Origin: a virus
Virus record (IMG/VR): IMGVR_UViG_3300044825_002278
Coordinates: 1 to 64,000 of that record
Reading direction: 5' to 3' (one strand)
DNA: 64,000 nucleotides
Part shown: positions 1 to 64,000 of the stretch, piece by piece
Layout of the letters: every line of letters starts with the position of its first letter
How positions within the stretch are numbered: the stretch's first letter is position 1
Program-made: the position numbers and the translations under genes
The notes under the pieces: generated by a model
Database searches by the model: none
What the model was told of the DNA's origin: nothing
What the model saw: only the letters and a program-made list of their open reading frames with translations

Positions 1-44
1 AAGTTTAGTTTCTGTTTTTTTTTTTTCACACGAGGTTTTTTCCT

Positions 45-956
45 ATGTCGATTTCTTCTTTCGCTGCTCCTTCTATCGTTGACCGCGTTTCGCAGGCTTT
101 CAACTTCACCGTTGACAAGTTCCCGCTTAGTGGCCCTGATGGTATGCGTACTCCTTGGTACGGCATGTTTCGTTCCGACACCAACGCGGTTGTTGGTAAC
201 GGGTCTGTTACGGCTCGTTATTGTCCGCACCAAACCGAAGATGTTCTGGCTTTGGTCGATGCCGCTGCCAGTGCTTTCGATGGTATTGGCAATGTCGATT
301 GCTACTTCCGCGATGGGCATTACGTTGCGATTCAACCCACCAAAGAGCAGCGTCAAGCTATCTTTGGCACTGCCGACAACGTGTTCCCGAGAATTATCAT
401 TCGTGCGGGTTACGATGGCAAGGCTTTCAACGCCGCGATAGGTTACTATCGCGATGCTTGCCGCAATCTCGCAATCCTGCGGGAAGTTACTGGAACTACG
501 GTTTCCATCCGTCACACCAGCGGATTGCGTAGCAAGATGGACAGCCTAATCGGCTCGTTCAACGTGCTGCGTGAATCGTGGGGCAATCTCACTACCGTGA
601 TTCAGCACCTTGAAGGCACTCGCGTTTCGCTTGCTGGTTTCTTGCGGGAAGTATACGGTGAACCAAGCAGCGATACTGGTCGCGAGGCAACTATCCATCG
701 CAATCGTACCGAGGCAATTTTCCGCCGAGTTGCTGATGAGCGTTTGCGTACTGGTCGCGGTTCAATCGGCCCTGATTTCATGGTCAGCGGTTGGGAAGCG
801 TTTAATGCTGTGCAGGGATTTGTTCAGCATGACGCAACCCGCAAGAGTTCTGCTCGCGGTTCTGCGGTTAGCGGTTTCGGTCGAATTATCGCTGCCGCTA
901 ACGATGCTGCGGTTCATCGTGCCGAACGTGCCGCAATGCAGTTGCTCGCGGCCTAG
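45..956 (+). CDS. DUF932-family phage protein
   Basis: 303 aa; YDGK...YRDACRN and IRHT motifs, C-terminal W-x-A-F-N-A-V as in DUF932; visibly more GC-rich than the rest of the window. Confidence 0.7.
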   Translation: MSISSFAAPSIVDRVSQAFNFTVDKFPLSGPDGMRTPWYGMFRSDTNAVVGNGSVTARYCPHQTEDVLALVDAAASAFDGIGNVDCYFRDGHYVAIQPTKEQRQAIFGTADNVFPRIIIRAGYDGKAFNAAIGYYRDACRNLAILREVTGTTVSIRHTSGLRSKMDSLIGSFNVLRESWGNLTTVIQHLEGTRVSLAGFLREVYGEPSSDTGREATIHRNRTEAIFRRVADERLRTGRGSIGPDFMVSGWEAFNAVQGFVQHDATRKSSARGSAVSGFGRIIAAANDAAVHRAERAAMQLLAA

Positions 957-980
957 TCTTTCGTGTTTCCTTTCGTGTGA

Positions 981-1014
981 GCCAGTGGCGGCAATTTGCC
1001 GCCGCTGGTTTTCT
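981..1014 (+). terminator. Intrinsic terminator
   Basis: GCCAGTGGCGGCA/TGCCGCCGCTGGT hairpin followed by T-rich tract just after the DUF932 stop. Confidence 0.75.
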
Positions 1015-1119
1015 TATACTTTAAAGGGAAACGAATGAAGTATATCAGTATTTTTATATGTTCGGCCATTATATGGTTCGCGATATATAATAGAAAAAGA
1101 TAAAAGAATCCTGAATCGA

Positions 1120-1148
1120 CGTAAGTCCTTGTGCCACAAGGGTTTACG
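1120..1148. repeat. Imperfect palindrome CGTAAGTCCTTGTG-C-CACAAGGGTTTACG
   Basis: Read directly; the 14-mer TCCTTGTGCCACAA recurs inverted at 3029-3042. Confidence 0.7.
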
Positions 1149-1170
1149 ACGACGCGGGCCGGGCCAGCCA

Positions 1171-1218
1171 GTGTACAGGCGTACAGGTGTACAGATTTAC
1201 AGGTATACAGCCGTTCAC
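1171..1218. repeat. Six tandem 8-bp repeats (NNNTACAG)
   Basis: gtgtacag gcgtacag gtgtacag atttacag gtatacag ccgttcac. Confidence 0.8.
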
Positions 1219-1335
1219 TAAGTGTCTTTCCTAATCTAATCTGATTTGCTGGGACTTCATGGCCAGAATTTGCCCTCGATTATTTGTCTTTTCTTAACCA
1301 TATTGATTTGCTGGACGAACGTGGCCAGAATTTGT

Positions 1336-1375
1336 TAAAGTCTTTGTTGACAGACGACGATATGTATGTTATGAT
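1336..1375 (+). promoter_or_regulatory. Sigma70-type promoter overlapped by sigma28-like elements, upstream of tRNA-Lys
   Basis: TTGACA-17-TATGAT, plus TAAA-16-GACGATAT. Confidence 0.7.
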
Positions 1376-1386
1376 TGTGAGTGTAT

Positions 1387-1459
1387 GAGACTGTAGCTCA
1401 GATGGTAGAGCAATAGACTTTTAATCTATTGGTCGTGGGTTCGATCCCCGCCAGTCTCA
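1387..1459 (+). tRNA. tRNA-Lys(TTT)
   Basis: GAGACTG/CAGTCTC acceptor, ATAGA-CTTTTAA-TCTAT anticodon arm, GTTCGATC T-loop; no encoded CCA. Confidence 0.95.
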
Positions 1460-2011
1460 CTTGTGAGTTTTATCTTTTAACTTTAGGAGAATTTTATGAA
1501 GAAGTGTACTGGTTGTGGCCGTCCAATTCAAACTGTTGTTATTCGTCAATGTCCAAAGTGCATCAACAAACGTGCTGGATTGTAAGGAGTTTTTGTGCCA
1601 TCATTTTATGAAGTTGTATTTTTCTTCTTTGTTTGCTTGGGTCTTGCCATGCTTATGGTTTGGATTTTGTGGGGCAGGAAAGAAGACTAGGGTTGTCTTT
1701 GCTAATGTATATTGATTTCGCCCAGAGTGTGGCCAAAATTTATGTATTGGTGTATGGTGTTATTGTTTTGTTGTTATGCCAAACCATGCTAGTATTTTAT
1801 TTACTAGTGCGGGCTTTGTCTTTGGTTCTTTTTTATTCTCAAGCTTAAATACTTCTTTATTATAGTCACAATGTTTTGCGCGATGGTAATTTTGTATTTT
1901 AAAGAATTGACTGTTTGATAAATTTGGATTTGCCATTTGTTTGTCTCTGCCTAACTATATTGATTTCGCCCAGCTTGTGGCCAAAATTTTGTGTTTTGCT
2001 TATGGTAAAAA

Positions 2012-2326
2012 CTACACTGGTGTTTTGAAATAGTGCATTACAAGTAGAAATTGTATTATAGCCATTGTTCCGAGAGTAAAATAAGCATACTCTTTTCGTA
2101 TGTAGTATAACCTTATTGTTGTAAAAAATATAACCCAAAGGCTCATCATCTTTATGGTCATAAACAGTGCCGGTGAGCCGCCATCTGCTGCCAACAGCAT
2201 CTTGCCGATGGGATTGCTTTCGTCTTCGTTTATGGTACACGCAAGTTTAATTGTGTAATAATGATCCACCATACTGACGGCCCAAATCCATAAAAATAAA
2301 ACACCAAGGAAAAATCTATCGCGCAT
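2012..2326 (-). CDS. Small membrane protein, DUF5658-like
   Basis: Three hydrophobic segments with D..T and E-S-N-P motifs. Confidence 0.5.
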   Translation of the reverse strand: MRDRFFLGVLFLWIWAVSMVDHYYTIKLACTINEDESNPIGKMLLAADGGSPALFMTIKMMSLWVIFFTTIRLYYIRKEYAYFTLGTMAIIQFLLVMHYFKTPV

Positions 2327-2348
2327 ATGTTATATCCTTGTAATTGAT

Positions 2349-2717
2349 TTAAACGCCCAGACCCATGTCGTCCATAAGATTGTCCCAATGATGTTCGATC
2401 AATATTTTAACAACATAAGTTACCAATTTACTCGAAACCCAACTCCAAGCAAATGTTGGAGCATACCAGCTTTTGCTGGCATCGTCTAGTTTCATTTTTG
2501 ATACAATGTATCGCTTCAATTCGATTCTGCATTCGCGCTGTGTGTCAAAATCTTCGCGCCGTCCACTCTGCCAAGGCTGTTCGTCGAACCAACCTTGAGC
2601 CACAACAAGAACGTCGCGCCCAAGATCAACACAATTGTCTTCGTACTCATCGGTCAAAGTCACACTGTACTGCTTTATTTGGGGCAGGAAAAGAGAAGGA
2701 TTAATTTTTATAGACAT
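2349..2717 (-). CDS. Hypothetical protein (possible paralog of 42771-43079)
   Basis: 122 aa ORF with plausible composition and a C-terminal hydrophobic helix. Confidence 0.55.
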   Translation of the reverse strand: MSIKINPSLFLPQIKQYSVTLTDEYEDNCVDLGRDVLVVAQGWFDEQPWQSGRREDFDTQRECRIELKRYIVSKMKLDDASKSWYAPTFAWSWVSSKLVTYVVKILIEHHWDNLMDDMGLGV

Positions 2718-3296
2718 ACATTTACCTTTAAAATGAAAGTGTCGTAGCCAAACCTGTATGATTGTCGCACTCTAACTAGCATGATTGACTATTTAAAATA
2801 AGTGTTTCCCTTGGTGAAAAAAACATATTTCCCAATAAATCAATGTTTTTCCCTGCCCAAAAAGACAACAAGTGAAGGATTCCATCTAAGAAAGACTGCT
2901 TGAATATACCTTATATTATCCAGAACTGTCACTTTTTGCACGAAGAAGATTCTAGTTGCAGCCATAATTCGCGGGATTTTGCATGTTTTTGCGGCTATTT
3001 TAAACAATTAAATCTTTGTGATTGCTTGTTGTGGCACAAGGAAGTGCAAGTGTCTTTTCTAAACCTCTCATACCATTTATTTGTTTGTTTGTATTGTTGT
3101 TTATTAACTGTATTGTATGTATATACTTATTTATGTATATTTTACGTGCTTTTTCTATGTTTTACACTATGTTTTACCCTAGTATTAAATACTCATTTAC
3201 TGTCTGTTTTAGTGTGTTTTTACCCCTCTAAAAGCCCATTATGAGTACGATTAATTCATTGTTAAAATATCTAGCCACATACAAAAGGAATTTTAA

Positions 3297-3485
3297 ATGG
3301 ATAAAAAAAAGAAAAAAATACAGAAAAAAGTTGAGTGCATCGACTGCAAGAAAAAGACCACCGACTTCTATAAAATACCCACCAATAAAGGTGGTATACA
3401 CAAGTGCGCCAACTGTTACGAATTGTGGATTCTAAGAAGCACACGATCCTACGCTGGTCAATCACGAAGCCACAATGAAGAATAA
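3297..3485 (+). CDS. Small zinc-ribbon protein
   Basis: CIDC...CANC in a 62 aa basic protein. Confidence 0.45.
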   Translation: MDKKKKKIQKKVECIDCKKKTTDFYKIPTNKGGIHKCANCYELWILRSTRSYAGQSRSHNEE

Positions 3486-3531
3486 TGAGTATAAACATAC
3501 AGTAGAACTACTCTAACAAAAGGAGAGCTAT

Positions 3532-3930
3532 ATGTTCAAACTCAAGGCCGATTTCTTTGTTTACCTCATTGCGTTTATTTTAATTGCAATGTTTTATTCT
3601 CTTTACATGACAGCAAAAGACAAAGAGATTAAAACGTATGTTTTACAATCACAGCAGGCTCAACCACAAATACTTTACTTTGGGGCCGAATGGTGCGAAC
3701 CATGCAAAACCATGCGCACAATATTCGAGCAGAAAGAAATAAAGTCCAAGCTTGACAAACTAACTTTCAAAAAGTACGATATAGACAAAGACACCAGCGA
3801 ACGCGACCGATGGGCAATAAAATTGGTGCCATCTATGGTTGTAATAAACAAAGACGGCAAAATAACTAAATATACAGGTCTTTTGAAAAAAGAGAAAGTT
3901 TTAGAGATTTTGTCTGGATTGTTGGATTGA
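3532..3930 (+). CDS. Membrane-anchored thioredoxin-fold protein
   Basis: N-terminal TM helix, FGAEWCEPC active site, cis-Pro VP, AGGAG RBS. Confidence 0.85.
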   Translation: MFKLKADFFVYLIAFILIAMFYSLYMTAKDKEIKTYVLQSQQAQPQILYFGAEWCEPCKTMRTIFEQKEIKSKLDKLTFKKYDIDKDTSERDRWAIKLVPSMVVINKDGKITKYTGLLKKEKVLEILSGLLD

Positions 3931-3954
3931 CATTGACGATAACTATGGTATGAT
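3927..3954 (+). promoter_or_regulatory. Sigma70-type promoter with CGATA in the spacer
   Basis: TTGACA-16-TATGAT. Confidence 0.6.
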
Positions 3955-3993
3955 TGGTAAAGTAACTTTGATTCATTATCCAAGGAGTTTGCT

Positions 3994-4182
3994 ATGAGTA
4001 TTTCTGTTTACAACAAAGAGTGGGAAATCGAACAAATTCATATGGCAATTGCTTATCTTGAGCAAATGCTTCATGATCAAGGCGCAGGCATGAGCAATAG
4101 AAAATGGATAGAAACAACCGCAAGACTCGAAGAACTTTGGCGACAGATAGAGGAACTAGAGAGTGAACAAGAAAAAAATTGA
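3994..4182 (+). CDS. Hypothetical protein
   Basis: AGGAG RBS, first gene after promoter. Confidence 0.6.
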   Translation: MSISVYNKEWEIEQIHMAIAYLEQMLHDQGAGMSNRKWIETTARLEELWRQIEELESEQEKN

Positions 4183-4354
4183 CCTACTTCGCTCTCTTGA
4201 AATGGCTTTAGATATGCTCGATAGGGTTGAAGGTACATCTTTATACGAAATACAAAAAAGACTGAATGGCTATTCCGATAAAGAATACCACGACATGATC
4301 GAACAATTGGCAAGTATTTATAATTATTTTAAAAACAAGGATAAAAACCAATGA
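4163..4354 (+). CDS. Hypothetical protein
   Basis: Overlapping gene string, GTG start. Confidence 0.5.
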   Translation: MNKKKIDLLRSLEMALDMLDRVEGTSLYEIQKRLNGYSDKEYHDMIEQLASIYNYFKNKDKNQ

Positions 4355-4554
4355 GTTTGGGTAAAATTGACTTTGAAAGTTTTATTGAACATATCCGAGA
4401 CAATTATGAATCTTATGACAAATTTCGCTCAGAGTATCACGTTTTGGAAATCAGAAACTTTGCTGCTGAAAATGGTGTAGAAATGACACCAGCCGAAGTA
4501 GAAGATTGTTTTGATGTTATAATTGCTGCCCTTGAATATATCGATAGCCAATAA
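4351..4554 (+). CDS. Hypothetical protein
   Basis: ATGA overlap with upstream stop. Confidence 0.55.
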   Translation: MSLGKIDFESFIEHIRDNYESYDKFRSEYHVLEIRNFAAENGVEMTPAEVEDCFDVIIAALEYIDSQ

Positions 4555-4564
4555 GGAGGTTTTT

Positions 4565-4963
4565 ATGTCTGCTAATTTTGTTTTTGCCAAGTTTCCCCGT
4601 TTTGAAATGAGTAAAAGTCGCCGCGATGCCTTTAAAAAGGCTGTAAAGTTAATTACTCCAGCCGATTGGGAAGAGTTTGATGAATGGCATAGTTTTGAAT
4701 TAGACCATTATGGGGCCGATGACCTTTTGAAGGATATCGAAGAAGTTTGCTCTATCGACTCGGGCGAGATTGCAATCGACACAAATTACTCTGCAAATGG
4801 TGAAAAATATGAAGTATCCATCAGCGGAGGAATAACTTGGGGCGAAGACCCAACTGCTGTTTACTCTATTATGGTAAAAGCTAGTTTCTTTACTCGTATT
4901 TACAATCTTGCTAAAAATTTTGCAATTGAAGAAGTAGTAGTGCGTCAAATGTCTAATAGTTAA
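4565..4963 (+). CDS. Hypothetical protein
   Basis: AGGAGG RBS before ATG at 4565. Confidence 0.65.
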   Translation: MSANFVFAKFPRFEMSKSRRDAFKKAVKLITPADWEEFDEWHSFELDHYGADDLLKDIEEVCSIDSGEIAIDTNYSANGEKYEVSISGGITWGEDPTAVYSIMVKASFFTRIYNLAKNFAIEEVVVRQMSNS

Positions 4964-4989
4964 TTGAGTATTATATTGAGGAGTTTATT

Positions 4990-5298
4990 ATGCGTTCTGT
5001 ACTTAAAAAACCAAAGAAGGCTAATATGGCGCAAGAACCAGTAGAAAAACCAAAGCCAGTTATCAAGCAAGATGTATTTAAAAATTGGTTGTCGAGCAGA
5101 GTGACCGATTTTAAAGATGTTATTAAAACCGAATCTGTTTTCCTTTGGAAAGAAGGAAATTATGAACGCTATCGCATAAATGTTTGGGTTGCTAAAAAAG
5201 TAGAAAATCTTTATTGTGAAAAGATTTTTATTGAACATAGTTGGTTCGTACATTACAATAGAACAAACGATAAGATAGTTGATAAAACTATTTCTTAG
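4990..5298 (+). CDS. Hypothetical protein
   Basis: GAGGAG RBS; 102 aa. Confidence 0.65.
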   Translation: MRSVLKKPKKANMAQEPVEKPKPVIKQDVFKNWLSSRVTDFKDVIKTESVFLWKEGNYERYRINVWVAKKVENLYCEKIFIEHSWFVHYNRTNDKIVDKTIS

Positions 5299-5321
5299 TT
5301 TACGTTATGTCGGGTAGTTTT

Positions 5322-5396
5322 GGGGGCGTAGCTCAGATGGATAGAGCATATGATTTCTAATCATAATGTCGGTGGGTTCGAGTCCTCCCGTCCCTA
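5322..5396 (+). tRNA. tRNA-Arg(TCT)
   Basis: GGGGGCG/CGTCCCT acceptor, TATGA-TTTCTAA-TCATA anticodon arm, GTTCGAGTC T-loop. Confidence 0.93.
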
Positions 5397-5765
5397 TTTT
5401 TCGATTAGACCTTGATGATGATGTTCGCGGTGACAATTAGAGCATAATAAATCACATTTATCTAATTCTTTTTTAACTTTATCTTTATTTTTTACCCATG
5501 ACGTATCACGATACTTTCCCATATGAAATTCTTTTTGACTCGGATCGCGGTGATGGAATTCTAAAGCTGATATACATTTATCATACCCACATTTTATACA
5601 TTTTCCACCTTTATATTCTAGACATTTAATTTTAAATTGTTGTTGGCGATATATTGCGTTACGACGATTACATTCTTTGCAATAACATTGTTTTTTACCA
5701 TTTTTTTGTGGTTTAAAAAATTCAACATGTGGATAACTAAGATGACACTTTGAACAAATTTGCAT
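5394..5765 (-). CDS. HNH homing endonuclease
   Basis: CxxC zinc finger, then CIKCGY..ALEFHH..CDLLCSNCHREHH; antisense to neighbours; stop codon overlaps the tRNA-Arg 3' end. Confidence 0.85.
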   Translation of the reverse strand: MQICSKCHLSYPHVEFFKPQKNGKKQCYCKECNRRNAIYRQQQFKIKCLEYKGGKCIKCGYDKCISALEFHHRDPSQKEFHMGKYRDTSWVKNKDKVKKELDKCDLLCSNCHREHHHQGLIEK

Positions 5766-5823
5766 AGCGACTCCTTAACTTAGAACTAGTTTAGCTAAGT
5801 TATTATACACAATTAAACAATAT

Positions 5824-5864
5824 TAAAGCAATTTTTAGTCCGAGTTCGAGTCTTGGTACGCCTA
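5824..5864 (+). pseudogene. Orphan 3' half of a tRNA (probably class II, Leu-like)
   Basis: AAA-GCAA-TTT variable-arm-like hairpin, T-arm CCGAG-TTCGAGT-CTTGG, 3' acceptor strand TACGCCT-A; no 5' half upstream. Confidence 0.6.
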
Positions 5865-5876
5865 TTGGAGGAATAT

Positions 5877-6134
5877 ATGAGTAATTTTGCGTGCGAAAAG
5901 TGTGGAGCAATTTGTTGTGATAGTGCGATAGGTTATGTAACCGGATGCGAACACTATCCACCAGATAATGTTGATAGTTATTGGATAACTCTTTTCAACA
6001 ACAAGCAGGAACCAATTCTTAATGTTAAATTAAACAAAGAAGGATACAAAAAATACAGGAACAAAGAAACTTGGGACTGGAGTTGGGTTGAATTTATGAT
6101 TGATATTAAAGCAGCATTAAAGTGTGAATTCTAA
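5877..6134 (+). CDS. Hypothetical Cys-containing protein
   Basis: GGAGG RBS; CEKCGAICC motif. Confidence 0.55.
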   Translation: MSNFACEKCGAICCDSAIGYVTGCEHYPPDNVDSYWITLFNNKQEPILNVKLNKEGYKKYRNKETWDWSWVEFMIDIKAALKCEF

Positions 6135-6347
6135 CTGAAATAAATATTTGAACAATCTATTTAGTTGGAAGGTTAAAAAATAATATGTATAAATTAACAT
6201 TTGAAGAGTGGCAAAATAAATATTGTGCGAAAATATCTGAGCAAGCATTAGATCATCTTAGAAAGATGTACAATATAGAAAACCCAGAAGGTCTGATTTT
6301 ACATATGCAAAAAAATGCATACAAACTATATGAATCAGAGGTGCATA

Positions 6348-6830
6348 ATGGATAGAAGGACTTTTAACGCATCTATTGCGGCTGCTTTAGCATGTACGGC
6401 ACTACCCAAAGTAAATAACGCCGTTATTGATACTAGTTTTGAATACGGAATTAAAGATGTTACATGGTTACAACAATTTGTATATGATAATAGTAATAAT
6501 TATCATATTTATGATGAGCCTCAATCAGATTTAATCATAACTTTTTATTTGGACGCAAAATGCACCAAAGAACAAACGCTTGAGTTTACGGGAACGTCTT
6601 TTGAAATTCATAATATGGGCGATGATTTAAACATATGCCGCAACGGGAACAGACTTTATTATGAAATGCGTGAACTAAACATCTTTAAATTAGGCACAAA
6701 GATAAAGGTCAACGCGCACGAAGTTTCAAAGGGCGAATCTTATGACATAGAATTAGTTTCGTCTGGTGAGGGAAGAATAATGAGTTGCTTTTTTTATAAC
6801 TACAAATTAGAAAATATTGTAAATAGTTGA
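6348..6830 (+). CDS. Hypothetical protein with twin-arginine-like signal peptide
   Basis: GAGG RBS; begins MDRRTFNASIAAALACTALP. Confidence 0.6.
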   Translation: MDRRTFNASIAAALACTALPKVNNAVIDTSFEYGIKDVTWLQQFVYDNSNNYHIYDEPQSDLIITFYLDAKCTKEQTLEFTGTSFEIHNMGDDLNICRNGNRLYYEMRELNIFKLGTKIKVNAHEVSKGESYDIELVSSGEGRIMSCFFYNYKLENIVNS

Positions 6831-7009
6831 GGGTAGGTAAAAACAATGACACTTGATGAATTGCTAGAAACCGTTCCAGTTGAAGTTAAAAATGCTATTG
6901 AAGAAATTTGCGAAAGGGCTGGAACATACGATGCGAATTGGGAAGTATTAAAAGCCGCTGGCGAATTATTGGTGAAATATAAAGGTGCTGCCGAAGGGGA
7001 AGATTGGGA

Positions 7010-7297
7010 ATGAGACAAATTGAACAAGAAATCAAACAATACAATGTACGCAAACCAATTGCTGAAGCGATACGTAGATTAAGCAAAATAGGTTTTAAAT
7101 TTAGTGGACACGGTAGTGGTTTTGGGCAAGAAGATTTTAATGTAATCAATTACGAACTTGATTTATATGTAAACTTTTGCGATACTGGACGAAAGTGCAT
7201 TGTTAACATAAGTCAGGTAACTGAAGATTTTCGCCTATTTTCTGGAACAATTAGTGAGGCAACTAAATTTATAGCCGCCAATGTTGCGGGTAGGTAA
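7010..7297 (+). CDS. Hypothetical protein
   Basis: ORF in co-oriented gene string. Confidence 0.5.
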   Translation: MRQIEQEIKQYNVRKPIAEAIRRLSKIGFKFSGHGSGFGQEDFNVINYELDLYVNFCDTGRKCIVNISQVTEDFRLFSGTISEATKFIAANVAGR

Positions 7298-7301
7298 AAC
7301 A

Positions 7302-7505
7302 ATGACATACAATGAGATAGAAGCCGCCACAAAGATTTGGGTTGAAACCGTATTGGAGTATTATAAGAACGCGCCCAATCGTGATGAATTGACACAAGTG
7401 TTTGCGCGGGGATATTTTTCTGGCTGGAGCGAGCGTGAACTTGCACAGCTTGCAGACCGTATGAAGTATAATAACGATAACTTTCCACCTTGGCCAATAG
7501 GATAA
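7302..7505 (+). CDS. Hypothetical protein
   Basis: ORF with AGG RBS. Confidence 0.45.
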   Translation: MTYNEIEAATKIWVETVLEYYKNAPNRDELTQVFARGYFSGWSERELAQLADRMKYNNDNFPPWPIG

Positions 7506-7508
7506 TTA

Positions 7509-7694
7509 ATGACAAAATATACAATAGAAGAAGCATATATTGATTATAACAATAAATATCTTGTTAAAATCCGTGTTGATCGTCAAAATTTTCAGGTTAT
7601 TCTTTTAATATTCGATCACTGGCCAAATGCAGAAGAAATCGACACAGAGTTTAAAAAAGAAGAATTAAAATTAAAGGAGTTTTTAAATGATTAA
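7509..7694 (+). CDS. Hypothetical protein
   Basis: ORF in gene string. Confidence 0.45.
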   Translation: MTKYTIEEAYIDYNNKYLVKIRVDRQNFQVILLIFDHWPNAEEIDTEFKKEELKLKEFLND

Positions 7695-7989
7695 GTATTT
7701 AGTGTGTGCGGCTTTTTGTTTGATGGCATCTTGTGTTAACGCTCAAGATTTGTATTACAACTACGGGGGCAATCCTTACTGCCCGCCAAATCCTTACGGT
7801 AATCTTTACCGTTATGATTACCAGCCGCGAGTGGTTGGGTATGCCCCTATTATTCAATGGATTCCACAAGGAACTTTTTTGAATGTTGGGCCGGTTGTGG
7901 TTGACAAGCAGCGGCGGCGTGTTATAATGGGTATCAATGCGGGGTTTTACAGTATCAATGGGGTTGACACTTACTACTTGGGGCGATAA
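7687..7989 (+). CDS. Secreted small protein with a planctomycete secretin-like beta-hairpin segment
   Basis: Signal peptide ending VNA-Q; VGYAPIIQWIPQGTFLNVGPVVVDKQRRRV resembles the VGYQPVITTLPEG..VSADRRYV motif recalled from planctomycete secretin-type proteins. Confidence 0.55.
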   Translation: MIKYLVCAAFCLMASCVNAQDLYYNYGGNPYCPPNPYGNLYRYDYQPRVVGYAPIIQWIPQGTFLNVGPVVVDKQRRRVIMGINAGFYSINGVDTYYLGR

Positions 7990-8174
7990 GAAATGACCGT
8001 AAAATGTTATAAAAATCAATTGCTTGTATGGCAAATGTCAATTAATGACTTTAGCTTGTGGGTAGCTACCAAGGGGCTTGAATATGTTTCCAAAGAACTT
8101 GCTGGCTGTCAAATAGAATTTTGTAAATCGGAAGTGTTGAACTAAAAGATATTGAGCTTTATTAAAGGTGTTAA

Positions 8175-8420
8175 ATGAGAATTGAATACGAATTGCCTCT
8201 TGGTTATTCACAAAAAGTAAACCACTGTAAAAGAATAGTGGAAGATTGGTTGCATTACAATCTTTGTAATGGGCATATAGAAGAAAAGATTGATAAGTTT
8301 GGCAAACTTTTAATCGTAATAACGGAAAAGTTTTTAAGCGAGCATCCCGATGAATTGCAAAACGTTGTTGATGCAATTGATTGTAACGGCTTTAATCATA
8401 AACTTACTGGTAAAGAATAA
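8175..8420 (+). CDS. Hypothetical protein
   Basis: AAGGTG RBS; stop overlaps next start. Confidence 0.5.
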   Translation: MRIEYELPLGYSQKVNHCKRIVEDWLHYNLCNGHIEEKIDKFGKLLIVITEKFLSEHPDELQNVVDAIDCNGFNHKLTGKE

Positions 8421-8698
8421 TGTACAAACTATACGGAATAAAAACAACTTACACGCCATCTTACGATGAACGCGAATGTCGCGAAGATGTTGAACGTAAG
8501 CTTGTTGCAACATTTGACACGGTTGAGCAAGTTGAAAAATATATCAAAAAGGCAAGATTAAAAACCCCTATACGTCAAACGTGGACAAACGATTATTATT
8601 TTAGAAGCAATTCAGTTTTAGCGAAATGCGGCGATTATGAAATAGAGTCGTACGATAATGAAGATTCAGTTCCACACAATCCAGAGATAAGCCGATGA
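8420..8698 (+). CDS. Hypothetical protein
   Basis: TAATG coupling. Confidence 0.55.
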   Translation: MYKLYGIKTTYTPSYDERECREDVERKLVATFDTVEQVEKYIKKARLKTPIRQTWTNDYYFRSNSVLAKCGDYEIESYDNEDSVPHNPEISR

Positions 8699-8961
8699 TA
8701 TTTAAAATTCGTGAAATTGTTGATATCGTAACAAATGATTTATGGCCAGATTTTACTGACGAAATTCGTTTAGAAAATCAAGACGTTTGCTTTAAAATAA
8801 CATTGCTTAAATATTGCCCATTTCCAAATGGCAATAGATTATGTATTACTGAATACATCGACAAGGAATCTTTAGATAAAATGTTTGAACTAGCTGTACC
8901 AGCTATGGCAAAGTCTATTATTGATAGGTGGAAAAGATCATTAGAGGAGCATAATAAATGA
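8695..8961 (+). CDS. Hypothetical protein
   Basis: ATGA coupling. Confidence 0.55.
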   Translation: MIFKIREIVDIVTNDLWPDFTDEIRLENQDVCFKITLLKYCPFPNGNRLCITEYIDKESLDKMFELAVPAMAKSIIDRWKRSLEEHNK

Positions 8962-8977
8962 CTTTTTTAACAGAAGC

Positions 8978-9018
8978 TAAAGATCCTCAGTTGACAAGCC
9001 GATATTGTACGGTAGAAT
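8978..9018 (+). promoter_or_regulatory. Dual sigma70/sigma28-like promoter
   Basis: TTGACA-16-TAGAAT and TAAA-16-GCCGATAT. Confidence 0.7.
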
Positions 9019-9087
9019 ATACTGGACAAGAGTGGGTGACATTGCGTTACACACCAAAAGACAAACATCGCGATAGGGCGAAAACCG

Positions 9088-9315
9088 ATGAAGCTTAGGA
9101 TTAAAAATAAAATCGTTGGCGAAGATGAGTTATTTTGGGTCGAACTTAATATAAATGGTGAGCGGATTTCAACCGACATTCACGCAAATTCTATAGAAGA
9201 AGCTGAAATTCTAGCCATTAAGCTTGAAAAACTTGCATACGAAATATATAGTGATGCATATTGGGCGGGCGGAAATAACGTATCGCAGCGTATAAAAGAA
9301 ATACTTGGAATTTAA
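9088..9315 (+). CDS. Hypothetical protein
   Basis: ORF downstream of promoter. Confidence 0.45.
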   Translation: MKLRIKNKIVGEDELFWVELNINGERISTDIHANSIEEAEILAIKLEKLAYEIYSDAYWAGGNNVSQRIKEILGI

Positions 9316-9316
9316 G

Positions 9317-9649
9317 ATGGATAAAATAAAAAAACAAGCATTAGAAGCTGCTGGTTGGAAATTTGGTGATGCAGAAGATTTTTTAAATGAAGGGCGAACA
9401 ATGAACATAGACGAAGCAATTGAGATTGCGACCTCAACGGCAATCACGCTAACCAAACTTGAGATGGCTGAGGTTGCGGAAGTGCTTGCCGCCGAAGTTG
9501 AGCGACTGCGAGCCATCACGATTTTTCGTAACGGGTTTCTGCGGTGTCACGATTTACTGGTGACGGTTTACGGGTGTCTGTCCAGTGGCCAGTTTGTGCC
9601 GAAGGAAACGATGGAGCTAATCAGGAAGGAAGTGGAGGGCGAACAATGA
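9317..9649 (+). CDS. Cassette-array protein 1 (coiled coil, Ead/Ea22-like) with an extra N-terminal peptide
   Basis: Internal MNIDEA at 9401 and LAAEVERLRA. Confidence 0.55.
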   Translation: MDKIKKQALEAAGWKFGDAEDFLNEGRTMNIDEAIEIATSTAITLTKLEMAEVAEVLAAEVERLRAITIFRNGFLRCHDLLVTVYGCLSSGQFVPKETMELIRKEVEGEQ

Positions 9650-9837
9650 ACGTGGATGAGGCGATGGCTTACGCATCGAAAGACAAATGTTTTTGGACTG
9701 GCGAAGTACATACGGCACTAGAAACGCTTGCCGCCGAAGTCGAGCGACTGCGGGCTGAACTGGCAAAGTCTAGCGAAACGATTAAGTCGCAGCAGGCAAT
9801 CATACACCGATACAAAACAGGAAAGTGGTGGCGATGA
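9646..9837 (+). CDS. Cassette-array protein 2
   Basis: MNVDEAM...LAAEVERLRAEL; GGAGG RBS; ATGA coupling. Confidence 0.6.
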   Translation: MNVDEAMAYASKDKCFWTGEVHTALETLAAEVERLRAELAKSSETIKSQQAIIHRYKTGKWWR

Positions 9838-10025
9838 ACGTAGACGAGGCGATGAAGTACGCAGCCGGGTACGAGGAAGATGCTGAACAGGAGGAAGGTC
9901 TGCTTGCCGGTGAGCGAGTGGCGATTGCCCTTGCCACCGAAGTCGAGCGACTGCGGGCCGAACTGGCCGCAATGAAAGCGGAGCTGGAGGACATACAACG
10001 CGAAAACGAGTGGAGAAATGGATAA
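9834..10025 (+). CDS. Cassette-array protein 3
   Basis: MNVDEAM...LATEVERLRAEL; ATGA coupling. Confidence 0.6.
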   Translation: MNVDEAMKYAAGYEEDAEQEEGLLAGERVAIALATEVERLRAELAAMKAELEDIQRENEWRNG

Positions 10026-10052
10026 GAGACCGAATGAAGGAGAAAACTCAAT

Positions 10053-10448
10053 ATGAGGGCAAGTTTAGATCAAGCAATGGGTACAGCACATGGGTTGTCG
10101 CACAATGCCGATCTTGGTTGTTATATGGAATATAACGAACAAGTAATAATAACGCTTGCGAACGAAGTAAAACGATTGCAAGCCGAAATAAAACTACAAA
10201 ATAAAGATTGGTGCGAAGATGACGAAGCAATCAAGCAGCAAGCTTTGAGGGTGCTGGATGCTGCCAAGGTCGAAGGCGATTCGGTTTACGTACCAAGAAT
10301 GGGCGCATTGGCTGAAATGATGGCCGATGAAATCGAACGACTTAGAATTTGGAACAAGCGGTGGCGTGATGTTTCCGCTAGATTGCGATTAACTTTGGCT
10401 GAATTGATAACCGAAGAATTGAAACAAGGAAAACATTATGAAACTTAA
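10053..10448 (+). CDS. Cassette-array-related coiled-coil protein
   Basis: LDQAM...LANEVKRLQAE...MADEIERLR. Confidence 0.55.
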   Translation: MRASLDQAMGTAHGLSHNADLGCYMEYNEQVIITLANEVKRLQAEIKLQNKDWCEDDEAIKQQALRVLDAAKVEGDSVYVPRMGALAEMMADEIERLRIWNKRWRDVSARLRLTLAELITEELKQGKHYET

Positions 10449-10707
10449 CTTGAGCGAAAGGGTAAGGGCCAATAGCGAAGCTGCTCCTTGGGTGATCGAT
10501 GAAATTAAAGCACTGGAAAAAGAATTAGAGCAACTACGTGCTGGACTTGAAAGAATGAAAACAGTAAGTATTTGTCCGGTACATGTACGCTCAATGTGGG
10601 TTCACGAAAGCCACGGCAGCTTAACTGTTTATTGCAGAACGGGCGAAAGCGCGAAGCTATTGGAAAAATGGATAAGCGACCGCATGAAGGAAAGGAACCA
10701 AAAGTGA
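10438..10707 (+). CDS. Hypothetical protein
   Basis: Overlapping gene string; LSERVRANSEAAPWVIDEIKALE. Confidence 0.55.
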   Translation: MKLNLSERVRANSEAAPWVIDEIKALEKELEQLRAGLERMKTVSICPVHVRSMWVHESHGSLTVYCRTGESAKLLEKWISDRMKERNQK

Positions 10708-11039
10708 ACGTCGATGAAATGGAACTAGCGATTTACAATAACATAGACGCGCTGCAAGCTGAAATTAAAGAGCGTCAAGCGGCTATAAAAGAGCTATTGA
10801 CAAAGCTTCCATATGGATATATAATTGTTAGAACATTCATTAAAGATTTTAAGTCTCATACATCTTCGTATAAGAAAGGATTTATTCACTACTATAACTT
10901 TCTTACTTACCATTGGATCAAAGAAAAAGAAGCGGCTTATGTATTTAAAAGTTTTCAAGATGCTGAACATATGGCTAAAATGATACCAAATCATATTCCA
11001 GATTATGTTGAAATTAAAATTGAAAGGATTGCAAAGTGA
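10704..11039 (+). CDS. Hypothetical protein starting with (M)NVDE
   Basis: GTGA coupling, AAGGA RBS. Confidence 0.55.
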   Translation: MNVDEMELAIYNNIDALQAEIKERQAAIKELLTKLPYGYIIVRTFIKDFKSHTSSYKKGFIHYYNFLTYHWIKEKEAAYVFKSFQDAEHMAKMIPNHIPDYVEIKIERIAK

Positions 11040-11359
11040 ACAGTGATTTTTGGAACAGTCTAGACACACAATTAATGGTAACAGCGGCACATCGTTATTG
11101 CTTGGGGCGACAGTCTTATATTGTCGGAGCAGCAATTGACTGGCTATGCAAGCACAGGGAACATTTCGAGCGAAATACCATTCGTGTTATTGTGCGCGAT
11201 ACAGTCGAAGCGTTGCAAGACAATCAAGCTGGATCAGAGTATATTGATGTTCCGGGATGGAAAAAATTAGCCAAAGAGTTTTATGACGCAATACCAGCCG
11301 AAGATCAAGAATGGGTTCGCAATAGCGTTGCACACAAGAGGGAAAAATGGCCACTCTAG
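11036..11359 (+). CDS. Hypothetical phage protein
   Basis: AHRYCLGRQSYIV motif; GTGA coupling. Confidence 0.6.
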   Translation: MNSDFWNSLDTQLMVTAAHRYCLGRQSYIVGAAIDWLCKHREHFERNTIRVIVRDTVEALQDNQAGSEYIDVPGWKKLAKEFYDAIPAEDQEWVRNSVAHKREKWPL

Positions 11360-11495
11360 AACATAAATTGGTTTATCTATCAAATAAGATTATGGCTTAC
11401 GGAATCGCCGTTGGTGACAAAGAGGCGTTCGATACGCTTGTTGAAGCGGTAGAGTTGATTCAGCGGCTATCAAATAATGAAAAAGGTACTCAAAA

Positions 11496-11975
11496 ATGAA
11501 ATTTGGATATAAAGAAATCAAAGAGTTTGCCGAAAATCACGAAGATGAACGTGTGCAGATTATGTATCGTAAACTTTGTGAAACAAGATCAAGAACCGCA
11601 AAATGGTGCGATGCTGCTGTTGCAGCAGAAACCAGAGTTAAAGAACTAGAACAAGAACTCCACAAAGCTGGTGACGGTGATACGTGGCGCGAAGCTTGTG
11701 GTCGATTAGAAGCAGAAATCGTTAGACTTATCGAAGAAAATAAAATCTTGCGATCAGGCTGGCGTAGACAATCAGAAAAACACCACGGATGGGGCAAATA
11801 TGAATGGTGGAATGAACCAATAAAAACTCCAGTTAAATGGAATACAACTACAACCGGACATACTAACTGTGAAAAATGTAACGGAACCGGCACTATTCCA
11901 TTTCAAACAGTCGAACCCGGAACAATGAAATTCGATACGGCGTGGATAAAGTGTGATTGGTGTAATCTTGGATAA
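11496..11975 (+). CDS. Coiled-coil protein with C-terminal CxxCxGxG zinc finger
   Basis: CEKCNGTG...CDWC. Confidence 0.6.
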   Translation: MKFGYKEIKEFAENHEDERVQIMYRKLCETRSRTAKWCDAAVAAETRVKELEQELHKAGDGDTWREACGRLEAEIVRLIEENKILRSGWRRQSEKHHGWGKYEWWNEPIKTPVKWNTTTTGHTNCEKCNGTGTIPFQTVEPGTMKFDTAWIKCDWCNLG

Positions 11976-11987
11976 AAAACTTTTTAT

Positions 11988-12028
11988 TCAAGTTCAGAGC
12001 TTGACAACCCGATAACATAACATATAAT
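11988..12028 (+). promoter_or_regulatory. Dual sigma70/sigma28-like promoter
   Basis: TTGACA-16-TATAAT and TCAA-16-CCCGATAA. Confidence 0.75.
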
Positions 12029-12110
12029 GATCATGTAACATTCGTGCCAAAAGTTTTGTGTATTGCGTTGGCACGAAATTGTCTCAGAAGCAATTAACTA
12101 GGAGATCAAC

Positions 12111-12479
12111 GTGAACGAAGAACATGCAGCATTTGGGGCATTTTTAATACAAACAATTGCCGAGAGTTGTGGCATTACAGTAGAGCCAACCTTTAAATGT
12201 TCGGAACTAGAACGTAAAATTGACCGCGCTGTTTACAAAGGTACTGATTGCGGCGCTTGGGTGCGTTTTGACGAGCGTGGTATTGTAGTTGGTAGCATTG
12301 TAGAAGGTAGTGATGCAGAATTTTCTGAAAGAATCGACTTGACCGGAGTTGACATTAGCGACGAAGGTGCTAAAATACTTGCAGAGCGATTCTGGAACAC
12401 TATTGAGAAAATCAATGGTCTAGCTTGTGACGCTTGGGAAGAAGCACATTGCAATGATTCTGAATTCTATTTTAATTAA
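12111..12479 (+). CDS. Hypothetical protein
   Basis: AGGAG RBS, GTG start; YKGTDCGAW..VGSIVEGSDAEF. Confidence 0.65.
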   Translation: MNEEHAAFGAFLIQTIAESCGITVEPTFKCSELERKIDRAVYKGTDCGAWVRFDERGIVVGSIVEGSDAEFSERIDLTGVDISDEGAKILAERFWNTIEKINGLACDAWEEAHCNDSEFYFN

Positions 12480-12494
12480 AGGCTGGAGATCGAA

Positions 12495-12902
12495 ATGAAT
12501 CGTCAAGAAATTTTTAATCACGTTGTTGAACATGCCAAGACTATGAATGGTCCGTCGTATTTCATGGAAAATAATCGCAGTCCAACCTGTGCCTATCGTG
12601 GATGCAACGGCAACAAGTGTTTAATCGGAGCAGTTCTTCCCGACAATTTATATTGTCCAGCTATGGAATCAAATATCATAGAAAACCTACTTTCAGAGTA
12701 TCCAGAAGTTGATGACTATTTTCAAGTGCAAAACGAAGAAGATGTTCAGTTTCTGTCATATCTTCAAGCGTGTCACGACGATGCGTGTAGTAATGGTGTG
12801 CGATTTGTTCCACACACAATATCGCCCGACGTTTTTAAGCGTAATCTTATGCAAAATCTAAAAACTTTTGCCGATATACAAGGATTAGTATTTAACAATT
12901 GA
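12495..12902 (+). CDS. Hypothetical phage protein
   Basis: GGAG RBS; CAYRG..KCLIG..LQACHD motif. Confidence 0.65.
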   Translation: MNRQEIFNHVVEHAKTMNGPSYFMENNRSPTCAYRGCNGNKCLIGAVLPDNLYCPAMESNIIENLLSEYPEVDDYFQVQNEEDVQFLSYLQACHDDACSNGVRFVPHTISPDVFKRNLMQNLKTFADIQGLVFNN

Positions 12903-12935
12903 TTATTTTTTGTCTAATTTATAGAGGATTTTGAA

Positions 12936-13295
12936 ATGAAAGTTGCTGTTTACGGAACATTGCGCGAAGGTTTTGGAAATCATCGTTTGCTTGCTGGATC
13001 TGAATTTATTGGAAAAACAAAAACAGAACCAATTTTTACAATGTATGGAAGTGCAATTCCTTGGATTGTAGCAGGTGGAAATACGGCCATAACTGTAGAA
13101 GTTTATGAAGTCGATGAAGTTACTATGCGAAATTTGGATAGGCTTGAGGGTTATCCTTATTATTATGATCGCAAAGAAGTTTCAACTGAATTTGGCGATG
13201 CTTGGATTTATTTTCGAGAAGAATCAGGAAAAGACGAAATACCAAGCGGAGATTGGGCGCAAAAAGTTCTAGAAAAATTTGAAATACCTTGGTGA
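12936..13295 (+). CDS. Gamma-glutamylcyclotransferase (AIG2-like)
   Basis: VAVYGTLR.G..NH and LDRLEGYP motifs. Confidence 0.9.
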   Translation: MKVAVYGTLREGFGNHRLLAGSEFIGKTKTEPIFTMYGSAIPWIVAGGNTAITVEVYEVDEVTMRNLDRLEGYPYYYDRKEVSTEFGDAWIYFREESGKDEIPSGDWAQKVLEKFEIPW

Positions 13296-13316
13296 TTGTG
13301 CTATAATAAATAACAT

Positions 13317-13400
13317 GGCGTTGTGACGTAACGGCAGCCGTAACGGACTTAAAATCCGTTGGGAATTAATCCCGTGTGGGTTCGACTCCCACCAACGCTA
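13317..13400 (+). tRNA. tRNA-Leu(TAA)
   Basis: GGCGTTG/CAACGCT acceptor, ACGGA-CTTAAAA-TCCGT anticodon arm, long variable arm. Confidence 0.93.
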
Positions 13401-13419
13401 TTTTAGATAAGGAACAATT

Positions 13420-14163
13420 ATGTATCACCCATACAAAAAAGAATATAGTGTTTTACCTAACTTAGAAAAGTTTTCTGGTTCTCCATTTCACAAGGATGTT
13501 TTTTATGAAGAATATGTTCAACAAAAAAATTCAGTTACCCAAAAAAGAAACCCTGTACTTTATTATAGGATTAATAAAGCTATACTTGATTATACAGGGA
13601 GCTTCATAGGTCAAAATTGCGACTGGGTAAAGCCTCCGTATACTTTTGAAAATGCGTGTATGCAGTTGCAGGAAGACGTAGCCATTCATAGGGTCGATAG
13701 GTCCAATGAATCGGATTGGCTTGCTGCGACTCATATATGTTTTCCATCGAGTTGGCGACCAGAAGAAAAAATTGGAAAGTGTTTGGCGGAAATTCATCAA
13801 CCAATTCCCGGAATGAATTTAAAAAACAGCTATAAACTAGCTGAAACGTCGGCTCGTCTTGGGCCTTTCCAAAGATTTGTATGGTCGCCAATTTTTGAAA
13901 AACGTCTTGATTTTCATCCAGACAATCCAAAGCAAGAGTTTGATCCAAAAAATCCTAAGATTTATGTAAAGGTAGAAAAGCAAATTACTTGGCCAGTTCC
14001 AGAGTTTGATGCTTTTATTTTTATTCTGCGGCAATATATAGTCGAACCAGATCTTGTTGATTTGTATCGCACATGCTACAAAATGACACCCGAGCAGAAA
14101 AAGTACAAAGGAATCAGCGAAGAGTTCCTTAATTTTCTGTTTTCTTACTTGGATAACGATTAA
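13420..14163 (+). CDS. DUF3445 / heme-dependent oxidative N-demethylase alpha-like protein
   Basis: QED..L.A..CFPSSW.PEEKIG..L.EIH.PIPG motif. Confidence 0.75.
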   Translation: MYHPYKKEYSVLPNLEKFSGSPFHKDVFYEEYVQQKNSVTQKRNPVLYYRINKAILDYTGSFIGQNCDWVKPPYTFENACMQLQEDVAIHRVDRSNESDWLAATHICFPSSWRPEEKIGKCLAEIHQPIPGMNLKNSYKLAETSARLGPFQRFVWSPIFEKRLDFHPDNPKQEFDPKNPKIYVKVEKQITWPVPEFDAFIFILRQYIVEPDLVDLYRTCYKMTPEQKKYKGISEEFLNFLFSYLDND

Positions 14164-14196
14164 AGTGTTGACATTATCGTCCCGAAATACTATAAC
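14161..14196 (+). promoter_or_regulatory. Dual sigma70/sigma28-like promoter
   Basis: TTGACA-17-TATAAC and TAAA-16-CCCGAAAT. Confidence 0.55.
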
Positions 14197-14228
14197 TATA
14201 CTGTGTCAATACTTAACGGAGATTGTAA

Positions 14229-15272
14229 ATGTATAACTTGTGCTGCATCAGCAACGAACTAAAACAACAAGGTCATTCTTTCAAGACTATGACTTGGAAG
14301 CGTTTCAATGAACTTATCGCTCTCAATGGGCGTGATAAAGCATTGTATGAACTTGGCGAGCGATGGTTAAACAATGTTCGTGTTACAGCAGAAACAATTA
14401 GACACTGCGGTAAAAACGGATGGGGTTATCGTATTTCGTCTGATTTGTTTCCGTTGGTTACGCATCCAGATGCAGACTTTTTATTTAGTCAAATTCCACA
14501 GTATCAGCAAATTGTCGATGTTCTCAGAGATATTGCAGCAACAAACAAAGATCCTGTTACCGGCAACCAAATAGTTAGACTATCTACGCATCCAGATCAA
14601 TTCAATGTATTGGCAAGCGAAAATATTGAGTCAGTGCGTAAAACTATCCGTGAATTGTCGCATCATGCTATGATCATGGACATGATGGGTTGCGAGCAAA
14701 ATTATAACAATCCAATCAATATTCATGTTAATTGCACAAGCGGAACACCAGAAGATATTGCAATGCGATTTGCTTATTGGCTTAGTGTTGCACCCCATAA
14801 TGTACGTTCTCGACTTGTTGTAGAAAACGAAGATAAGGGTATTTGGACAGTAAGTAATCTGCTTAAATACTTTTGGGAAGAGTATGGAATACCAATTACA
14901 TTCGATAATCTACATCATAAATGCAATCCGTGTGACTTGTCAGAATCGCTTGCTATGGCTCATTGTGCTGGTACTTGGTATCATTGCAATGCCAAACCAC
15001 TGTTTCATTATAGCGAATCTTGTCCAAATAATAAAAACAAACGCGCTCATGCTGAAATGCCAACAGATATCCCACCGTCTGATAAATATGATTTTGACAT
15101 TGAGTTAAAAAACAAAGATAAAGCAATACGAGCTTTGTACTTAATTGAACTAACGCACGAAGCTCAGTCTAATGGCTTTTATGATATTGGACCTCAGCGT
15201 GGTCCAAGCAGCGTTGCAAAAATAAATGCAGAAACTAAATCTGTTAATGTTCAATTGAAGGAATTATCATGA
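14229..15272 (+). CDS. uvsE: UV damage endonuclease
   Basis: YRISSDLFP, RLSTHPDQF, INIH, LVVENED, FDNLHH, FHYSES, AHA motifs. Confidence 0.9.
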   Translation: MYNLCCISNELKQQGHSFKTMTWKRFNELIALNGRDKALYELGERWLNNVRVTAETIRHCGKNGWGYRISSDLFPLVTHPDADFLFSQIPQYQQIVDVLRDIAATNKDPVTGNQIVRLSTHPDQFNVLASENIESVRKTIRELSHHAMIMDMMGCEQNYNNPINIHVNCTSGTPEDIAMRFAYWLSVAPHNVRSRLVVENEDKGIWTVSNLLKYFWEEYGIPITFDNLHHKCNPCDLSESLAMAHCAGTWYHCNAKPLFHYSESCPNNKNKRAHAEMPTDIPPSDKYDFDIELKNKDKAIRALYLIELTHEAQSNGFYDIGPQRGPSSVAKINAETKSVNVQLKELS

Positions 15273-16081
15273 CTTATAAAGTAGGAATAATTGGCCGAGG
15301 ATTTGTTGGCGGAGCGATTGAGTCTTATCTTAAAGATAAGTGCGATGTTGTATCTTACGATATACACGACTCTGTGGATGCTGACCAAGGTTACAAAAAT
15401 GTAGTTGATCATTCTGAAATTATTTATGTTTGTGTTCCCACTCCACAAAACAATGATGGAAGTTTCTGTAAAGAAATTCTAGAACAAAGTATTAGATTGA
15501 TAAACTTTCATGCTGCGCAAAAAACAGAGCGACCAATTGTCGCTATAAAATCAACAATGTCGCCCGGAACATTCGATGACTTTTATAATGTTTACGAAAA
15601 CATAGATATGGTTGTCAGTCCAGAATTTTTAACCGAACGAACTGCGATTGAAGATGTTGCAAATACAAAAATCCATTTAGTTGGAGGATATTCGCTAAAT
15701 GCTGCACAACCATTGATGGATTTTATTTGGGCAATGTGGCCAAACGCTGATTGTTATTATGGAGAACCAACCGAAGCAGAGTTAATCAAATATATTACAA
15801 ACTCTTTTTTTGCAGTGAAGGTATCGTTTGCAAATCATATTTACAATCTATGCGAGTCTTTGGGCATTGACTATGAAGATATTTGTGAAACAATGCTTGC
15901 CGTAGACCCAAGACTCGGAAATACGCACTGGCAAGTTCCGGGACCAGATGGTAAACTAGGATTTGGAGGAAGGTGCTTTCCAAAAGATTTAAATGGCATG
16001 ATCGATCTTTTTAACAAACTAGGAATTGATTGCGACATTTTGTCCGCTGCAAAAAATTATAATTTAAAAGTAAGGGATTGA
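15269..16081 (+). CDS. UDP-glucose/GDP-mannose dehydrogenase family protein (short form)
   Basis: GRGFVG, VCVPTP, IKST, SPEFL, AELIKY..N, GFGGRCFPKD. Confidence 0.88.
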   Translation: MTYKVGIIGRGFVGGAIESYLKDKCDVVSYDIHDSVDADQGYKNVVDHSEIIYVCVPTPQNNDGSFCKEILEQSIRLINFHAAQKTERPIVAIKSTMSPGTFDDFYNVYENIDMVVSPEFLTERTAIEDVANTKIHLVGGYSLNAAQPLMDFIWAMWPNADCYYGEPTEAELIKYITNSFFAVKVSFANHIYNLCESLGIDYEDICETMLAVDPRLGNTHWQVPGPDGKLGFGGRCFPKDLNGMIDLFNKLGIDCDILSAAKNYNLKVRD

Positions 16082-16082
16082 T

Positions 16083-17138
16083 ATGAAAATAGTTGATGAA
16101 GTTAAACTTGATTTTGATGATATACTTCTTGTTCCTGCGCGTTCGCCAGCGGCAAGCAGAAAAGAAGTTGAGCTTAAACGCTTGTTTAAATTTTTTCATT
16201 CTCCACGACAATGGTATGGTGTACCTATTGTAGCGGCAAACATGGACGTTACGGGAACATTTGCTATGGGCAGTTCTCTACTGAACTGGTCTGCTGTTAC
16301 ATGTCTACACAAACATTATGCAACTGAAGAAATAGTAAAATACTATAAATCAAACAATGTTCAAAATAGTGTTTGGATGAGCATTGGCATGAACCAAGAA
16401 AAGGATATCGATAGGCTTATAGCCGCCGAAGATGCCACTGATTATTCTCCAAATATTTGCATTGATATTGCCAACGGATATACCGAAAAGTTTGTTGAGT
16501 GGTGTGCTAAAGTTAGAAGCAATTTTAAAGATTCAATTATAATGGCTGGCAATGTTTGCACTCCAGAAATGGTGCAGGAATTGATTCTACATGGCGGAGT
16601 TGATATTGTAAAAGTTGGAATTGGTCCCGGAAGTGCTTGTACCACAAGATTAAAGACTGGCGTAGGATACCCTCAACTTTCTGCAATTATAGAGTGTAGC
16701 CATGCTGCTCATGGTCTTAAAAGCGGCGAGGGTAGAATGGGTTTGGTATGTGCTGATGGTGGTTGCAGAATACCAGCCGATGTATGCAAAGCCTTTGCGG
16801 CTAATGCTGATTTTGTTATGCTTGGCGGAATGTTGGCTGGAACAGACGAGTGTGATGGAGAATGGATAACCCAAGAAGATAAGAAATACTTAACATTTTA
16901 TGGAATGTCATCTAAAAAAGCACAAGAAAAACATAATGGCGGCATGGCTGGATACAAAGCAAGCGAAGGACGCATTAAAAAAGTATCATACAAGGGATCA
17001 TCTAACGATGTTATGTCTGAAATATGCGGCGGATTACGCAGTTGTTGTGCTTATATTGGCGCTATTTGTCTAAAAGATTTGCCAAAATGCGCAAAAGCGG
17101 TAAGAGTTAACAGAGTTCACTTTGACAATACGGTATAA
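16083..17138 (+). CDS. guaC: GMP reductase
   Basis: DFDDILLVP, AANMD, KVGIGPGSACTTR, GYPQLSA, ADGGC, FYGMSS, ASEG. Confidence 0.92.
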   Translation: MKIVDEVKLDFDDILLVPARSPAASRKEVELKRLFKFFHSPRQWYGVPIVAANMDVTGTFAMGSSLLNWSAVTCLHKHYATEEIVKYYKSNNVQNSVWMSIGMNQEKDIDRLIAAEDATDYSPNICIDIANGYTEKFVEWCAKVRSNFKDSIIMAGNVCTPEMVQELILHGGVDIVKVGIGPGSACTTRLKTGVGYPQLSAIIECSHAAHGLKSGEGRMGLVCADGGCRIPADVCKAFAANADFVMLGGMLAGTDECDGEWITQEDKKYLTFYGMSSKKAQEKHNGGMAGYKASEGRIKKVSYKGSSNDVMSEICGGLRSCCAYIGAICLKDLPKCAKAVRVNRVHFDNTV

Positions 17139-17140
17139 AA

Positions 17141-17148
17141 TGTGTATA
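17141..17148 (+). promoter_or_regulatory. TGTGTATA motif (putative phage late promoter)
   Basis: Same motif recurs upstream of several genes; here also TTGACA-17-TATAAG. Confidence 0.45.
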
Positions 17149-17184
17149 AGCAATTAAAAGCGAGCTTTTATACTAGAGATTAAA

Positions 17185-17463
17185 ATGAACAATGAAAAAT
17201 TAATCAACACAGTAAAATCAATATACGACTGGCCAATTTCTGATGAAAAAATAATTGAGGTTTATAACAACTTCAAGGATATAATAAAGAATGGCGATGA
17301 AGAAACTGTTGACTTTATGGAATCAGTAATTAAATTTGATAAAAAACAAAGAATGCAATATAGAAATTATCTTGCTTCGATTGGTTTTGAGCTAAGACCA
17401 AACGAACTAGATCAGTATATATTACTTATGATTATTGCAATGTTAGATATGATTGAGGTTTAA
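17185..17463 (+). CDS. Hypothetical protein
   Basis: 92 aa, coupled to the next gene. Confidence 0.55.
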   Translation: MNNEKLINTVKSIYDWPISDEKIIEVYNNFKDIIKNGDEETVDFMESVIKFDKKQRMQYRNYLASIGFELRPNELDQYILLMIIAMLDMIEV

Positions 17464-18806
17464 TGGCTAGATCAAGGCTCGGACACGGATTTAAATGCTG
17501 CAAAGAAGAGAGTTCTTCTTCTTCTTCTATAAGTAGTTCTATAGTTTCTAGTTCTGCTGTTAGTTCCTCTGTTCCAAGTGGAGATTGTCCTTGTTTGGTT
17601 TATTCTGAAAAATTTTTAGCTTTTGACTCTTGTGATCCGCAGGAAGATAGAATCGGAGCCATTAGTATCGATATGTCGCCAACTAGAGTTTGCGGAAATC
17701 AAACATTTACCATTTCGTTTACTATAAGAAATGAAACTGGCGGCACATGGACTTCATCGAATGACGATATGTATGTTTATTTAGCCGTTATTAACACCAA
17801 TGGAAATTCATGTACTTCGTGTTCTGATATTGATTATGTAAGCGCAAGCCCATCTCCGTTGAGAACAAATCTAACTGGCGGAAATGTTGGATGCGCAATC
17901 ACGCAAATAGACTGGTCTATAAACCTTGGCAACAACTCGGAAACTTCGTACTCGGCTACATTCAATATGGGTACGATTTGTAATTGTACCGATCCGGTTG
18001 TTTTTGAAGTGGGTGTTGTTAGAGGTTGTCGAGCCACATTATCGGCTGTTTGCGATCCATGTCAACCATCTCCGTGTATAAGTGGTTGCCAAGTAAATAA
18101 ACCGTCTACCGCAACCGGAAGCGGTGGTCAATTTTGGAATATACTATCTTCTACATATAATACAACAAATGGAAATTGGTCGTTGGTCGCTGTTTCTAAA
18201 TCACCAACCGGAGTTGGCGCTAGTAGTTTTAGCAGTGGTCAGGTTAGCAGTACTGGCGGAGCAAATGCAGCAATTACATCGCATGTTCCAGCGGCAAATT
18301 TTGGCGGAACGGCATATCCTATTGGTACTGTTGTGACTATAAACGGAACATCTACTCCTCCAACATCGGGAAATTGTGCTAGTTGGGGTTTTCAGTTGGT
18401 TACTTATGCAATAGTTTATCTTCCGGCAGCATGGACGGCAGAAATTTGCGCAGGTGATTTTATTCCTTATCATCTTGTAAACCTAGAAGTAGATAGTTCT
18501 TTGTTTAAAAATTCTAGAAATGTTTCAACTGGAATTGGATTGCTATCTTCTATATCAAGTTCTGGCATTAGTTTGAATTCAAAAAAGTGCTGCGAAGGCG
18601 CTTGTGTTGTTGATTGTGAAAATGGTGAAGTTATTCAAACAATTTTTGATGATTGCGCAGGAAGAATTTCTGAAAATCAAGAACCATGTTCGTGTCAGTC
18701 AAACTTTGACCCAAATGTTTGTTATGGAAAACCAGACGGTCCATTAGTGATAAAGTGTGGATTTAAAAATGAAAATTTAGAATATACACTTTGCGAGGAT
18801 TCTTAA
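17463..18806 (+). CDS. Cys/Ser/Thr/Gly-rich protein, possibly virion fibre or decoration
   Basis: 447 aa, poly-Ser, many Cys, beta-strand-like segments. Confidence 0.5.
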   Translation: MARSRLGHGFKCCKEESSSSSSISSSIVSSSAVSSSVPSGDCPCLVYSEKFLAFDSCDPQEDRIGAISIDMSPTRVCGNQTFTISFTIRNETGGTWTSSNDDMYVYLAVINTNGNSCTSCSDIDYVSASPSPLRTNLTGGNVGCAITQIDWSINLGNNSETSYSATFNMGTICNCTDPVVFEVGVVRGCRATLSAVCDPCQPSPCISGCQVNKPSTATGSGGQFWNILSSTYNTTNGNWSLVAVSKSPTGVGASSFSSGQVSSTGGANAAITSHVPAANFGGTAYPIGTVVTINGTSTPPTSGNCASWGFQLVTYAIVYLPAAWTAEICAGDFIPYHLVNLEVDSSLFKNSRNVSTGIGLLSSISSSGISLNSKKCCEGACVVDCENGEVIQTIFDDCAGRISENQEPCSCQSNFDPNVCYGKPDGPLVIKCGFKNENLEYTLCEDS

Positions 18807-20141
18807 ATGAATGACTTTGAAAATTTACCGTGTGATAAAAGAATTGCATCTTCTACAGATTCAAGCAAAATGATTTGTCAGATAGCCACATCAAGACAAC
18901 CTTTTGAAGTAGAAATCGCTCCAACATTTTGCGAAACTTGTTTAAAGTGTGGTGGCTATCAAGCCGATAATAATAACAAGGGTATCAAACTTGCATCGAT
19001 GTATGCAGCTAAGAAACACTCAAAAGAGGTTTACGACCTTGCCGAAACATACAATGGAGATGGTCCCGGAACCGAACTCAAGAAAATGATTCCCAAGTGG
19101 CTTGAAAGAAAAGAATGCGGATGTGCAAATTTTGCAAAAAAGATGAATATATGGGGGCCAGATTTATGTGAAAAGAATATCGAGCAAATAGTTGATAAAC
19201 TTCATTCTGAATCTAAAAAACTTGCAATGTTTTCTTGGGTTCCAGATATTTGTACTAGAACCGTTTGTTATAAGTTGGCTTCGACAGCAATAAAAAGAGC
19301 AAGAGAAAAGGAGGGCAATATAAAAAATAAATGGTTTGTAGCAGTAACAACGGCCCCAAGAAAAGAGCAAACATTAAGCATATGTTTAGATTCATTGTTG
19401 ATTAATGGTTGGCGACCATACATATTTGCCGAACCCGGAAATTATGATTATATTAATGAAGAGTATCGTTCAAATTTAATTGTTAATAAGGAACGTAAAG
19501 GTGTTTGGTGGAATTGGGTAGAAAGTTGTAGGTACGCTCTTGAAAATTCAGACGCTGATATTATAATGACAGTTCAAGACGATGCGTTGTTCCATCCAGA
19601 TTCAAAAGACATTGCAGAAATGTTTATGTGGCCATCGAAAGATGTTGGTTTTATATCTTTATATACTCCTAGTCATTACAATGCCCTGCCAAAGGATAGA
19701 TCTTTAAATAGACCAACTGGAATAAATAGAATAACAACCAAAGCTTTATGGGGAGCTTGTGCTTTGATTTGGCCGCGTGCAGTTCTTGAAAGAGTCGTTC
19801 AGCATGAACTAATAGAAGGCTGGCTTGGCGCTCCGCTCAGAACAATGTCGGCTTGGGAAGAAAGAAAGAAAAAAAGAAAACAAGAGCCTTGGACTATACA
19901 AAATAGCGATAGTGCTATTGGTAAAATTATGAATCAAATGGGGCGAACAATGTGGTTTGTTGATCCATCACCGGTTCAACACATAGCTAAATATTCAGCA
20001 ATAAATCATGGAGGAAACGAAGGAAAAAGAAATTGCGGACGATGTGCTAGTTATAAAACTCCATTGAAAGATCAAGTTCCGTTTTTGTTTAATGGAGAAC
20101 CGGCAAAAACATTTTTAGCAAAAGAGCTAGAATTTAGTTGA
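18807..20141 (+). CDS. Cys-rich domain fused to a GT-A-like glycosyltransferase
   Basis: GPGTELKK..CGC..KMNIWG..C N-terminal domain; IMTVQDD (DxD-like), PSPVQH. Confidence 0.6.
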   Translation: MNDFENLPCDKRIASSTDSSKMICQIATSRQPFEVEIAPTFCETCLKCGGYQADNNNKGIKLASMYAAKKHSKEVYDLAETYNGDGPGTELKKMIPKWLERKECGCANFAKKMNIWGPDLCEKNIEQIVDKLHSESKKLAMFSWVPDICTRTVCYKLASTAIKRAREKEGNIKNKWFVAVTTAPRKEQTLSICLDSLLINGWRPYIFAEPGNYDYINEEYRSNLIVNKERKGVWWNWVESCRYALENSDADIIMTVQDDALFHPDSKDIAEMFMWPSKDVGFISLYTPSHYNALPKDRSLNRPTGINRITTKALWGACALIWPRAVLERVVQHELIEGWLGAPLRTMSAWEERKKKRKQEPWTIQNSDSAIGKIMNQMGRTMWFVDPSPVQHIAKYSAINHGGNEGKRNCGRCASYKTPLKDQVPFLFNGEPAKTFLAKELEFS

Positions 20142-20166
20142 CATAATTGCCGATACAATGTATAAT
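20138..20166 (+). promoter_or_regulatory. Consensus sigma70 promoter with GCCGATA in the spacer
   Basis: TTGACA-17-TATAAT. Confidence 0.8.
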
Positions 20167-20223
20167 CAATGTGTAACCAGAGATTACAACGTGTAATCCT
20201 TTTTTAGTGTAAGGAGATTTTTT

Positions 20224-20577
20224 GTGAAGAATTTTGTTTTGTTGATTTTGGTTTTTGTTTTTGGTGTAATTATTAGCGCTTCTGTTTCGGCTCAAGAGCC
20301 TATTGCTGAAGCTCCTCCGTCTGTCGAAACGCTTATTCACCAAGAAGGATCTTCGGTAACTGTTTCAAATTTGTCAGAATCTTGCGAAAATTGTACAGGA
20401 AGTTCGCGAATGGCTACGGTGTTTAATATGCCCGCAAAGTTTGTTCAGCGGATTGTTTGTTCGTCTCCGGTACAGCGTATTTCTCAAGCACCTTCGCGTT
20501 TTGGTCGATGGGTTCAATGCAATAGACCAGTTCGGTCTACAATGCGAAGCGCGGCTTGTCGCCTGCGTTGTCGGTAA
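20224..20577 (+). CDS. Secreted small protein with Arg/Cys-rich tail
   Basis: AGGAG RBS, signal peptide ending VSA-Q. Confidence 0.65.
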   Translation: MKNFVLLILVFVFGVIISASVSAQEPIAEAPPSVETLIHQEGSSVTVSNLSESCENCTGSSRMATVFNMPAKFVQRIVCSSPVQRISQAPSRFGRWVQCNRPVRSTMRSAACRLRCR

Positions 20578-20583
20578 TATAAT

Positions 20584-20677
20584 AAAAAACAAAAGTCGGA
20601 AGCATTTGGTTCGTCCATTTAGCGATTAGACAGATCGACAAGACTAGATTCGCCGGTGAAAATCCGGCTTGTTTTTT
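20584..20677 (+). ncRNA. Possible tRNA-like structured RNA heading the tRNA cluster
   Basis: AAAAAACAA/TTGTTTTTT terminal stem; 5-bp/7-nt T-arm-like GCCGG-TGAAAAT-CCGGC; abuts tRNA-Thr. Confidence 0.4.
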
Positions 20678-20750
20678 GCCACCATAGCTCAGTTGGAAGA
20701 GCAATAGTTTTGTAAACTATTTGTCGCGGGTTCGATTCCTGCTGGTGGCT
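20678..20750 (+). tRNA. tRNA-Thr(TGT)
   Basis: GCCACCA/TGGTGGC acceptor, ATAGT-TTTGTAA-ACTAT. Confidence 0.95.
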
Positions 20751-20752
20751 TT

Positions 20753-20826
20753 GGTGCTATAGAACAATCGGTCAGTTCGCCAGCCTGTCACGCTGGAGGT
20801 TACGGGTTCGAGTCCCGTTAGCATCG
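20753..20826 (+). tRNA. tRNA-Asp(GTC)
   Basis: GGTGCTA/TAGCATC acceptor, CCAGC-CTGTCAC-GCTGG. Confidence 0.95.
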
Positions 20827-20828
20827 TT

Positions 20829-20900
20829 GGCCCTATCGTCTAAAGGTTAGGACATTACCCTTTCAAGGTAAAAATATGGGTTCGATTCCCATTAGGGTCA
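20829..20900 (+). tRNA. tRNA-Glu(TTC)
   Basis: GGCCCTA/TAGGGTC acceptor, TTACC-CTTTCAA-GGTAA. Confidence 0.95.
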
Positions 20901-20928
20901 CTTTTCTTTTTTATTAGGAGTTAAAAAT

Positions 20929-21591
20929 ATGTATACAAAATGCGATGCTGATTCTTGGAATAATGCACAAAATGCAGAATTTAGTTTATGGGGAGGATTT
21001 AATGTAGGCGACGGAGATGATTGGAGCGAATTTTGGAAAATAAATTTTGACAATTATGATGCTATTAATGGAAAATTCTTCAAAGATGTAATAGAAGTAG
21101 GTTGCGGTCCTTACGGAAGAAACATAAGGAAAATTTCTACTTTAATTACATACGAAAATTTACATGTTTTAGATCCGCTGCTTGATAAATACTGCAAAAA
21201 TAAAAAATCTGGTATACATAATTTCATAACAACCAACAATGTTAAGACCTATAGCTTCGGACTTGAAAAACTTTCTGTTGAAAATTCATTTGATTTAATT
21301 ATATGTAACAATGTTTTAGATCATTGTTATGATGCTGATTTATGCTTAGAAAATATGTATAATGCCCTTCGTCCAAACGGTATCTTAATTTTTGGAAACG
21401 ATACAAAAGATATCAATGACGCTGCGATTGCAAGAGATACAATGCATCCACTCATGATAGAGATTGATTATATTAAGAATTATTCTAGCAAATACAAGAT
21501 TTTGTTTGAAAAATTTATTGACAGAAAAAATTGTAGAAATCCAGTTGCTTGTTGTGGTTGCGTGTTTTATATATTGCAGAAGGTTTTGTAA
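20929..21591 (+). CDS. Class I SAM-dependent methyltransferase
   Basis: VIEVGCGP, FDLIICNNVLDH, LRPNGIL. Confidence 0.85.
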   Translation: MYTKCDADSWNNAQNAEFSLWGGFNVGDGDDWSEFWKINFDNYDAINGKFFKDVIEVGCGPYGRNIRKISTLITYENLHVLDPLLDKYCKNKKSGIHNFITTNNVKTYSFGLEKLSVENSFDLIICNNVLDHCYDADLCLENMYNALRPNGILIFGNDTKDINDAAIARDTMHPLMIEIDYIKNYSSKYKILFEKFIDRKNCRNPVACCGCVFYILQKVL

Positions 21592-21601
21592 TATGGTAAT
21601 T

Positions 21602-21763
21602 ATGAAGTTTTTAGGTTTAGTTTGGGTAATTTTATTTTTCATTGCAGCAATAGCCGGTATTTGGGAGTTTATTTCTCTTGAGATATTTACAAAAACAATT
21701 GCTACGATGATTGTTGTTGGAATTTGCTTGGTTTTTTTGAATTTGCTTTATGGTAAATTATGA
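21602..21763 (+). CDS. Small two-TM membrane protein
   Basis: Two hydrophobic helices; start uncertain. Confidence 0.45.
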   Translation: MKFLGLVWVILFFIAAIAGIWEFISLEIFTKTIATMIVVGICLVFLNLLYGKL

Positions 21764-21872
21764 AGTTTTGATTAATAATTCTTAATACCGCTTTTTTAAT
21801 CTGCTGACTTGTGTAACACAAACCATAATGTTGGTATGTTATATAGTCAAATGTTTTAAAAGGGTATTTAGA

Positions 21873-22907
21873 ATGAAACGAAAAGCTTTTACTTTAATTG
21901 AATTATTGGTTGTTATTGCTATTATTGGTATTCTTGTTGGAATGCTGCTTCCTGCTATTCAAAGTGTTCGCGAAGCTGCCCGTCGAACTCAATGCATGAA
22001 CAACATGCGACAAATTGGAATTGCTGTTATGAATTATGAAAGTGCAATGAAGTACCTTCCGGCAAGTCGTTGGGGTACAAGCAGAACAATAACAAATAGC
22101 CCAATAACTGGCGTGACTTTAAATGTACATAGCGCAAAAACCAAGGACCATTCTTGGCTTGCTTTAGTTCTTCCATATATCGAACAAGTTGGTCTTGCCG
22201 ATTTGTATGATGGAACCAATAATTCATATTGGTGGAATGGCGCATCTACCTCAAACCCAGCGTCAACAAACTTAGCAGTATCAAGAACTTTCGTAAATGC
22301 ATTTTTATGTCCGTCATCTCCCGGAAGTAATCGCACCGATCCATACCTTGTTATTGGTGCTGCCGCTGGCGATTATAGCTCAATAAATGAAGTAAAAGAA
22401 GACTTTTATACAGGAGCGTTAGGATTGGCCGCTGCTGCTGTTCCTGCTCAACGCGCACGCGATGGGGTTTTAGCTAAAGATGTTAGAAATCCTTTACGAG
22501 ATGTTATCGATGGAACTTCAAATACATTCATGATTGGCGAAGCTAGTGGCGCTCCAGATGTTTATATCCGAAGGAAATTAATGACAATAACAGAATACAA
22601 TGCGTATATTGCTGATGGAGGAACAAAAGTAACCAATTCAATCGCTGGAAGATATCTTCTTGTTGATGGAACTGGTTGGGCCGATCCAGACCGTGGATAT
22701 TCAATAAATGGCGCTAGAGTTTCTGGTGTCGCTGGAGGACCAAAGGTAATGAACTACATTAACGCAAGTGAGACATTTAGTTTTCATCCCGGTGGATGTG
22801 CGTTTGTTCGTGCTGACGGTTCTACTGAATATGTATCTGAAGCAATAAATCCAGCAACTTTTGGCGCTAAATGCACAAGAGCTGGATCAGAAATAATTCA
22901 AGATTAA
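21873..22907 (+). CDS. DUF1559 prepilin-type N-terminal cleavage/methylation protein
   Basis: [40 protein letters not shown]; FLCPS; DGTSNT..GE; SFHPGG...RADGS (H-X9-DG). Confidence 0.95.
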
Positions 22908-22909
22908 TC

Positions 22910-23199
22910 GGGCTAGTAACGGTATCGATTTGATATGGAAGATTTAAATGCATCGCGTAGTTGGGATAGAGGCTACGTTAAAACTATTCCACAAATTTAA
23001 TTGGCAAGAATACTCTTGCTCTTGCTGCCTAATAAGTAGCTAGGGTTGTCAAACACCCTATTAACCAAAGTTTGACAGCGTAATATCGTTCTTGGACTGA
23101 CTTGCCTTGCTGTCAGGTAAAAAATGCAATGCGCTAACGATGTAGATTTTATTTTGGAAGTATTCAAAGACCCGAGTTCGACTCTCGGCTAGTCCACCA
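22910..23199 (+). ncRNA. ssrA: tmRNA, tag (A)GKNTLALAA
   Basis: GGGCTAG/CTAGTCC-ACCA acceptor with G3:U70, CCGAG-TTCGACT-CTCGG T-arm, internal frame GGC AAG AAT ACT CTT GCT CTT GCT GCC TAA. Confidence 0.93.
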
Positions 23200-23207
23200 T
23201 ACAAACC

Positions 23208-23233
23208 AACCCTCTCTTAGTAGAGGGTTTTTT
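23208..23233 (+). terminator. Intrinsic terminator after tmRNA
   Basis: AACCCTCT/AGAGGGTT hairpin plus T-tract. Confidence 0.75.
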
Positions 23234-23255
23234 GTTCAAAATTTTTTATTTTATG

Positions 23256-23284
23256 TTGACAAAGACTGTTGATACGTCTATAAT
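23256..23284 (+). promoter_or_regulatory. Consensus sigma70 promoter
   Basis: TTGACA-17-TATAAT. Confidence 0.8.
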
Positions 23285-23318
23285 AATGATGTATCAAACG
23301 AGTTAAAAAGGAAATCGG

Positions 23319-23735
23319 ATGGCTAAAAAAAAGAAACGTGTACCACTCAAACCGTGTCCTGCGTGTGGAACAAAAGTTCATGCAAGGAAGGCAACATGCG
23401 AATGCGGTCATTGTTTTTATGAAAAGAAAAATGGTCTGATTACTGATTGGAAAAAGTTGAAAAAGGGAGATCTTATCCGATCTCTGTATGGTAATGGCCC
23501 ATATTGGGAAGATCCTGTCAGTAAAGAAAAATTGTATATGGGTTCTTACGGAAAGTTTGCTGTAAATAAAGTTGGTGAAAACTATATTGAATGTGCCGAA
23601 GTTAGTAAATACGGCAATCATTCTAGTGGGCATCATATACTTTACATGGGTGAGTCAAAAAAATCGGAATTGTGTGATAATCTTTATAGATGCCCGCACA
23701 AATTAATTAGTGTTTCGTTTAAAGGAGAGTCTTGA
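23319..23735 (+). CDS. Zinc-ribbon protein
   Basis: CPACG...CECG N-terminus; AAGGA RBS. Confidence 0.65.
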   Translation: MAKKKKRVPLKPCPACGTKVHARKATCECGHCFYEKKNGLITDWKKLKKGDLIRSLYGNGPYWEDPVSKEKLYMGSYGKFAVNKVGENYIECAEVSKYGNHSSGHHILYMGESKKSELCDNLYRCPHKLISVSFKGES

Positions 23736-23947
23736 TGTTTACTGATTGGAATTCTATTCTATCGAATAGGGACAATGTGAATGCCGTAAATCATTTTGCC
23801 AGTGGCCGAATGAGCGGCGAGGAGTTTTATGCTAGGTTTAGCGGAACTAGACTTGGGGGTTCTATCCGAAATCTTCTCCGTACATACGGTGTTGATCGCG
23901 CAAGAATCTTGGCAAAGAAGGCATTGAATCGTAGGGAACTTGTTTAA
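23732..23947 (+). CDS. Hypothetical protein
   Basis: AGGAG RBS, coupled. Confidence 0.6.
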   Translation: MMFTDWNSILSNRDNVNAVNHFASGRMSGEEFYARFSGTRLGGSIRNLLRTYGVDRARILAKKALNRRELV

Positions 23948-23964
23948 TTTTTGGAGGTTTTATC

Positions 23965-24318
23965 ATGTTGAATAATCGTGTTATTTTGAAGGGCAATTTG
24001 ACCAAAGATCCAGAATACAAGACTGTATCCGATAAGGAGCTTGTATCTTTCCGAATTGCTGTTAATGAATCAGTTGGCAACGGCAAGGAAGAAACCGTTT
24101 ACATGGACGTTGATGGTTGGGGAAGTCATGCTGGTTATGCTCGCGATGTTTCTCTCAGCAAGGGTGATCGAGTTATTATTGATGGTCGCCTGCGACAGCG
24201 TAACTGGGAAGACAAGACTGGCGTAAACCGAACTTCTTATACTGTTTTGCCCAGCACGTTTTCTAAGGTTGTAAAGCCTGCGAAGGCTGGTTCCGATTCT
24301 AACGTCGAGACTTTTTAA
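23965..24318 (+). CDS. ssb: Single-stranded DNA-binding protein
   Basis: NRVILKGNLTKDPE, FRIAVN, KGDRVIIDGRLRQRNWEDK. Confidence 0.9.
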   Translation: MLNNRVILKGNLTKDPEYKTVSDKELVSFRIAVNESVGNGKEETVYMDVDGWGSHAGYARDVSLSKGDRVIIDGRLRQRNWEDKTGVNRTSYTVLPSTFSKVVKPAKAGSDSNVETF

Positions 24319-24323
24319 GTTTT

Positions 24324-24533
24324 ATGAAAAATCGTCAATACTTGATTAATACGTTACGTGATATTGAGATTAGACTTAATCTCTTGCAAGATCGATCTTA
24401 TTCTTTGGAAAACAATTCTTCTGAACTGAGACAAATCAATAAACGAAGAAAGAAACTTGATAAAGATAAAGAAAAAATCTTGAGAAAACTAGAACAGCTA
24501 AATAGTAATCAAGAATACAATGATTTAGATTAG
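24324..24533 (+). CDS. Hypothetical coiled-coil protein
   Basis: ORF followed by terminator. Confidence 0.5.
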   Translation: MKNRQYLINTLRDIEIRLNLLQDRSYSLENNSSELRQINKRRKKLDKDKEKILRKLEQLNSNQEYNDLD

Positions 24534-24552
24534 TGGAAATCCACTATTTACA

Positions 24553-24584
24553 AATGCCCTCCTAGCGAGGGCATTATTTTTTTA
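24553..24584 (+). terminator. Intrinsic terminator
   Basis: AATGCCCTC/GAGGGCATT hairpin plus T-tract. Confidence 0.75.
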
Positions 24585-24616
24585 ACAAGCGTTTGTCTTA
24601 CTTATACTAATCGGAG

Positions 24617-24847
24617 TTGATAATGAAAAAGCCAGATAAAGCAAAACAAAATAGAAATTTAGAGCAGGGGAAAAAGAAACATCTAAAGCAAATTGCTAAA
24701 AATAAATCAAACAAGTTAAAGAAGCTACGAAGAATGGCCGATAATACACAAAAGCGACAGATGGAACAAGAAATGTTTAAGATGCAGCAAGAAATAAGAA
24801 AAATTCAAAACAAGGGCTTGACAATCAGGAATCCTGTTGTAGAATAA
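24617..24847 (+). CDS. Hypothetical basic protein
   Basis: GGAG RBS; Lys-rich. Confidence 0.5.
   Translation: MIMKKPDKAKQNRNLEQGKKKHLKQIAKNKSNKLKKLRRMADNTQKRQMEQEMFKMQQEIRKIQNKGLTIRNPVVE
24818..24845 (+). promoter_or_regulatory. Sigma70-type promoter
   Basis: TTGACA-16-TAGAAT. Confidence 0.55.
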
Positions 24848-24877
24848 TGTAGTATCAACAAATTTAGCGAGGTTAAA

Positions 24878-25327
24878 ATGCATAATACTGGAACTTGGAA
24901 CTCTGATTTAGCGTTGTTTTACTTGATTGTTTTCTTGACTCCATTGTGGCTCAAGATGATTTTTTGGACAATTAGCGCGTTTGGCGCAAATACCAAGGTA
25001 ATTCGCATTGAAAAAGAGATCCCTGTTCCTGTAAATGTTTACAAAGATCGGGTTATTTATAGAGACAGGCCATCAAAACCAGCAGCAAAACCAGCTCCAA
25101 AGAAAGAGGCCAAGGTTGTTAAGATGGTCAAAGAAGTTCCTACTGCCAGAAAAAATGTTACAGATAGTTCTGTTATGTCAGACGTAATTTCTGGGCTAAA
25201 AACTCTTGGCGTACATAAAAGTCAGGGCAGAGAGCTTGTAGAAAAACTATGTAAAAATAAACAGTATAATACGGCAGAAGACTTGCTGCAAGATTGTATC
25301 GCCCATATCCATAAATTGCGTACATAA
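24878..25327 (+). CDS. Membrane-anchored protein with a RuvA domain III-like C-terminus
   Basis: N-terminal TM, Lys/Pro linker, DVISGLKTLGV.KSQ....V......TAEDLL. Confidence 0.55.
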   Translation: MHNTGTWNSDLALFYLIVFLTPLWLKMIFWTISAFGANTKVIRIEKEIPVPVNVYKDRVIYRDRPSKPAAKPAPKKEAKVVKMVKEVPTARKNVTDSSVMSDVISGLKTLGVHKSQGRELVEKLCKNKQYNTAEDLLQDCIAHIHKLRT

Positions 25328-25351
25328 TGATATACTTTCAACAATCTCAAA

Positions 25352-25864
25352 ATGGTGTACGTTATGTGTAAATTTTTGCTATCTTTGTTATTTTGTATTT
25401 TGTTTTCAACTTCAACATTGGCTCAAACCTACTACTATTCTTATAGTGGTTATAGCAAGGGTGGTTTTAATTGGCCCGGAATGACCAAGGAAAAAACCAA
25501 TACCTTAATACAAGAAGCTTTTGCCGAAATAAACAAACATTCAAAAATGCAGGTAAAGCCTTGGTCTGGCAAAGGCGGTTATCAGATAACAATAAAGTTT
25601 TCTGACAAAATTCCATATAACGCTCTTGCTGTAATGGATGGCAGCACAATGTTGATAAGTAAAACAAGACCTGTTCAGCCAGTAAATTGCCGTAGTGTTG
25701 TAATGCATGAATTTTTCCATTATCTAAAATACAAAGCCAGTCCAGCGGCAGATAAATGGGGACACAGCGGAGATAAAAACTGCGCGTTTAATATCAATGG
25801 AAATATCGACAAGTTGTGTCCAGCAGAAATTAATTTTCTTGTTTCAAAATTTGGTAAAAAGTAA
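25352..25864 (+). CDS. Secreted zinc metalloprotease (metzincin-like)
   Basis: Signal peptide; VVMHEFFH..GHS. Confidence 0.65.
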   Translation: MVYVMCKFLLSLLFCILFSTSTLAQTYYYSYSGYSKGGFNWPGMTKEKTNTLIQEAFAEINKHSKMQVKPWSGKGGYQITIKFSDKIPYNALAVMDGSTMLISKTRPVQPVNCRSVVMHEFFHYLKYKASPAADKWGHSGDKNCAFNINGNIDKLCPAEINFLVSKFGKK

Positions 25865-26523
25865 TGAAAATATCTGAAGTTGCTCAACAGATACGGAATA
25901 AAGTAAATTCCTTAAAATACTCTGAACAGATTGAACATCCTAGCGTCAGCAATATATTTACCGTTGATTGGGAAAACTGTTTACCAAAACCGCCAGAAAA
26001 CACAAGTGAATTTACAATCAATGAACTTAAATATTTAGAACGTATAACAAAAAATTTATCGATATCGCAAAAGGCTTTAGTTGAGCTTGTTGATAAAGAA
26101 GCTCTTGATTTGTTTAAACCGGTTCTAAAAAAGAACAATTTATCAATAGATACAGAAGATTTTTATAAGCTTTGGAATATTTGTCGCCCAGTAGTTATGA
26201 GTTTGAAATATAAATTCAACAGACCGCGACCAGAACAACTTGCACCTTATTTTGGTATCAATATAAACGTAACAACCACGAAAACACACCAAACACCAGC
26301 CTATCCTTCTGGGCATACTACTTATGCCGCACTTGCCGCCCACTTCTTTTCTGCTAAATACCCACAGTTATCAGGAGAGTTTTTTGGTTTAGTTGGACTT
26401 GTTGGCGAGGCAAGATGCTTACAAGGGGTGCATTATCCCAGCGACAACGATGCCGCTATGACTTTATCTGGTGTTTTATGGGAAGATTTAAGATACAATT
26501 TATTTCCAAAATTTTTTATATAG
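25864..26523 (+). CDS. PAP2-family phosphatase
   Basis: K..FNRPRP, AYPSGH, AR..GVHYPSD. Confidence 0.88.
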   Translation: MKISEVAQQIRNKVNSLKYSEQIEHPSVSNIFTVDWENCLPKPPENTSEFTINELKYLERITKNLSISQKALVELVDKEALDLFKPVLKKNNLSIDTEDFYKLWNICRPVVMSLKYKFNRPRPEQLAPYFGININVTTTKTHQTPAYPSGHTTYAALAAHFFSAKYPQLSGEFFGLVGLVGEARCLQGVHYPSDNDAAMTLSGVLWEDLRYNLFPKFFI

Positions 26524-26533
26524 GAGCTAAACA

Positions 26534-27355
26534 ATGCCACTTCCAACACGAAGAGACGATGAATCAAGAGAAAATTTTATTTCTCGATGCATGTCTGACA
26601 ATAAAGTATCTGAAGAGTTTCCAGATCGCGAGCAGCGTATAGCTGTTTGCATGTCCAAAGCAAGCGAAGGTCTTCCTGCTGTCGCAGCCGCTGACTTACA
26701 ATACAATATTGAAGAATTTGGATACACCGAGGACGTAAATGAAGATAATTTTTATGTGCCAAGCGAAGATGAATACGTTAGTTTAGCAAGTCTTAAAATT
26801 ACTGTCGATGAAGACGAAGATGAAGATGAAGATGAAGAGGAAGACGAGGAAGACGAAGACGAGGAAGAATATGATGTTGCCGCAGAGCGTCCCGGTTTAT
26901 GGGAAAATATTCGTCGCAAGCGAGAACGAGAGGGTAAAAATTATAAGCCAGCAAAACCCGGAGACAAGGACCGTCCAGACCCAGAGGCTTGGAAAAAGGC
27001 CCAAAATAGGTTTATTTATGAAAACCCAAAAACTGGAGAGCAATATTCATACATTCGTCAGGGTAATTACAAAAAAGATGGCACTAGTTTGGTTTACAAG
27101 GGAAAAGCCGCTGAATATCAAGGAAGAAAAGTCAAGCTAAACAAACCTTTCCGTACTCCAGACGGACCAAAGAAGTTTGCTGTTTATACACGCAATGATA
27201 GCGGCAAAGTAGTTATTGTTCGTTTTGGCGATCCAAATATGGAAATCAAAAAAGATATTCCGGCACGACGCAAGAGTTTTCGCGCACGTCATCAGTGCGA
27301 TACAAATCCGGGTCCAAAATGGAAAGCTCGATACTGGGCATGTCGTAGCTGGTGA
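26534..27355 (+). CDS. Mosaic phage protein with DUF6321-like C-terminus
   Basis: MPLP..ES..FISRCM N-module; poly-D/E tract; KKFAVY..VRFGDPNM..RRKSFRARH.C..ARYWAC. Confidence 0.65.
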   Translation: MPLPTRRDDESRENFISRCMSDNKVSEEFPDREQRIAVCMSKASEGLPAVAAADLQYNIEEFGYTEDVNEDNFYVPSEDEYVSLASLKITVDEDEDEDEDEEEDEEDEDEEEYDVAAERPGLWENIRRKREREGKNYKPAKPGDKDRPDPEAWKKAQNRFIYENPKTGEQYSYIRQGNYKKDGTSLVYKGKAAEYQGRKVKLNKPFRTPDGPKKFAVYTRNDSGKVVIVRFGDPNMEIKKDIPARRKSFRARHQCDTNPGPKWKARYWACRSW

Positions 27356-27358
27356 TAT

Positions 27359-27634
27359 ATGCAAACAATAATATCGATTCTTATTATAATTTCGCAGTTT
27401 GCAAACGTGGTGATTAGCTCATTCACTGAAGACGCATCTGAAAATGATGCTGATGAAATGCTTTGCAGCAAGGCGTGGAGACTACAGGAAAAACCATTTT
27501 GGAATGCCGTAAAAGTATTCTTTGACCAATACGCTTGGCCACTTTCTACTTGGAAAGGAAAATACTCGACCCATTGCGAAGCTTGTTACTATCAGGAAAA
27601 ATTAAGATTAGAAGATAGATTGAAACAATATTAA
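27359..27634 (+). CDS. Hypothetical protein
   Basis: DEMLCSKAWR..W..HC motif. Confidence 0.55.
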   Translation: MQTIISILIIISQFANVVISSFTEDASENDADEMLCSKAWRLQEKPFWNAVKVFFDQYAWPLSTWKGKYSTHCEACYYQEKLRLEDRLKQY

Positions 27635-27648
27635 AAATAGGGGTAAAT

Positions 27649-28062
27649 ATGAATATTTGGACAACAATTAAAACTTGGTTTCTTAGCTGGTTTGTTGGAA
27701 GTAAAGAGCTTAAAGTAATTGAGATACTTGAAAGTTTAGATACTTTATTTAACAAATCTCTGCCTATTGTAAGACAAATAGACGAGGAGTTAAAGCCAGC
27801 TTTGAGAAATCTGGCAACTCAGAATGGTGACGAAGTTGATTTGTACGAAACGATATTGTCGTTTCTTAAAAAGTTTGAAGATATATTAGATGATGTGTTT
27901 GTAATAGCTCAACAAGTTTACAAGCTGCCAATACCAGACATGCTTTTTACGATAGCTATTGAAATTTTAAAAGCGCAATCTACTGGAAATGTATCTTTGT
28001 CTGTTTTAAGATTATCCGTAGAATTGGCTTATAATGTATACAAAAAAACTAAATCAAAATAA
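27649..28062 (+). CDS. Hypothetical protein
   Basis: 137 aa helical ORF. Confidence 0.6.
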   Translation: MNIWTTIKTWFLSWFVGSKELKVIEILESLDTLFNKSLPIVRQIDEELKPALRNLATQNGDEVDLYETILSFLKKFEDILDDVFVIAQQVYKLPIPDMLFTIAIEILKAQSTGNVSLSVLRLSVELAYNVYKKTKSK

Positions 28063-28842
28063 ATGCCATACAAAAATCTGACTGTTACACCAAAAATTGG
28101 CGCTTTTGACGGGTTCGGATCGCAATACCTTAAAAAACTTAGTGGTTATGCTTTTTGCATTAAACAAGGTAAAATAAGATATAGGTATATTCATACACCA
28201 TTTCTTGAAATAGATCATTTAAAAAATGATTTTGTCGGCTCGATGAATGATTTTATTGGTATACCCGATAATAGACAAGGTAAAAAAATACATGTTTCTT
28301 ACAATAAAGTAGATAAATCATTCGCAAATGTTGATTATTTTTTTGATGATCATTTCATTGATATTGTAAGATTCCATTATTTTTCTACTTTAAAACCAAA
28401 ACCGTGTTCTCAAGAAATTGTTATACATATAAGAAGAGGTGATTTACATTTAAAGTACAGAAGGTTGCGAGACAAAAAAGCGTGGGAACATAAAAGAATG
28501 GAAGATAATAATTACTATTCTTCGAGAATATTGAATATACTCAAAGCGAATCCAAATGATTCTGTGCTTATTCACTCGGAGGGCGACTTGTCTGAATTTA
28601 GTACTATAATGTATGATTGGCCTAATGAATTTAGAGAAAGGATTACCTTTTCTTTAAACGAAGACATAAGGAAAGTATTTAACGATATGGTCTTTGCTAA
28701 GAAGTTATTTTTAGCAAGAAGTAGCTTATCGTATGCGGCTGGTTTGTTATGCAAAGGAGATGTTTTTTTTCAAAATGGACTATCTACAATAAAAATTAGT
28801 ATTCCAAAGTCGTCTTGGAAAAATTGGTCAATTTATGATTAA
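28063..28842 (+). CDS. GT11/GT23-like fucosyltransferase-family protein
   Basis: DGFGSQ, IVIHIRRGD, SSLSYAAG. Confidence 0.7.
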   Translation: MPYKNLTVTPKIGAFDGFGSQYLKKLSGYAFCIKQGKIRYRYIHTPFLEIDHLKNDFVGSMNDFIGIPDNRQGKKIHVSYNKVDKSFANVDYFFDDHFIDIVRFHYFSTLKPKPCSQEIVIHIRRGDLHLKYRRLRDKKAWEHKRMEDNNYYSSRILNILKANPNDSVLIHSEGDLSEFSTIMYDWPNEFRERITFSLNEDIRKVFNDMVFAKKLFLARSSLSYAAGLLCKGDVFFQNGLSTIKISIPKSSWKNWSIYD

Positions 28843-28851
28843 AGGTGTAAT

Positions 28852-29097
28852 ATGCTTATCAAAGTAGAAAACAAAGATGGTTATAAAACTTCAAACCCAT
28901 TTTATTACTACACCGAAGATGCAAATGGAAAACAATATCTTTTTTCTGAATTTCAGCTTGCTGTGGCTGGAGAAAGGGCCGATAAGAATAAAGAGGATTT
29001 TCCTAAAATAAACAACAGCACTAAAAACAGACTTTGTTTTTGTTTTGGATTTGCACTCGGAGCAGCGTTAGTTTACATTATAAATATTATTATCTAA
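28852..29097 (+). CDS. Hypothetical protein with C-terminal TM
   Basis: AAGGTG RBS. Confidence 0.55.
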   Translation: MLIKVENKDGYKTSNPFYYYTEDANGKQYLFSEFQLAVAGERADKNKEDFPKINNSTKNRLCFCFGFALGAALVYIINIII

Positions 29098-29107
29098 TGG
29101 TGATTTT

Positions 29108-30169
29108 TTGGACAACATTAAGTTATTTACTCCAATCAATAGTTTGGGATATGGGGTAGCTGGATACAATTTATTCAAAGAGTTATACAAACTTTATTCA
29201 TCCACTGCCCTTTATCCTATTTCTCAGCCAGAATTTATAGATGATTATGTTTTGGCTGGAATGAACAACAGAAGGTTTGTTTCGTACAAAAATTCTCCAT
29301 GCGTAAAAATATGGCATCAAAATGATGTACACTCTTTTGTTGGCAAAGGTTTGCATGTTGGTTTTCCTATATTTGAATTGACTGAATTTTCTCAAGAAGA
29401 ACGGTTGAGCATGTTTCATTGTGATCAACTGTTCGTTTGCTCGAACTGGGCAAAAGATATATTATACAACCAAAATGGTTGGAATTGTCCTCCTGTTCAC
29501 GTTGTGCCTCTTGGTGTTGATTCAGAGGTGTTTCAACCGTGTTTATCTTCTAGACAGCCAACAATATTCTTTAATTGTGGCAAATGGGAAAAACGTAAAG
29601 GTCATGATATTTTACTCGAATGCTTTAATTTTGCGTTTGAATCAACAGATAATGTCGAACTTTGGATGATGTGCGACAACCCATTTATAGGTAATAACAA
29701 TGAAAAATGGATGAATTTGTATAAAAATTCGCCGCTTGGACACAAGATCAGATTTATTCCAAGACAAAAAACGCATAAAGATGTGTATAATATCATGAAG
29801 CAAACAGATTGCGGTGTTTTTCCAGCCAGAGCAGAGGGTTGGAATCTGGAGTTATTAGAAATGATGTCTTGCGGTAAGGCTGTTATAGCCACAAATTATT
29901 CGGCTCATACAGAATTTTGCAATAAAGATAATTGTTATTTGATTGACCCAGATGGTCTAGAGTCGGCTTTTGATGGAGTATTTTTTTCGGGATCTCATGG
30001 ACAGTGGGCAAGTCTGCAAAAAAACTCAAAAGAACAAATTATAAATCATATGAGAACTGTACATGCTATAAAGCAAAATGGCTCATATTCAATAAACACA
30101 GAAGGCGTTAAAACCTCAATTAAATTTAGTTGGCGAAATTCAGCACAGGAGTTATTAAATGGACTCTAG
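29108..30169 (+). CDS. GT4-family glycosyltransferase
   Basis: VVPLGVD, GKWEKRKG, FPARAEGWNLELLEMMSCGKAVI. Confidence 0.85.
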   Translation: MDNIKLFTPINSLGYGVAGYNLFKELYKLYSSTALYPISQPEFIDDYVLAGMNNRRFVSYKNSPCVKIWHQNDVHSFVGKGLHVGFPIFELTEFSQEERLSMFHCDQLFVCSNWAKDILYNQNGWNCPPVHVVPLGVDSEVFQPCLSSRQPTIFFNCGKWEKRKGHDILLECFNFAFESTDNVELWMMCDNPFIGNNNEKWMNLYKNSPLGHKIRFIPRQKTHKDVYNIMKQTDCGVFPARAEGWNLELLEMMSCGKAVIATNYSAHTEFCNKDNCYLIDPDGLESAFDGVFFSGSHGQWASLQKNSKEQIINHMRTVHAIKQNGSYSINTEGVKTSIKFSWRNSAQELLNGL

Positions 30170-31082
30170 TTTTCAAACACCTCGAAAAATTCTTGATCTT
30201 TATCGTCACGGTTTCATTGGAGCTATATGCGATGAAGAAGATGTAAAGAAACTGCTTGGCGAGCTTCCGATGCCTGTTTTTGGAGCTGCCGCATATGATC
30301 TAAAAAATAGTGGTAAAGATAAATTAAGCTTACCGTTTAAGTGTTTACTTGATTTTGATCCTAATTTTGGACCATCAGAAAGTCAAACAACTGGCGATTG
30401 TGTGAGTCATGCCACTAGAAATGCTATAGATGTAACAAGGGCCGTTGAAATAAAAAACGGAGACAAAGAAGAGTTTCTTGCTCGCGGAGCTACAGAAGGT
30501 ATCTATCAATCTCGCGGGCATAGCGGACAAGGAATGACATGTTCTGGAGCAGCTAGATATGTAAATCAAACTGGCGGCATACTTCTTAGAAAAGATTATG
30601 GTGCTGTAAATTTATCGGTATATAATTCAAGTCTTGGCGCAAATCATAGGATTCCAGACTCTATTTACAAATCAGAAGCGCAAAAACATCAAGTAAAAAC
30701 CATATCGAATGTAAGAACCGTAGAAGAAGCTAGAGATGCATTAGCAAATGGCTATGCTTTGTCTGTTTGTTCAGGGTATGGGTTTTCTAGCAAACGAGAC
30801 GCTAACGGTATAGCAAAAAGATCTGGCGGATGGGCGCACGCTATGGCTTGGATTGCTTGCGATGATACCCGTCAAAGATTCAACGAAATTTTGTTTTTAG
30901 TTCAAAATAGTTGGGGTGTTTGGAACAGTGGGCCAAAAGTTCATGATCAGCCCGAAGGAAGTTTTTGGATAAGAGAAGATGATGCGCGAGGAATGCTTGC
31001 TGAAGGCGGTGCATGGGTATTTAGCGATGTGAATGGATTTCCTCCAAGAAAAATTATATACAGCAATAGCGAGGTTTTCTAA
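30159..31082 (+). CDS. Papain-like (C1) cysteine peptidase
   Basis: Q..GDCVSHA, WAHAM, LVQNSWG catalytic motifs. Confidence 0.8.
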   Translation: MDSSFQTPRKILDLYRHGFIGAICDEEDVKKLLGELPMPVFGAAAYDLKNSGKDKLSLPFKCLLDFDPNFGPSESQTTGDCVSHATRNAIDVTRAVEIKNGDKEEFLARGATEGIYQSRGHSGQGMTCSGAARYVNQTGGILLRKDYGAVNLSVYNSSLGANHRIPDSIYKSEAQKHQVKTISNVRTVEEARDALANGYALSVCSGYGFSSKRDANGIAKRSGGWAHAMAWIACDDTRQRFNEILFLVQNSWGVWNSGPKVHDQPEGSFWIREDDARGMLAEGGAWVFSDVNGFPPRKIIYSNSEVF

Positions 31083-31501
31083 TGAATATTCAACAAAGAG
31101 CCATTATAGGCACAATCGTTGTTGTAGCTTTTGTTTTTTTTACAAATCGTGATAAAATTTCAAGTTCTAGCTTGACAAATGACGATATAACTAATATAAT
31201 AACACAGACGGAAAAAGCTTTTGATGAAGCAGAATCTAAGATTCTAAAGAGTAATCCAAAGCCAGACGATAATAAGCCAGTTGGTCCAGATCCAGATGTT
31301 GCAAAATGTATTTGCAAAGGAACTGGAAAGATAACTCAAGGAGACGGTCACGTTTCACCATGCCCATACCATAGCAGCGGAGAATCGTCGCAGGTGACAG
31401 AAGGAGCTTGTGATAATTGTAAAAACACAACTTCTAATATCCTGACACTTAAGTCAGATTATGTTAGAAAAGATGTTTTGAATAGTGTATTTGGTTACTA
31501 A
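31082..31501 (+). CDS. Membrane-anchored protein with a Cys/zinc motif
   Basis: N-terminal TM; CICKGTG..CPYH. Confidence 0.6.
   Translation: MNIQQRAIIGTIVVVAFVFFTNRDKISSSSLTNDDITNIITQTEKAFDEAESKILKSNPKPDDNKPVGPDPDVAKCICKGTGKITQGDGHVSPCPYHSSGESSQVTEGACDNCKNTTSNILTLKSDYVRKDVLNSVFGY
31160..31200 (+). promoter_or_regulatory. Intragenic consensus sigma70 promoter with sigma28-like overlay
   Basis: TTGACA-17-TATAAT; TCAA-17-GACGATAT. Confidence 0.55.
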
Positions 31502-31525
31502 ATTTTTTCTCAAAGGAGAAATATA

Positions 31526-31702
31526 ATGGAAAAGTGGAAGTCTTTGCTTACATCAAGAAGGTTTTGGGTTTCGGCTGTTGCTTTAACCTCTATCGTTGCT
31601 TCTGAAGCTTTTGGGATTACTCTCAATCAAGAGCAACTTGTTGGTGTTGTTACTATTGTAGTGGCTTGGGTTATTGGTGATACAATTAGGGAAACTAAGT
31701 AA
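31526..31702 (+). CDS. Holin-like protein (58 aa, not in ORF track)
   Basis: AGGAG RBS; MEKWKSLLTSRRFWVSAVAL..., two TM helices, charged C-terminus. Confidence 0.65.
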   Translation: MEKWKSLLTSRRFWVSAVALTSIVASEAFGITLNQEQLVGVVTIVVAWVIGDTIRETK

Positions 31703-32013
31703 TGAATTTATCAGGTATTAGTCCTATTCAATGGGTGTTTTTGGTTGTTGGTATTTTGATAGCACTTCCCGCTGTCACACCATACTTAACATCGTTTTTG
31801 AATAAAAGGAATGACACGCCAAAAAAAGAAGACGATTATGAAACTTACAGTTTAACCGACATAGTTCATAAATGGGAAAATTTAGAAGAAGCTTGCAGAA
31901 AAGCTAATTTAAACGAGGCTTCTGCTAAGTTAGTCGAAGTTTTTCCGCTTTTGGCAAAAAAAGGAAGTCCAGTGGATAATGTAATGAGTAAATACAATCC
32001 TCCAAATCCTTAG
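31702..32013 (+). CDS. Membrane-anchored hypothetical protein
   Basis: TAATG coupling, N-terminal TM. Confidence 0.6.
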   Translation: MNLSGISPIQWVFLVVGILIALPAVTPYLTSFLNKRNDTPKKEDDYETYSLTDIVHKWENLEEACRKANLNEASAKLVEVFPLLAKKGSPVDNVMSKYNPPNP

Positions 32014-32021
32014 AGGTTAAG

Positions 32022-32480
32022 ATGAACAAAAGCACACGATTGGTTCTTGGTTTATGTTTAGTTTCAGTGGGTCTTTTTTGGAATAATATAGCAAACTTTA
32101 TTCCTAAAATTGATAACAAAACTCCAAAGCAGTTGGTTCAAATCGATAAGCCATCTGATGAAGTTTTTAATACTGTTAAACCGGTTGCGGATTTAATTAC
32201 AGATCCAAGTGACAAAATTAAGTTGTGCTTGTTTAACAATACCTTTTCAAAAAGAGTAACATCTTATTCTGCTGATGCGCAGCAAGTAAACGATGTTTAT
32301 GTTCAGGCAGCAAAAAACTTATTCGGAGATTCCCTTAAGGGAAAATACCAAGGGTTTTCTGGATCGCTTGATAAACTTTTCGGCTCTGTTTTTGGGATAG
32401 AAAATCATGTGGTGACAGACAAAGAAAAATCTGCACTATCTGAAACTTTTAGGGGATTAGCTTATTGCTTGTCTTTGTAA
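32022..32480 (+). CDS. Signal-anchored hypothetical protein
   Basis: GAGG RBS, N-terminal hydrophobic segment. Confidence 0.6.
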   Translation: MNKSTRLVLGLCLVSVGLFWNNIANFIPKIDNKTPKQLVQIDKPSDEVFNTVKPVADLITDPSDKIKLCLFNNTFSKRVTSYSADAQQVNDVYVQAAKNLFGDSLKGKYQGFSGSLDKLFGSVFGIENHVVTDKEKSALSETFRGLAYCLSL

Positions 32481-32485
32481 CAATC

Positions 32486-32509
32486 AAGTGGGGTTTCGGC
32501 CCCACTTTT
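32486..32509 (+). terminator. Intrinsic terminator
   Basis: AAGTGGGGT-TTCG-GCCCCACTT plus T. Confidence 0.85.
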
Positions 32510-32531
32510 AATTTTAAATTGAAAGGATTTT

Positions 32532-32774
32532 ATGAATATTATTGAAGTTGCATTAGAAGAATGTAGAACTTCTATGCGTGTATGTACATTTGAGATTAAT
32601 AGCGTGTTGGCAACACCCGCAGAAGTAGGTTCTCTTGATAGACTTTCTAAAGCTATTTATGACTATTCAAGACACGAAGCTGCATTTCAAAATTTGCTAA
32701 AGTTGAAGAACCAAATTGACGAAGCTAATTCAAAGCAAACTGAACAAGGCCCAGAAGAGGAAGATGAAGACTAA
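32532..32774 (+). CDS. Hypothetical protein
   Basis: AAGGA RBS. Confidence 0.55.
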   Translation: MNIIEVALEECRTSMRVCTFEINSVLATPAEVGSLDRLSKAIYDYSRHEAAFQNLLKLKNQIDEANSKQTEQGPEEEDED

Positions 32775-33132
32775 AATAACAATAATTGTAATAGAAACAA
32801 TTCCTTATTTTAGACAAGGCATACCACCAACAAGAGTTTTAGTAGATAGCGAAGGAAAATTTCCGTCTGGTTATATTTCTACAAAAACTGTAGAAGATAC
32901 GCTAATAGAAATACTTTCAAAACATACATCGTTGTCTATTAATTTTCTTTGCCCAACAATTAGTAAGCTTTTTCATCAAAAAGGGTCTGATGAATGTGAA
33001 GCAATATATACATGCGTTGTCCAAGATGGAATTATTAGTACAAAAAACAATTCTAAAATGTTGTCAATCGAGGAAATAAATATAGATGAGCGATACGCAA
33101 CCCCAATCATGTCAGTCCCAAGATCAATTTGA
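32764..33132 (+). CDS. Hypothetical protein
   Basis: Overlapping gene string. Confidence 0.5.
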   Translation: MKTKITIIVIETIPYFRQGIPPTRVLVDSEGKFPSGYISTKTVEDTLIEILSKHTSLSINFLCPTISKLFHQKGSDECEAIYTCVVQDGIISTKNNSKMLSIEEINIDERYATPIMSVPRSI

Positions 33133-33439
33133 TAAAGAGGACTCAGAACTTTCCGCACAATTGGTTATTGCTGTTGACAAAAAGGGATTTGTGTCGTATA
33201 ATTGCGACTGGATACCGGGAGAAAACGGCATAGTTGGACTTGCTACTATTTTTTACAAATTATTGCTGGACAATTTTAGTGAAGAAATTCTTCAGGAAAT
33301 CAAGCAGCAATGCGTATTAAATGATAGTGAATCAGAGTATGTTGCGGTTATAAACCTAATAAATAGTTATGATTCCAAGGTCAAAAAACCAGACGACGAT
33401 CAAGTAGTGATTCCTCCTGATCAAGTTTACCGTATTTAA
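33086..33439 (+). CDS. Hypothetical protein
   Basis: GAGG RBS. Confidence 0.55.
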   Translation: MSDTQPQSCQSQDQFDKEDSELSAQLVIAVDKKGFVSYNCDWIPGENGIVGLATIFYKLLLDNFSEEILQEIKQQCVLNDSESEYVAVINLINSYDSKVKKPDDDQVVIPPDQVYRI

Positions 33440-33452
33440 CGGGAGAAAGTTT

Positions 33453-34085
33453 ATGGCAAACAAAAAGATAATCTGGAAAAGCTGGAACGCTGTTGCAGAA
33501 GAATACATAAACTCATACACTGAAGAGTTATCAAAACTCGAAGAAGAAATAAACAATGTATCAAATGAAGAAGGCATGATGGGCATTCCGATGCTTTTCA
33601 ATGCCGATAAATTCAATGCGATGCATACGCCGTTTGGTGTCTTTCCAATGGATTCTTCTTTTAAACCTTCTGACAGATGGGATTGCTGGATTGGTACAAC
33701 CAACTTTAGTATTACAAAATCTGTTTATAAGATTCTAAGAGAAGATATCGATGGGATCGAAGCCCTGAAAATTATGGGAAGGTATTCTTTTTGTATCGGA
33801 GTGCCTTGCACTTTTGACTTTCAAGATGTAAGATTAGAAATTGAAAAGAAGCTTTGTGTTTTCACTGAGAAGGAGGTAATGACAGATGAAGTAACGGCTA
33901 CTGTTGCTTTGATGAAAGAACAGCTAAAACATAACAAATATTGGTCTATTTTAGTTGCTTCTACAGGTAAAGTGGATTATGTAGTTTCTGATAATTTGGA
34001 TCAGAAGTACATAGACGGTTTGAATCAATTAGTGGAATTAAAACAAAAAGTTGGTGGAATAATTTTAAGAGGCGAAGATGGATAA
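33453..34085 (+). CDS. Hypothetical conserved-looking phage protein
   Basis: 210 aa; TPFG..W.GTTNFSIT..GIEAL..RY. Confidence 0.65.
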   Translation: MANKKIIWKSWNAVAEEYINSYTEELSKLEEEINNVSNEEGMMGIPMLFNADKFNAMHTPFGVFPMDSSFKPSDRWDCWIGTTNFSITKSVYKILREDIDGIEALKIMGRYSFCIGVPCTFDFQDVRLEIEKKLCVFTEKEVMTDEVTATVALMKEQLKHNKYWSILVASTGKVDYVVSDNLDQKYIDGLNQLVELKQKVGGIILRGEDG

Positions 34086-34551
34086 CATTAATATTGAATT
34101 TGAAGAAAAGTGGAACGATTCTGATATCAAGAGCATCATGAATAAAGTATCAAATCGATACAAAAAGAATATAGATCATGACGATATAGAATCTATAAAG
34201 ATGAATACACTTTGGAATTGCATCAAAAAGTTTGACGAGTCTAAGGGTACGAAGTTTACATCGTATCTTTTCCAACAGTTAACCTACGCTTTTAAAAATA
34301 AAGTCAAGTCAAAGCGGTCTGAATTTAACTTTGATGAGCTTGAAAAGCAGGATACAAAATATCAAGAAAAGCTTGATGTTATTGATATAATGAACAGTCT
34401 AGATGAAGAAACATATCAAATCCTGCAACAAAAGTTTTACCAAAATATGACTATGAAAGAAATAGGTAAAACCAATGGCTACTCGCGCGAAACCGCACGA
34501 AGAAAGTTTAAAAATGCCATTACTTTATGCAAAAATATGTATAAATCTTGA
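34078..34551 (+). CDS. Phage sigma70-family sigma factor (regions 2 and 4)
   Basis: LW.CIKKFD.SKGTKFTSY (region 2); NMTMKEIG...GYSRETAR (region 4 HTH). Confidence 0.8.
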   Translation: MDNINIEFEEKWNDSDIKSIMNKVSNRYKKNIDHDDIESIKMNTLWNCIKKFDESKGTKFTSYLFQQLTYAFKNKVKSKRSEFNFDELEKQDTKYQEKLDVIDIMNSLDEETYQILQQKFYQNMTMKEIGKTNGYSRETARRKFKNAITLCKNMYKS

Positions 34552-34558
34552 TTTTAAT

Positions 34559-34566
34559 TGTGTATA
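34559..34566 (+). promoter_or_regulatory. TGTGTATA motif (putative late promoter)
   Basis: Immediately after the sigma gene, before a putative structural gene. Confidence 0.5.
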
Positions 34567-34651
34567 TTAGCTTATAGGAATTGGATCTCCATTTTGGATA
34601 ATTTGGAAAATTTGTGTTTACGTTTATTCTTTAATAATCGGAGATCTTGCT

Positions 34652-35332
34652 ATGGCAGTACAACCAAAATCTAGTTATTTGAAAAACACCACAGGCGGTG
34701 CTTTTTCTAGTCAACGACAAGGCGGCACTCTTTATGGAAACGGCACAACTGGATCTGTTATTACCAAGGCATTCTTGGTAAAAGATGCTGTTGACAATAT
34801 AGTAAAGCCTTATGGAGTAGTTTTGAAAGCATACCCCGGAACAAGTGGTATGTACGGAACTCAAAAGATTGTTTCTGGCGGTGCTTTTGCTTACTTTGAA
34901 GCTGGAAAGTATATTATTAGAACGATCAGCACTACTATTGCTGGTGTTGCGTCTACTAAACTTCTTATTCCCGGCTCTGACAATGGCAAACGCAATGCTA
35001 TTCATCAATTCATCCATGACTTCGGCGCGCGTTTGCTTACCAAGTGGCGAGCAAATGAGTTTTCGTGGCTTGGAGTATTTGATAATGGCAACAAGATCAA
35101 GCGTCGTTACAACTGGGTTGATGCTGCTGGTACAGCAGCTTCTAAGCCGGTTACACTAACAAATCTTGATATGCTCAATCCTGTTGGCGGTTCAACGGCT
35201 CGAAAGAGCGATAGCGCTGCTAATCCAACACGAGCAATTCCGGGTGAGTTGGTAATGAAGGTTGACTTTGTTACTACAAATATTTCTAGCGGCGGCGACT
35301 TCTTCAATTACAAGCCAATCACTGGTATGTAG
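34652..35332 (+). CDS. Putative virion structural protein
   Basis: Gly/Ala/Thr-rich, biased codon use, GGAG RBS. Confidence 0.45.
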   Translation: MAVQPKSSYLKNTTGGAFSSQRQGGTLYGNGTTGSVITKAFLVKDAVDNIVKPYGVVLKAYPGTSGMYGTQKIVSGGAFAYFEAGKYIIRTISTTIAGVASTKLLIPGSDNGKRNAIHQFIHDFGARLLTKWRANEFSWLGVFDNGNKIKRRYNWVDAAGTAASKPVTLTNLDMLNPVGGSTARKSDSAANPTRAIPGELVMKVDFVTTNISSGGDFFNYKPITGM

Positions 35333-35380
35333 TTTGACAATTTTGGACTTTCCATCATTCAACCAAACTGGAGTACCACT

Positions 35381-35692
35381 ATGAATGAAGCTTGGGTCTT
35401 AATAAGAAACATCGCTGAAGTTATTGGAATGTTTGCAATACCGCTTTTTTCTTGGGTTGTTTATACGTTAGTTCAACAGGGTAAGCAAATTATCGTGCTT
35501 GAACAAAAAGTGAATGACTCTATAAGTCAAAGAATGACCGGAATAGAAAAACGGGTTGGTGGAATGGAAGAGAAAATGGAAGAAGTTGTTAGCAATGTTA
35601 TAGAATGCAAGATGATTGCGGCAGATAATAAAAATCTCCACATGCAGATTAATTCTAAGCTTGACCTTCTGGCTTCCAAGTTAAAAAGTTAA
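35381..35692 (+). CDS. Membrane protein with coiled coil
   Basis: TM plus heptads; GGAG RBS. Confidence 0.6.
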   Translation: MNEAWVLIRNIAEVIGMFAIPLFSWVVYTLVQQGKQIIVLEQKVNDSISQRMTGIEKRVGGMEEKMEEVVSNVIECKMIAADNKNLHMQINSKLDLLASKLKS

Positions 35693-35720
35693 ATATCCAA
35701 TAATCTTGGTTTTTGATAAG

Positions 35721-35760
35721 AAACCTGTCGATGAAAAGTCGGCAGGTTTTCTTTTTTTTT
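35721..35760 (+). terminator. Intrinsic terminator
   Basis: AAACCTGTCGA/TCGGCAGGTTT hairpin plus long T-tract. Confidence 0.8.
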
Positions 35761-35762
35761 GA

Positions 35763-35791
35763 TTGATTTTGTTCTCGGTATGGTGTATAAT
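35763..35791 (+). promoter_or_regulatory. Sigma70-type promoter for nrdAB
   Basis: TTGATT-17-TATAAT. Confidence 0.55.
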
Positions 35792-35832
35792 ACTCTACCA
35801 GATAAAGTTTTTACATCGAGAAAGGTATTGTA

Positions 35833-38070
35833 ATGAAAGTAACAAAAGCAAACGGAGAGCAGGAAAATTTCTCCGTTGAAAAAATTCACAAAGTAGTTGA
35901 ATGGGCGACCAAAGGAATTAATGGAGTATCCTTTTCTGACGTTGAAATGAATGCCAATCTATCTATTTATGATGGCATCTCCACAAAAGAAATACATCAA
36001 GTATTGATTAAATCGGCCAACGATCTAATTTCAACGCACACTCCAAATTATCAATATGTTGCTTCTAGGCTTCTTAATATGCAGCTTAGAAAAGAGGTTT
36101 GGAATTGCGGCAAACTTCACAATCCAGTTGATTTTACATTGTTTGTCAAAAGAAACATCGACAATGGAATTTATGATCCGATATTGGAAAAGAAGTGGAA
36201 CAACGATCAAATTGAAGATTTTGGAAAGTATATCGATCATACCCGCGATGATTTATTTACTTATGCTGGTTTGCAGCAAATGATTGACAAATATCTTGTC
36301 AAGAATCGAAGCACCGGACAAATTTACGAAACGCCACAGTTTGCATACATGTGTATTGCTATGTGTTTATTTAATACTGTTGATGAAGTAAAACAAGCAT
36401 ACGATTGTTATTCTACTTTTAAAATCAATCTTCCTACTCCGATCATGGCTGGCGTAAGAACGAATATACGTCAATTTGCTAGTTGTGTTTTGGTTGATGT
36501 AGAAGATAACTTGGATAGTATTTTCTCAAGTATTCATGCCGTTGGAAAGTACACAGCGCGAAGAGCTGGTATAGGGCTTAATATAGGTCGTATGCGCCCC
36601 ATTAACTCACCCATTCGAGGAGGTGAGGTTATTCACACTGGCGTAATACCATATTTAAAGAACTTTGAATCGGTTGTCAAATCAACATCGCAAAATGGTA
36701 TTCGCGGAGGAAGTGCAACCGTTCATTGTCCTTGGTGGCATTATGAAATCGAGGATATTCTCGTTTTAAAAAACAACGCTGGAACTGATGATAATCGCGT
36801 TCGCAAATTAGATTATTCTATTCAATTTTGTAAGCTGTTTTACGACCGTTTGATCAATAATCAAGAAATAACCCTTTTTAGTCCACACGAAGCTAAGGGT
36901 CTTTACGAAGCTTTTGGAAACAATAAAAAGTTTGAAGAGCTTTATTTGAAGTATGAAAATACTCGATCAATGAAGTTTAAGAAAAAGATACCAGCGCGAA
37001 AGCTTGCTGAAGTATTTGCGCGAGAACGTCTTGAAACAGGTAGAATCTACAGCATGAATATTGATACGGCCAACGAACATGGCTCGTGGAATATTCCTTG
37101 TTATATGTCTAATTTGTGTCAAGAAATCATTCATCCGACAAAACCAATCAAGTCCATAGACGACCCAAATGGCGAAATTGGAATTTGTATTTTATCTGCA
37201 CTAAATCTTCTTGAAATTTTTGAAGAAGAAGGCGATGTTGAAAAGGCTTGTAAAATAGCAGTCAAGACGCTTGATGCTGTTATCGACTATCAAGACTATC
37301 CAGTTTTGGCAGGAGAAAACTTTACAAAAAATCGTAGGTCTTTAGGGATTGGCGTTACAAACCTAGCTGGATTTTTAGCAAAGAATAAACTAAAATACGA
37401 AGATCCGCAAACATTGGTTTTAATCCACGATATTATGGAAAAAATTCAATGGCATTTGATAAGCGCTAGTTGCGATCTAGCAAAGGAAAAGGGCGCATGT
37501 CCAAAGTTTAGCGATACAAAATATGCTCAGGGTCTTATGCCAATTGATTGGTATAAAAAGACAGTTGACGAACTGGTTGCTCCAAAGTATAATATGGACT
37601 GGGAAGAGTTGCGCGAGCGTGTTTTGACGTATGGTATGCGACATTCTACCTTGTCGGCAATTATGCCCTGTGAATCATCGAGCGTTATTCAAAACAGCAC
37701 AAATGGTATCGAGCCAGTTAGAAGTTTGCTTTTGTTTAAGAAAGCTAAAAATGGTGTTTTGAAGCAGTTAGTACCAAATTATCACATGCGAAAGAATTAT
37801 TATACTTTAGCTTGGGAAATGACTAGCAACAAGCCGATAATGAATGTTGCGGCAGTTATACAAAAATTTGTTGATATGAGCATGAGTACAAATTTGTATT
37901 ACAATTATGCTCATTATGAAGGAGGAAATATTCCACTAAGCGTATTAATCAAAGATCAAATTTACGGTTATAAGTACGGATTGAAGAATTTTTATTATGC
38001 CAACACTCCAGATGGTGATGGCGATACTGAAAAAGGCATGAATTGCGAATCTGGCGCGTGTTCAATTTAA
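35833..38070 (+). CDS. nrdA: Class Ia ribonucleotide reductase alpha subunit
   Basis: ATP cone, TPIMAG..QFASC, SNLCQEI, CILSA, KNFYY, C-terminal CESGAC. Confidence 0.97.
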   Translation: MKVTKANGEQENFSVEKIHKVVEWATKGINGVSFSDVEMNANLSIYDGISTKEIHQVLIKSANDLISTHTPNYQYVASRLLNMQLRKEVWNCGKLHNPVDFTLFVKRNIDNGIYDPILEKKWNNDQIEDFGKYIDHTRDDLFTYAGLQQMIDKYLVKNRSTGQIYETPQFAYMCIAMCLFNTVDEVKQAYDCYSTFKINLPTPIMAGVRTNIRQFASCVLVDVEDNLDSIFSSIHAVGKYTARRAGIGLNIGRMRPINSPIRGGEVIHTGVIPYLKNFESVVKSTSQNGIRGGSATVHCPWWHYEIEDILVLKNNAGTDDNRVRKLDYSIQFCKLFYDRLINNQEITLFSPHEAKGLYEAFGNNKKFEELYLKYENTRSMKFKKKIPARKLAEVFARERLETGRIYSMNIDTANEHGSWNIPCYMSNLCQEIIHPTKPIKSIDDPNGEIGICILSALNLLEIFEEEGDVEKACKIAVKTLDAVIDYQDYPVLAGENFTKNRRSLGIGVTNLAGFLAKNKLKYEDPQTLVLIHDIMEKIQWHLISASCDLAKEKGACPKFSDTKYAQGLMPIDWYKKTVDELVAPKYNMDWEELRERVLTYGMRHSTLSAIMPCESSSVIQNSTNGIEPVRSLLLFKKAKNGVLKQLVPNYHMRKNYYTLAWEMTSNKPIMNVAAVIQKFVDMSMSTNLYYNYAHYEGGNIPLSVLIKDQIYGYKYGLKNFYYANTPDGDGDTEKGMNCESGACSI

Positions 38071-38081
38071 CGAGGTAATAA

Positions 38082-39152
38082 ATGAAGACTATTTTTAACA
38101 CAAACAATGTAGACCCTATGACTCAGCCCCTTTTCCTTGGAAAGGATTTGGGTGTTCAAAGATATGATATTATCAAGTATCCTATATTCAAGGAACTCGA
38201 TAGCAAGCAAATGATGAATTTTTGGAGGCCAGAAGAAATCGAATTAAAGAAAGATCGGGCAGATTTTAAGGAAATGTCCGAGAACGAAAAGTTTATTTTT
38301 ACGTCTAATCTTAAGTATCAGACAATGCTTGATAGCGTTATCTGTCGCGGAGTACCAACTTTACTGGAATATGTAACAAATAGCGAGCTTGAGGCGTGTC
38401 TTATGACATGGCAATTTTTTGAAAAAATTCACTCTCAAAGCTATAGTTATATCATCCAAAATGTCTATGCAGATAGCAAAGAGGTATTTGACGGCATTTA
38501 TGAAGACAAGGAAATCATGAAAAGGGCCAATAGCGCCATCGAGGATTACAATAACTTGATGGGTATGGCTTGTGATACTAATAAGATTTCTGACATAAAA
38601 AAACAAATCTATATGACTATTGTGAGTATAAATATTCTGGAAGCGGTTCGTTTTTATGTTAGCTTTGTATGCAGTTTCGCCTTTGCTGAAAATAAGAAAA
38701 TGGTCGGAAATGCGGATATTATCAAGCTGATCAAACGCGACGAAGCTTTGCACCTCATGAATACTCAACAAATACTTAAAATTTTACATACAGAAGAATC
38801 TGAAGGTTTTGTCAAAACCGCTCAACAGTGCCAACAAGCTGCCTGTGAATTGTTCGACAGAGCCGCAAAAGAGGAAAAGGAATGGGCTTCTTACCTGTTT
38901 AAGAATGGCTCAATTATAGGTCTAAACGAAACTGTACTGCATCAGTATGTCGATTGGCTTGTAATGTCAAGACGCAAAGCAATAGGATTGCCTTATGAAA
39001 ATGTAGGCAAAAACCCAATTGCAGGATGGACAGAACACTGGATGAATAGTGAGGCTGTTCAAGTTGCTCCACAAGAACACGAAATTACCTCATACAAAAT
39101 TGGAGCGAGTAAAAATGATCTTGAAGACATAGATTTCGGAGGCGTATTATGA
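38082..39152 (+). CDS. nrdB: Class Ia ribonucleotide reductase beta subunit
   Basis: FWRPEE, EKIHSQSY, LEAVRFY, RDEALH, QVAPQE. Confidence 0.97.
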   Translation: MKTIFNTNNVDPMTQPLFLGKDLGVQRYDIIKYPIFKELDSKQMMNFWRPEEIELKKDRADFKEMSENEKFIFTSNLKYQTMLDSVICRGVPTLLEYVTNSELEACLMTWQFFEKIHSQSYSYIIQNVYADSKEVFDGIYEDKEIMKRANSAIEDYNNLMGMACDTNKISDIKKQIYMTIVSINILEAVRFYVSFVCSFAFAENKKMVGNADIIKLIKRDEALHLMNTQQILKILHTEESEGFVKTAQQCQQAACELFDRAAKEEKEWASYLFKNGSIIGLNETVLHQYVDWLVMSRRKAIGLPYENVGKNPIAGWTEHWMNSEAVQVAPQEHEITSYKIGASKNDLEDIDFGGVL

Positions 39153-39763
39153 GAAAAGCCCTGCAAAGAACCGCGTCTATTTTATTTCTATCTCTTGTTT
39201 TCACTTTAATTTCTTCGAGTATTTATAGTCAAACGTGTTTTGTAAGGTGTGAACCAGATAAGGAAATCGGAGGCGGAGCTTGCGGATCTGGCTTTTTTAT
39301 TTCAAAAAATGAAATCCTAACTGCTGCCCATGTAATAAATGATGCAAACAATGTTAGGGTTGAATTTGATGGAAAGTATTTTATGGCTTCTGTTGTCAAA
39401 CAAGATGTGTCAAAAGACCTAGCGCTATTGAAAATAAATGAAGAATGTGATGTATTTTACAAACTCAGCGATGATTCTGGAAAAATTGAGCAAGAAGTAA
39501 CTTGTTATGGATTTCCGAGAGGCGTTTGGAGTATGTATAAATCAGAAGGAGTTATCAAGGAAATTAATAGCGTAAATAGGGACTCTACTGACAAGTCAAG
39601 ACTTGAGTATGCTGTTTTTATGAATGTAACAAACGGAATGTCTGGCGGTCCTCTTTTAACTAAAGATAAGGTTGTCATAGGCGTTCTAAGTAGTAAAAAT
39701 GTTATTGGCGAACAAAGAGCAAATTTTATTTCGCTTGAGGAAATAAGAAAGTTTCTTGACTAA
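39149..39763 (+). CDS. Secreted trypsin-like serine protease
   Basis: Signal peptide; GSGF..LTAAHV, DLALL, GMSGGP. Confidence 0.88.
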   Translation: MRKALQRTASILFLSLVFTLISSSIYSQTCFVRCEPDKEIGGGACGSGFFISKNEILTAAHVINDANNVRVEFDGKYFMASVVKQDVSKDLALLKINEECDVFYKLSDDSGKIEQEVTCYGFPRGVWSMYKSEGVIKEINSVNRDSTDKSRLEYAVFMNVTNGMSGGPLLTKDKVVIGVLSSKNVIGEQRANFISLEEIRKFLD

Positions 39764-39775
39764 AGTTAAAACAAA

Positions 39776-39893
39776 GCGAGAGCCAAGTGGTTGGTGGTAT
39801 TTAGGATAGGACATTGTTCACAAACTCTGCTTCCTATGTAGACGGTGATCAATGCTAAATATCGTAAAGCTGGTTCGAGTCCAGCCTCTCGCC
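39776..39893 (+). ncRNA. tRNA-like RNA with extended anticodon arm (CCT loop)
   Basis: GCGAGAG/CTCTCGC acceptor; GCTGG-TTCGAGT-CCAGC T-arm; three stacked helices in place of the anticodon arm. Confidence 0.8.
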
Positions 39894-39924
39894 CTTATTA
39901 AATTTGAATACAAAGGATAAGCAA

Positions 39925-39978
39925 ATGGAAAATAGTGTTGAACTTCTTGGTTATTATTTTTTAAAAAACAACATTTAA
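39925..39978 (+). pseudogene. Displaced 5' stub of a thyX allele
   Basis: AAAGGA RBS then MENSVELLGYY, paralleling MVELISYW at the start of intact thyX. Confidence 0.65.
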
Positions 39979-39988
39979 AGTCAAAATT

Positions 39989-40089
39989 TGTGTATAATAC
40001 TATGGATAAATTCGCGGTTATCCATATGTAAACAAAATAACTTTACCCCCCTTTTGTTTGATGCCGCGAACATCTCCAATTGTGGGGGT
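39989..40089 (+). promoter_or_regulatory. TGTGTATAAT motif plus double-pseudoknot leader of the GIY-YIG gene
   Basis: Four complementary segment pairs (detailed in findings). Confidence 0.6.
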
Positions 40090-40105
40090 TTTTTATTAAA
40101 ATATT

Positions 40106-40753
40106 ATGAAATCAGGAATATATCAAATAAAAATAAACAATAGTTTTTATATTGGGTCTTCTAAAAATATTCAAAGAAGATACTGGGAACATTTATGGAA
40201 ATTAAAAAATAAAAAACATCCAAATATCCATTTACAAAATTTGTATAATAAACATGGAGAAGAAAAATTTGAATTATTTATATTGGAAAGTTGCACAATA
40301 AATTGTTTAATAGAGAGAGAGCAATACTGGATTAATTTATTAAATCCAAATATAAACAAAGCACCAGTTGCTGGTTCAACATTAGGACTAAAATTAACAA
40401 ATGAACAATGCAAAAATAGAAGCAAAAATAATATTGGAAGAAAACATTCTCTTGAATCTATCAAAAAAAGAACAGATAAAATAAAAGGTAGAAAATATAC
40501 AGAAAAACACAGAGAAAATATATCTAAAAGCAGATTAGGTAAAAAACAAAATCAACAAACAATTAAAAATAGGGCAGAAAAAAATAAAAAACCTATTGCT
40601 TGTTATGATTTAAATTATATATTAATACGAATATACGATTCCGCTAAAACAGCGGCTTTAGAAAACAATTATCATGCAACAAACATAACAAGATGTTGTA
40701 AAAATAAAATTAAAACTTATAAAAACAAGATTTGGAGGTATTGGGATGGTTGA
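40106..40753 (+). CDS. GIY-YIG homing endonuclease with NUMOD3/NUMOD1-like DNA-binding repeats
   Basis: SGIYQI..FYIGSS, EREQYWI, GRKHSLES, KPI..YD..YDSAK.AA. Confidence 0.9.
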   Translation: MKSGIYQIKINNSFYIGSSKNIQRRYWEHLWKLKNKKHPNIHLQNLYNKHGEEKFELFILESCTINCLIEREQYWINLLNPNINKAPVAGSTLGLKLTNEQCKNRSKNNIGRKHSLESIKKRTDKIKGRKYTEKHRENISKSRLGKKQNQQTIKNRAEKNKKPIACYDLNYILIRIYDSAKTAALENNYHATNITRCCKNKIKTYKNKIWRYWDG

Positions 40754-41393
40754 ACTTATTTCATATTGGGGCAATGATTTAATGATCGTTAACGCCGCTA
40801 GAGTATCTTTTGGAAAATATAAAAATAAATTAGACGAGAAAGATAAAAAATTAATTAAATTTCTTAAAGAACATAAACACGTTAGTGTATTTCGTCATCC
40901 GCAATTACAATTTAGGATCACATGCCCAATTTTTGTAGAAAGACAATTGTTTAAACATCAAGTAGGGATGTCTGCTAATAGTATATCCGGTAGATATGTT
41001 GACTTTAGCGATTCTTATTTTAGTTTTAAAGATGGGGAGTGGCGGAAACAATCAGCGAATTCTAAACAAGGAAGCTCTGGTCCGGTTTTAAATAATCTTC
41101 AACATAAATGTACAAAAATACAAAATAGCGTAGTAGATATTTGTAAAAACGCATATAATGAATTATTATCTTTAGGCGTTTCAAAAGAACAAGCAAGAAC
41201 TATACTTCCGCTATGTTTAAATACAACTTTTATTTGGACAGGTTCTTTATTATCATTTTTACATCTTTGGGAATTAAGATTAAAAGAAGATGCTCAACAG
41301 GAAACCAGAGAAATCGCTGTTAAAATGCTAGAGTTGGTCAAGGGCATCGAAGGCAATCCGTTTAAACATACGCTTGAAGCGTGGGGATATTGA
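40746..41393 (+). CDS. thyX: Flavin-dependent thymidylate synthase
   Basis: NAARVSF, H.SVF.H, RQLFKHQ..NSISGRY, EQARTILP, LR....AQ.E.R. Confidence 0.92.
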   Translation: MVELISYWGNDLMIVNAARVSFGKYKNKLDEKDKKLIKFLKEHKHVSVFRHPQLQFRITCPIFVERQLFKHQVGMSANSISGRYVDFSDSYFSFKDGEWRKQSANSKQGSSGPVLNNLQHKCTKIQNSVVDICKNAYNELLSLGVSKEQARTILPLCLNTTFIWTGSLLSFLHLWELRLKEDAQQETREIAVKMLELVKGIEGNPFKHTLEAWGY

Positions 41394-41791
41394 TGAAACT
41401 AAGAACTGGCGCACAGATAAAGAATTTTAGGCACGAGTCTGTGGATCTGTATAAAATTTCAAGAGGGTGCGATATGTGCGGGTATAACAAGCATCCATCT
41501 AGTCTTTGCTTTGATCATTTGCCAGAATATGAAAAATCTCCAGTTACTAAAAATGGTAATAACAACACTTGGATTGGTGGAGGAATGTATAATTTGTACA
41601 AAAAACTCTATACCATAGATCAACTCATAGACGAAATTAAAAAATGCAGACTTTTGTGTCATAATTGTCATATGGAAACTACATACCCAAACAATAAACG
41701 GTATAAAGACCAAACCGAGGAAAGAATATTTACTGTGCAAGAACTTGAAAAAAGATTGCGCGATTTTGAAGAAAACTTATTGGAAATATAG
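41393..41791 (+). CDS. HNH endonuclease
   Basis: CDMCGY..LCFDH..KCRLLCHNCH; same family pattern as 5394-5765. Confidence 0.75.
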   Translation: MKLRTGAQIKNFRHESVDLYKISRGCDMCGYNKHPSSLCFDHLPEYEKSPVTKNGNNNTWIGGGMYNLYKKLYTIDQLIDEIKKCRLLCHNCHMETTYPNNKRYKDQTEERIFTVQELEKRLRDFEENLLEI

Positions 41792-41804
41792 ATAGAGGTT
41801 GACA

Positions 41805-42461
41805 ATGCTAGTAATAGGTGATGTGCATGGAAAATACAATGATTATTATAATCTTGTAAAAGACGAAAAGTCTTCGTTTCAGCTAGGCGATTTTGGCTTT
41901 AATAACGCTTGGATAAATTTAGATTATTCTAGTTTAGATCCAAAAATGCATCGTGTTGGCCAAGGAAATCACGATCCTCACGATGTGCTAAATAAAGATA
42001 TTAAGTATTGGACTGGTCGTTATGGGCCGGTTAAAGTTGATGGTCATAATATATTCTGGGTTGGCGGCGCGCTCAGTATCGATATGGTTTACCGTGTTGG
42101 CGAATGGATGAGTAATCGTAGTGGACCAAAGACTTGGTGGGCAAACGAACAGCTTTCATACGCAGAAATGGAAGATTGTAAAAAGAAGTGGAAAAACAAA
42201 AAACCGCAAATTGTATTTACCCACACCGCTCCAGAATCAATTATATTGCACAATTTTAATGGCAATAAAGGAGCAAACATAATGGATGCTTACGGATGGG
42301 GTTCTGGCTACACTGACACAACAAGTCAATTCCTAGAGCATTTGTGGCGTATTCACAAGCCTGATTTGTGGATATTTGGACATTTCCACCGTTCTTGGAC
42401 TCAAATTATTGATGGAACAGAATTCCGATGTTTAGCAGAACTAGAAACTTTCAACTTATAG
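41805..42461 (+). CDS. Metallophosphoesterase
   Basis: GDVHG, LGDFG, GNHD, THTAP, FGHFH. Confidence 0.88.
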   Translation: MLVIGDVHGKYNDYYNLVKDEKSSFQLGDFGFNNAWINLDYSSLDPKMHRVGQGNHDPHDVLNKDIKYWTGRYGPVKVDGHNIFWVGGALSIDMVYRVGEWMSNRSGPKTWWANEQLSYAEMEDCKKKWKNKKPQIVFTHTAPESIILHNFNGNKGANIMDAYGWGSGYTDTTSQFLEHLWRIHKPDLWIFGHFHRSWTQIIDGTEFRCLAELETFNL

Positions 42462-42469
42462 AGGTAATT

Positions 42470-42784
42470 ATGATAAATCCATACGATATAATAAAAAGCA
42501 TTTTGTCAGAAGAGGGTTTTTCAAATGAATTATTTTCGGTAAAAATCAAAGATACAATAAATGTAAAAATAGAACAAAAAGACGATAACTTTCTAGTGTC
42601 GTTTTTAGATAATAAGCCGACAATAAAAGTAAATAAGTATATCTCGCTGTCGTTGACAGTAAAGTCAATCTTGCTCAAAAATAATGGCGGCGTTTTCCAA
42701 ATTGATTATTTCCCAGATATTCCTTTTAAATATAGTTGGATTTTTGGGGAAGATGACCAAGGAGATTCAAATGAATTACGGTGA
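42470..42784 (+). CDS. Hypothetical protein
   Basis: GAGGT RBS. Confidence 0.55.
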   Translation: MINPYDIIKSILSEEGFSNELFSVKIKDTINVKIEQKDDNFLVSFLDNKPTIKVNKYISLSLTVKSILLKNNGGVFQIDYFPDIPFKYSWIFGEDDQGDSNELR

Positions 42785-43079
42785 AGTAATACAAAAAGAG
42801 ATTAATGAAAAATACTCAAATAGTCCCCACAGAAAAAAACTAGCTGAAAAATGCTTGGAAAAGGCAAATGAATGGCTAGAAGCCAATAACCCAATTTCGA
42901 CCAATCAAGACAAAAAGAAAATCAAAAAAGAGTGCGCATCTTATATCAAAAAGAATGTTGATACTACAGAAGAAGAGCGGATTTACGGTTCTGTTTTGTT
43001 AATGATAATTATGGGCGCAGTTGTGTCGTGGCTAATACAAAGATTATTAGACGAAATTTTTGACAAGGAACAAAAATGA
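42771..43079 (+). CDS. Hypothetical protein with C-terminal hydrophobic helix
   Basis: AGGAG RBS. Confidence 0.55.
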   Translation: MNYGEVIQKEINEKYSNSPHRKKLAEKCLEKANEWLEANNPISTNQDKKKIKKECASYIKKNVDTTEEERIYGSVLLMIIMGAVVSWLIQRLLDEIFDKEQK

Positions 43080-43387
43080 ACGAATTTGAAAATTATGTTG
43101 AAAAGGTTAAGCAGTGGCATCATGATAGAAATTTGATCGACGGAAGTACCGACAAAGATCAAACCCTGAAACTTTTGCAAGAACTTGGAGAATTGTCTGA
43201 TAGTGTTTGCAAGGGAAAAGACATACGCGACGATATAGGCGATATGCTTGTAGTTATGATAAATATTATCGAACGCAATAAACTAACGCTTACCGACTGC
43301 ATATCTAGGGCTTGGGACGATATTAAGGACAGAAAAGGTCGAATGGTTGATGGTATTTTTATCAAAGAAGACTGTAATTGGCAATAA
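43076..43387 (+). CDS. MazG-like nucleotide pyrophosphohydrolase
   Basis: QTLKL.QELGEL..DDIGD..IKDRKG..DGIF. Confidence 0.85.
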   Translation: MNEFENYVEKVKQWHHDRNLIDGSTDKDQTLKLLQELGELSDSVCKGKDIRDDIGDMLVVMINIIERNKLTLTDCISRAWDDIKDRKGRMVDGIFIKEDCNWQ

Positions 43388-43438
43388 AAAATGCGTATAC
43401 TATTTTGTAGACGTAAACCAAAACATTAAGATAAATAT

Positions 43439-44398
43439 ATGCCAAGTCCATTTCCAATACCCAATGATAGAATTTTTTACGCATGTCAGGCGGTTTTAAG
43501 CAATAATATATACCTAGAGGGTGTACAAAGCGTTGGTGTAAATTGGAATTTAACAACCGAAATGTTGCTAGATGTTGGGAAACATAAACAGCAAAAACAC
43601 CGTTATGGAAAACCAACTTATACTGTAACAATTTCTAGAGTCTTGCCCAAAAGCGGAAATTTCTTTTTTAGCTCTTCGAGTCACCCGCTAGAATCCGCCG
43701 CTATCGGCACTGGTCCAAGCCCAAGAACTTGGGATATAGCTCTTCTTTATTCTGCTGATAGTCAGCAATTTGTCAATGGCACGATTTCAAAAATTACATA
43801 CAATAATTGTAGATTAACCGCCATTGGATATTCTATAACTGTTGATGGCCCAATCAAAGAAAATATCACTTTTGAATGTAGCTCTTACAGTAAAGTAAAT
43901 ACTTCAATTGATTTGACTTCTACACTTCCTCAAACTGGCTTTACATTAAAAAGAGAAGATGTTACGTTTACTACCTTGCCGCAGGAAGTTCTTGACGCTT
44001 TCAATATTGGTAACTCTTTAAATGGCAAAACTATTTATGGACTTCAGTCAATTGAAATAAATGTAGAAATAAATTATCGAGATGTGATGGATGTTGGTAC
44101 TTGGGATGATAATTTCTTGCTTGTTGAAATACCCATGAGTGTAACTAGTTCATTTACCGGAATAGTTAGATCTCATTATGACGAAACTCGTCCAAATATA
44201 AGCGATGAATATTACAACACAAATAGAACAATCAATATCGCTGCAAATGCTGGAGCAACATCGTTTAGATGGAATTTAGGTTCTGATAATTATTTAACTG
44301 GTTTCGATTTCTCTGGTGGAGATACGGAGGGTGGAAATGTAGAAGCTACTCTGAGTTATCAAAATGATAGTAGTGAATTTTACTTTACAAAATCATAA
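43439..44398 (+). CDS. Putative tail tube-like structural protein
   Basis: RIFYACQAV..GVQSVGVN start, internally duplicated beta-rich pattern; preceded by TGCGTATA. Confidence 0.45.
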   Translation: MPSPFPIPNDRIFYACQAVLSNNIYLEGVQSVGVNWNLTTEMLLDVGKHKQQKHRYGKPTYTVTISRVLPKSGNFFFSSSSHPLESAAIGTGPSPRTWDIALLYSADSQQFVNGTISKITYNNCRLTAIGYSITVDGPIKENITFECSSYSKVNTSIDLTSTLPQTGFTLKREDVTFTTLPQEVLDAFNIGNSLNGKTIYGLQSIEINVEINYRDVMDVGTWDDNFLLVEIPMSVTSSFTGIVRSHYDETRPNISDEYYNTNRTINIAANAGATSFRWNLGSDNYLTGFDFSGGDTEGGNVEATLSYQNDSSEFYFTKS

Positions 44399-44418
44399 TT
44401 CCGCAAAGGAAAAAATAA

Positions 44419-45090
44419 ATGGCGAGAAAAAAGCAAGCATCTCAGAAACAACCGATTAGACCATCTCGCAAAACTTTAAAACCAAAAACAAAAAATCAAG
44501 AAACATACATTATCGCAATGGCAGAATCAGATATAACATTTTGTTCTGGTCCTGCCGGTTCTGGAAAAACTGCCGTTGCAGTTGGATTGGCTTGTGAATA
44601 CATACTTGCCAATAAAGTGGAAAAAATAGTTATTACACGCCCAGTTGTAGAGTCGGGCAGAGGATTAGGCTTTTTGCCCGGAACCCTTACTGAGAAAGTT
44701 CAACCATATCTAATTCCTATAATTGAAGAAATGAAGTTGTACTTAGGAATGGAAACATATAACTCAATGAGAGCAACAAATACAATCGAAATTTGCCCAT
44801 TAGAATATATGCGAGGAAGAAACTTTCATGATACATTCATGATTTTAGATGAAGCGCAAAATGCAACTTTCGAGCAGATAAAAATGTTCTTAACAAGAAT
44901 AGGAATGAATTCTAAGGCTGTGGTCAATGGCGACTTAGATCAAACCGATCTCAGAGGAGATGCCTATGGCGGATTACACGAATGCATGAAATTGTTAGAC
45001 GATTTAGAAGGTGTCGCTATTTGTAAATTAGACTATTCAGATATAGTAAGAAACGGCATTATAGCCAAGGTTTTGAATAGACTAAGGTAA
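44419..45090 (+). CDS. phoH: PhoH-family ATPase
   Basis: GPAGSGKT, TRPVVE, LGFLPG, YMRGR, ILDEAQN, GDLDQTD. Confidence 0.95.
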   Translation: MARKKQASQKQPIRPSRKTLKPKTKNQETYIIAMAESDITFCSGPAGSGKTAVAVGLACEYILANKVEKIVITRPVVESGRGLGFLPGTLTEKVQPYLIPIIEEMKLYLGMETYNSMRATNTIEICPLEYMRGRNFHDTFMILDEAQNATFEQIKMFLTRIGMNSKAVVNGDLDQTDLRGDAYGGLHECMKLLDDLEGVAICKLDYSDIVRNGIIAKVLNRLR

Positions 45091-45170
45091 AAACACGCTT
45101 TTCTATGTGTCTTATGGGCTGCTTTGTATTACTATAAATACAGCAGCCTTTATTTTTGATAGGATTAAAA

Positions 45171-45524
45171 ATGCCAACTTATGACTTTGAATGCGAGCCG
45201 TGTGCGTATATCACGGAAATTAGACAGTCGATAGACAGTCCTAGTATTTTGGAATGTCCAATTTGTAAACAAGAAACCTTGAAAAAGGTATTTATATCAG
45301 TGCCTACAATGTTTGTTCGTGGCGAACCAACAACGGTTGGGCAACTTGCAGAAAGAAATACTGTTAAGCTTGGTAAGTACGAACTAGAAGCAAGAAAAGA
45401 AAACGATAAATTACAGAATACAGTTAGTGAAGAAGTTAAGAAAAAAAGAAAAGAACATCGTGCCATTCAATCAATGACTCCAGAGCAACAAGTCAAATAT
45501 ATAAAGACCGGGGAAATGCCTTGA
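45171..45524 (+). CDS. FmdB-family zinc-ribbon protein
   Basis: MPTYDFECEPC..CPIC..LKKVF. Confidence 0.8.
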   Translation: MPTYDFECEPCAYITEIRQSIDSPSILECPICKQETLKKVFISVPTMFVRGEPTTVGQLAERNTVKLGKYELEARKENDKLQNTVSEEVKKKRKEHRAIQSMTPEQQVKYIKTGEMP

Positions 45525-45823
45525 GTTCCTACGAATTAAAATTTACAGAACTTTTAAAACAACACAACGAGTCGTTAAAAAAGGAAATAAAAGACGAGCC
45601 AAGAAAATCCTTACCTCATATTGCCGTACTGACTTTTAAAATAGATGTTAGAGAACTCGACAATGATGGTATAATGGGAGAATTTGTTTTAAGCGGGAAT
45701 GAGCTTAAAAAATATGGCATGAGCAATAAAGCCCAAATTTTTGTAAAAGGGCAATCGGAAGCAGATTGTATTAAAAAAGTTAAAAACATATTGGAGAATA
45801 TAGATGCAAGAGCCAGAAACTGA
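45521..45823 (+). CDS. Hypothetical protein
   Basis: Coupled ORF. Confidence 0.55.
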   Translation: MSSYELKFTELLKQHNESLKKEIKDEPRKSLPHIAVLTFKIDVRELDNDGIMGEFVLSGNELKKYGMSNKAQIFVKGQSEADCIKKVKNILENIDARARN

Positions 45824-46166
45824 AGCTTTGTTTAGAGAAATGGGAATACCAGATCCTATACAAACAAAAGTTACCTTTATAGGCAAGGGCGGAAAAGAGT
45901 GCGACGAATATTCTTCTCTTGCCAAAAAGGTCGAAGTAAAATATAGTGTAAGCGATTTACAGTATCATTACTTTGTTAGGGTTGGACGAGGAGAATTGAT
46001 AGACCCGTACGAGGCTAATTCAAATTTGAGCAGAAAACATATTTCGGAAATGTTTGTTTATAGAAGAGTCAGCGAAAGAATTTTCAATGCCTTTTCTAAA
46101 TATCTTGAAACTAAAAATAGAATACATTTTACAACAGCAAGAAGACTTTTACTATCGGAGAGATAA
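45804..46166 (+). CDS. Hypothetical protein
   Basis: GGAG RBS. Confidence 0.6.
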   Translation: MQEPETEALFREMGIPDPIQTKVTFIGKGGKECDEYSSLAKKVEVKYSVSDLQYHYFVRVGRGELIDPYEANSNLSRKHISEMFVYRRVSERIFNAFSKYLETKNRIHFTTARRLLLSER

Positions 46167-46167
46167 A

Positions 46168-46479
46168 ATGAAAAAAGGACCGCTTTCAGGCGAAGAAAAA
46201 GAGTATATCAAAAACAATTACCAAGGACTTCAAGTAGAAGCTATGGCTGAAAAACTCGAAAGATCATTATCGATTGTTCAAAAATTCGTTGAGCAACTTC
46301 CTCCGATATTACCAGATACTAAAGGAAATGCTCAAGATCTTTATGCGCGCAAACCAGAACGTGGAGTTGTCGCATCTACTCAAGCTGCTTCAATGGCGGC
46401 AGATGAGTCAAGAGCAAACAGAGAGTCCAATCCAATTAGTCCAAGATACAACCAATTTATTCATAAAATAAAGAAATGA
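46168..46479 (+). CDS. Hypothetical protein with N-terminal HTH-like segment
   Basis: LSGEEKEYIK..MAEKLERS. Confidence 0.55.
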   Translation: MKKGPLSGEEKEYIKNNYQGLQVEAMAEKLERSLSIVQKFVEQLPPILPDTKGNAQDLYARKPERGVVASTQAASMAADESRANRESNPISPRYNQFIHKIKK

Positions 46480-46997
46480 GAACAGAAGTTTGTACTAACT
46501 TTGATGCGTACATGCATCATATATGTCATAATAGCATCAACATGAGTTGGACAGCCGATATGCAAAACGGTGTTACAATTTATGGTGATTATGAGCGTCC
46601 AGATTATGAAGATTGCTGGACTAGATTCAAAAAATATTGTGCTGAAAATAAAGTAGTTCCAGTTAGAATAAAACTTTATATGTTTGGCATGAAAGAATTT
46701 GTTTTCTTTGAAGATCCAAGCGGTCTTGATGGTTTTTCAATATGTCGTGGTTGTTCAAGAGATCAGTCGCTGAGTGGAGAATTTAGAGATTTTCAATTTT
46801 TGGCAGTGTCATTATTGAGGGACGAGTGTGATTATATCAATGTTAGAAAGTTTGCTTGGCCAGAAACAGCTTTTGAAGAAGCTGAAAGTATTAGGATGCT
46901 AACACAAAACAACATTGAAAACATGATATTTAAACATGACTCAGAAAAAGCAAAACACCCAGAAGTTCAGCAGTATCTCAACAGGACAACCGTGTAG
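46476..46997 (+). CDS. Hypothetical protein
   Basis: ATGA coupling; 173 aa. Confidence 0.6.
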   Translation: MRTEVCTNFDAYMHHICHNSINMSWTADMQNGVTIYGDYERPDYEDCWTRFKKYCAENKVVPVRIKLYMFGMKEFVFFEDPSGLDGFSICRGCSRDQSLSGEFRDFQFLAVSLLRDECDYINVRKFAWPETAFEEAESIRMLTQNNIENMIFKHDSEKAKHPEVQQYLNRTTV

Positions 46998-47406
46998 CGC
47001 GGCTCAATATATTGCTGAGTTGGTTTGCATACGAAAATCGGAAAAAGAAAACAAAGGAAGCTTGGCTTATAAATTCTGGAACAAAACAGATAACTACGAA
47101 ATACAAATTCGTGTAGCAAATAAGTTGATAAACAAATATGGCGAAAGAGCTGTATTACACTATCTAAATAGCCCTAGCGGATCGAATGTATATTCGCTAG
47201 GGTTTTTGCATAAAAGCAAGAAATTTGTTTTACCATTAGACTTTGTTAAAAAGGGTGTGGAAAAATCAAAAGAAATAACAGATGCCGAAGATGCAAAGCC
47301 CAAAAAAATAGTCCAGCAACCAACAAGCGAATATAAACAAAAACAATCGTCACCAAATACTAAGAGTTTATTTTTTAAATTGAGGAAAGCAGATGGTAGC
47401 AACTAA
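46936..47406 (+). CDS. Hypothetical protein
   Basis: 156 aa, directly upstream of recA. Confidence 0.6.
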   Translation: MTQKKQNTQKFSSISTGQPCSAAQYIAELVCIRKSEKENKGSLAYKFWNKTDNYEIQIRVANKLINKYGERAVLHYLNSPSGSNVYSLGFLHKSKKFVLPLDFVKKGVEKSKEITDAEDAKPKKIVQQPTSEYKQKQSSPNTKSLFFKLRKADGSN

Positions 47407-48475
47407 AATTCCAGATTACTTGAAAAAGTCAACTAAAGACTACGGTCAAATTATTAAAAGCGGGTCGGAGGTTTTGCAGGAAAAAAGTAACTACGAAGTT
47501 ATTTCTGTGGGTCCAGCGATTGATATTGCTCTTGGAGGCGGAATAAAAGAAGGTAGTTGGGTAACTTTGACGGGAGATCCAAAAAGCGGAAAAACTACAA
47601 CCGCAATGCAAATAGCGGCAAACTGCCAAAAGCTAGGTAGAAATATAATTTATATTGACGCGGAAGGAAGATTCAAGGATATGAATTTTCAAGTAGACGG
47701 ACTTGATCCAGAAAAGATGCTTATTATGGCTCCAGAAGATAAGCCGATTCCAGCAGAGAAATTTCTTGAATGGGCATACTTGATGATGAGCCATCCAGAA
47801 AATTACGGAGCTGTTTTGATCATTGACTCCATTTCTTCTTTGATTCCAGAAAAAGAACTCGATGGAGATTTTACTGCCGGTCGCGCTGGTCTTCCAAAGG
47901 TTTTATCTGTTTTTACTAAAAAGATAGGACAGCTTTTACCGCGACAACGTGGACTGGTTATTGCTATAACGCATTACATAGCCAATACATCTGGTTTTGG
48001 AAAAGCAAAAATGGCCGATGGTGGAAATAAAATCCAATATCAGGCTGACACTAGAATGGAAATTGCCGGGGGTGGAGAAAACACTCCAGCGGTTAAGTTC
48101 TGGGAAGATGACGAAGGTAAACGTGTAGGACAAGTTGTGAATTGGAAAATTATTTGTTCTTCTATGGGACCGCCGGGAGGACAAGTCCAAAGCTATATTA
48201 GATACGGTCATGGAATAGACCGCACACAAGAAATATTAATGCTTGGTTTGGATCTCGGTCTTATCGACAAATCTGGCGCATGGTTTACATGTTCGTTTAT
48301 TCAATTTTATAAAGATATAGCAAAACAAATATTTGCAAACATAGATACAGACAATGAAGAAGAGTTATTTAAAAAGTTTAAATTTCAAGGACAAAATAAA
48401 CTTTATGAATTTTTGAAATCATATCCAATTCTTGTTGACACGCTTGAAGGCATGATAAAAGGAAACTTAAAATGA
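47393..48475 (+). CDS. recA: RecA/UvsX-like recombinase
   Basis: DIALGGG, Walker A GDPKSGKTT, YIDAE, IIDSISSL, GLIDKSGAWF. Confidence 0.88.
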   Translation: MVATKIPDYLKKSTKDYGQIIKSGSEVLQEKSNYEVISVGPAIDIALGGGIKEGSWVTLTGDPKSGKTTTAMQIAANCQKLGRNIIYIDAEGRFKDMNFQVDGLDPEKMLIMAPEDKPIPAEKFLEWAYLMMSHPENYGAVLIIDSISSLIPEKELDGDFTAGRAGLPKVLSVFTKKIGQLLPRQRGLVIAITHYIANTSGFGKAKMADGGNKIQYQADTRMEIAGGGENTPAVKFWEDDEGKRVGQVVNWKIICSSMGPPGGQVQSYIRYGHGIDRTQEILMLGLDLGLIDKSGAWFTCSFIQFYKDIAKQIFANIDTDNEEELFKKFKFQGQNKLYEFLKSYPILVDTLEGMIKGNLK

Positions 48476-49416
48476 ATTTTTGGTCTTTGAGAAAAGAAGG
48501 AAAAATTGGAGATAATCTTTTTTGTAACTTGTATAAATGTTGCAAGCAGATGAACATCCAAGAATTAAAAAACGGAACTAGAAAAACTACATTTGAAGCA
48601 ATCCAAAATTGTGTTGGATATGACCCAAATTTTTCAACATTAATAACTCACGCAGATGATTGGGGTATTAAAAAACATAGATCTAAAATAACAAAATCAA
48701 ATTCAATTTATAGTTACACTATTGAAGGAGCGCCACATAATGGATGTTATTTGAATCTAGAGATAGATTCTGTTTTGCCAAAAGCAAAAAGATGGTTTAT
48801 GTCAAATTTGGGACAAGATATAGCAAAAAATGTATATCCAATACCAATCAATATTTGGCAAAAAGATTGGAATGGATTAGATATAAATCATCTTCGACAA
48901 ACCGACAAAAAACATCTTTGTTATGCAAATTTCACAATGACCTCTCCCTATAGAATAACTGTGGCTGAATGGGCTTGGGGAGAAAAATACATTGATTGTT
49001 ACTTTCCTAAAAGATATGAACATCAAGATGTTGAACTAAGTATGCCGATATTAAAGCATGAGCGATTATCTATGGACAAGTTTACCGAAACTTTAGCCTC
49101 GTATCATTTCTGTATTGCTCCAACTGGAAATGGTTTAGACTGTTTCAGAACTTGGGAGTGTATTCTATGCAACACAGTGCCGATAGTCCAAGACAATTGG
49201 ATGAATAAAGTTTTCTCAAAAATATGGCCGATGATTTTGGTTCATAGATATGAATTTACAAACGTGTATGAAGAAATAAACAAATTTCATGAGCAATACG
49301 GTCAAATAAACTATGATTATTCTTTGCTATTAGAAGAAAACTTTGAAGCTTTACTAGATAGGATAGAATATGAAAGTAATAGGCTTAGACGGGAACTCGT
49401 ACAAATGGAATCCTAA
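48472..49416 (+). CDS. Exostosin-like (GT47) protein
   Basis: FCIAPTGNGLDCFRTWECI..TVPIV. Confidence 0.7.
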   Translation: MNFWSLRKEGKIGDNLFCNLYKCCKQMNIQELKNGTRKTTFEAIQNCVGYDPNFSTLITHADDWGIKKHRSKITKSNSIYSYTIEGAPHNGCYLNLEIDSVLPKAKRWFMSNLGQDIAKNVYPIPINIWQKDWNGLDINHLRQTDKKHLCYANFTMTSPYRITVAEWAWGEKYIDCYFPKRYEHQDVELSMPILKHERLSMDKFTETLASYHFCIAPTGNGLDCFRTWECILCNTVPIVQDNWMNKVFSKIWPMILVHRYEFTNVYEEINKFHEQYGQINYDYSLLLEENFEALLDRIEYESNRLRRELVQMES

Positions 49417-49774
49417 ATCGGGTTCTGAATCAGCGAAAAGATCAAAACTTCATGAAAAGGCAAAAGTTATACTTGACATATGCTTTCCTTATGATAGAAT
49501 CTTACAAGAAGTTTCGTTACCCGGAACCAAAACGCTTGGAAGAAAAGGAACTCTTAGAGCTGATTTTTTTATACCAAACAGAAATTTGATTGTTGAAATT
49601 CATGGCCAACAGCATTTTAAATTCAACAAGTTTCATTTTAAAGATAAATTATCTTTTTTTCGCGCTCAAGCAAGAGACAGAGATAAACGAGAATGGTGTC
49701 GAGTAAATGAAATTAACATCATAGAATTTAATTATAACGAGAGTGAAGATGACTGGAGAAGAAAAATTAGCTGA
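49370..49774 (+). CDS. PD-(D/E)XK endonuclease (DUF559/Vsr-like)
   Basis: LRADFFIP..IVEIHG.QH..RD..K..WC. Confidence 0.75.
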   Translation: MKVIGLDGNSYKWNPKSGSESAKRSKLHEKAKVILDICFPYDRILQEVSLPGTKTLGRKGTLRADFFIPNRNLIVEIHGQQHFKFNKFHFKDKLSFFRAQARDRDKREWCRVNEINIIEFNYNESEDDWRRKIS

Positions 49775-50228
49775 ATTCTTACAGGCTATAGAAGATTGGA
49801 AAACTTCTAAGCACTTAAAAGAAACAAAACCACCAAGAGATGAGTCGCAATTAAATGCCATACTAAATGGTAGCTCTGAATGGTTAAAGATGCTAAATGA
49901 TAAAGAATGTACAATGTATGCTTATGAACTTTATGTTTATGCTGAATATATCGAAACAGTCAAAGCTAAAGAAAAAAATGTTTTAGAATGGGCAGATGCC
50001 TCTATTTGGTTTATAATAGGTGGAGTAATCAATCAGTACGGTAGTCAATACTCTAAGTGGCAAGAAAAGTATTATGCTGCTGTTAAAGAAAATCCGCTGG
50101 CTTCTGAAATACTAAAGATAAAAAATCATGCCGAAGCAAGAGTTAGAACCCTAGAAGGCAAGCATGAAAGGTTGATGAAAATGGCAGAAATACTAAATAA
50201 TTTAGCTAGGAGAAAACAGCATGGATAA
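49743..50228 (+). CDS. Helical protein, possibly a UvsY-like recombination mediator
   Basis: Coiled coil between recA and dnaB; assignment is positional only. Confidence 0.4.
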   Translation: MKMTGEEKLAEFLQAIEDWKTSKHLKETKPPRDESQLNAILNGSSEWLKMLNDKECTMYAYELYVYAEYIETVKAKEKNVLEWADASIWFIIGGVINQYGSQYSKWQEKYYAAVKENPLASEILKIKNHAEARVRTLEGKHERLMKMAEILNNLARRKQHG

Positions 50229-50628
50229 TGAAATTGTAAATAAATTGTTGGAATCTTTGTCTCCAGAACAACAAGCTGAACTTGTGCAGCAGTTACTGCA
50301 AAAACAAGCAGCTCCTAAAAATGAAACACAAGCCTACAAAAGAAATCCTCCGAGCAGAGATAAAGATGAAAATCTTTTTGTTATGAAGCAAGAGACAAAC
50401 AAAGTGCGAAAAACGCCAGTAACAGAAGGTAAACGGTTCAACAAATTTGTGGACAGCGGAGAGCATCGTGATGAAGTAAATCAAACACCGGTAGTAAAAC
50501 CGACTGAAAGACGCAGACCTAGTTTTCAATTGGTTGAACAAACCTGTATGCGATGCAGTAAAAAAGTTCAAGTTCACCCTCAACACTCTCGCGAATTTTA
50601 TGTGTGTGATTCATGTCTAAGAAGATAG
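50221..50628 (+). CDS. Hypothetical protein with C-terminal zinc ribbon
   Basis: CMRC...CDSC. Confidence 0.6.
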   Translation: MDNEIVNKLLESLSPEQQAELVQQLLQKQAAPKNETQAYKRNPPSRDKDENLFVMKQETNKVRKTPVTEGKRFNKFVDSGEHRDEVNQTPVVKPTERRRPSFQLVEQTCMRCSKKVQVHPQHSREFYVCDSCLRR

Positions 50629-52085
50629 AAAATAAGTTAGAAGATTTAGCTTCAGAACGCGCGGTTTTGGCTGCGCTGTGCCAGTATGGTCTAGACGCAT
50701 ATTTAGATGTAGACTTTATTGATTCTAGGTCTTTTACAGACCCAATCAATCAGTTAATATTTGACTGTATTTATAAATCAATATCTGAAAATACTCAGGT
50801 AGAGCTTTCGTCTATTCTTTCTGCCGCAAACAACTTGGGTGTAGCAGAACAGATAAATAACAAAGACGAAATAGCTTTTATTAGATCATTATTTAACTTT
50901 CCAATACACAAATCAAATGTTGGTGTTTACGCCGCAAAAATAGCAAAACTTAAGCTCGCTAGAGATTTGTTGCAAACACTTCGTGCCTGCGAGAAAGAAC
51001 TTGGAAATGTTACAGGCGAAGAAGATATCATTGATATTATATCAAAGATAGAAGAGCCTCTACTTGATGCAACTGGCGATATATACCAATCATCAAGCAA
51101 AAAAACTCAAACGCTTGGAGAAGGTCTAGATGAGTATTTGGAATATGTTTCCAACAATGTTTCTGATTTTGTTGGTATACCAAGTGGATTTCCTGCTTAT
51201 GATGCTGCTATAGGCGGAGGATTGCGTAGGAAGTGCGTTGATCTTGTTGCAGCTAGACCAAAGGTTGGTAAATCAATGTTTGGCGATGCTGTAGCTTTGC
51301 ATGTAGCGAGCAAATTAAATATTCCGGTTTTGATGCTTGATACTGAAATGTCAAAAGAAGATCACTACAATAGAATTTTAGCCAACTTGTCTGGTGTTGA
51401 AATTAATAAGATTTCCACTGGCAAGTTTAGCGAGAATGAAATTGAAAAAGAAAAGGTTTTTACTGCCGCTAAAAAGCTAAAAGAAATTCCATATCACTAT
51501 ATTAGTATTGCTGGAGAATCTTTTGAAAATATTTTGAGTCAGACTAGAAAATGGGTTTATCAACATGTAGGCTTTGACGAGAATGGTAAAACCAAAGACT
51601 GTCTCATAGTATATGACTATCTTAAACTAATGGGATCGGAAGGTATTAGCGCGGCTATGCAAGAATACCAAGTTCTTGGTTTTCAAATAACTAAACTTCA
51701 CAATTTTGTTGTTAAATATGATGTTCCGTGTTTAGCTTTTGTGCAGTTAAATAGAGATGGTATTACTAAAGAAAGCACCGATGCAGTTTCTGGTTCGGAT
51801 CGTTTGATTTGGCTTTGTACAAGTTTTTCAATATTCAAACTAAAATCAGACGAAGAAAAGGCCACTGACGGAACAAACAATGGAGATAGAAAATTAGTGC
51901 CGGTTGTTTCTCGTCATGGAGAAGGTTTGGATGATGGCGACTATATTAGCATGAAAATGCATGGCCGTTACGGAAGAATTGAGCAGGGTTTAACAAGAAA
52001 TGAAATTCATGAAAACAACAAAGTTAGACAAGAAGGTTTTGAAACCGACAACATTGACGAAGGAGAAGATTTCGTCGTTATGTGA
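50613..52085 (+). CDS. dnaB: Replicative DNA helicase
   Basis: SERAVLA N-domain, GIPSGF, AARPKVGKS, EMS, VYDYLKLM, QLNR. Confidence 0.92.
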   Translation: MSKKIENKLEDLASERAVLAALCQYGLDAYLDVDFIDSRSFTDPINQLIFDCIYKSISENTQVELSSILSAANNLGVAEQINNKDEIAFIRSLFNFPIHKSNVGVYAAKIAKLKLARDLLQTLRACEKELGNVTGEEDIIDIISKIEEPLLDATGDIYQSSSKKTQTLGEGLDEYLEYVSNNVSDFVGIPSGFPAYDAAIGGGLRRKCVDLVAARPKVGKSMFGDAVALHVASKLNIPVLMLDTEMSKEDHYNRILANLSGVEINKISTGKFSENEIEKEKVFTAAKKLKEIPYHYISIAGESFENILSQTRKWVYQHVGFDENGKTKDCLIVYDYLKLMGSEGISAAMQEYQVLGFQITKLHNFVVKYDVPCLAFVQLNRDGITKESTDAVSGSDRLIWLCTSFSIFKLKSDEEKATDGTNNGDRKLVPVVSRHGEGLDDGDYISMKMHGRYGRIEQGLTRNEIHENNKVRQEGFETDNIDEGEDFVVM

Positions 52086-53082
52086 TGAAGTTTTTCTTAA
52101 AATTCATTCGTTGCTAGAGCGATTAGAAATTGACTATGTTGAATATCCAAATAGACTAGCGTTTCCTTGTCCGGTTCACGGTGGAGATAACCCAGAGGCT
52201 TGTTGTATTTTTACCGATGGGCTTACCAATCAAGGTAATTGGGCCTGTTGGACGCATTCTTGCCACGATGAATACGTCAACAATCTTTTCGGGTTTGTTC
52301 GTGGGTGTTTATCTTATAAAAGCGGTAAACCGGTATCAATGCACGAAACCTCAAAATTTCTTTGCGAGTTTATAGCAAAAGATTTAGATGATCTAGAAGT
52401 TAAACAAACCAGAGAAAGTAAAACTTTAGATATCTTTAATAGGAAGATTAGCAGAGTAAATACCAATGTTTCTAGAGAAGAGATAAGAAGCAGAATAAAA
52501 ATACCATCTGAATATTATATTCGTAGAGGCTATTCTGCTGATATTTTAAATCTATTTGATGTTGGAGAATGTCTTGCTGACAATCAACCCATGAGCGGCA
52601 GGGTTGTAGTCCCAATATATGACGAGAGCTATAATTATGTTGGTTGTGTAGGAAGGGCAATAAAAGAACATATTAATCCAAAATGGTTGCACAGTAAGAA
52701 CTTTACAAAAAATGTTTTATATGGAATGAATTTAGCAAAAGACAATATACTGTCCAAAAGAACTGTCGCGATTGTAGAGGGTCAGGGTGATGTTTGGCGA
52801 GCTTTCGAGGCTGGTTTGAATATAACAGTTGGTATATTTGGATGTAGTCTAAATGATGATCAATTGATATTATTAGAGCAAAGCGGAGCGTTAAATGCTA
52901 TAATACTTACAGACCAAGATGAAGCTGGAAACAAAGCCGCAGAACAAATTATGAATAAATGCGGCAGAAGATTTAATTATATCAGACCCAAATGGTCAAC
53001 TAAAGACATTGGAGATTTAACAGTCGAACAAATCAAAACAGAAATATTTCCCCAGTTGAAAGGACTTGTTGATGAAAACTAG
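52000..53082 (+). CDS. dnaG: DNA primase
   Basis: CPVHGGDN..WAC..C zinc finger, RVVVPI, TOPRIM IVEG..D and DQDEAG. Confidence 0.88.
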   Translation: MKFMKTTKLDKKVLKPTTLTKEKISSLCDEVFLKIHSLLERLEIDYVEYPNRLAFPCPVHGGDNPEACCIFTDGLTNQGNWACWTHSCHDEYVNNLFGFVRGCLSYKSGKPVSMHETSKFLCEFIAKDLDDLEVKQTRESKTLDIFNRKISRVNTNVSREEIRSRIKIPSEYYIRRGYSADILNLFDVGECLADNQPMSGRVVVPIYDESYNYVGCVGRAIKEHINPKWLHSKNFTKNVLYGMNLAKDNILSKRTVAIVEGQGDVWRAFEAGLNITVGIFGCSLNDDQLILLEQSGALNAIILTDQDEAGNKAAEQIMNKCGRRFNYIRPKWSTKDIGDLTVEQIKTEIFPQLKGLVDEN

Positions 53083-53989
53083 AATTTTAGCTTTTGCTGG
53101 CTGCAAACAAGCTGGTAAATCTACTTGCTCAAACTTTTTGCATGGATATCAACTTCGCGCACAGGAAGTTATTCAAGATTTCGCCATTACTGAGCATGGA
53201 AAGCTTGTAGTAAAAACAGAAATTAGCGAAGATGGTAAAACTGAAATTGGCGAGACGTTTCTAGACACATCAAGAAAAGATCCTGATTTCGTAGAGTGGG
53301 CAATGTATAATATGTGGCCATTTGTAAAAAAGTATTCGTTTGCGGATACTTTAAAAGAAATTGGCATGACTCTTTTTGGTTTGACTTATGAGCAAGTTTA
53401 TGGTTCTGAAGCATATAAAAACCAACTCGTAGAACATCTACGGTGGGAAAATATGCCGGGTGTTATCACCCATAAAATGGTATCTTCTTTTATGGTTGGT
53501 ATAAATCCACCAATTAAAACTGCAAATGACTATATTGAATATGATAAAGATTTTACTGATGTATTTAAATTTATTATACATAAACCCGGACCAATGACTG
53601 TGCGCGAATTTCTACAGTATTTTGGAACCGAAGTATGTCGTAAAATATATGAACCAATATGGGTAAATAGAACCATCAAAGATATACAGCAAGAAGAACC
53701 TTTACTTGCGGTTATTGATGATTGTAGATTTGAAAATGAAATCAGGGCAGTTCAAGAAGCTGGCGGAAAAGTAATTGGACTAACTAGAAACGCCTCAAAA
53801 GATAAACATGACAGCGAACGAGTAATTGAAGATCATTCTGATATGATGGATGCAATTATTGATAATCAGAACATGGAAATTTTTGATGTTTGTAAATCAA
53901 TCATAACACAGCTAGATGAATGGGGATGGCTTGGAGCGCAAACGGTCACAAATAATGTAAAAGGACTTCACACCATAAAGGGTAAATAA
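53072..53989 (+). CDS. Deoxynucleoside monophosphate kinase
   Basis: GCKQAGKST, SFADTLK, REFLQYFGTE, IDDCRFENE, H.SE. Confidence 0.85.
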   Translation: MKTRILAFAGCKQAGKSTCSNFLHGYQLRAQEVIQDFAITEHGKLVVKTEISEDGKTEIGETFLDTSRKDPDFVEWAMYNMWPFVKKYSFADTLKEIGMTLFGLTYEQVYGSEAYKNQLVEHLRWENMPGVITHKMVSSFMVGINPPIKTANDYIEYDKDFTDVFKFIIHKPGPMTVREFLQYFGTEVCRKIYEPIWVNRTIKDIQQEEPLLAVIDDCRFENEIRAVQEAGGKVIGLTRNASKDKHDSERVIEDHSDMMDAIIDNQNMEIFDVCKSIITQLDEWGWLGAQTVTNNVKGLHTIKGK

Positions 53990-54012
53990 TGATAGTTACA
54001 TATACTAAATAA
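53989..54012 (+). pseudogene. Displaced 5' stub (MIVTY) of the Cas4-like nuclease gene
   Basis: TAATG-coupled MIVTYTK* parallels MLCTYVRSS at 54913. Confidence 0.5.
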
Positions 54013-54040
54013 TCAAAATAAATCCACTTATTGTTTATTT

Positions 54041-54087
54041 TGTGTATTATACTGTGTAACAATTACATTTTTTGCGAGATACAGTAT
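54041..54087 (+). promoter_or_regulatory. TGTGTATT motif and start-codon-sequestering hairpin
   Basis: ATACTGTGT (54049-57) pairs with ATACAGTAT (54079-87). Confidence 0.55.
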
Positions 54088-54910
54088 GAAACCAAGTAAA
54101 AAACAATTACAAGATCAATTAAATCAGGGAAAAACACTGAAGCAAATAGCAGAATATTTCGGCAAGAAATCTGCGTCATCTATTAAAAACTGGTTATCTA
54201 ATTATAATCTTATTTCTAATAAGGTTTGTAAGCCTTGGACAGAGGAAGAAGATAGGTTTTTGGTAGAAAATTACCCAAAGTATGGATATGAATATTGTGG
54301 AAAAAAACTTGGTAGATCAAAAGATTCGATATATCAAAGATGTCAAAAAATTGATATTTGTAAAAATAGTAAATGGCAATCTTTAGATAGGGATTGGCTT
54401 ATAAAATGTTATGAGGAAGACAATTTGAGCATTAAAAATATAGCAAGTCAAATAGATGGTATAGAATTCTGGGATGTCTACGCGGCTCTAATACATTATG
54501 GAATAAAAATAAACAAATCTGGCAAATACTATGGAAAAGATCATCATAATTGGTCTGGATATCAAGAAATTTCAAATACTCATTGGTTGTCAATAAAACA
54601 ATCTGCAAAAAAGGGAAGGTCTAGAGAGATAGATTTTGATATAACTATAGAGGAAGCATGGGAATTATTTATAGGGCAAAATCGTCAATGCGCTTTATCT
54701 GGAGTAGAAATTAAATTTTCTCCAACCGGAAGTAATAGGTATCAAAAAACTACAGCATCGTTAGATAGAATAGATTCTTCAAAAGGATATTTTTTAAATA
54801 ATTGCCAATGGGTTCATAAAAATATCAACATGATGAAACAATCTTTATCCGATAAAGAGTTCATAGATTGGTGTTCTAAAGTTTGTAATTACAATCAAGG
54901 TAAAAAATAA
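54086..54910 (+). CDS. His-Me finger/HNH-type homing endonuclease with N-terminal HTH/Myb-like repeats
   Basis: WTEEED..L..NY; Q...CALSG..ASLDRIDSSKGY..NCQWV...NMMK. Confidence 0.8.
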   Translation: MKPSKKQLQDQLNQGKTLKQIAEYFGKKSASSIKNWLSNYNLISNKVCKPWTEEEDRFLVENYPKYGYEYCGKKLGRSKDSIYQRCQKIDICKNSKWQSLDRDWLIKCYEEDNLSIKNIASQIDGIEFWDVYAALIHYGIKINKSGKYYGKDHHNWSGYQEISNTHWLSIKQSAKKGRSREIDFDITIEEAWELFIGQNRQCALSGVEIKFSPTGSNRYQKTTASLDRIDSSKGYFLNNCQWVHKNINMMKQSLSDKEFIDWCSKVCNYNQGKK

Positions 54911-54912
54911 TT

Positions 54913-55932
54913 ATGTTATGCACCTACGTTCGCTCATCAAGCTATAATAACTATGACTATTGCGAGATGCAGTACTTCATTACTTATGTACTTGGACATA
55001 CGTCAAGTTCTAATAAAAAAGCCCAACTAGGAACAATTGTCCATAAAGTAATGGAGTGTTTAGCGTCTTGCAAAAAACAACTTCAAGATAATCCAAATGA
55101 AAAAAGTTTGTTTGTAAATGATGATGCCTTGGGTAAAATAAATTTTACTCCAAAAACTCTATTTACAAAAGGTTTTGTATTTAAGCTTTTAGATCAAAGT
55201 TATGAATATTATACATCGAATTGCACCCATAATTACATACCGGCAGATAAAAAGTTTTGTCGTGAATTAACTGATAGCGCTTTGAATTATAATGACGGAC
55301 AATTTGACCCTAGAAATAGAAAAATCATAGATGCCGAACCGCGTTTTGATATACCAATAAACAAAGACTGGGCTAAATTTAAATATATGATTGGCGGTCA
55401 AGAAGTTGAGGGTCAATTAGCAATAAAGGGAACAATCGATCTTGTTACCGAAATTGAAGATGGCATTATAGAAGTTATAGATTGGAAAACTGGACAAAGA
55501 AAAAATTGGGCTACCGGAGAAGAAAAAACTTACGAAAAACTAATTGACGATCCTCAGCTTTTATTGTATAATTACGCTATCTCTCAACTTTATCCAAACT
55601 ACGAACAAGCGATAATGTCGATATTCTTTATACGAGATGGCGGTCCATTTAGCTTGTGTTTCGATAAATCAGACCAAGAAAGATTCTTGGAAATGTTAGA
55701 AAAAAGATTTACAGAAATAAAAAATAATACAAAACCAAAACCATGTTCAGCAAATAGAACAAATTTCAAATGTACCAAGCTATGCGACTTTTACAAAAAG
55801 ACTTGGCCGGGAACAAATGTTTCAATGTGTGAACATGTTGAAGAACATTTAAAAACTTTTGGTCATGATGCAACAGTGGAGAAATGTACAAAAGATGGAC
55901 ACAATATCGGATATTACCAAGCGCCGGGATAA
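54913..55932 (+). CDS. Cas4/AddB-like PD-(D/E)XK exonuclease
   Basis: N-terminal Cys, GTIVH, E..F, KGTIDL..IDWKTG, QL.LY, C-terminal Cys cluster. Confidence 0.82.
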   Translation: MLCTYVRSSSYNNYDYCEMQYFITYVLGHTSSSNKKAQLGTIVHKVMECLASCKKQLQDNPNEKSLFVNDDALGKINFTPKTLFTKGFVFKLLDQSYEYYTSNCTHNYIPADKKFCRELTDSALNYNDGQFDPRNRKIIDAEPRFDIPINKDWAKFKYMIGGQEVEGQLAIKGTIDLVTEIEDGIIEVIDWKTGQRKNWATGEEKTYEKLIDDPQLLLYNYAISQLYPNYEQAIMSIFFIRDGGPFSLCFDKSDQERFLEMLEKRFTEIKNNTKPKPCSANRTNFKCTKLCDFYKKTWPGTNVSMCEHVEEHLKTFGHDATVEKCTKDGHNIGYYQAPG

Positions 55933-56677
55933 GATAGTTTTATTAATCGAATTTTTTAAATCAGAATTTGAGGAAAGAAATAAAGAGTTCTTAGAAGCTC
56001 TAAGAAGAAATATAGACTGCGAGCATATTCACAAGATTGTTTTATTTTATGAAAATAGTCTTGATGAATATCCAGATATTCCATATAGCCCAAAAGTAGA
56101 AATAGCATATACCAAAAAGAGAATGACTTTTGGTGATTATTTTACTTACTGCAACAATAAGCTTAATAGTAACATTTACATTGTGGCGAACAGTGACATA
56201 TATTTTGATGATTCAATAAAGCATGTTTGTTCGATGGGCGAAAATGACTTTTTATGCATCACTAGGTGGAATAATGGTATTTTACAAGGACATGCCGCTT
56301 ATTCTCAGGACGTATGGGTTTTTAGAAAAAAAATACCAGATAACATGATGCGTTATTGCGATTTTCAGCTTGGTAAACAACAATGTGACAACAGAGTTGC
56401 TTTTCTAGCGATGAGAAGCGGGTTTAACATAATTAATCCATGCTATTTAGTTAAATGTCATCATTTACACAAAGATCCAAATAAAATAACTTACAAGAAA
56501 GATGATTTTCATAAAGACCTTGCGAGATTGTCGTCTATAGAGCCAACCGATAGAATTGAATATGAACCAAACAATGTTTGTGGTTTTATTGGTAACTTTT
56601 TTGGAAATAAATATATTGAATTTTTTAGGAATGAATTGAATGAGTTGGAATCCAATAAATTGCAAAACACACTTTAG
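55859..56677 (+). CDS. Glycosyltransferase-like protein
   Basis: IVANSDIYFD, SQDVWVF, CDNR, HLH; start uncertain. Confidence 0.55.
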   Translation: MVMMQQWRNVQKMDTISDITKRRDKIVLLIEFFKSEFEERNKEFLEALRRNIDCEHIHKIVLFYENSLDEYPDIPYSPKVEIAYTKKRMTFGDYFTYCNNKLNSNIYIVANSDIYFDDSIKHVCSMGENDFLCITRWNNGILQGHAAYSQDVWVFRKKIPDNMMRYCDFQLGKQQCDNRVAFLAMRSGFNIINPCYLVKCHHLHKDPNKITYKKDDFHKDLARLSSIEPTDRIEYEPNNVCGFIGNFFGNKYIEFFRNELNELESNKLQNTL

Positions 56678-58214
56678 TTTACAGCATGGGTTTTGTAAAC
56701 CAGATAAATTAGCCAAGAAATGCTCTGACTATGGTTATCAAGCCTGTGGAATAGCAGATTTTGGAACGCTTTCTGGAGCTGTAGATTTCCATCAAAGTTG
56801 TACAAAACATGGAATCAAACCGATTATTGGTTGTGAATTCGATGGTTATATTCTTTATGCAAAAAACAAAGACGGTTGGTTTGATTTGGTTAAATATGTT
56901 TCAAATCAAAATCTTGAAGTGTTGAAAGAAATAGCAAAGAATGGAAACGTGCTTTGCGTTACTCCATCTGTAAATGGATTTGCTAATTTGTTTAAAAGTA
57001 ATCATATACAGATGGACTACTCAGACGAAGCTATTTATTATGTTGAAAAAGATGACGCTGATTGTCACCGTATTATGCTATGCGGAAAGTTAAAAACTAC
57101 ACTGAAAAAAGTGAAGAATATTGAAAACAATGAATATCAACAGTTCTTTGACGGTAACGATAGATGGTATCTTCCATCGCAGGAAGAGTCAAACAAAACC
57201 AGTAGTATTGATAAGCTGGTAAATGTCTGTGAAGCTTATGAACTTGCTGGCCCTCCAATGTTGCCAAACTTTGAATGTCCAATTGGTTATGATGAAGATC
57301 AATACCTAACCGAGCTGTGTCGAGTTGGGTGGAAAAAGAAACTTGTTCCGTGTAATAAAGTATCTACAGAAGAACAAAAAAACATTTATGCAGAAAGAGT
57401 CAAACACGAACTCAAAGTTATATTCAAGGCAAAACTTTCTGGTTATTTCTTGATCGTTCAAGACATTATCAAATGGGTCAAATCAAAAGGCTGGCTTGCT
57501 GGTCCCGGACGAGGCAGCGCTGCTGGGTGTCTGATTTCTTATCTGCTTGACATTACCGAAGTTGATCCAATAGAATATGATTTAATTTTCGAGCGTTTTT
57601 ATAATGAAGGAAGAAACACAGAAGGCAATGTTGCAATTCCAGATATAGATATGGATGTGCCAGCGGAACATCGCGACGAAGTTATAGATTATATCAAACA
57701 AAAATATGGCGAATCCAATGTGTCTCAAATGATTACATTTGGGCGTTTACAGGGAAGAGCCGCAGTAAAAGAGGTTTTGAGAATCAATGAAGCTGTGTCA
57801 TTTGCAGAAATGAATGCTATAACAGATAGTATTCCAGATGAAGCTAAAATTTCTGATCAGTTAGAGCTTATGGAAGATAAGTCAATTATCAAATGGGCTT
57901 TGGAAAATGAACCAGATAATTTAAGAAATTGGTGTTTTTATAACGATAATAATGAACTTGATGGGCCACTAGCCAATTTGTTTCAACAAGCAATTAAAAT
58001 AGAAGGAACAAACAAATCCCAAGGAAAACATCCCGCTGGAGTTATTATATCAAAACATAAGCTCAACGAGGTTTGTCCGATGACAAACGATAAATCTGGA
58101 GATCCTGTTGTTGCTTTTGAAATGAATGCTCTTGAATATCAAGGTCATATAAAATTTGACGTTTTAGGAATTGATTTACTGTCTAAGATAATGGAGATTT
58201 GCGATGAAGAATGA
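56640..58214 (+). CDS. dnaE: DNA polymerase III alpha, N-terminal part (PHP and palm)
   Basis: HFSL..G, KPIIGCE, GPGRGSAAG, FERF, PDIDMD, HPAGV, KFDVLG. Confidence 0.92.
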   Translation: MSWNPINCKTHFSLQHGFCKPDKLAKKCSDYGYQACGIADFGTLSGAVDFHQSCTKHGIKPIIGCEFDGYILYAKNKDGWFDLVKYVSNQNLEVLKEIAKNGNVLCVTPSVNGFANLFKSNHIQMDYSDEAIYYVEKDDADCHRIMLCGKLKTTLKKVKNIENNEYQQFFDGNDRWYLPSQEESNKTSSIDKLVNVCEAYELAGPPMLPNFECPIGYDEDQYLTELCRVGWKKKLVPCNKVSTEEQKNIYAERVKHELKVIFKAKLSGYFLIVQDIIKWVKSKGWLAGPGRGSAAGCLISYLLDITEVDPIEYDLIFERFYNEGRNTEGNVAIPDIDMDVPAEHRDEVIDYIKQKYGESNVSQMITFGRLQGRAAVKEVLRINEAVSFAEMNAITDSIPDEAKISDQLELMEDKSIIKWALENEPDNLRNWCFYNDNNELDGPLANLFQQAIKIEGTNKSQGKHPAGVIISKHKLNEVCPMTNDKSGDPVVAFEMNALEYQGHIKFDVLGIDLLSKIMEICDEE

Positions 58215-58431
58215 AGACGTTTACAAGGCTGTTATATTTGACGGCGCTTTTGTTGAGGCTAACGGTGTTTCTTTGTGTAATTTAGAAGACGCAATACGTG
58301 GTAACTCGTTTATACCAAGAGCAAAATACCAAGTATGGTCCGATAGACATAAGTATCATCAGTTGTTTTTTAACATCGATGATGCTGTAGCGACATTTTT
58401 GGAACTCAAATCAAAGAAAAATTGGAATTAG
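58204..58431 (+). CDS. Hypothetical protein
   Basis: GGAG RBS, overlaps the dnaE-N stop. Confidence 0.55.
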   Translation: MKNEDVYKAVIFDGAFVEANGVSLCNLEDAIRGNSFIPRAKYQVWSDRHKYHQLFFNIDDAVATFLELKSKKNWN

Positions 58432-58432
58432 T

Positions 58433-58873
58433 ATGGAAGCACAAATATCAAACGGAGAACTAGTTGATAAAATAACTATTCTTGATATCAAGTCACGACG
58501 AATAAAAGATACTGTAAAAGTAGACAATGTAATCCAAGAAATGGATTCATTGATGCTTAAATCAGCAGCGTGGTGGAAGTATTGGGAATCTGAAATTTTT
58601 CTTTTATTCAAGCAATTGCTTGATGTTAATGAAAGGTTGTGGGACATTGAAGATAAAATACGTCAACTAGATAAAGAAGTATTTCCATTAGAACAATACG
58701 GAGATGCTTCATCGATACCATTTTTACCATATTATTTTCTTCCTGCTAAAGTTTGCGAGTATATGGAATGCGCAAGAATGGTTTATACATTAAATGACGA
58801 ACGATCTAAAATTAAACGTGAGATAAACGAGATCACAAGATCAAATATAATAGAAGAAAAATCTCACTCTTAA
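58433..58873 (+). CDS. DUF6165-like protein
   Basis: ISNGELVDKITIL.IK..VN..LWDIED.IR..ARMVY.LNDER..IK..IN..EEK. Confidence 0.75.
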   Translation: MEAQISNGELVDKITILDIKSRRIKDTVKVDNVIQEMDSLMLKSAAWWKYWESEIFLLFKQLLDVNERLWDIEDKIRQLDKEVFPLEQYGDASSIPFLPYYFLPAKVCEYMECARMVYTLNDERSKIKREINEITRSNIIEEKSHS

Positions 58874-58885
58874 CAAGGTAAAAAC

Positions 58886-59572
58886 ATGAATAATAGAGAT
58901 ATTATAGTATTCGATTTTGAAACCACTGGTCGTAATCCATTAAAGTGTCAACCAACACAGATTGCCGCTGTGGCTATTCATGCAAGAAAACTTACAATAC
59001 AACCCGGAGGAATATTTGAAAGCAACATACGATGCATTGTAGACGATGAAAAAGCTATAGCTGCTGGTTTTGATCCTGTTGAAGATGGCGCTCTGGAAGT
59101 AACTAGAAAAACAAGAGATCAAATATCCAAAGGGCCGTCGCCAAAAGTAGTCTGGCAAAAGTTTGCTCAGTTTTGCGATAAGTTCAATTTCAATAAAACT
59201 CCATTTTCAGCGCCAATTGCGGCAGGGTACAATATCAATAGTTATGATATGCCGATTGTACAACGCATGTGCGAAATGTATGGACCAACAGATGAAAAAA
59301 CTGGTCGCCAAAAACTATTTAATCCTATCTTTTCAATGGATCTTATGCAGCATATTTATTGTTGGTTTGAAAATAATTCCGATGTTAAGGGCTATAGTAT
59401 GGATTATATGCGCGATTATTTTGGAATGTCAAAAGAAAAATCTCATGACGCATTGCAAGATGTGAAAGATACGGCTAATATACTAATAAGGTTTCTTGTT
59501 ATGCAAAGAAACTTGTCCAAGAAGATTAAATTTGAAAAAGCTTTTGCGAACGGCGAATTGTATATAAAGTAG
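58886..59572 (+). CDS. dnaQ: DEDDh 3'-5' exonuclease (DnaQ/epsilon-like)
   Basis: FDFETTG, GYN..YD, HDALQD. Confidence 0.85.
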   Translation: MNNRDIIVFDFETTGRNPLKCQPTQIAAVAIHARKLTIQPGGIFESNIRCIVDDEKAIAAGFDPVEDGALEVTRKTRDQISKGPSPKVVWQKFAQFCDKFNFNKTPFSAPIAAGYNINSYDMPIVQRMCEMYGPTDEKTGRQKLFNPIFSMDLMQHIYCWFENNSDVKGYSMDYMRDYFGMSKEKSHDALQDVKDTANILIRFLVMQRNLSKKIKFEKAFANGELYIK

Positions 59573-59580
59573 GAATTTGA

Positions 59581-61140
59581 ATGTTCGATATCAATAATTT
59601 TGACGACCCCGAAGTTTGGGATTTAATTTGCGAAGGTGATACCAAGGGTATATTCCAGTTGGAATCTAATCTTGGTAAACATTGGGCTAAAGAAACTAAA
59701 CCTAGAAACATCAAAGAACTAGCCGCTTTGATTAGCCTTATTCGTCCGGGTACGCTTTTAGCTAGAGATGCCAATGGCAAAAGCATGACTCAAGTTTATG
59801 CAGATAGAAAAGGTGGCAAACCAAATTCGCCAGTTGAATACCTCCATGAATCTCTTGAGCCAATATTGAAAGAAACTTACGGTGTGTTGGTATATCAAGA
59901 ACAATCCATGATGATTGCCCAAAAATTAGCTGGTTTCGATCTTAAAGAAGCCGATGCGTTGCGTAAGGCTATTGGCAAAAAGAAAGCAGACCTTATGGAG
60001 AAAGTCAAAAGGGCATTCTTAGAGGGAACTGAAAAACAAGGTATTGTATCAAAAGAAATTGCAGAAGAACTTTTTTCGTGGATTGAAAAATCTAACCGTT
60101 ATGCATTCAACAAATCGCACGCGATTTCTTATGCAATCAATGCTTATTGGTCTGCTTATTGCAAAACATATAGAAGAAAGAAGTTTTACGAGAAGTATCT
60201 GAATAGGGCCGATAGAAAGCCAGCTCCAGACATTGAGAAAAAACAACTGATTATGGATGCAAGACGTTTTGGTATTGAAGTTTTGCCACCAAGGTTACAA
60301 CATTTACATAAAGATTTTACAAGACACCCAGAAAAAGACATAGTTTACTACGGGCTTGCTCATATAAAACATGTGGCCGAAAAAGAGTCTGAAAAACTTT
60401 CCAGTCTTACAAATGTAGAAAATTACAATTGGATGGATTGTTTGATAAACATTATTTACGAACTTGGAATCAATAAAAGCGCGACCGTGGCGTTTATATC
60501 GGTTGGGGCATTCAATGGTCCAAACAATCGTATAAGCAGGCAAAAGATGCTTTATGAGTTTGATAGCTGGCGACAATTGACTCAAAAAGAACAAGATGCC
60601 ATAGCAATATCGTACAATTCTGATGCTAATAAACCAAAAGATTTATATGAAGCGATGCAAAAATTAACTTCCACAGTAAAAATAAATGCTAGAAGGCTTC
60701 AATCAATAGAAGATATCAAACAGTCTTTAAAAAATCCGTTTTATGATATCGAAGATAAATTCGAGACGATAGCAATCGATGAAGAAAAATATATGAGTTG
60801 TTCTTTGACTTGCAGCAAGGTTGATGGATTAGAGATAAATACTACGATAAATATGTGTCAAGAAGTATCTAGCAAGTCTATAATAGGTAAAGTGAGTCTT
60901 GCTATTGAAATTGTGCGCATTAAAATTGTAAAGACTAAAAAGGGTAAAACTCCCGGCCAAGAAATGGCCTTTCTTACTGTAGAAGATGGAAGCGGCTCAT
61001 TGGATTCAATAACCGTATTCCCAGAAGCTTATGACAAATATAAAGACTTGCTTGTAGAAAATAATACTGTTCTTTTGATTGGCGAAATATCTAAAAAAGA
61101 CAAAGGATCTGTAATCGTCAATCAAGTATCACAAATTTGA
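59581..61140 (+). CDS. dnaE: DNA polymerase III alpha, C-terminal part (fingers, HhH, OB)
   Basis: DDPEVW..GDTKGIFQLES, LIRPG, ETYGVLVYQEQ, YAFNKSHA, MAFLTVED. Confidence 0.92.
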   Translation: MFDINNFDDPEVWDLICEGDTKGIFQLESNLGKHWAKETKPRNIKELAALISLIRPGTLLARDANGKSMTQVYADRKGGKPNSPVEYLHESLEPILKETYGVLVYQEQSMMIAQKLAGFDLKEADALRKAIGKKKADLMEKVKRAFLEGTEKQGIVSKEIAEELFSWIEKSNRYAFNKSHAISYAINAYWSAYCKTYRRKKFYEKYLNRADRKPAPDIEKKQLIMDARRFGIEVLPPRLQHLHKDFTRHPEKDIVYYGLAHIKHVAEKESEKLSSLTNVENYNWMDCLINIIYELGINKSATVAFISVGAFNGPNNRISRQKMLYEFDSWRQLTQKEQDAIAISYNSDANKPKDLYEAMQKLTSTVKINARRLQSIEDIKQSLKNPFYDIEDKFETIAIDEEKYMSCSLTCSKVDGLEINTTINMCQEVSSKSIIGKVSLAIEIVRIKIVKTKKGKTPGQEMAFLTVEDGSGSLDSITVFPEAYDKYKDLLVENNTVLLIGEISKKDKGSVIVNQVSQI

Positions 61141-61150
61141 AAGGTAAAAT

Positions 61151-61483
61151 GTGAATAAATGTCATTTTTTAGGAAAGCTAACCTGCGATCCTAAAGTTAA
61201 AAAAGAAAATAATGTTCCGGTAATAAATTTTGAATTAGAAATAGAAGAGTTTAGAAAAGACAACAATAAAGAAAAGGTAAGGTCTTTAACTTATTTGAAT
61301 TTCGAGGCATGGGATACGGCAGCAGAGGCAATTGAAAAGTATGCCAAAAAAGGAAGTTTGATGGCCATCGAATCTGTAGCGAGAAATTATTTTTATGAAG
61401 ACCCGCATGATCCAGAAGCAGATGAAATAACTGAAACTTATTTTAGGGTAACTAATTTTAAAATACTCGGAATAGGAATATGA
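61151..61483 (+). CDS. Second SSB-like OB-fold protein
   Basis: NKCHFLGKL..DP, EAWD..AE...KKGS. Confidence 0.7.
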   Translation: MNKCHFLGKLTCDPKVKKENNVPVINFELEIEEFRKDNNKEKVRSLTYLNFEAWDTAAEAIEKYAKKGSLMAIESVARNYFYEDPHDPEADEITETYFRVTNFKILGIGI

Positions 61484-63114
61484 GAAAAAAAAGAATACTT
61501 TGGGTAAACGATGCCTCATGGAAAGGCACTGGTTATGCTGTTTATTCTAATGAAGTACTATCTAGACTTAATAAAGTTGAAGATTTTGAAGTGGCTGAAA
61601 TAGCTTGTTATGCAGACAAAAACGATCCGCATATCAAAGATGTTCCTTGGAAGGTTTACGCCAATAGACCATTAGAAACTGATCCAAATTTTGAAAACTA
61701 TGTCAAAAATCCAAGTTTAATTTTTGGCGAGAATGTTTTTAATGAAGTTCTTTTGGATTTTATGCCGGATATAGTTATGGATATACGCGATTGGTGGATG
61801 TTTGAATACCAGCAGCGTTCGCCATTCAGGGAATTTTTTCACTGGTCAATAATGCCAGCGGTAGATGCATCGCCTCAAAATCCGCAATGGATTAATACTT
61901 ATGCTTCAGCCGACAGTGTTTTTGGTTATTGTGAATTTAGTAAAGAAACCCTTGAAAATCAATCTGATAAAATAAATTTCATCGACATAGCGTCTCCTGC
62001 GGCCAATGCAAATGATTTTGTTCCAGTAAAAGATAAAGCGACCCACAAAGACAATATGGGATTAGACGCAAATTCAATTATTGTTGGAACTGTGATGCGA
62101 AATCAACGACGAAAGCTTTACCCAGATTTATTTAAAGCTTTTAGAATGTTTCTGGATGAAACTAAAAACCCAAACGTATTTCTATTCTGCCATAAATATT
62201 ATCCAGATATTGGGTGGGAAACTCCAGCATTGCTTGATATGTTTGGGTTGAGTAATAGAGTTTTGTTTTCTTACAAATGCCAAGAATGTAAACATATTAG
62301 CGTTGACTTCTTTAAAGATTCAGTCACTCATTGCGAAAAATGCAAAAAGTTTTCAAAACGCTTGGTGGGTGTTGATAATACAATGAGCAATGAGGAACTA
62401 AGCAAAATATACAATTTATTTGATGTTTATGTTCAATATGCCAATAGCGAAGGATTTGGTATGCCTCAGCTTGAGGCAGCTTATTGTGGCATTCCGGTTA
62501 TGACCATTTATTATTCAGCAATGAAATCTGTTGCAGACAACATAGGAGCTATTCCTATTTATCCAATAGAATATTCTATGGAATGTGAAACTGGATGCTA
62601 CAGAGCGATACCAAACAATCAACAATTTGTAGAAAAATTGAAAGAAGTTTTAAGCACCGATTTTCGTTCTGCTGGTTTAAAAACAGCGGAGCTTGCCAGA
62701 AAGCATTATAGTTGGGACAAAACTGCAAATGCTTGGATTGATCATTTTAGAACGATACCGCTGAAAGATCATTCTGAAACTTGGCGGTCGCCGCCTAAGA
62801 TATTTGAGCCAGCAACTACTATACCAAGCGAAATAATAGACCTTAAAGATCAAATAAATTACATATTTAGATACGTTCTACACAAACCAGAATGGATTGG
62901 CGGTTACTTCTGGTCTAAAGTTTTAAAAGATATTACTTTTGGATACCGCGTAAGAAACTCAGAAGATGACTATTACTTTAATGAGTCGCATATGCCAGCA
63001 GTTGATAAATACCAAAAGTTTAATTTTGTTATGGCAGTGAACGAACTAACAAATCTTAGAAATCAATGGAATCAATGGGAAAGGCTCAGAAGTGAACATG
63101 TTGCAAGATTTTAG
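61480..63114 (+). CDS. GT4-family glycosyltransferase with an inserted zinc ribbon
   Basis: TGY, RNQRRK, CQEC..CEKC, NSEGFGMPQLEA..CG.P. Confidence 0.85.
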   Translation: MRKKRILWVNDASWKGTGYAVYSNEVLSRLNKVEDFEVAEIACYADKNDPHIKDVPWKVYANRPLETDPNFENYVKNPSLIFGENVFNEVLLDFMPDIVMDIRDWWMFEYQQRSPFREFFHWSIMPAVDASPQNPQWINTYASADSVFGYCEFSKETLENQSDKINFIDIASPAANANDFVPVKDKATHKDNMGLDANSIIVGTVMRNQRRKLYPDLFKAFRMFLDETKNPNVFLFCHKYYPDIGWETPALLDMFGLSNRVLFSYKCQECKHISVDFFKDSVTHCEKCKKFSKRLVGVDNTMSNEELSKIYNLFDVYVQYANSEGFGMPQLEAAYCGIPVMTIYYSAMKSVADNIGAIPIYPIEYSMECETGCYRAIPNNQQFVEKLKEVLSTDFRSAGLKTAELARKHYSWDKTANAWIDHFRTIPLKDHSETWRSPPKIFEPATTIPSEIIDLKDQINYIFRYVLHKPEWIGGYFWSKVLKDITFGYRVRNSEDDYYFNESHMPAVDKYQKFNFVMAVNELTNLRNQWNQWERLRSEHVARF

Positions 63115-63694
63115 TTGGATTATCGATAAAATAAATACTGCAAAGATAGATATAGATAGCAGTGATGTTTTGGTAGACGCTGCATTTGCAAGAGATTCTT
63201 TATTCAAAGAAGTACTTGATTCTTTTGATGGACAATCGGTTAAAGTATTTCAAATAGGAGCAATAGAATCTTTAGAAGATAGATTTCGAGTTGGCTCTGG
63301 TTGGAGCGATATGTTTTGGGGTCTTTATACTAAAAAATATGGCGGCGCAGTTGTTATCGCGGAAATGGATTTAAATCACATAGCAAATTCAAATTTTCTT
63401 GCACAACAATTGGGCTATGAATGTAATTTCATTTTTGGAGATGCTAATAATTTTATTTCCAAAGGATATGACATTTATTATTTAGATGGAGCCGATATAT
63501 CATATGCAGTAGACGCATACGAACAAACTCTAAGTCAATTCAAAAAAATAGAAAATGAAAATTGTGTTGTGCTTGTGGATGATTTACCAAGCAAAGGAAA
63601 GCTTTTATTGGACTACCTAAAAGAAAAGAATATACCATATACAACCCATAACTTTGGTTCTGGAATGGCTAAAATTGATATGAGGTCGAAATGA
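63098..63694 (+). CDS. Methyltransferase-like protein
   Basis: FQIG, YDIYYLDG, VLVDD..KG. Confidence 0.55.
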   Translation: MLQDFSWIIDKINTAKIDIDSSDVLVDAAFARDSLFKEVLDSFDGQSVKVFQIGAIESLEDRFRVGSGWSDMFWGLYTKKYGGAVVIAEMDLNHIANSNFLAQQLGYECNFIFGDANNFISKGYDIYYLDGADISYAVDAYEQTLSQFKKIENENCVVLVDDLPSKGKLLLDYLKEKNIPYTTHNFGSGMAKIDMRSK

Positions 63695-64000
63695 AAATAT
63701 TGTACATAGGTCATTATCGTGATGGAACTGGATGGGGAAATGCTGCGGTAAACAATATTTTAGCATTAGATTCTGTTGGCGTAGAAGTTGTTCCGAGAGC
63801 AATTACATATGAAAGTCAAGATAGACCGTATCCAGATCGTATAAAAGAATTAGAAGACAATTCAGAAATTGGCTGTGATATTGTTATTCAACACACGCTA
63901 CCAAATAATTATTGGTATAATTCTAGCTACAAAAATATTGGATGCCTCACAGCAGAGTCGTCAAATTTTAAATCAACTGGATGGCAAAACTACTGTAATT
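63691..64000 (+). CDS. Glycosyltransferase (GT4-like), truncated by the window end
   Basis: MKILYIGHYRDGTGWGNAA...IQHTLP; open to the end. Confidence 0.65.
   Translation, partial: MKILYIGHYRDGTGWGNAAVNNILALDSVGVEVVPRAITYESQDRPYPDRIKELEDNSEIGCDIVIQHTLPNNYWYNSSYKNIGCLTAESSNFKSTGWQNYCN

What the first reader, a model, noticed from the sequence alone, without database searches (positions are those of the whole stretch)
39776..39893. tRNA-shaped RNA with a stretched anticodon arm that can pair with its own anticodon
Seen in sequence: perfect 7-bp acceptor (39776-82/39886-92), canonical T-arm with TTCGAGT, and a minimal D-like hairpin CCAA-GTGG-TTGG. The anticodon arm is replaced by three stacked helices: GGTATTTAG/CTAAATATC, a 7-nt one-sided bulge GATAGGA, CATTGTTCAC/GTGATCAATG (one mismatch), an AAAC/CG internal loop, then a 5-bp stem TCTGC/GTAGA closing a 7-nt loop TTCCTAT. 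That loop has anticodon-loop geometry (U33, CCT, A37), and the bulge ATAGGA is its exact 6-nt complement, containing the AGG codon. Inference: too long to decode, but it could be processed like a tRNA and act as a tRNA mimic (decoy for anticodon nucleases or RelA, ribosome or synthetase ligand), or as a switchable or processed tRNA-Arg precursor. I do not recognise it as a known family.
Basis: partly seen in the sequence, partly recalled or inferred. Interest (0 to 1): 0.85.

Follow-up and report, generated by a model that had tools for sequence, protein, structure and literature searches.

The report
Phage tRNA look-alike with long arm
An uncultivated ~150-kb phage carries a 118-base RNA gene that keeps the top half of a tRNA but has a long hairpin where the anticodon arm should be; its shape looks kept by selection, it cannot read codons, its role is unknown, and the self-pairing "anticodon" is found in this genome only.

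Summary
The minimum-free-energy fold of 39776-39893(+) is exactly the drawn shape (-41.5 kcal/mol, z = -3.8). ARAGORN and Rfam do not call it; the best match is tRNA-Sec at 17.7 bits against a cut-off of 47.

Only one other version exists in all collections searched. It is an 86-nt ortholog in a collinear, complete 148-kb relative (three contigs, identical RNA). It shares the acceptor stem, D hairpin, 8 pairs of the 9-bp proximal stem, lower helix 2 and T arm. Of 30 homologous pairs, 28 are intact, with 3 compensatory double changes (neutral simulation P = 2e-4; conservative core P = 0.013).

The ortholog lacks the 7-nt bulge, upper helix 2 and the anticodon-like stem-loop. The CCU loop and its AGG-containing complement are therefore not family features. 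Within this one sequence, though, the 6-nt complementarity is unlikely by chance (P about 0.003).

No excision gives the same tRNA in both orthologs. Two other relatives lack the gene at this locus.

Best reading: a selectively maintained, non-decoding, tRNA-derived RNA processed like the phage's other tRNA genes. It is analogous to T4 RNA C, whose function is also unknown. A decaying tRNA gene is the main rival.

This scan has noted other odd phage tRNA look-alikes on other DNA, but not this family.

The parts
39776..39782 (+). Acceptor stem, 5' strand (GCGAGAG)
   Evidence: Pairs perfectly with 39886-39892. In the ortholog, pair 6:112 changes A-U to G-C (compensatory) and pair 4:114 becomes C.U.
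39783..39794 (+). D-like hairpin CCAA-GUGG-UUGG, directly abutting the acceptor stem with no 8-9 linker; the loop GG could make the elbow contacts
   Evidence: Identical in the ortholog. The same 12-mer is the D-arm core of tRNA-Cys(GCA) in freshwater Bacteroidota MAGs, so it descends from an ordinary D arm. RNAalifold alternatively pairs G7 with position 20 (G.U here, G-C in the ortholog).
39796..39804 (+). Proximal stem of the long arm, 5' strand (GGUAUUUAG)
   Evidence: Pairs with 39855-39863. Eight of 9 pairs are kept in the ortholog: one G.U becomes G-C, one G-C becomes A-U (compensatory), and the outermost pair is lost.
39805..39811 (+). 7-nt one-sided bulge GAUAGGA, second copy of the tandem TAGGA; complement of the apical loop
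   Evidence: Absent from the ortholog.
39812..39821 (+). Helix 2, 5' strand (CAUUGUUCAC), one U.U mismatch
   Evidence: Pairs with 39845-39854. The lower 5 positions are homologous to the ortholog, with G-C to A-U (compensatory) and U.U to A-U; the upper part is absent there.
39822..39844 (+). Internal loop AAAC/CG, 5-bp distal stem UCUGC/GUAGA (one G.U) and 7-nt loop UUCCUAU (39831-39837) with U33-CCU-A37-like layout
   Evidence: Absent from the ortholog, whose apex is UUAA/UUAA plus AUGACGA, or UUAAU/AUUAA plus GACG.
39845..39863 (+). 3' strands of helix 2 (39845-39854) and of the proximal stem (39855-39863)
39864..39868 (+). 5-nt linker GUAAA in the place of a variable loop
   Evidence: Three of its 5 positions differ in the ortholog (GCAGU), and the adjoining stem-closing base 39863 differs too (C to A).
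39869..39885 (+). T arm GCUGG-UUCGAGU-CCAGC
   Evidence: The stem is identical in the ortholog and one loop base differs.
39886..39893 (+). Acceptor stem 3' strand (CUCUCGC) plus discriminator C; no encoded CCA, U-rich trailer
   Evidence: Same layout as the phage's six tRNA genes.
39149..39763 (+). Upstream gene: trypsin-like serine protease, ending 12 nt before the RNA; preceded by nrdA (35833-38070) and nrdB (38082-39152)
   Evidence: Pfam. No promoter-like or terminator-like site lies between this gene and the RNA.

Best explanation
This is a real tRNA-derived small RNA gene of a narrow lineage of uncultivated ~150-kb phages. It keeps the acceptor/T-arm minihelix, a T loop and a GG-containing D loop, which are the parts that make the tRNA elbow. 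It has lost a working anticodon arm, which is replaced by a long irregular hairpin. The proximal 8-9 bp and lower helix 2 of that hairpin are conserved; its tip differs between lineages. Shown: the fold, the absence of any canonical tRNA reading, conservation of 28 of 30 homologous pairs with compensatory changes, tRNA-like gene grammar, and presence/absence among close relatives. Inferred: it is transcribed with the nrdA-nrdB-protease-thyX message, cut out by host RNase P and 3' processing enzymes, and given CCA like the phage's tRNAs. It then persists as a stable, non-decoding tRNA mimic, a counterpart of T4 RNA C. Its effect would come from the tRNA-like top half, either by occupying a host factor that recognises the acceptor/T-arm/elbow or simply by punctuating and stabilising the operon transcript. 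The CCU loop and its complementary bulge are an add-on seen only in this genome.
For: The fold equals the drawn structure, z = -3.8. ARAGORN, default and with introns, finds nothing. Rfam at gathering thresholds finds nothing here, and the best sub-threshold match is tRNA-Sec at 17.7 bits against 47. An ortholog sits at the same locus in G001, G002 and G004. Those genomes are collinear with this one at about 78-82% nucleotide identity. Of 30 homologous pairs, 28 are intact, with 3 compensatory doubles, one G.U to G-C and one mismatch to pair. Neutral simulation gives P = 2e-4 for intactness and 0.008 for the compensatory doubles; using only unambiguously aligned core pairs, P = 0.013. The RNAalifold consensus keeps the acceptor stem, D hairpin, proximal stem and T arm. 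Trailer and CCA status match the phage's tRNAs, and no own promoter or terminator is found. T4 rnaC likewise combines a tRNA T arm with long helices and has no known role (PMC3014915, PMC9697503).
Against: There are only two distinct sequences, so the covariation evidence is thin, and part of the alignment (helix 2, pair 29:80) is structure-guided. Overall identity of the RNA core (about 80-83%) is no higher than that of the flanking genes. The gene is missing at the same locus in two relatives, and the model matched none of the 20 DnaB-related records searched, mostly short fragments; it is therefore dispensable. The lineage clearly carries decaying tRNA genes and stray T arms. No phage partner protein was found: no CCA-adding enzyme, RNA ligase, SmpB, Ro or Pth2.
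Confidence: 0.55

Rival explanations
1. It is a decaying tRNA gene. A former phage tRNA had its anticodon arm wrecked by insertions and duplications, and it now drifts without function. The helices look good only because little time has passed.
For: tRNA content differs strongly between the two genomes (6 against 9 called tRNAs). G002 has an apparently degenerate tRNA-Leu ortholog, three tandem orphan T arms and other uncalled tRNA-like pieces, and G000 has an orphan T arm at 5840-5856. The RNA is absent from close relatives. The arm shows a 32-nt length difference and a TAGGA tandem duplication. Core identity equals that of the flanks.
Against: With 16 substitutions in 79 aligned positions, random decay would leave 28 of 30 pairs intact only about 2 times in 10,000 (1.3% on the conservative core). 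There are three double compensatory changes. Both very different arms remain almost perfectly paired hairpins.
Confidence: 0.22
2. It is purely a cis-acting processing signal. A tRNA-shaped RNase P/RNase Z site cuts the nrdAB-protease message from the thyX message, and the excised RNA itself has no role.
For: It lies 12 nt after the protease stop and about 30 nt before the (ancestral) thyX start, with no promoter or terminator. Only the parts RNase P needs (acceptor stem, T arm, elbow) and the base of the arm are conserved, and the tip is free to vary. That RNase P cuts tRNA-like structures inside operon mRNAs is established knowledge for E. coli.
Against: Relatives without it keep the same gene order. 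A processing signal does not need a 14-24-bp arm whose pairing is compensated.
Confidence: 0.12
3. It is a working decoder or a switch. Either the arm is trimmed or spliced to give tRNA-Arg(CCU), or the loop-bulge pairing toggles the RNA between two states or mimics a codon-anticodon duplex for a ribosome, nuclease or stringent-response factor.
For: The loop has a U33-CCU-A37-like layout and a 6-nt exact complement in the bulge, P about 0.003. The bulge and the loop are both present here and both absent in the ortholog. Because of the TAGGA repeat, the 3' strand can pair in two registers. That would leave a 5-bp stem and a 7-nt loop interrupted at 37/38 by a 51-nt hairpin (read from the sequence).
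Against: The implied anticodons differ between orthologs under every reading (CCU against GAC at the tips; AGG against AAC in the 37/38 reading). ARAGORN accepts the RNA only after one-sided deletions. AGG is a rare codon here, 3.5 per 1000. The alternative pairing costs 8.7 kcal/mol. No phage ligase or splicing endonuclease was found.
Confidence: 0.06

Closest known systems
Bacteriophage T4 RNA C (species 1 RNA, rnaC, 139 nt)
   Same: A phage-encoded stable small RNA made from tRNA-type transcripts. It contains a canonical tRNA T arm next to a 3' acceptor-like strand, plus long extra helices. Its function is unknown after decades (PMC3014915, PMC9697503).
   Different: No detectable homology beyond the T arm (19 bits with my model). 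T4 RNA C sits inside the tRNA cluster, has two long hairpins and an imperfect acceptor stem, and shows no D-like hairpin in its predicted fold. The present RNA is a clean cloverleaf-like four-way design located in a nucleotide-metabolism operon.
tRNA-like domain of tmRNA, including tRNA-like-domain-only stumps reported in some phages
   Same: Acceptor stem plus T arm plus a reduced D region, with the anticodon arm replaced by a long helix. The phage also carries a full tmRNA (22910-23199).
   Different: It has G3-C70 and discriminator C instead of G3.U70 and A73. It has no tag reading frame or pseudoknots, no SmpB gene is in the phage, and Rfam tmRNA does not match it.
Bacterial Y RNA YrlA (tRNA-mimicking module; PMC4201824)
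   Same: A non-decoding RNA with T-arm and D-arm mimicry and a long helix where the anticodon stem would be.
   Different: YrlA has permuted topology: the ends are in the long stem and the acceptor stem is closed by a loop. It is encoded beside a Ro (TROVE) gene. Here the ends are in the acceptor stem and no TROVE gene exists.
Canonical and noncanonical phage tRNAs
   Same: Acceptor stem, T arm, D-loop GG, no encoded CCA, U-rich trailer, scattered among phage ORFs.
   Different: No anticodon arm at the tRNA distance, no conserved anticodon, no 8-9 linker, and not called by ARAGORN or Rfam.

Membership tests
Canonical tRNA (Rfam RF00005 / ARAGORN) | Recognised by the family model at its threshold | tested here: not met
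   ARAGORN default and intron modes give nothing. Rfam at gathering thresholds gives nothing at this place. The best match in the clan is tRNA-Sec at 17.7 bits.
Canonical tRNA (Rfam RF00005 / ARAGORN) | 7-bp acceptor stem, and 5-bp T stem with a UUCRANY loop | tested here: met
Canonical tRNA (Rfam RF00005 / ARAGORN) | 5-bp anticodon stem with a 7-nt loop stacked on the D arm at the standard distance, with the anticodon conserved among orthologs | tested here: not met
   The arm is 24 bp plus loops here and about 14 bp in the ortholog. Tip loops read CCU against GAC, or a GACG tetraloop.
Intron-containing tRNA (anticodon-loop intron, 37/38) | Removing one contiguous insert gives a canonical tRNA of the same identity in all orthologs | tested here: not met
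   Exhaustive deletion scan plus ARAGORN: only one-sided 21-24-nt (and three 9-nt, further along the same strand) deletions give Arg(CCT) here, and an unrelated Leu(TAA) in the ortholog. The low-threshold intron call is Ile(GAT) at position 32/33.
tRNA-Sec (RF01852) | Score at or above the gathering cut-off; 8/5 or 9/4 acceptor/T geometry; UCA anticodon | tested here: not met
   17.7 bits against 47, E = 0.43. Geometry is 7/5 and there is no UCA loop.
tmRNA / tRNA-like-domain-only tmRNA | G3.U70 alanine identity, A73, SmpB partner, with or without a tag ORF | tested here: not met
   G3-C70 and C73; no SmpB in G000 or G002; no RF00023 match here.
Y RNA / YrlA | Ro-binding stem formed by the 5' and 3' ends; neighbouring Ro (TROVE) gene | tested here: not met
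   The ends form the acceptor stem; no TROVE match in either genome.
T4 RNA C-like phage stable RNAs | Sequence or structure homology to T4 rnaC | tested here: inconclusive
   My model hits rnaC at 19 bits, through the T arm and acceptor strand only. No curated family exists to test against.

The most novel reading that the evidence does not exclude
The lineage-specific tip is functional. This phage grafted an anticodon-stem-loop mimic (CCU) and its matching codon (AGG, in the bulge) onto a tRNA-like scaffold. The result would be an RNA that presents a pre-formed or switchable codon-anticodon duplex on a body that is processed, and possibly charged, like a tRNA. It could act as bait for an anticodon nuclease, a ribosomal site or a stringent-response factor. 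The ortholog would carry a different bait (GAC).
Probability: 0.06. Interest if true: 0.8.

Novelty: new variant of a known kind. Interest (0 to 1): 0.42.

Why it matters
Phages carry many tRNA-shaped genes that gene finders miss. For the classic example, T4 RNA C, no function has been found in fifty years. This RNA is a clean, small case: the tRNA top half and the base of a long arm appear to be kept by selection, while the decoding end has been discarded and varies freely. If it is expressed, it offers a simple system for asking what a non-decoding tRNA body does for a phage: a decoy for tRNA-binding defence or maturation factors, operon punctuation, or something else. It also shows that an 'anticodon-like' loop in one genome is weak evidence without orthologs.

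Tried and rejected
1. Known families: ARAGORN in default, intron, metazoan-mitochondrial (with tmRNA) and lowered-threshold modes, and Rfam at gathering and E <= 10. No family fits.

2. GenBank phages: megablast of 2 kb and blastn of 261 nt gave no homolog. The protease has no close cultured relative.

3. Pattern scans:
- Five of IMG/VR (plus the syntax error), one of JGI metagenomes and one of GTDB genomes.
- Only the three G002-like contigs are true members.
- L011, L012 and L033 are chance matches.
- L006, L007 and L070-L079 are ordinary tRNAs or unrelated elements sharing the T arm.
- L031, L032, L034 and L035 are Bacteroidota tRNA-Cys genes sharing the D-arm 12-mer.

4. Covariance model R1:
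- Run on 5 related records, 20 DnaB-related records, the T4 tRNA region and two Bacteroidota MAGs.
- There are no further members.
- The 25.8-bit hit in G025 is a 15-bp perfect palindrome next to AT-rich sequence, not a homolog.

5. Repeat or mobile origin of the arm: blastn-short against both genomes found no other copy.

6. Partner enzymes: no CCA-adding enzyme, RNA ligase, SmpB, TROVE/Ro or Pth2 in G000 or G002.

7. Intron and tRNA-precursor readings were rejected.

8. Tools not available:
- One script call was lost.

Full report
**What the window is.**
- The window is the first 64 kb of a 103.9-kb IMG/VR virus record, estimated 67% complete and 37% G+C.
- In this part all long genes read on the + strand.
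- It carries six ordinary tRNA genes and a full tmRNA at 22910-23199 with tag GKNTLALAA.
- The finding lies 12 nt after a trypsin-like protease gene (39149-39763). That gene follows nrdA and nrdB.
- Downstream come a short stub of the thyX start, a GIY-YIG endonuclease gene (40106-40753) and thyX (40746-41393).
- There is no promoter-like or terminator-like site between the protease and the RNA, or directly after the RNA.

  - a 7-bp acceptor stem;
  - the hairpin CCAA-GUGG-UUGG;
  - a 9-bp stem, a 7-nt bulge and a 10-position helix with one U.U;
  - an AAAC/CG internal loop, a 5-bp stem and the 7-nt loop UUCCUAU;
  - a 5-nt linker, a T arm with UUCGAGU, and discriminator C.
- Energy is -41.5 kcal/mol and z = -3.8.
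- The bulge-loop complementarity of 6 nt is real and unlikely by chance. P is 0.001 for that pair and 0.003 for any pair of unpaired segments.
- As an alternative secondary structure it is 8.7 kcal/mol worse and absent from the ensemble.
- The bulge is the second copy of a tandem TAGGA-TAGGA.

**It is not a known family.**
- ARAGORN finds nothing with default, intron or mitochondrial settings. At a lowered threshold it proposes an implausible Ile(GAT) with an intron at 32/33.
- Rfam gives nothing at gathering thresholds. The best sub-threshold match is tRNA-Sec at 17.7 bits against a cut-off of 47.

**Relatives.**
- The protease gene led to four IMG/VR contigs.
- Three of them (G001, G002, G004) carry an identical 86-nt version at the same place. 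G002 is a complete 148,313-bp genome with terminal repeats.
- G002 is collinear with this genome at about 78-82% nucleotide identity.
- The fourth contig (L005) goes from the protease straight to thyX with no RNA.
- A more distant relative (G012) also has no RNA before thyX.
- The RNA model matched none of the 20 DnaB-related records searched, which are mostly short fragments.
- Seven pattern scans of viral, metagenome and genome collections gave no further member. The family as seen consists of two sequences.

**What is conserved.**

| Region | In the 86-nt ortholog |
|---|---|
| D hairpin | identical |
| T stem | identical |
| Acceptor stem | present, 6 of 7 pairs; pair 4:114 becomes C.U |
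| Proximal stem | present, 8 of 9 pairs; outermost pair lost |
| Lower half of helix 2 | present |
| Bulge | missing |
| Upper helix 2 | missing |
| Distal stem | missing |
| CCU loop | missing |

- The missing parts total 32 nt. The ortholog's arm ends in UUAA/UUAA plus AUGACGA, or UUAAU/AUUAA plus GACG.
- In a structure-based comparison, 28 of 30 homologous pairs are intact in the ortholog. The changes are:
  - three compensatory double changes (6:112, 29:80, 41:75);
  - one G.U to G-C;
  - one mismatch turned into a pair;
  - two pairs lost.
- Placing the observed 16 substitutions at random gives 28 or more intact pairs in 0.018% of trials, and three or more compensatory doubles in 0.8%.
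- Using only the 24 core pairs whose alignment does not depend on structure, P = 0.013.
- RNAalifold recovers the same core.
- This is modest but real evidence that the fold, not just the sequence, has been kept. The evidence rests on two sequences only.

**It does not decode.**
- The tip loops imply different anticodons in the two orthologs (CCU against GAC).
- A second reading arises from the TAGGA repeat: a 5-bp stem and a 7-nt loop, interrupted at 37/38 by a hairpin. It gives AGG here and AAC in the ortholog, both with A34.
- An exhaustive deletion scan found a canonical tRNA only after removing 21-24 nt (in three cases 9 nt) from the 5' strand of the arm here. Nothing corresponding exists in the ortholog.
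- AGG is a rare codon in this phage, 3.5 per 1000.
- An anticodon 24 bp from the elbow cannot reach the decoding centre while the acceptor end is in the peptidyl transferase centre. This follows from established tRNA geometry.

**What it most likely is.**
- The gene has the grammar of the phage's own tRNA genes: no encoded CCA and a U-rich trailer.
- It retains exactly the elements that RNase P, 3' processing enzymes and the CCA-adding enzyme recognise. This is established knowledge and was not tested here.
- The D-region 12-mer is the core of an ordinary D arm, as in tRNA-Cys of freshwater Bacteroidota MAGs. The RNA therefore descends from a normal tRNA.
- I read it as a non-decoding tRNA derivative that is excised from the operon transcript and persists as a small RNA.
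- Its closest described counterpart is T4 RNA C. That RNA also joins a tRNA T arm to long helices, and its role is still unknown (PMC3014915, PMC9697503).
- The phage encodes no CCA-adding enzyme, RNA ligase, SmpB, Ro or Pth2 that could hint at a partner.

**Main rival.**
- The lineage is full of tRNA debris.
- G002 has a 136-nt tRNA-like gene inside its tRNA cluster, a 97-nt one after its tmRNA (Rfam tRNA 28.6 bits against a cut-off of 29), three tandem orphan T arms, and an apparently degenerate tRNA-Leu.
- G000 has an orphan T arm at 5840-5856.
- A decaying tRNA gene is therefore a serious alternative, and the presence/absence pattern fits it.
- The pair-conservation statistics argue against it but cannot exclude it.

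**Verdict.**
- The tRNA-mimic reading is plausible.
- The self-pairing anticodon is specific to this genome and unproven.
- The kind of object, a phage tRNA-derived non-decoding RNA, is known. This architecture and family are not described.
- Other agents of this scan have reported different noncanonical phage tRNA-like genes on other genomes, but none is this family.

Noticed in passing
window 22910-23199 (+): The phage encodes a full-length tmRNA (Rfam 102 bits, tag GKNTLALAA, encoded CCA), but neither G000 nor the complete relative G002 has an SmpB gene. ARAGORN misses G002's tmRNA ortholog, but Rfam finds it at 77 bits.
   Followed up: partly
L026:1410-1506 (= G002 61410-61506, +): A 97-nt tRNA-like element lies directly after G002's tmRNA, inside a 2.3-kb insertion absent from this window. 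It has a perfect 7-bp acceptor stem and a T arm almost identical to that of the finding, with an A-rich unstructured 5' part, and is followed by a T-run. Rfam tRNA scores 28.6 bits (cut-off 29) and ARAGORN does not call it.
   Followed up: partly
G002 59431-59566 (+), in L025: A 136-nt tRNA-like gene is wedged between tRNA-Pro and tRNA-Ser in G002's tRNA cluster. It has an acceptor stem and a T arm, a 9-nt 'anticodon' loop CUUAGCUAA and about 66 nt with two extra hairpins in the variable region. ARAGORN calls it only after deletions, mostly as Ala(AGC).
   Followed up: partly
G002 51354-51469 and about 51680-51760 (+), in L025: There are three tandem orphan T-arm hairpins within 116 nt. Nearby is an ortholog of this window's tRNA-Leu(TAA) (13316-13401) whose acceptor strands no longer look complementary; ARAGORN does not call it.
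   Followed up: no
window 5840-5856 (+): An orphan T-arm hairpin CCGAG-TTCGAGT-CTTGG has no matching acceptor 5' strand. It lies about 450 nt after tRNA-Arg(TCT) and just before an RBS and start codon.
   Followed up: no
window 56640-58214, 58886-59572, 59581-61140 (+): The DNA polymerase is encoded in two pieces separated by a 228-aa ORF. In G002 the second piece is split again and the UvsX-like recombinase gene is also interrupted. Together with the GIY-YIG cassette at thyX, this lineage is riddled with mobile insertions.
   Followed up: no
window 39925-40753 (+): A comparison with G002 was made for thyX, which there starts right after the RNA. It confirms that the short ORF MENSVELLGYY here is the displaced original thyX start and that the GIY-YIG gene is an insertion.
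   Followed up: partly
L072:3220-3366 (+), 331-kb IMG/VR contig: A roughly 140-nt element runs from GCGAGCG to a T arm and the matching acceptor strand. ARAGORN does not call it; it may be another long tRNA-like RNA, in an unrelated jumbo phage.
   Followed up: no

Follow-up and report, generated by a model that had tools for sequence, protein, structure and literature searches.

Organization of the thyX locus

The DNA analyzed here (the window) comprises 64,000 nucleotides, positions 1 to 64,000 of the IMG/VR virus record IMGVR_UViG_3300044825_002278. Within it, the thyX gene is immediately preceded by a gene for a GIY-YIG homing endonuclease, which is itself preceded by a leader, a short open reading frame (ORF) referred to below as the stub, and a ribosome-binding site (RBS) (Table 1). 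The RBS, the stub, the sequence TGTGTATAAT, the structured leader, the GIY-YIG ORF, the overlapping thyX, and the string GTTGAACTT found in both the stub and the thyX copies had been pointed out in an initial annotation made from the letters alone, and all of them are present as described.

Table 1. Features of the thyX locus and of the exonuclease locus in the window
Feature	Position	Strand	Remarks
RBS of resident thyX, AAGGA	39913-39917	+	7 nt 5' of the stub ATG; read from sequence
Stub ORF, MENSVELLGYYFLKNNI*, 17 codons	39925-39978	+	ATG at 39925; alignment and position matrix
Junction filler	39958-39984	+	common to neither the relatives nor L093
Cassette leader	39985-40105	+	promoter-like motif, hairpin, terminator-like hairpin; identity to L093
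GIY-YIG homing endonuclease gene, free-standing, I-TevI-like, 215 aa	40106-40753	+	Pfam, PHROG, I-TevI structures
GGAGG, Shine-Dalgarno sequence for the new thyX start	40734-40738	+	within the 3' end of the nuclease ORF
thyX, complete ORF, 215 aa, starts MVELISYWGND	40746-41393	+	start 8 nt before the nuclease stop (overlap)
Donor-type, foreign thyX segment, codons 1 to ~182	40746-41290	+	follows L093
3' end of thyX, mosaic or resident-like	41291-41393	+	right-hand recombination end inside
HNH endonuclease gene, neighbor	41393-41791	+	start overlaps the thyX stop (TGATG); PHROG HNH families, 9e-14 and 1e-13
Stub MIVTYTK*, displaced exonuclease start	53989-54012	+	coupled to a kinase-like gene via TAATG
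274-aa ORF, putative HNH-type endonuclease (initial annotation)	54086-54910	+	missing from the relative at this site
Exonuclease gene, starts MLCTYVRSSSYNNYDY	54913-55932	+	2 nt after the 274-aa ORF

In alignment, the upstream RBS occupies the position homologous to that before the thyX ATG of two nuclease-free relatives (L110 and L111). Codons 1-11 of the resident thyX survive, displaced, as 39925-39957, and junction sequence makes up the other 6 stub codons and the stop. The leader carries the promoter-like motif TGTGTATAAT at 39989-39998, a hairpin at ~39998-40030, and a second, terminator-like hairpin with a T-run at ~40036-40097 (fold and terminator scan); the 120-nt leader folds with −27.8 kcal/mol, better than every one of 200 shuffled sequences (z = −2.66). 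Motifs of the TGTGTATAAT type are enriched (5 matches versus 0.8 expected), and 3 of the 5 lie upstream of the three nuclease genes. The nuclease ATG has no Shine-Dalgarno sequence upstream, and the GGAGG stretch that serves the new thyX start is 93% to 100% identical to L093 and L094, two further carriers of the nuclease described below. GC content is 0.24 in the nuclease gene, 0.30 in the foreign part of thyX, 0.45 in its 3' end, and 0.36 in the whole window, in line with the earlier visual impression that thyX is AT-rich, though less so near its 3' end.

The HNH assignment of the neighboring gene rests on the PHROG matches, the HNH Pfam model having no match on the whole record. This gene is a separate element in a variable slot, which holds other ORFs in the relatives; the gene is absent from L093 and L094.

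Protein families of the nuclease and ThyX

The nuclease ORF matches the Pfam GIY-YIG family (PF01541; 4e-9, above the cut-off) and, over its full length, PHROG 314, “homing endonuclease” (9e-32); residues 135-214 match phrog_20162. In I-TevI/Seg-type enzymes a linker tethers a C-terminal DNA-binding module to the catalytic domain; in the nuclease of the window, Pfam called no DNA-binding domain. The catalytic domain matches the I-TevI structures 1LN0/1MK0 (1e-15), sharing the first 9 residues (MKSGIYQIK) and keeping the GIY, YIG, Arg (RRYWEH), and Glu (IEREQYW) positions, and by its sequence it looks intact. No second GIY-YIG gene is found in the 104-kb record.

The thyX ORF matches Pfam Thy1 (PF02511; 1e-43), covering profile positions 1-187 of 191, and solved ThyX structures with values of up to 2.6e-32. 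The ThyX signature motif is RHR(x)7S. In the protein from the window, FKHQVGMSANSISGRY aligns opposite FRHRTA-SVNEISGRY of 6J61, with the Ser-Gly-Arg-Tyr part retained, and residues K70, H71, and Q72 are invariant across 25 homologues.

Comparison with nuclease-free relatives

Four nuclease-free loci (L108-L111) are true relatives of the window, with amino acid identities of 95% for nrdA/B, 77% to 79% for the protease, and 76% for the phosphoesterase. The comparison suggested in the initial annotation was run on these relatives, and the prediction held: their thyX genes start with MQNKVELMSPDGYYGSDE and MKNKVELMTPHGYYGSDE directly at the homologous RBS. Behind homologous upstream DNA, the stub aligns with these starts at the nucleotide level up to TATTAT, and homology between the window and the relatives breaks off precisely behind GGxTATTAT, which encodes the GYY that closes the thyX-like part of the stub, placing the element within the first codons of thyX, as had been proposed. 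In a scan with a position matrix built from 119 thyX homologue N-termini, VELLGYY of the stub ranked second among ~128,000 seven-residue windows in six frames, behind the real thyX start alone; homologue N-termini resembling the stub include MENTVELISHWG and MTVELLSYYGND. The stub is without three codons (SPD/TPH) that are present in the relatives, and the thyX of the immediate ancestor may therefore differ from that of the relatives sampled.

The complete thyX in the window has a different affinity, with 92% amino acid identity to the thyX of L093 versus 33% to 34% to that of the relatives. Nucleotide identity to L093 is 88% to 97% across the foreign part, and at sites between 41200 and 41290 where L093 and the resident type differ, the window agrees with L093 at 42 of 46; the resident thyX of the relatives has a GC content of 0.37. 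Over 41291-41393, the identity to L110 and L111 is 73% to 77%, the same as in the flanking genes, the identity to L093 falls to ~80%, and donor-like and resident-like sites are intermixed, the right-hand junction being placed no finer than 41290-41396. Because the resident type is only 33% to 34% identical, ~545 nt (~85%) of thyX count as foreign. The comparison thus shows that ~545 nt of foreign, AT-rich thyX arrived with the nuclease, with only the last ~100 nt looking resident, and that a divergent resident thyX was replaced from codon 12 to ~codon 190, so that the gene is now a chimera. The initial annotation had the cassette carrying a replacement 5' end; replacement is borne out, but its extent is most of the gene rather than a few codons. 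With a chimeric thyX, an intron, an intein, and protein reassembly are all unneeded.

By eye, the identity of thyX to L093 declines from 93% to 97% over the first 60 nt to 70% to 82% at the 3' end. This apparent co-conversion gradient was dropped as evidence, since 12% to 28% of 92 control pairs of nuclease-free thyX genes are equally steep or steeper and the gradient thus falls short of significance. Among INPHARED phages, there was no close relative of the window, just short thyX and nuclease matches; an exact degenerate DNA pattern for MENSVELLGYYG had 0 matches in IMG/VR; and a probe made from the 3' half of the upstream tRNA-like element matched only tRNA arrays of unrelated jumbo phages.

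Recurrence of the layout

A metagenome scan yielded three further loci, L093-L095. The nucleases of the window, L093, and L094 are 95% identical at the amino acid level and 90% to 100% at the nucleotide level, and the remaining flanking DNA is unrelated, a distribution that marks the nuclease as mobile, as judged from these genomes. The stubs differ by carrier, with MENSVELLGYY in the window and MPAGPNTVELIGY and MKNIVKLL in L093 and L094. The leader of the window is 91% to 96% identical to that of L093, an unrelated genome, and L094 shares just its last ~25 nt. The left end of the common DNA differs in each of the three carriers and therefore looks like an illegitimate join rather than a fixed insertion site.

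More broadly, the nucleases form two clades of 215 aa and ~260 aa that are ~30% mutually identical, and both lie directly 5' of thyX with a stop/start overlap. The position immediately 5' of thyX appears to be the home of this I-TevI-like, free-standing GIY-YIG nuclease. An ATG-started thyX-like peptide occurs within 200 nt upstream in 7 of 10 nuclease-thyX lineages versus 1.6% of control windows, a count based on a stub pattern that was defined after the cases had been seen and including two mutually related lineages (L032 and L036). Three lineages have no clean stub (the L023 group, L095, and L028, in which the stub is frameshifted), and the stub is therefore a scar rather than an obligatory part. 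The three ORFs of L017 are chained by overlapping codons, stub stop with nuclease ATG and nuclease stop with thyX ATG, which leaves no spacer on either side of the nuclease gene.

A second nuclease with the same layout had been reported in the window, and this case is real. In the relative G001 (complete, 148 kb), the exonuclease gene starts with MIVTYIRSSSYNNYDY at exactly the corresponding TAATG, and the 274-aa ORF, which in the window is preceded by TGTGTATTAT at 54041-54050, is missing. The arrangement of stub, putative nuclease, and new start is thus present at the exonuclease gene as well, verified against this complete relative.

Alternative explanations

The stretch from the stub to thyX could be read as a splicing element that houses the nuclease ORF, in particular a self-splicing group I intron, the stub being exon 1 of thyX. 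The closest solved relative of the nuclease, I-TevI of T4, is intron-encoded within a thymidylate synthase gene, the leader is structured, and the stub ends in T while a G-run precedes GGC AAT GAT, such that GYY and GND could be joined in frame. Yet no group I ribozyme core (P3-P9) or other Rfam model matched 39700-41500, either at gathering scores or at E values up to 10 (noise only), just ~16 nt separate the nuclease stop from the putative 3' splice site, and thyX comes with a Shine-Dalgarno sequence and ATG of its own and encodes a complete N-terminus of the family type, identical with that of nuclease-free homologues. An intron would not yield the VEL..Y. segment twice, and it does not fit L017, which has no noncoding spacer, or L094, which has no leader. 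We therefore regard splicing as extremely improbable, in agreement with the initial annotation, which had dispensed with it. A comparison of the leader with that of L093 brought one double change to notice (C-G to U-U), which breaks the pairing, and the leader structure is thus without covariation support. An intein is excluded, the stub, nuclease, and thyX being separate ORFs with their own starts and stops and the frames of the nuclease and thyX being different; likewise excluded are genes in pieces and a MobA-type split, thyX being a single 215-aa ORF.

Another reading sees in the nuclease gene nothing but a usual free-standing endonuclease gene in an intergenic position, and in the stub a short ORF that arose by chance and is unrelated to thyX. 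Short ORFs are common in an AT-rich region such as this one, and the nuclease-thyX loci of the L023 group and L095 are without a stub. Nonetheless, this reading is already contradicted and very improbable: the stub is the second-best thyX N-terminus match of the entire window, it aligns with the thyX start of the relatives behind homologous DNA, in L093 and L094 the same nuclease is paired with other thyX-like stubs, and stubs recur across lineages far above the background rate. A single ancient origin deserves more weight, though it too is unlikely. The arrangement would then have been inherited, or moved only by ordinary homologous recombination through the stub, with differences among the stubs reflecting later divergence and deletions rather than repeated illegitimate joins. 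The junction lies directly after TATTAT in the window, L089, and L028, the window and L028 resemble each other past the junction (TTTTTAAAAA and TTTAAAAATTA), and an existing stub gives left-hand homology for further homing. Against this, the junctions lie 7, 6, and 4 residues after Val in three carriers of a 95%-identical nuclease, at least 120 nt of the donor leader were retained in the window and L093 but ~25 nt in L094, every stub is embedded in a different genome, and the stub of the window matches the thyX start of its own relatives.

Proposed mechanism

We consider it probable (roughly 85%) that a homing endonuclease invaded thyX with no intron, importing a foreign copy of the gene as it did so, the original first 11 codons being left behind as a dead stub. 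In a mixed infection, the enzyme would cut a nuclease-free thyX near codon 11-12, and the right-hand end would be repaired by copying the donor thyX together with the nuclease gene. The left-hand end would have no homologous partner, because the upstream flanks differ between phage lineages, and would be joined illegitimately, such that the RBS and first codons of the recipient persist as a short dead ORF, the stub. The new allele would be immune to cleavage, its 5' end presumably being cleavage-resistant, and thyX itself is presumably an essential gene, as the initial annotation had supposed. Since the nuclease stop overlaps the thyX start and the last nuclease codons carry the Shine-Dalgarno sequence of thyX, both genes would travel and be expressed as one unit. 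The leader, with its promoter-like motif and terminator-like hairpin, and the lack of a Shine-Dalgarno sequence before the nuclease ATG probably hold down nuclease expression, as in the endonuclease genes of T4 and Aeh1.

Whether start-replacing endonuclease cassettes represent a general way of living inside phage genes, a third beside introns or inteins and gene splitting, is in our judgment evenly balanced. Such a cassette would consist of a nuclease ORF joined by a stop/start overlap to a foreign 5' part, with the RBS in its last codons; it would jump between unrelated lineages on one-sided homology and drive wholesale gene replacement, with the stubs recording the cut sites. In the window, a thyX of only 33% identity was overwritten.

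Significance and comparison with known systems

The locus suggests how a homing endonuclease of the free-standing kind can settle at the beginning of a useful coding sequence with no need for splicing machinery. One-sided homology seems sufficient for entry into unrelated phages, and nucleases can therefore carry whole foreign metabolic genes across lineages; the phylogeny of thyX in these phages departs from the ancestry of the phage itself. For annotation, short “orphan” ORFs resembling the start of the next-but-one gene may be scars of such events, pointing to the likely nuclease cut site and thereby offering testable targets for uncharacterized GIY-YIG and HNH enzymes. A search of open-access papers found no phage study of a 5' stub with a replacement start.

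The catalytic domain has its closest solved relative in I-TevI, encoded in the T4 td group I intron, and in both cases the target is a thymidylate synthase gene. The window, however, has no intron, its target thyX is unrelated to thyA/td, and the 215-aa nuclease has a different C-terminal part. Free-standing GIY-YIG (Seg) and HNH (Mob) endonucleases of T4-like phages spread by “intronless homing,” in which flanking markers are co-converted (PMC2988022; SegB, PMC2330249; MobE, PMC2790892). They resemble the element described here in having an I-TevI-like catalytic domain, a stand-alone ORF beside a conserved nucleotide-metabolism gene, a patchy presence among related phages, and neighboring gene sequence that is dragged along, as well as in the stop/start overlaps, terminators, and weak signals for translation that have been described for mobE, segF, and other genes. 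The seg and mob genes have been described between genes or as dividing a gene so that two polypeptides result (Aeh1 nrdA and T4 39/60), whereas the element in the window lies inside the first codons of its target, leaves a dead 5' stub, and restores one full-length gene that has an RBS and a start of its own.

Among known systems, the mORF “gene hybrids” of fungal mitochondria and the T4 MobA element come closest. The former, created by mobile endonuclease ORFs, are known from atp6 of Allomyces macrogynus and from Glomus atp6, atp9, cox2, and nad3 (PMC3630166, citing Paquin et al. 1994). There, as here, an endonuclease ORF carries a foreign gene end that is more divergent than the native remnant, the native end is left as an unused duplicate, and splicing is not involved. 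Hosts and nuclease families differ, the mORF enzymes being mostly of the LAGLIDADG type, and the end exchanged by mORFs is the 3' (C-terminal) one, many of them lying in frame with the host gene; the element in the window is a mirror image, replacing the 5' end, RBS, and start codon, with the nuclease as a separate cistron. The MobA element of T4-like phages combines mobA with the gene 60 bypass cassette (Bonocora et al. 2011, as cited and extended in bioRxiv 10.1101/2022.08.31.505936). According to that account, the nuclease likewise moves as a unit with a target-substituting stretch (the “homR” region), which in MobA protects the invaded allele, but the topoisomerase gene is split into two proteins with added tails and a 50-nt ribosomal bypass is required, whereas the window involves neither a split protein nor recoding.

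Organization of the thyX locus

The window covers the initial 64 kb of an IMG/VR virus record of 104 kb; the window is AT-rich (GC 0.36) and carries 6 tRNA genes and 1 tmRNA gene. The layout reported in the initial annotation, a short thyX-like ORF (the stub) followed by a leader, a GIY-YIG nuclease gene and an intact thyX, was correct in every detail when coordinates, ORFs and GC content were re-read. The leader folds better than 200 of 200 shuffles (z = -2.66), and folding combined with a terminator scan resolved a first hairpin and a second, terminator-like hairpin with a T-run; no Shine-Dalgarno (SD) sequence was found ahead of the nuclease ATG. The nuclease matches the PHROG "homing endonuclease" (9e-32) and the catalytic domain of I-TevI (1e-15), nine N-terminal residues being identical, and its stop codon overlaps the thyX start, reaching 8 nt inside thyX.

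Features of the thyX locus, the exonuclease locus and related elements in the window
Feature	Coordinates	Strand	Remarks
nrdA, nrdB, trypsin-like protease gene			Upstream of the tRNA-shaped element
tRNA-shaped element	39776-39892		Between protease gene and stub RBS
Stub	39925-39978	+	AAGGA, then ATG opening MENSVELLGYYFLKNNI and a stop
TGTGTATAAT	39989-39998	+	TGYGTATWAT copy between stub and nuclease gene
GIY-YIG nuclease gene	40106-40753	+	215 aa; stop 40751-40753; Pfam GIY-YIG 4e-9
GGAGG	40734-40738	+	Within last codons of nuclease gene
Complete thyX	40746-41393	+	Thy1 1e-43; begins MVELISYWGND
HNH gene	41393-41791	+	PHROG families; coupled to thyX stop via TGATG
Second stub	53989-54012		TAATG after kinase-like gene opens MIVTYTK, then a stop
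TGTGTATTAT	54041-54050	+	TGYGTATWAT copy between second stub and 274-aa ORF
274-aa ORF	54086-54910	+	Putative HNH-type, as labeled in the initial annotation
HNH gene	5394-5765	-	
TGYGTATWAT copy	5802-5811	-	
TGYGTATWAT copy	24741-24750	-	
TGYGTATWAT copy	29782-29791	+	
tmRNA gene	22910-23199		

Two different endonuclease genes, GIY-YIG and HNH, thus bracket thyX; the slot of the HNH gene is occupied by unrelated ORFs in 2 relatives (one of 104 aa in L111, another of 149 aa in L110). Immediately 5' to the RBS of the resident thyX, the tRNA-shaped element combines a canonical T-arm with an acceptor stem of 7 bp free of mismatches; it was not called by ARAGORN, and its best Rfam match is weak (tRNA-Sec, 17.7 bits, E = 3). 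The element is missing from L111 and 32 nt shorter in L110, where it is likewise not called as a tRNA; the 32 extra nucleotides of the window lie in the anticodon-arm region.

The stub is a displaced thyX start

Four contigs retrieved with the neighboring protease gene as query (L108-L111, one of them a genome of 148 kb that is complete and has terminal repeats) share with the window 91% to 96% amino acid identity in nrdA/nrdB, 77% to 79% in the protease and 76% in a phosphoesterase, with gene order conserved through the following genes, and all 4 lack the nuclease. At the homologous place, thyX starts with MQNKVELMSPDGYYGSDE in L110, behind the same tRNA-shaped element, and with MKNKVELMTPHGYYGSDE in L111. 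In the DNA alignment, similarity covers the upstream region and extends across ATG..AAT..GTTGAACTT..GGxTATTAT, and is gone immediately past TATTAT; the stub differs from the relatives' thyX start solely in three missing codons (SPD/TPH). The expectation that nuclease-free relatives would begin thyX at the stub position was therefore borne out, the L110 and L111 starts aligning with the stub up to TATTAT.

Among the best 120 of 4,342 thyX homologues, N-termini read MVEL... directly or carry a few extra residues (e.g., MENTVELISHWG, MENKVELLSHFG, and MTVELLSYYGND). When a position matrix built from 119 of these N-termini was used to score the ~128,000 seven-residue windows in the six frames of the window, the stub segment VELLGYY ranked second, exceeded only by the real thyX start.

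A chance ORF is ruled out by this rank, by the alignment to relatives and by the stub frequency relative to control windows (see below). Within the limits of computation, an intron can be excluded: the locus gives no Rfam intron match, thyX comes with an SD, an ATG and a complete N-terminus of its own, the VEL..Y. segment is present as a duplicate instead of being interrupted, and in one contig with a related nuclease (L017) no noncoding DNA flanks the nuclease ORF on either side. The three cistrons are separate and the Thy1 domain is full length, which does not fit an intein or a split gene.

The present thyX is chimeric

The window ThyX is only 33% to 34% identical to those of L108-L111, and nucleotide similarity resumes only in the final ~100 nt of the gene, at the level of the flanking genes (73% to 77%). 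At diagnostic sites, which distinguish the donor-like copy of contig L093 from the resident type, the window sides with L093 at 42 of 46 positions within 41200-41290, followed by a mix of donor-like and resident-like sites within 41292-41396. These low identities and L093-like sites show that incoming DNA overwrote codons 12 to ~190 of the resident thyX, and the present gene is a chimera. The composition step at ~41290 agrees: GC rises from 0.24 in the nuclease gene to 0.30 in the part of thyX up to 41290 and 0.45 in the final 100 nt of thyX, confirming the by-eye impression of an AT-rich thyX that becomes less so near its 3' end. Identity within thyX declines from 5' to 3', a trend consistent with co-conversion and not significant against control pairs.

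The window thyX family has F-K-H-Q...S-G-R-Y (residues 69-84) where solved ThyX enzymes show F-R-H-R...S-G-R-Y; K70, H71, and Q72 are invariant across 25 homologues, and the resident type of the relatives reads K-H-R. The resident genes (L110, 4749-5432; L111, 4673-5377) are near the common family type in their first ~8 and last ~45 residues and only ~33% identical to it in the middle, and may themselves be mosaics from earlier exchanges.

Recurrence of the nuclease-thyX unit

A metagenome scan recovered the nuclease at 95% amino acid identity in L093 and L094, whose remaining genes are unrelated to the window and whose thyX is 92% and 81% identical, respectively. The nuclease genes of the three carriers share 90% to 100% of nucleotides, falling to random level beyond the unit, and in each contig a distinct thyX-like stub immediately precedes the unit (MPAGPNTVELIGY and a stop in L093, MKNIVKLL... 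in L094). The window and L093 have the entire leader in common from ~39985, preceded by differing filler; L094 shares only the final ~25 nt before the nuclease ATG. One nuclease is thus accompanied by three different stubs, with junctions 7, 6, and 4 residues past the Val and unequal lengths of donor leader, a pattern that favors repeated entry in which the left end was joined imprecisely. The window phage and L093 each encode several tRNAs and a tmRNA (2084-2443 in L093), with tag peptides GKNTLALAA and DASYELALAA, respectively.

Of 80 IMG/VR loci carrying thyX of this type, 11 have a GIY-YIG gene directly upstream of it whose stop overlaps or adjoins the thyX start, and L093, L094, and L095 provide three further loci. 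The nucleases form clade A (215 aa; window, L093, L094, and L017) and clade B (~260 aa; L023, L028, L032, L089, and L095), which are ~30% identical to each other. Stubs read MNNNNVELLGHYGND continued by SIIDI and a stop overlapping the nuclease ATG (L017), MINEKNDNKVQLIGYY continued by LSYR and a stop (L089), MNKIELF... (L032/L034), MGNKVELF and a stop (L036), and a frameshifted MNKV.LLNYY (L028); the L023 group and L095 have no stub, the gene upstream being followed directly by the nuclease gene. In 7 of 10 lineages, an ATG-started thyX-like peptide is encoded no more than 200 nt ahead of the nuclease gene, compared with 1.6% of control windows (n = 3,093; binomial P ~1e-11, for a pattern chosen after seeing the cases and with L032 and L036 related to each other). 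L017, whose nuclease is 57% identical to that of the window, carries two more GIY-YIG genes (7493-8332 and 9212 onward), which seem to break up its DNA polymerase gene (pieces 6836-7282 and 8370-8969, within 6836-9511), a possible genes-in-pieces case.

The claim that a second, unrelated nuclease in the window shows the same layout also held. The exonuclease gene starts 2 nt past the 274-aa ORF, with MLCTYVRSSSYNNYDY; in G001, a complete 148-kb relative with no nuclease at this site, it begins with MIVTYIRSSSYNNYDY at exactly the TAATG that opens the second stub.

The motif TGYGTATWAT occurs 5 times in the window versus 0.8 expected (0 of 100 shuffles reach 5), and 3 copies lie 35 to 110 nt upstream of nuclease genes (HNH 5394-5765, GIY-YIG and the putative nuclease ORF). 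Of these, the copy ahead of the GIY-YIG gene belongs to the mobile leader and is conserved in L093.

Proposed mechanism and comparison with known systems

We propose that the home of the nuclease is the slot that immediately precedes thyX, the arrangement seen in L023 and L095, and that the enzyme would cut nuclease-free thyX close to its 5' end; a cut near codons 11-12 is suggested by three lineages in which the junction falls directly after TATTAT. Repair would copy the donor starting from the thyX side, and where the upstream flanks are nonhomologous, the left end would be joined illegitimately, the RBS and first codons of the recipient persisting as the stub. Expression of thyX would be kept by the SD within the nuclease ORF and the stop/start overlap, and a low nuclease level would be set by the leader or, in L017 and L032, by coupling of the nuclease ATG to the stub stop; comparable controls are known from endonuclease genes of T4 and Aeh1 (PMC2988022). 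Since the new 5' end retains all thyX sequence from codon 2 onward, any immunity to cleavage would have to stem from base changes or the altered left flank. The data support the original interpretation of an element that enters the first codons of thyX and supplies a new start, with the mechanism being what we infer from them.

The start-replacing thyX cassette is a real feature, notable for its recurrence across lineages, its apparent entry by one-sided homology and its overwriting of a divergent gene. Among the open-access papers searched, we found no phage paper on a 5' stub with a replacement start. The T4 seg and mob genes are intergenic or split genes into two polypeptides (PMC2988022), and the MobA element carries along a substitute stretch of its target and a bypass (bioRxiv 10.1101/2022.08.31.505936). 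Fungal mitochondrial mORFs introduce a C-terminal gene segment of foreign origin, and the native segment stays behind (PMC3630166); the phage thyX cassette embodies the same idea at the opposite end of the gene.
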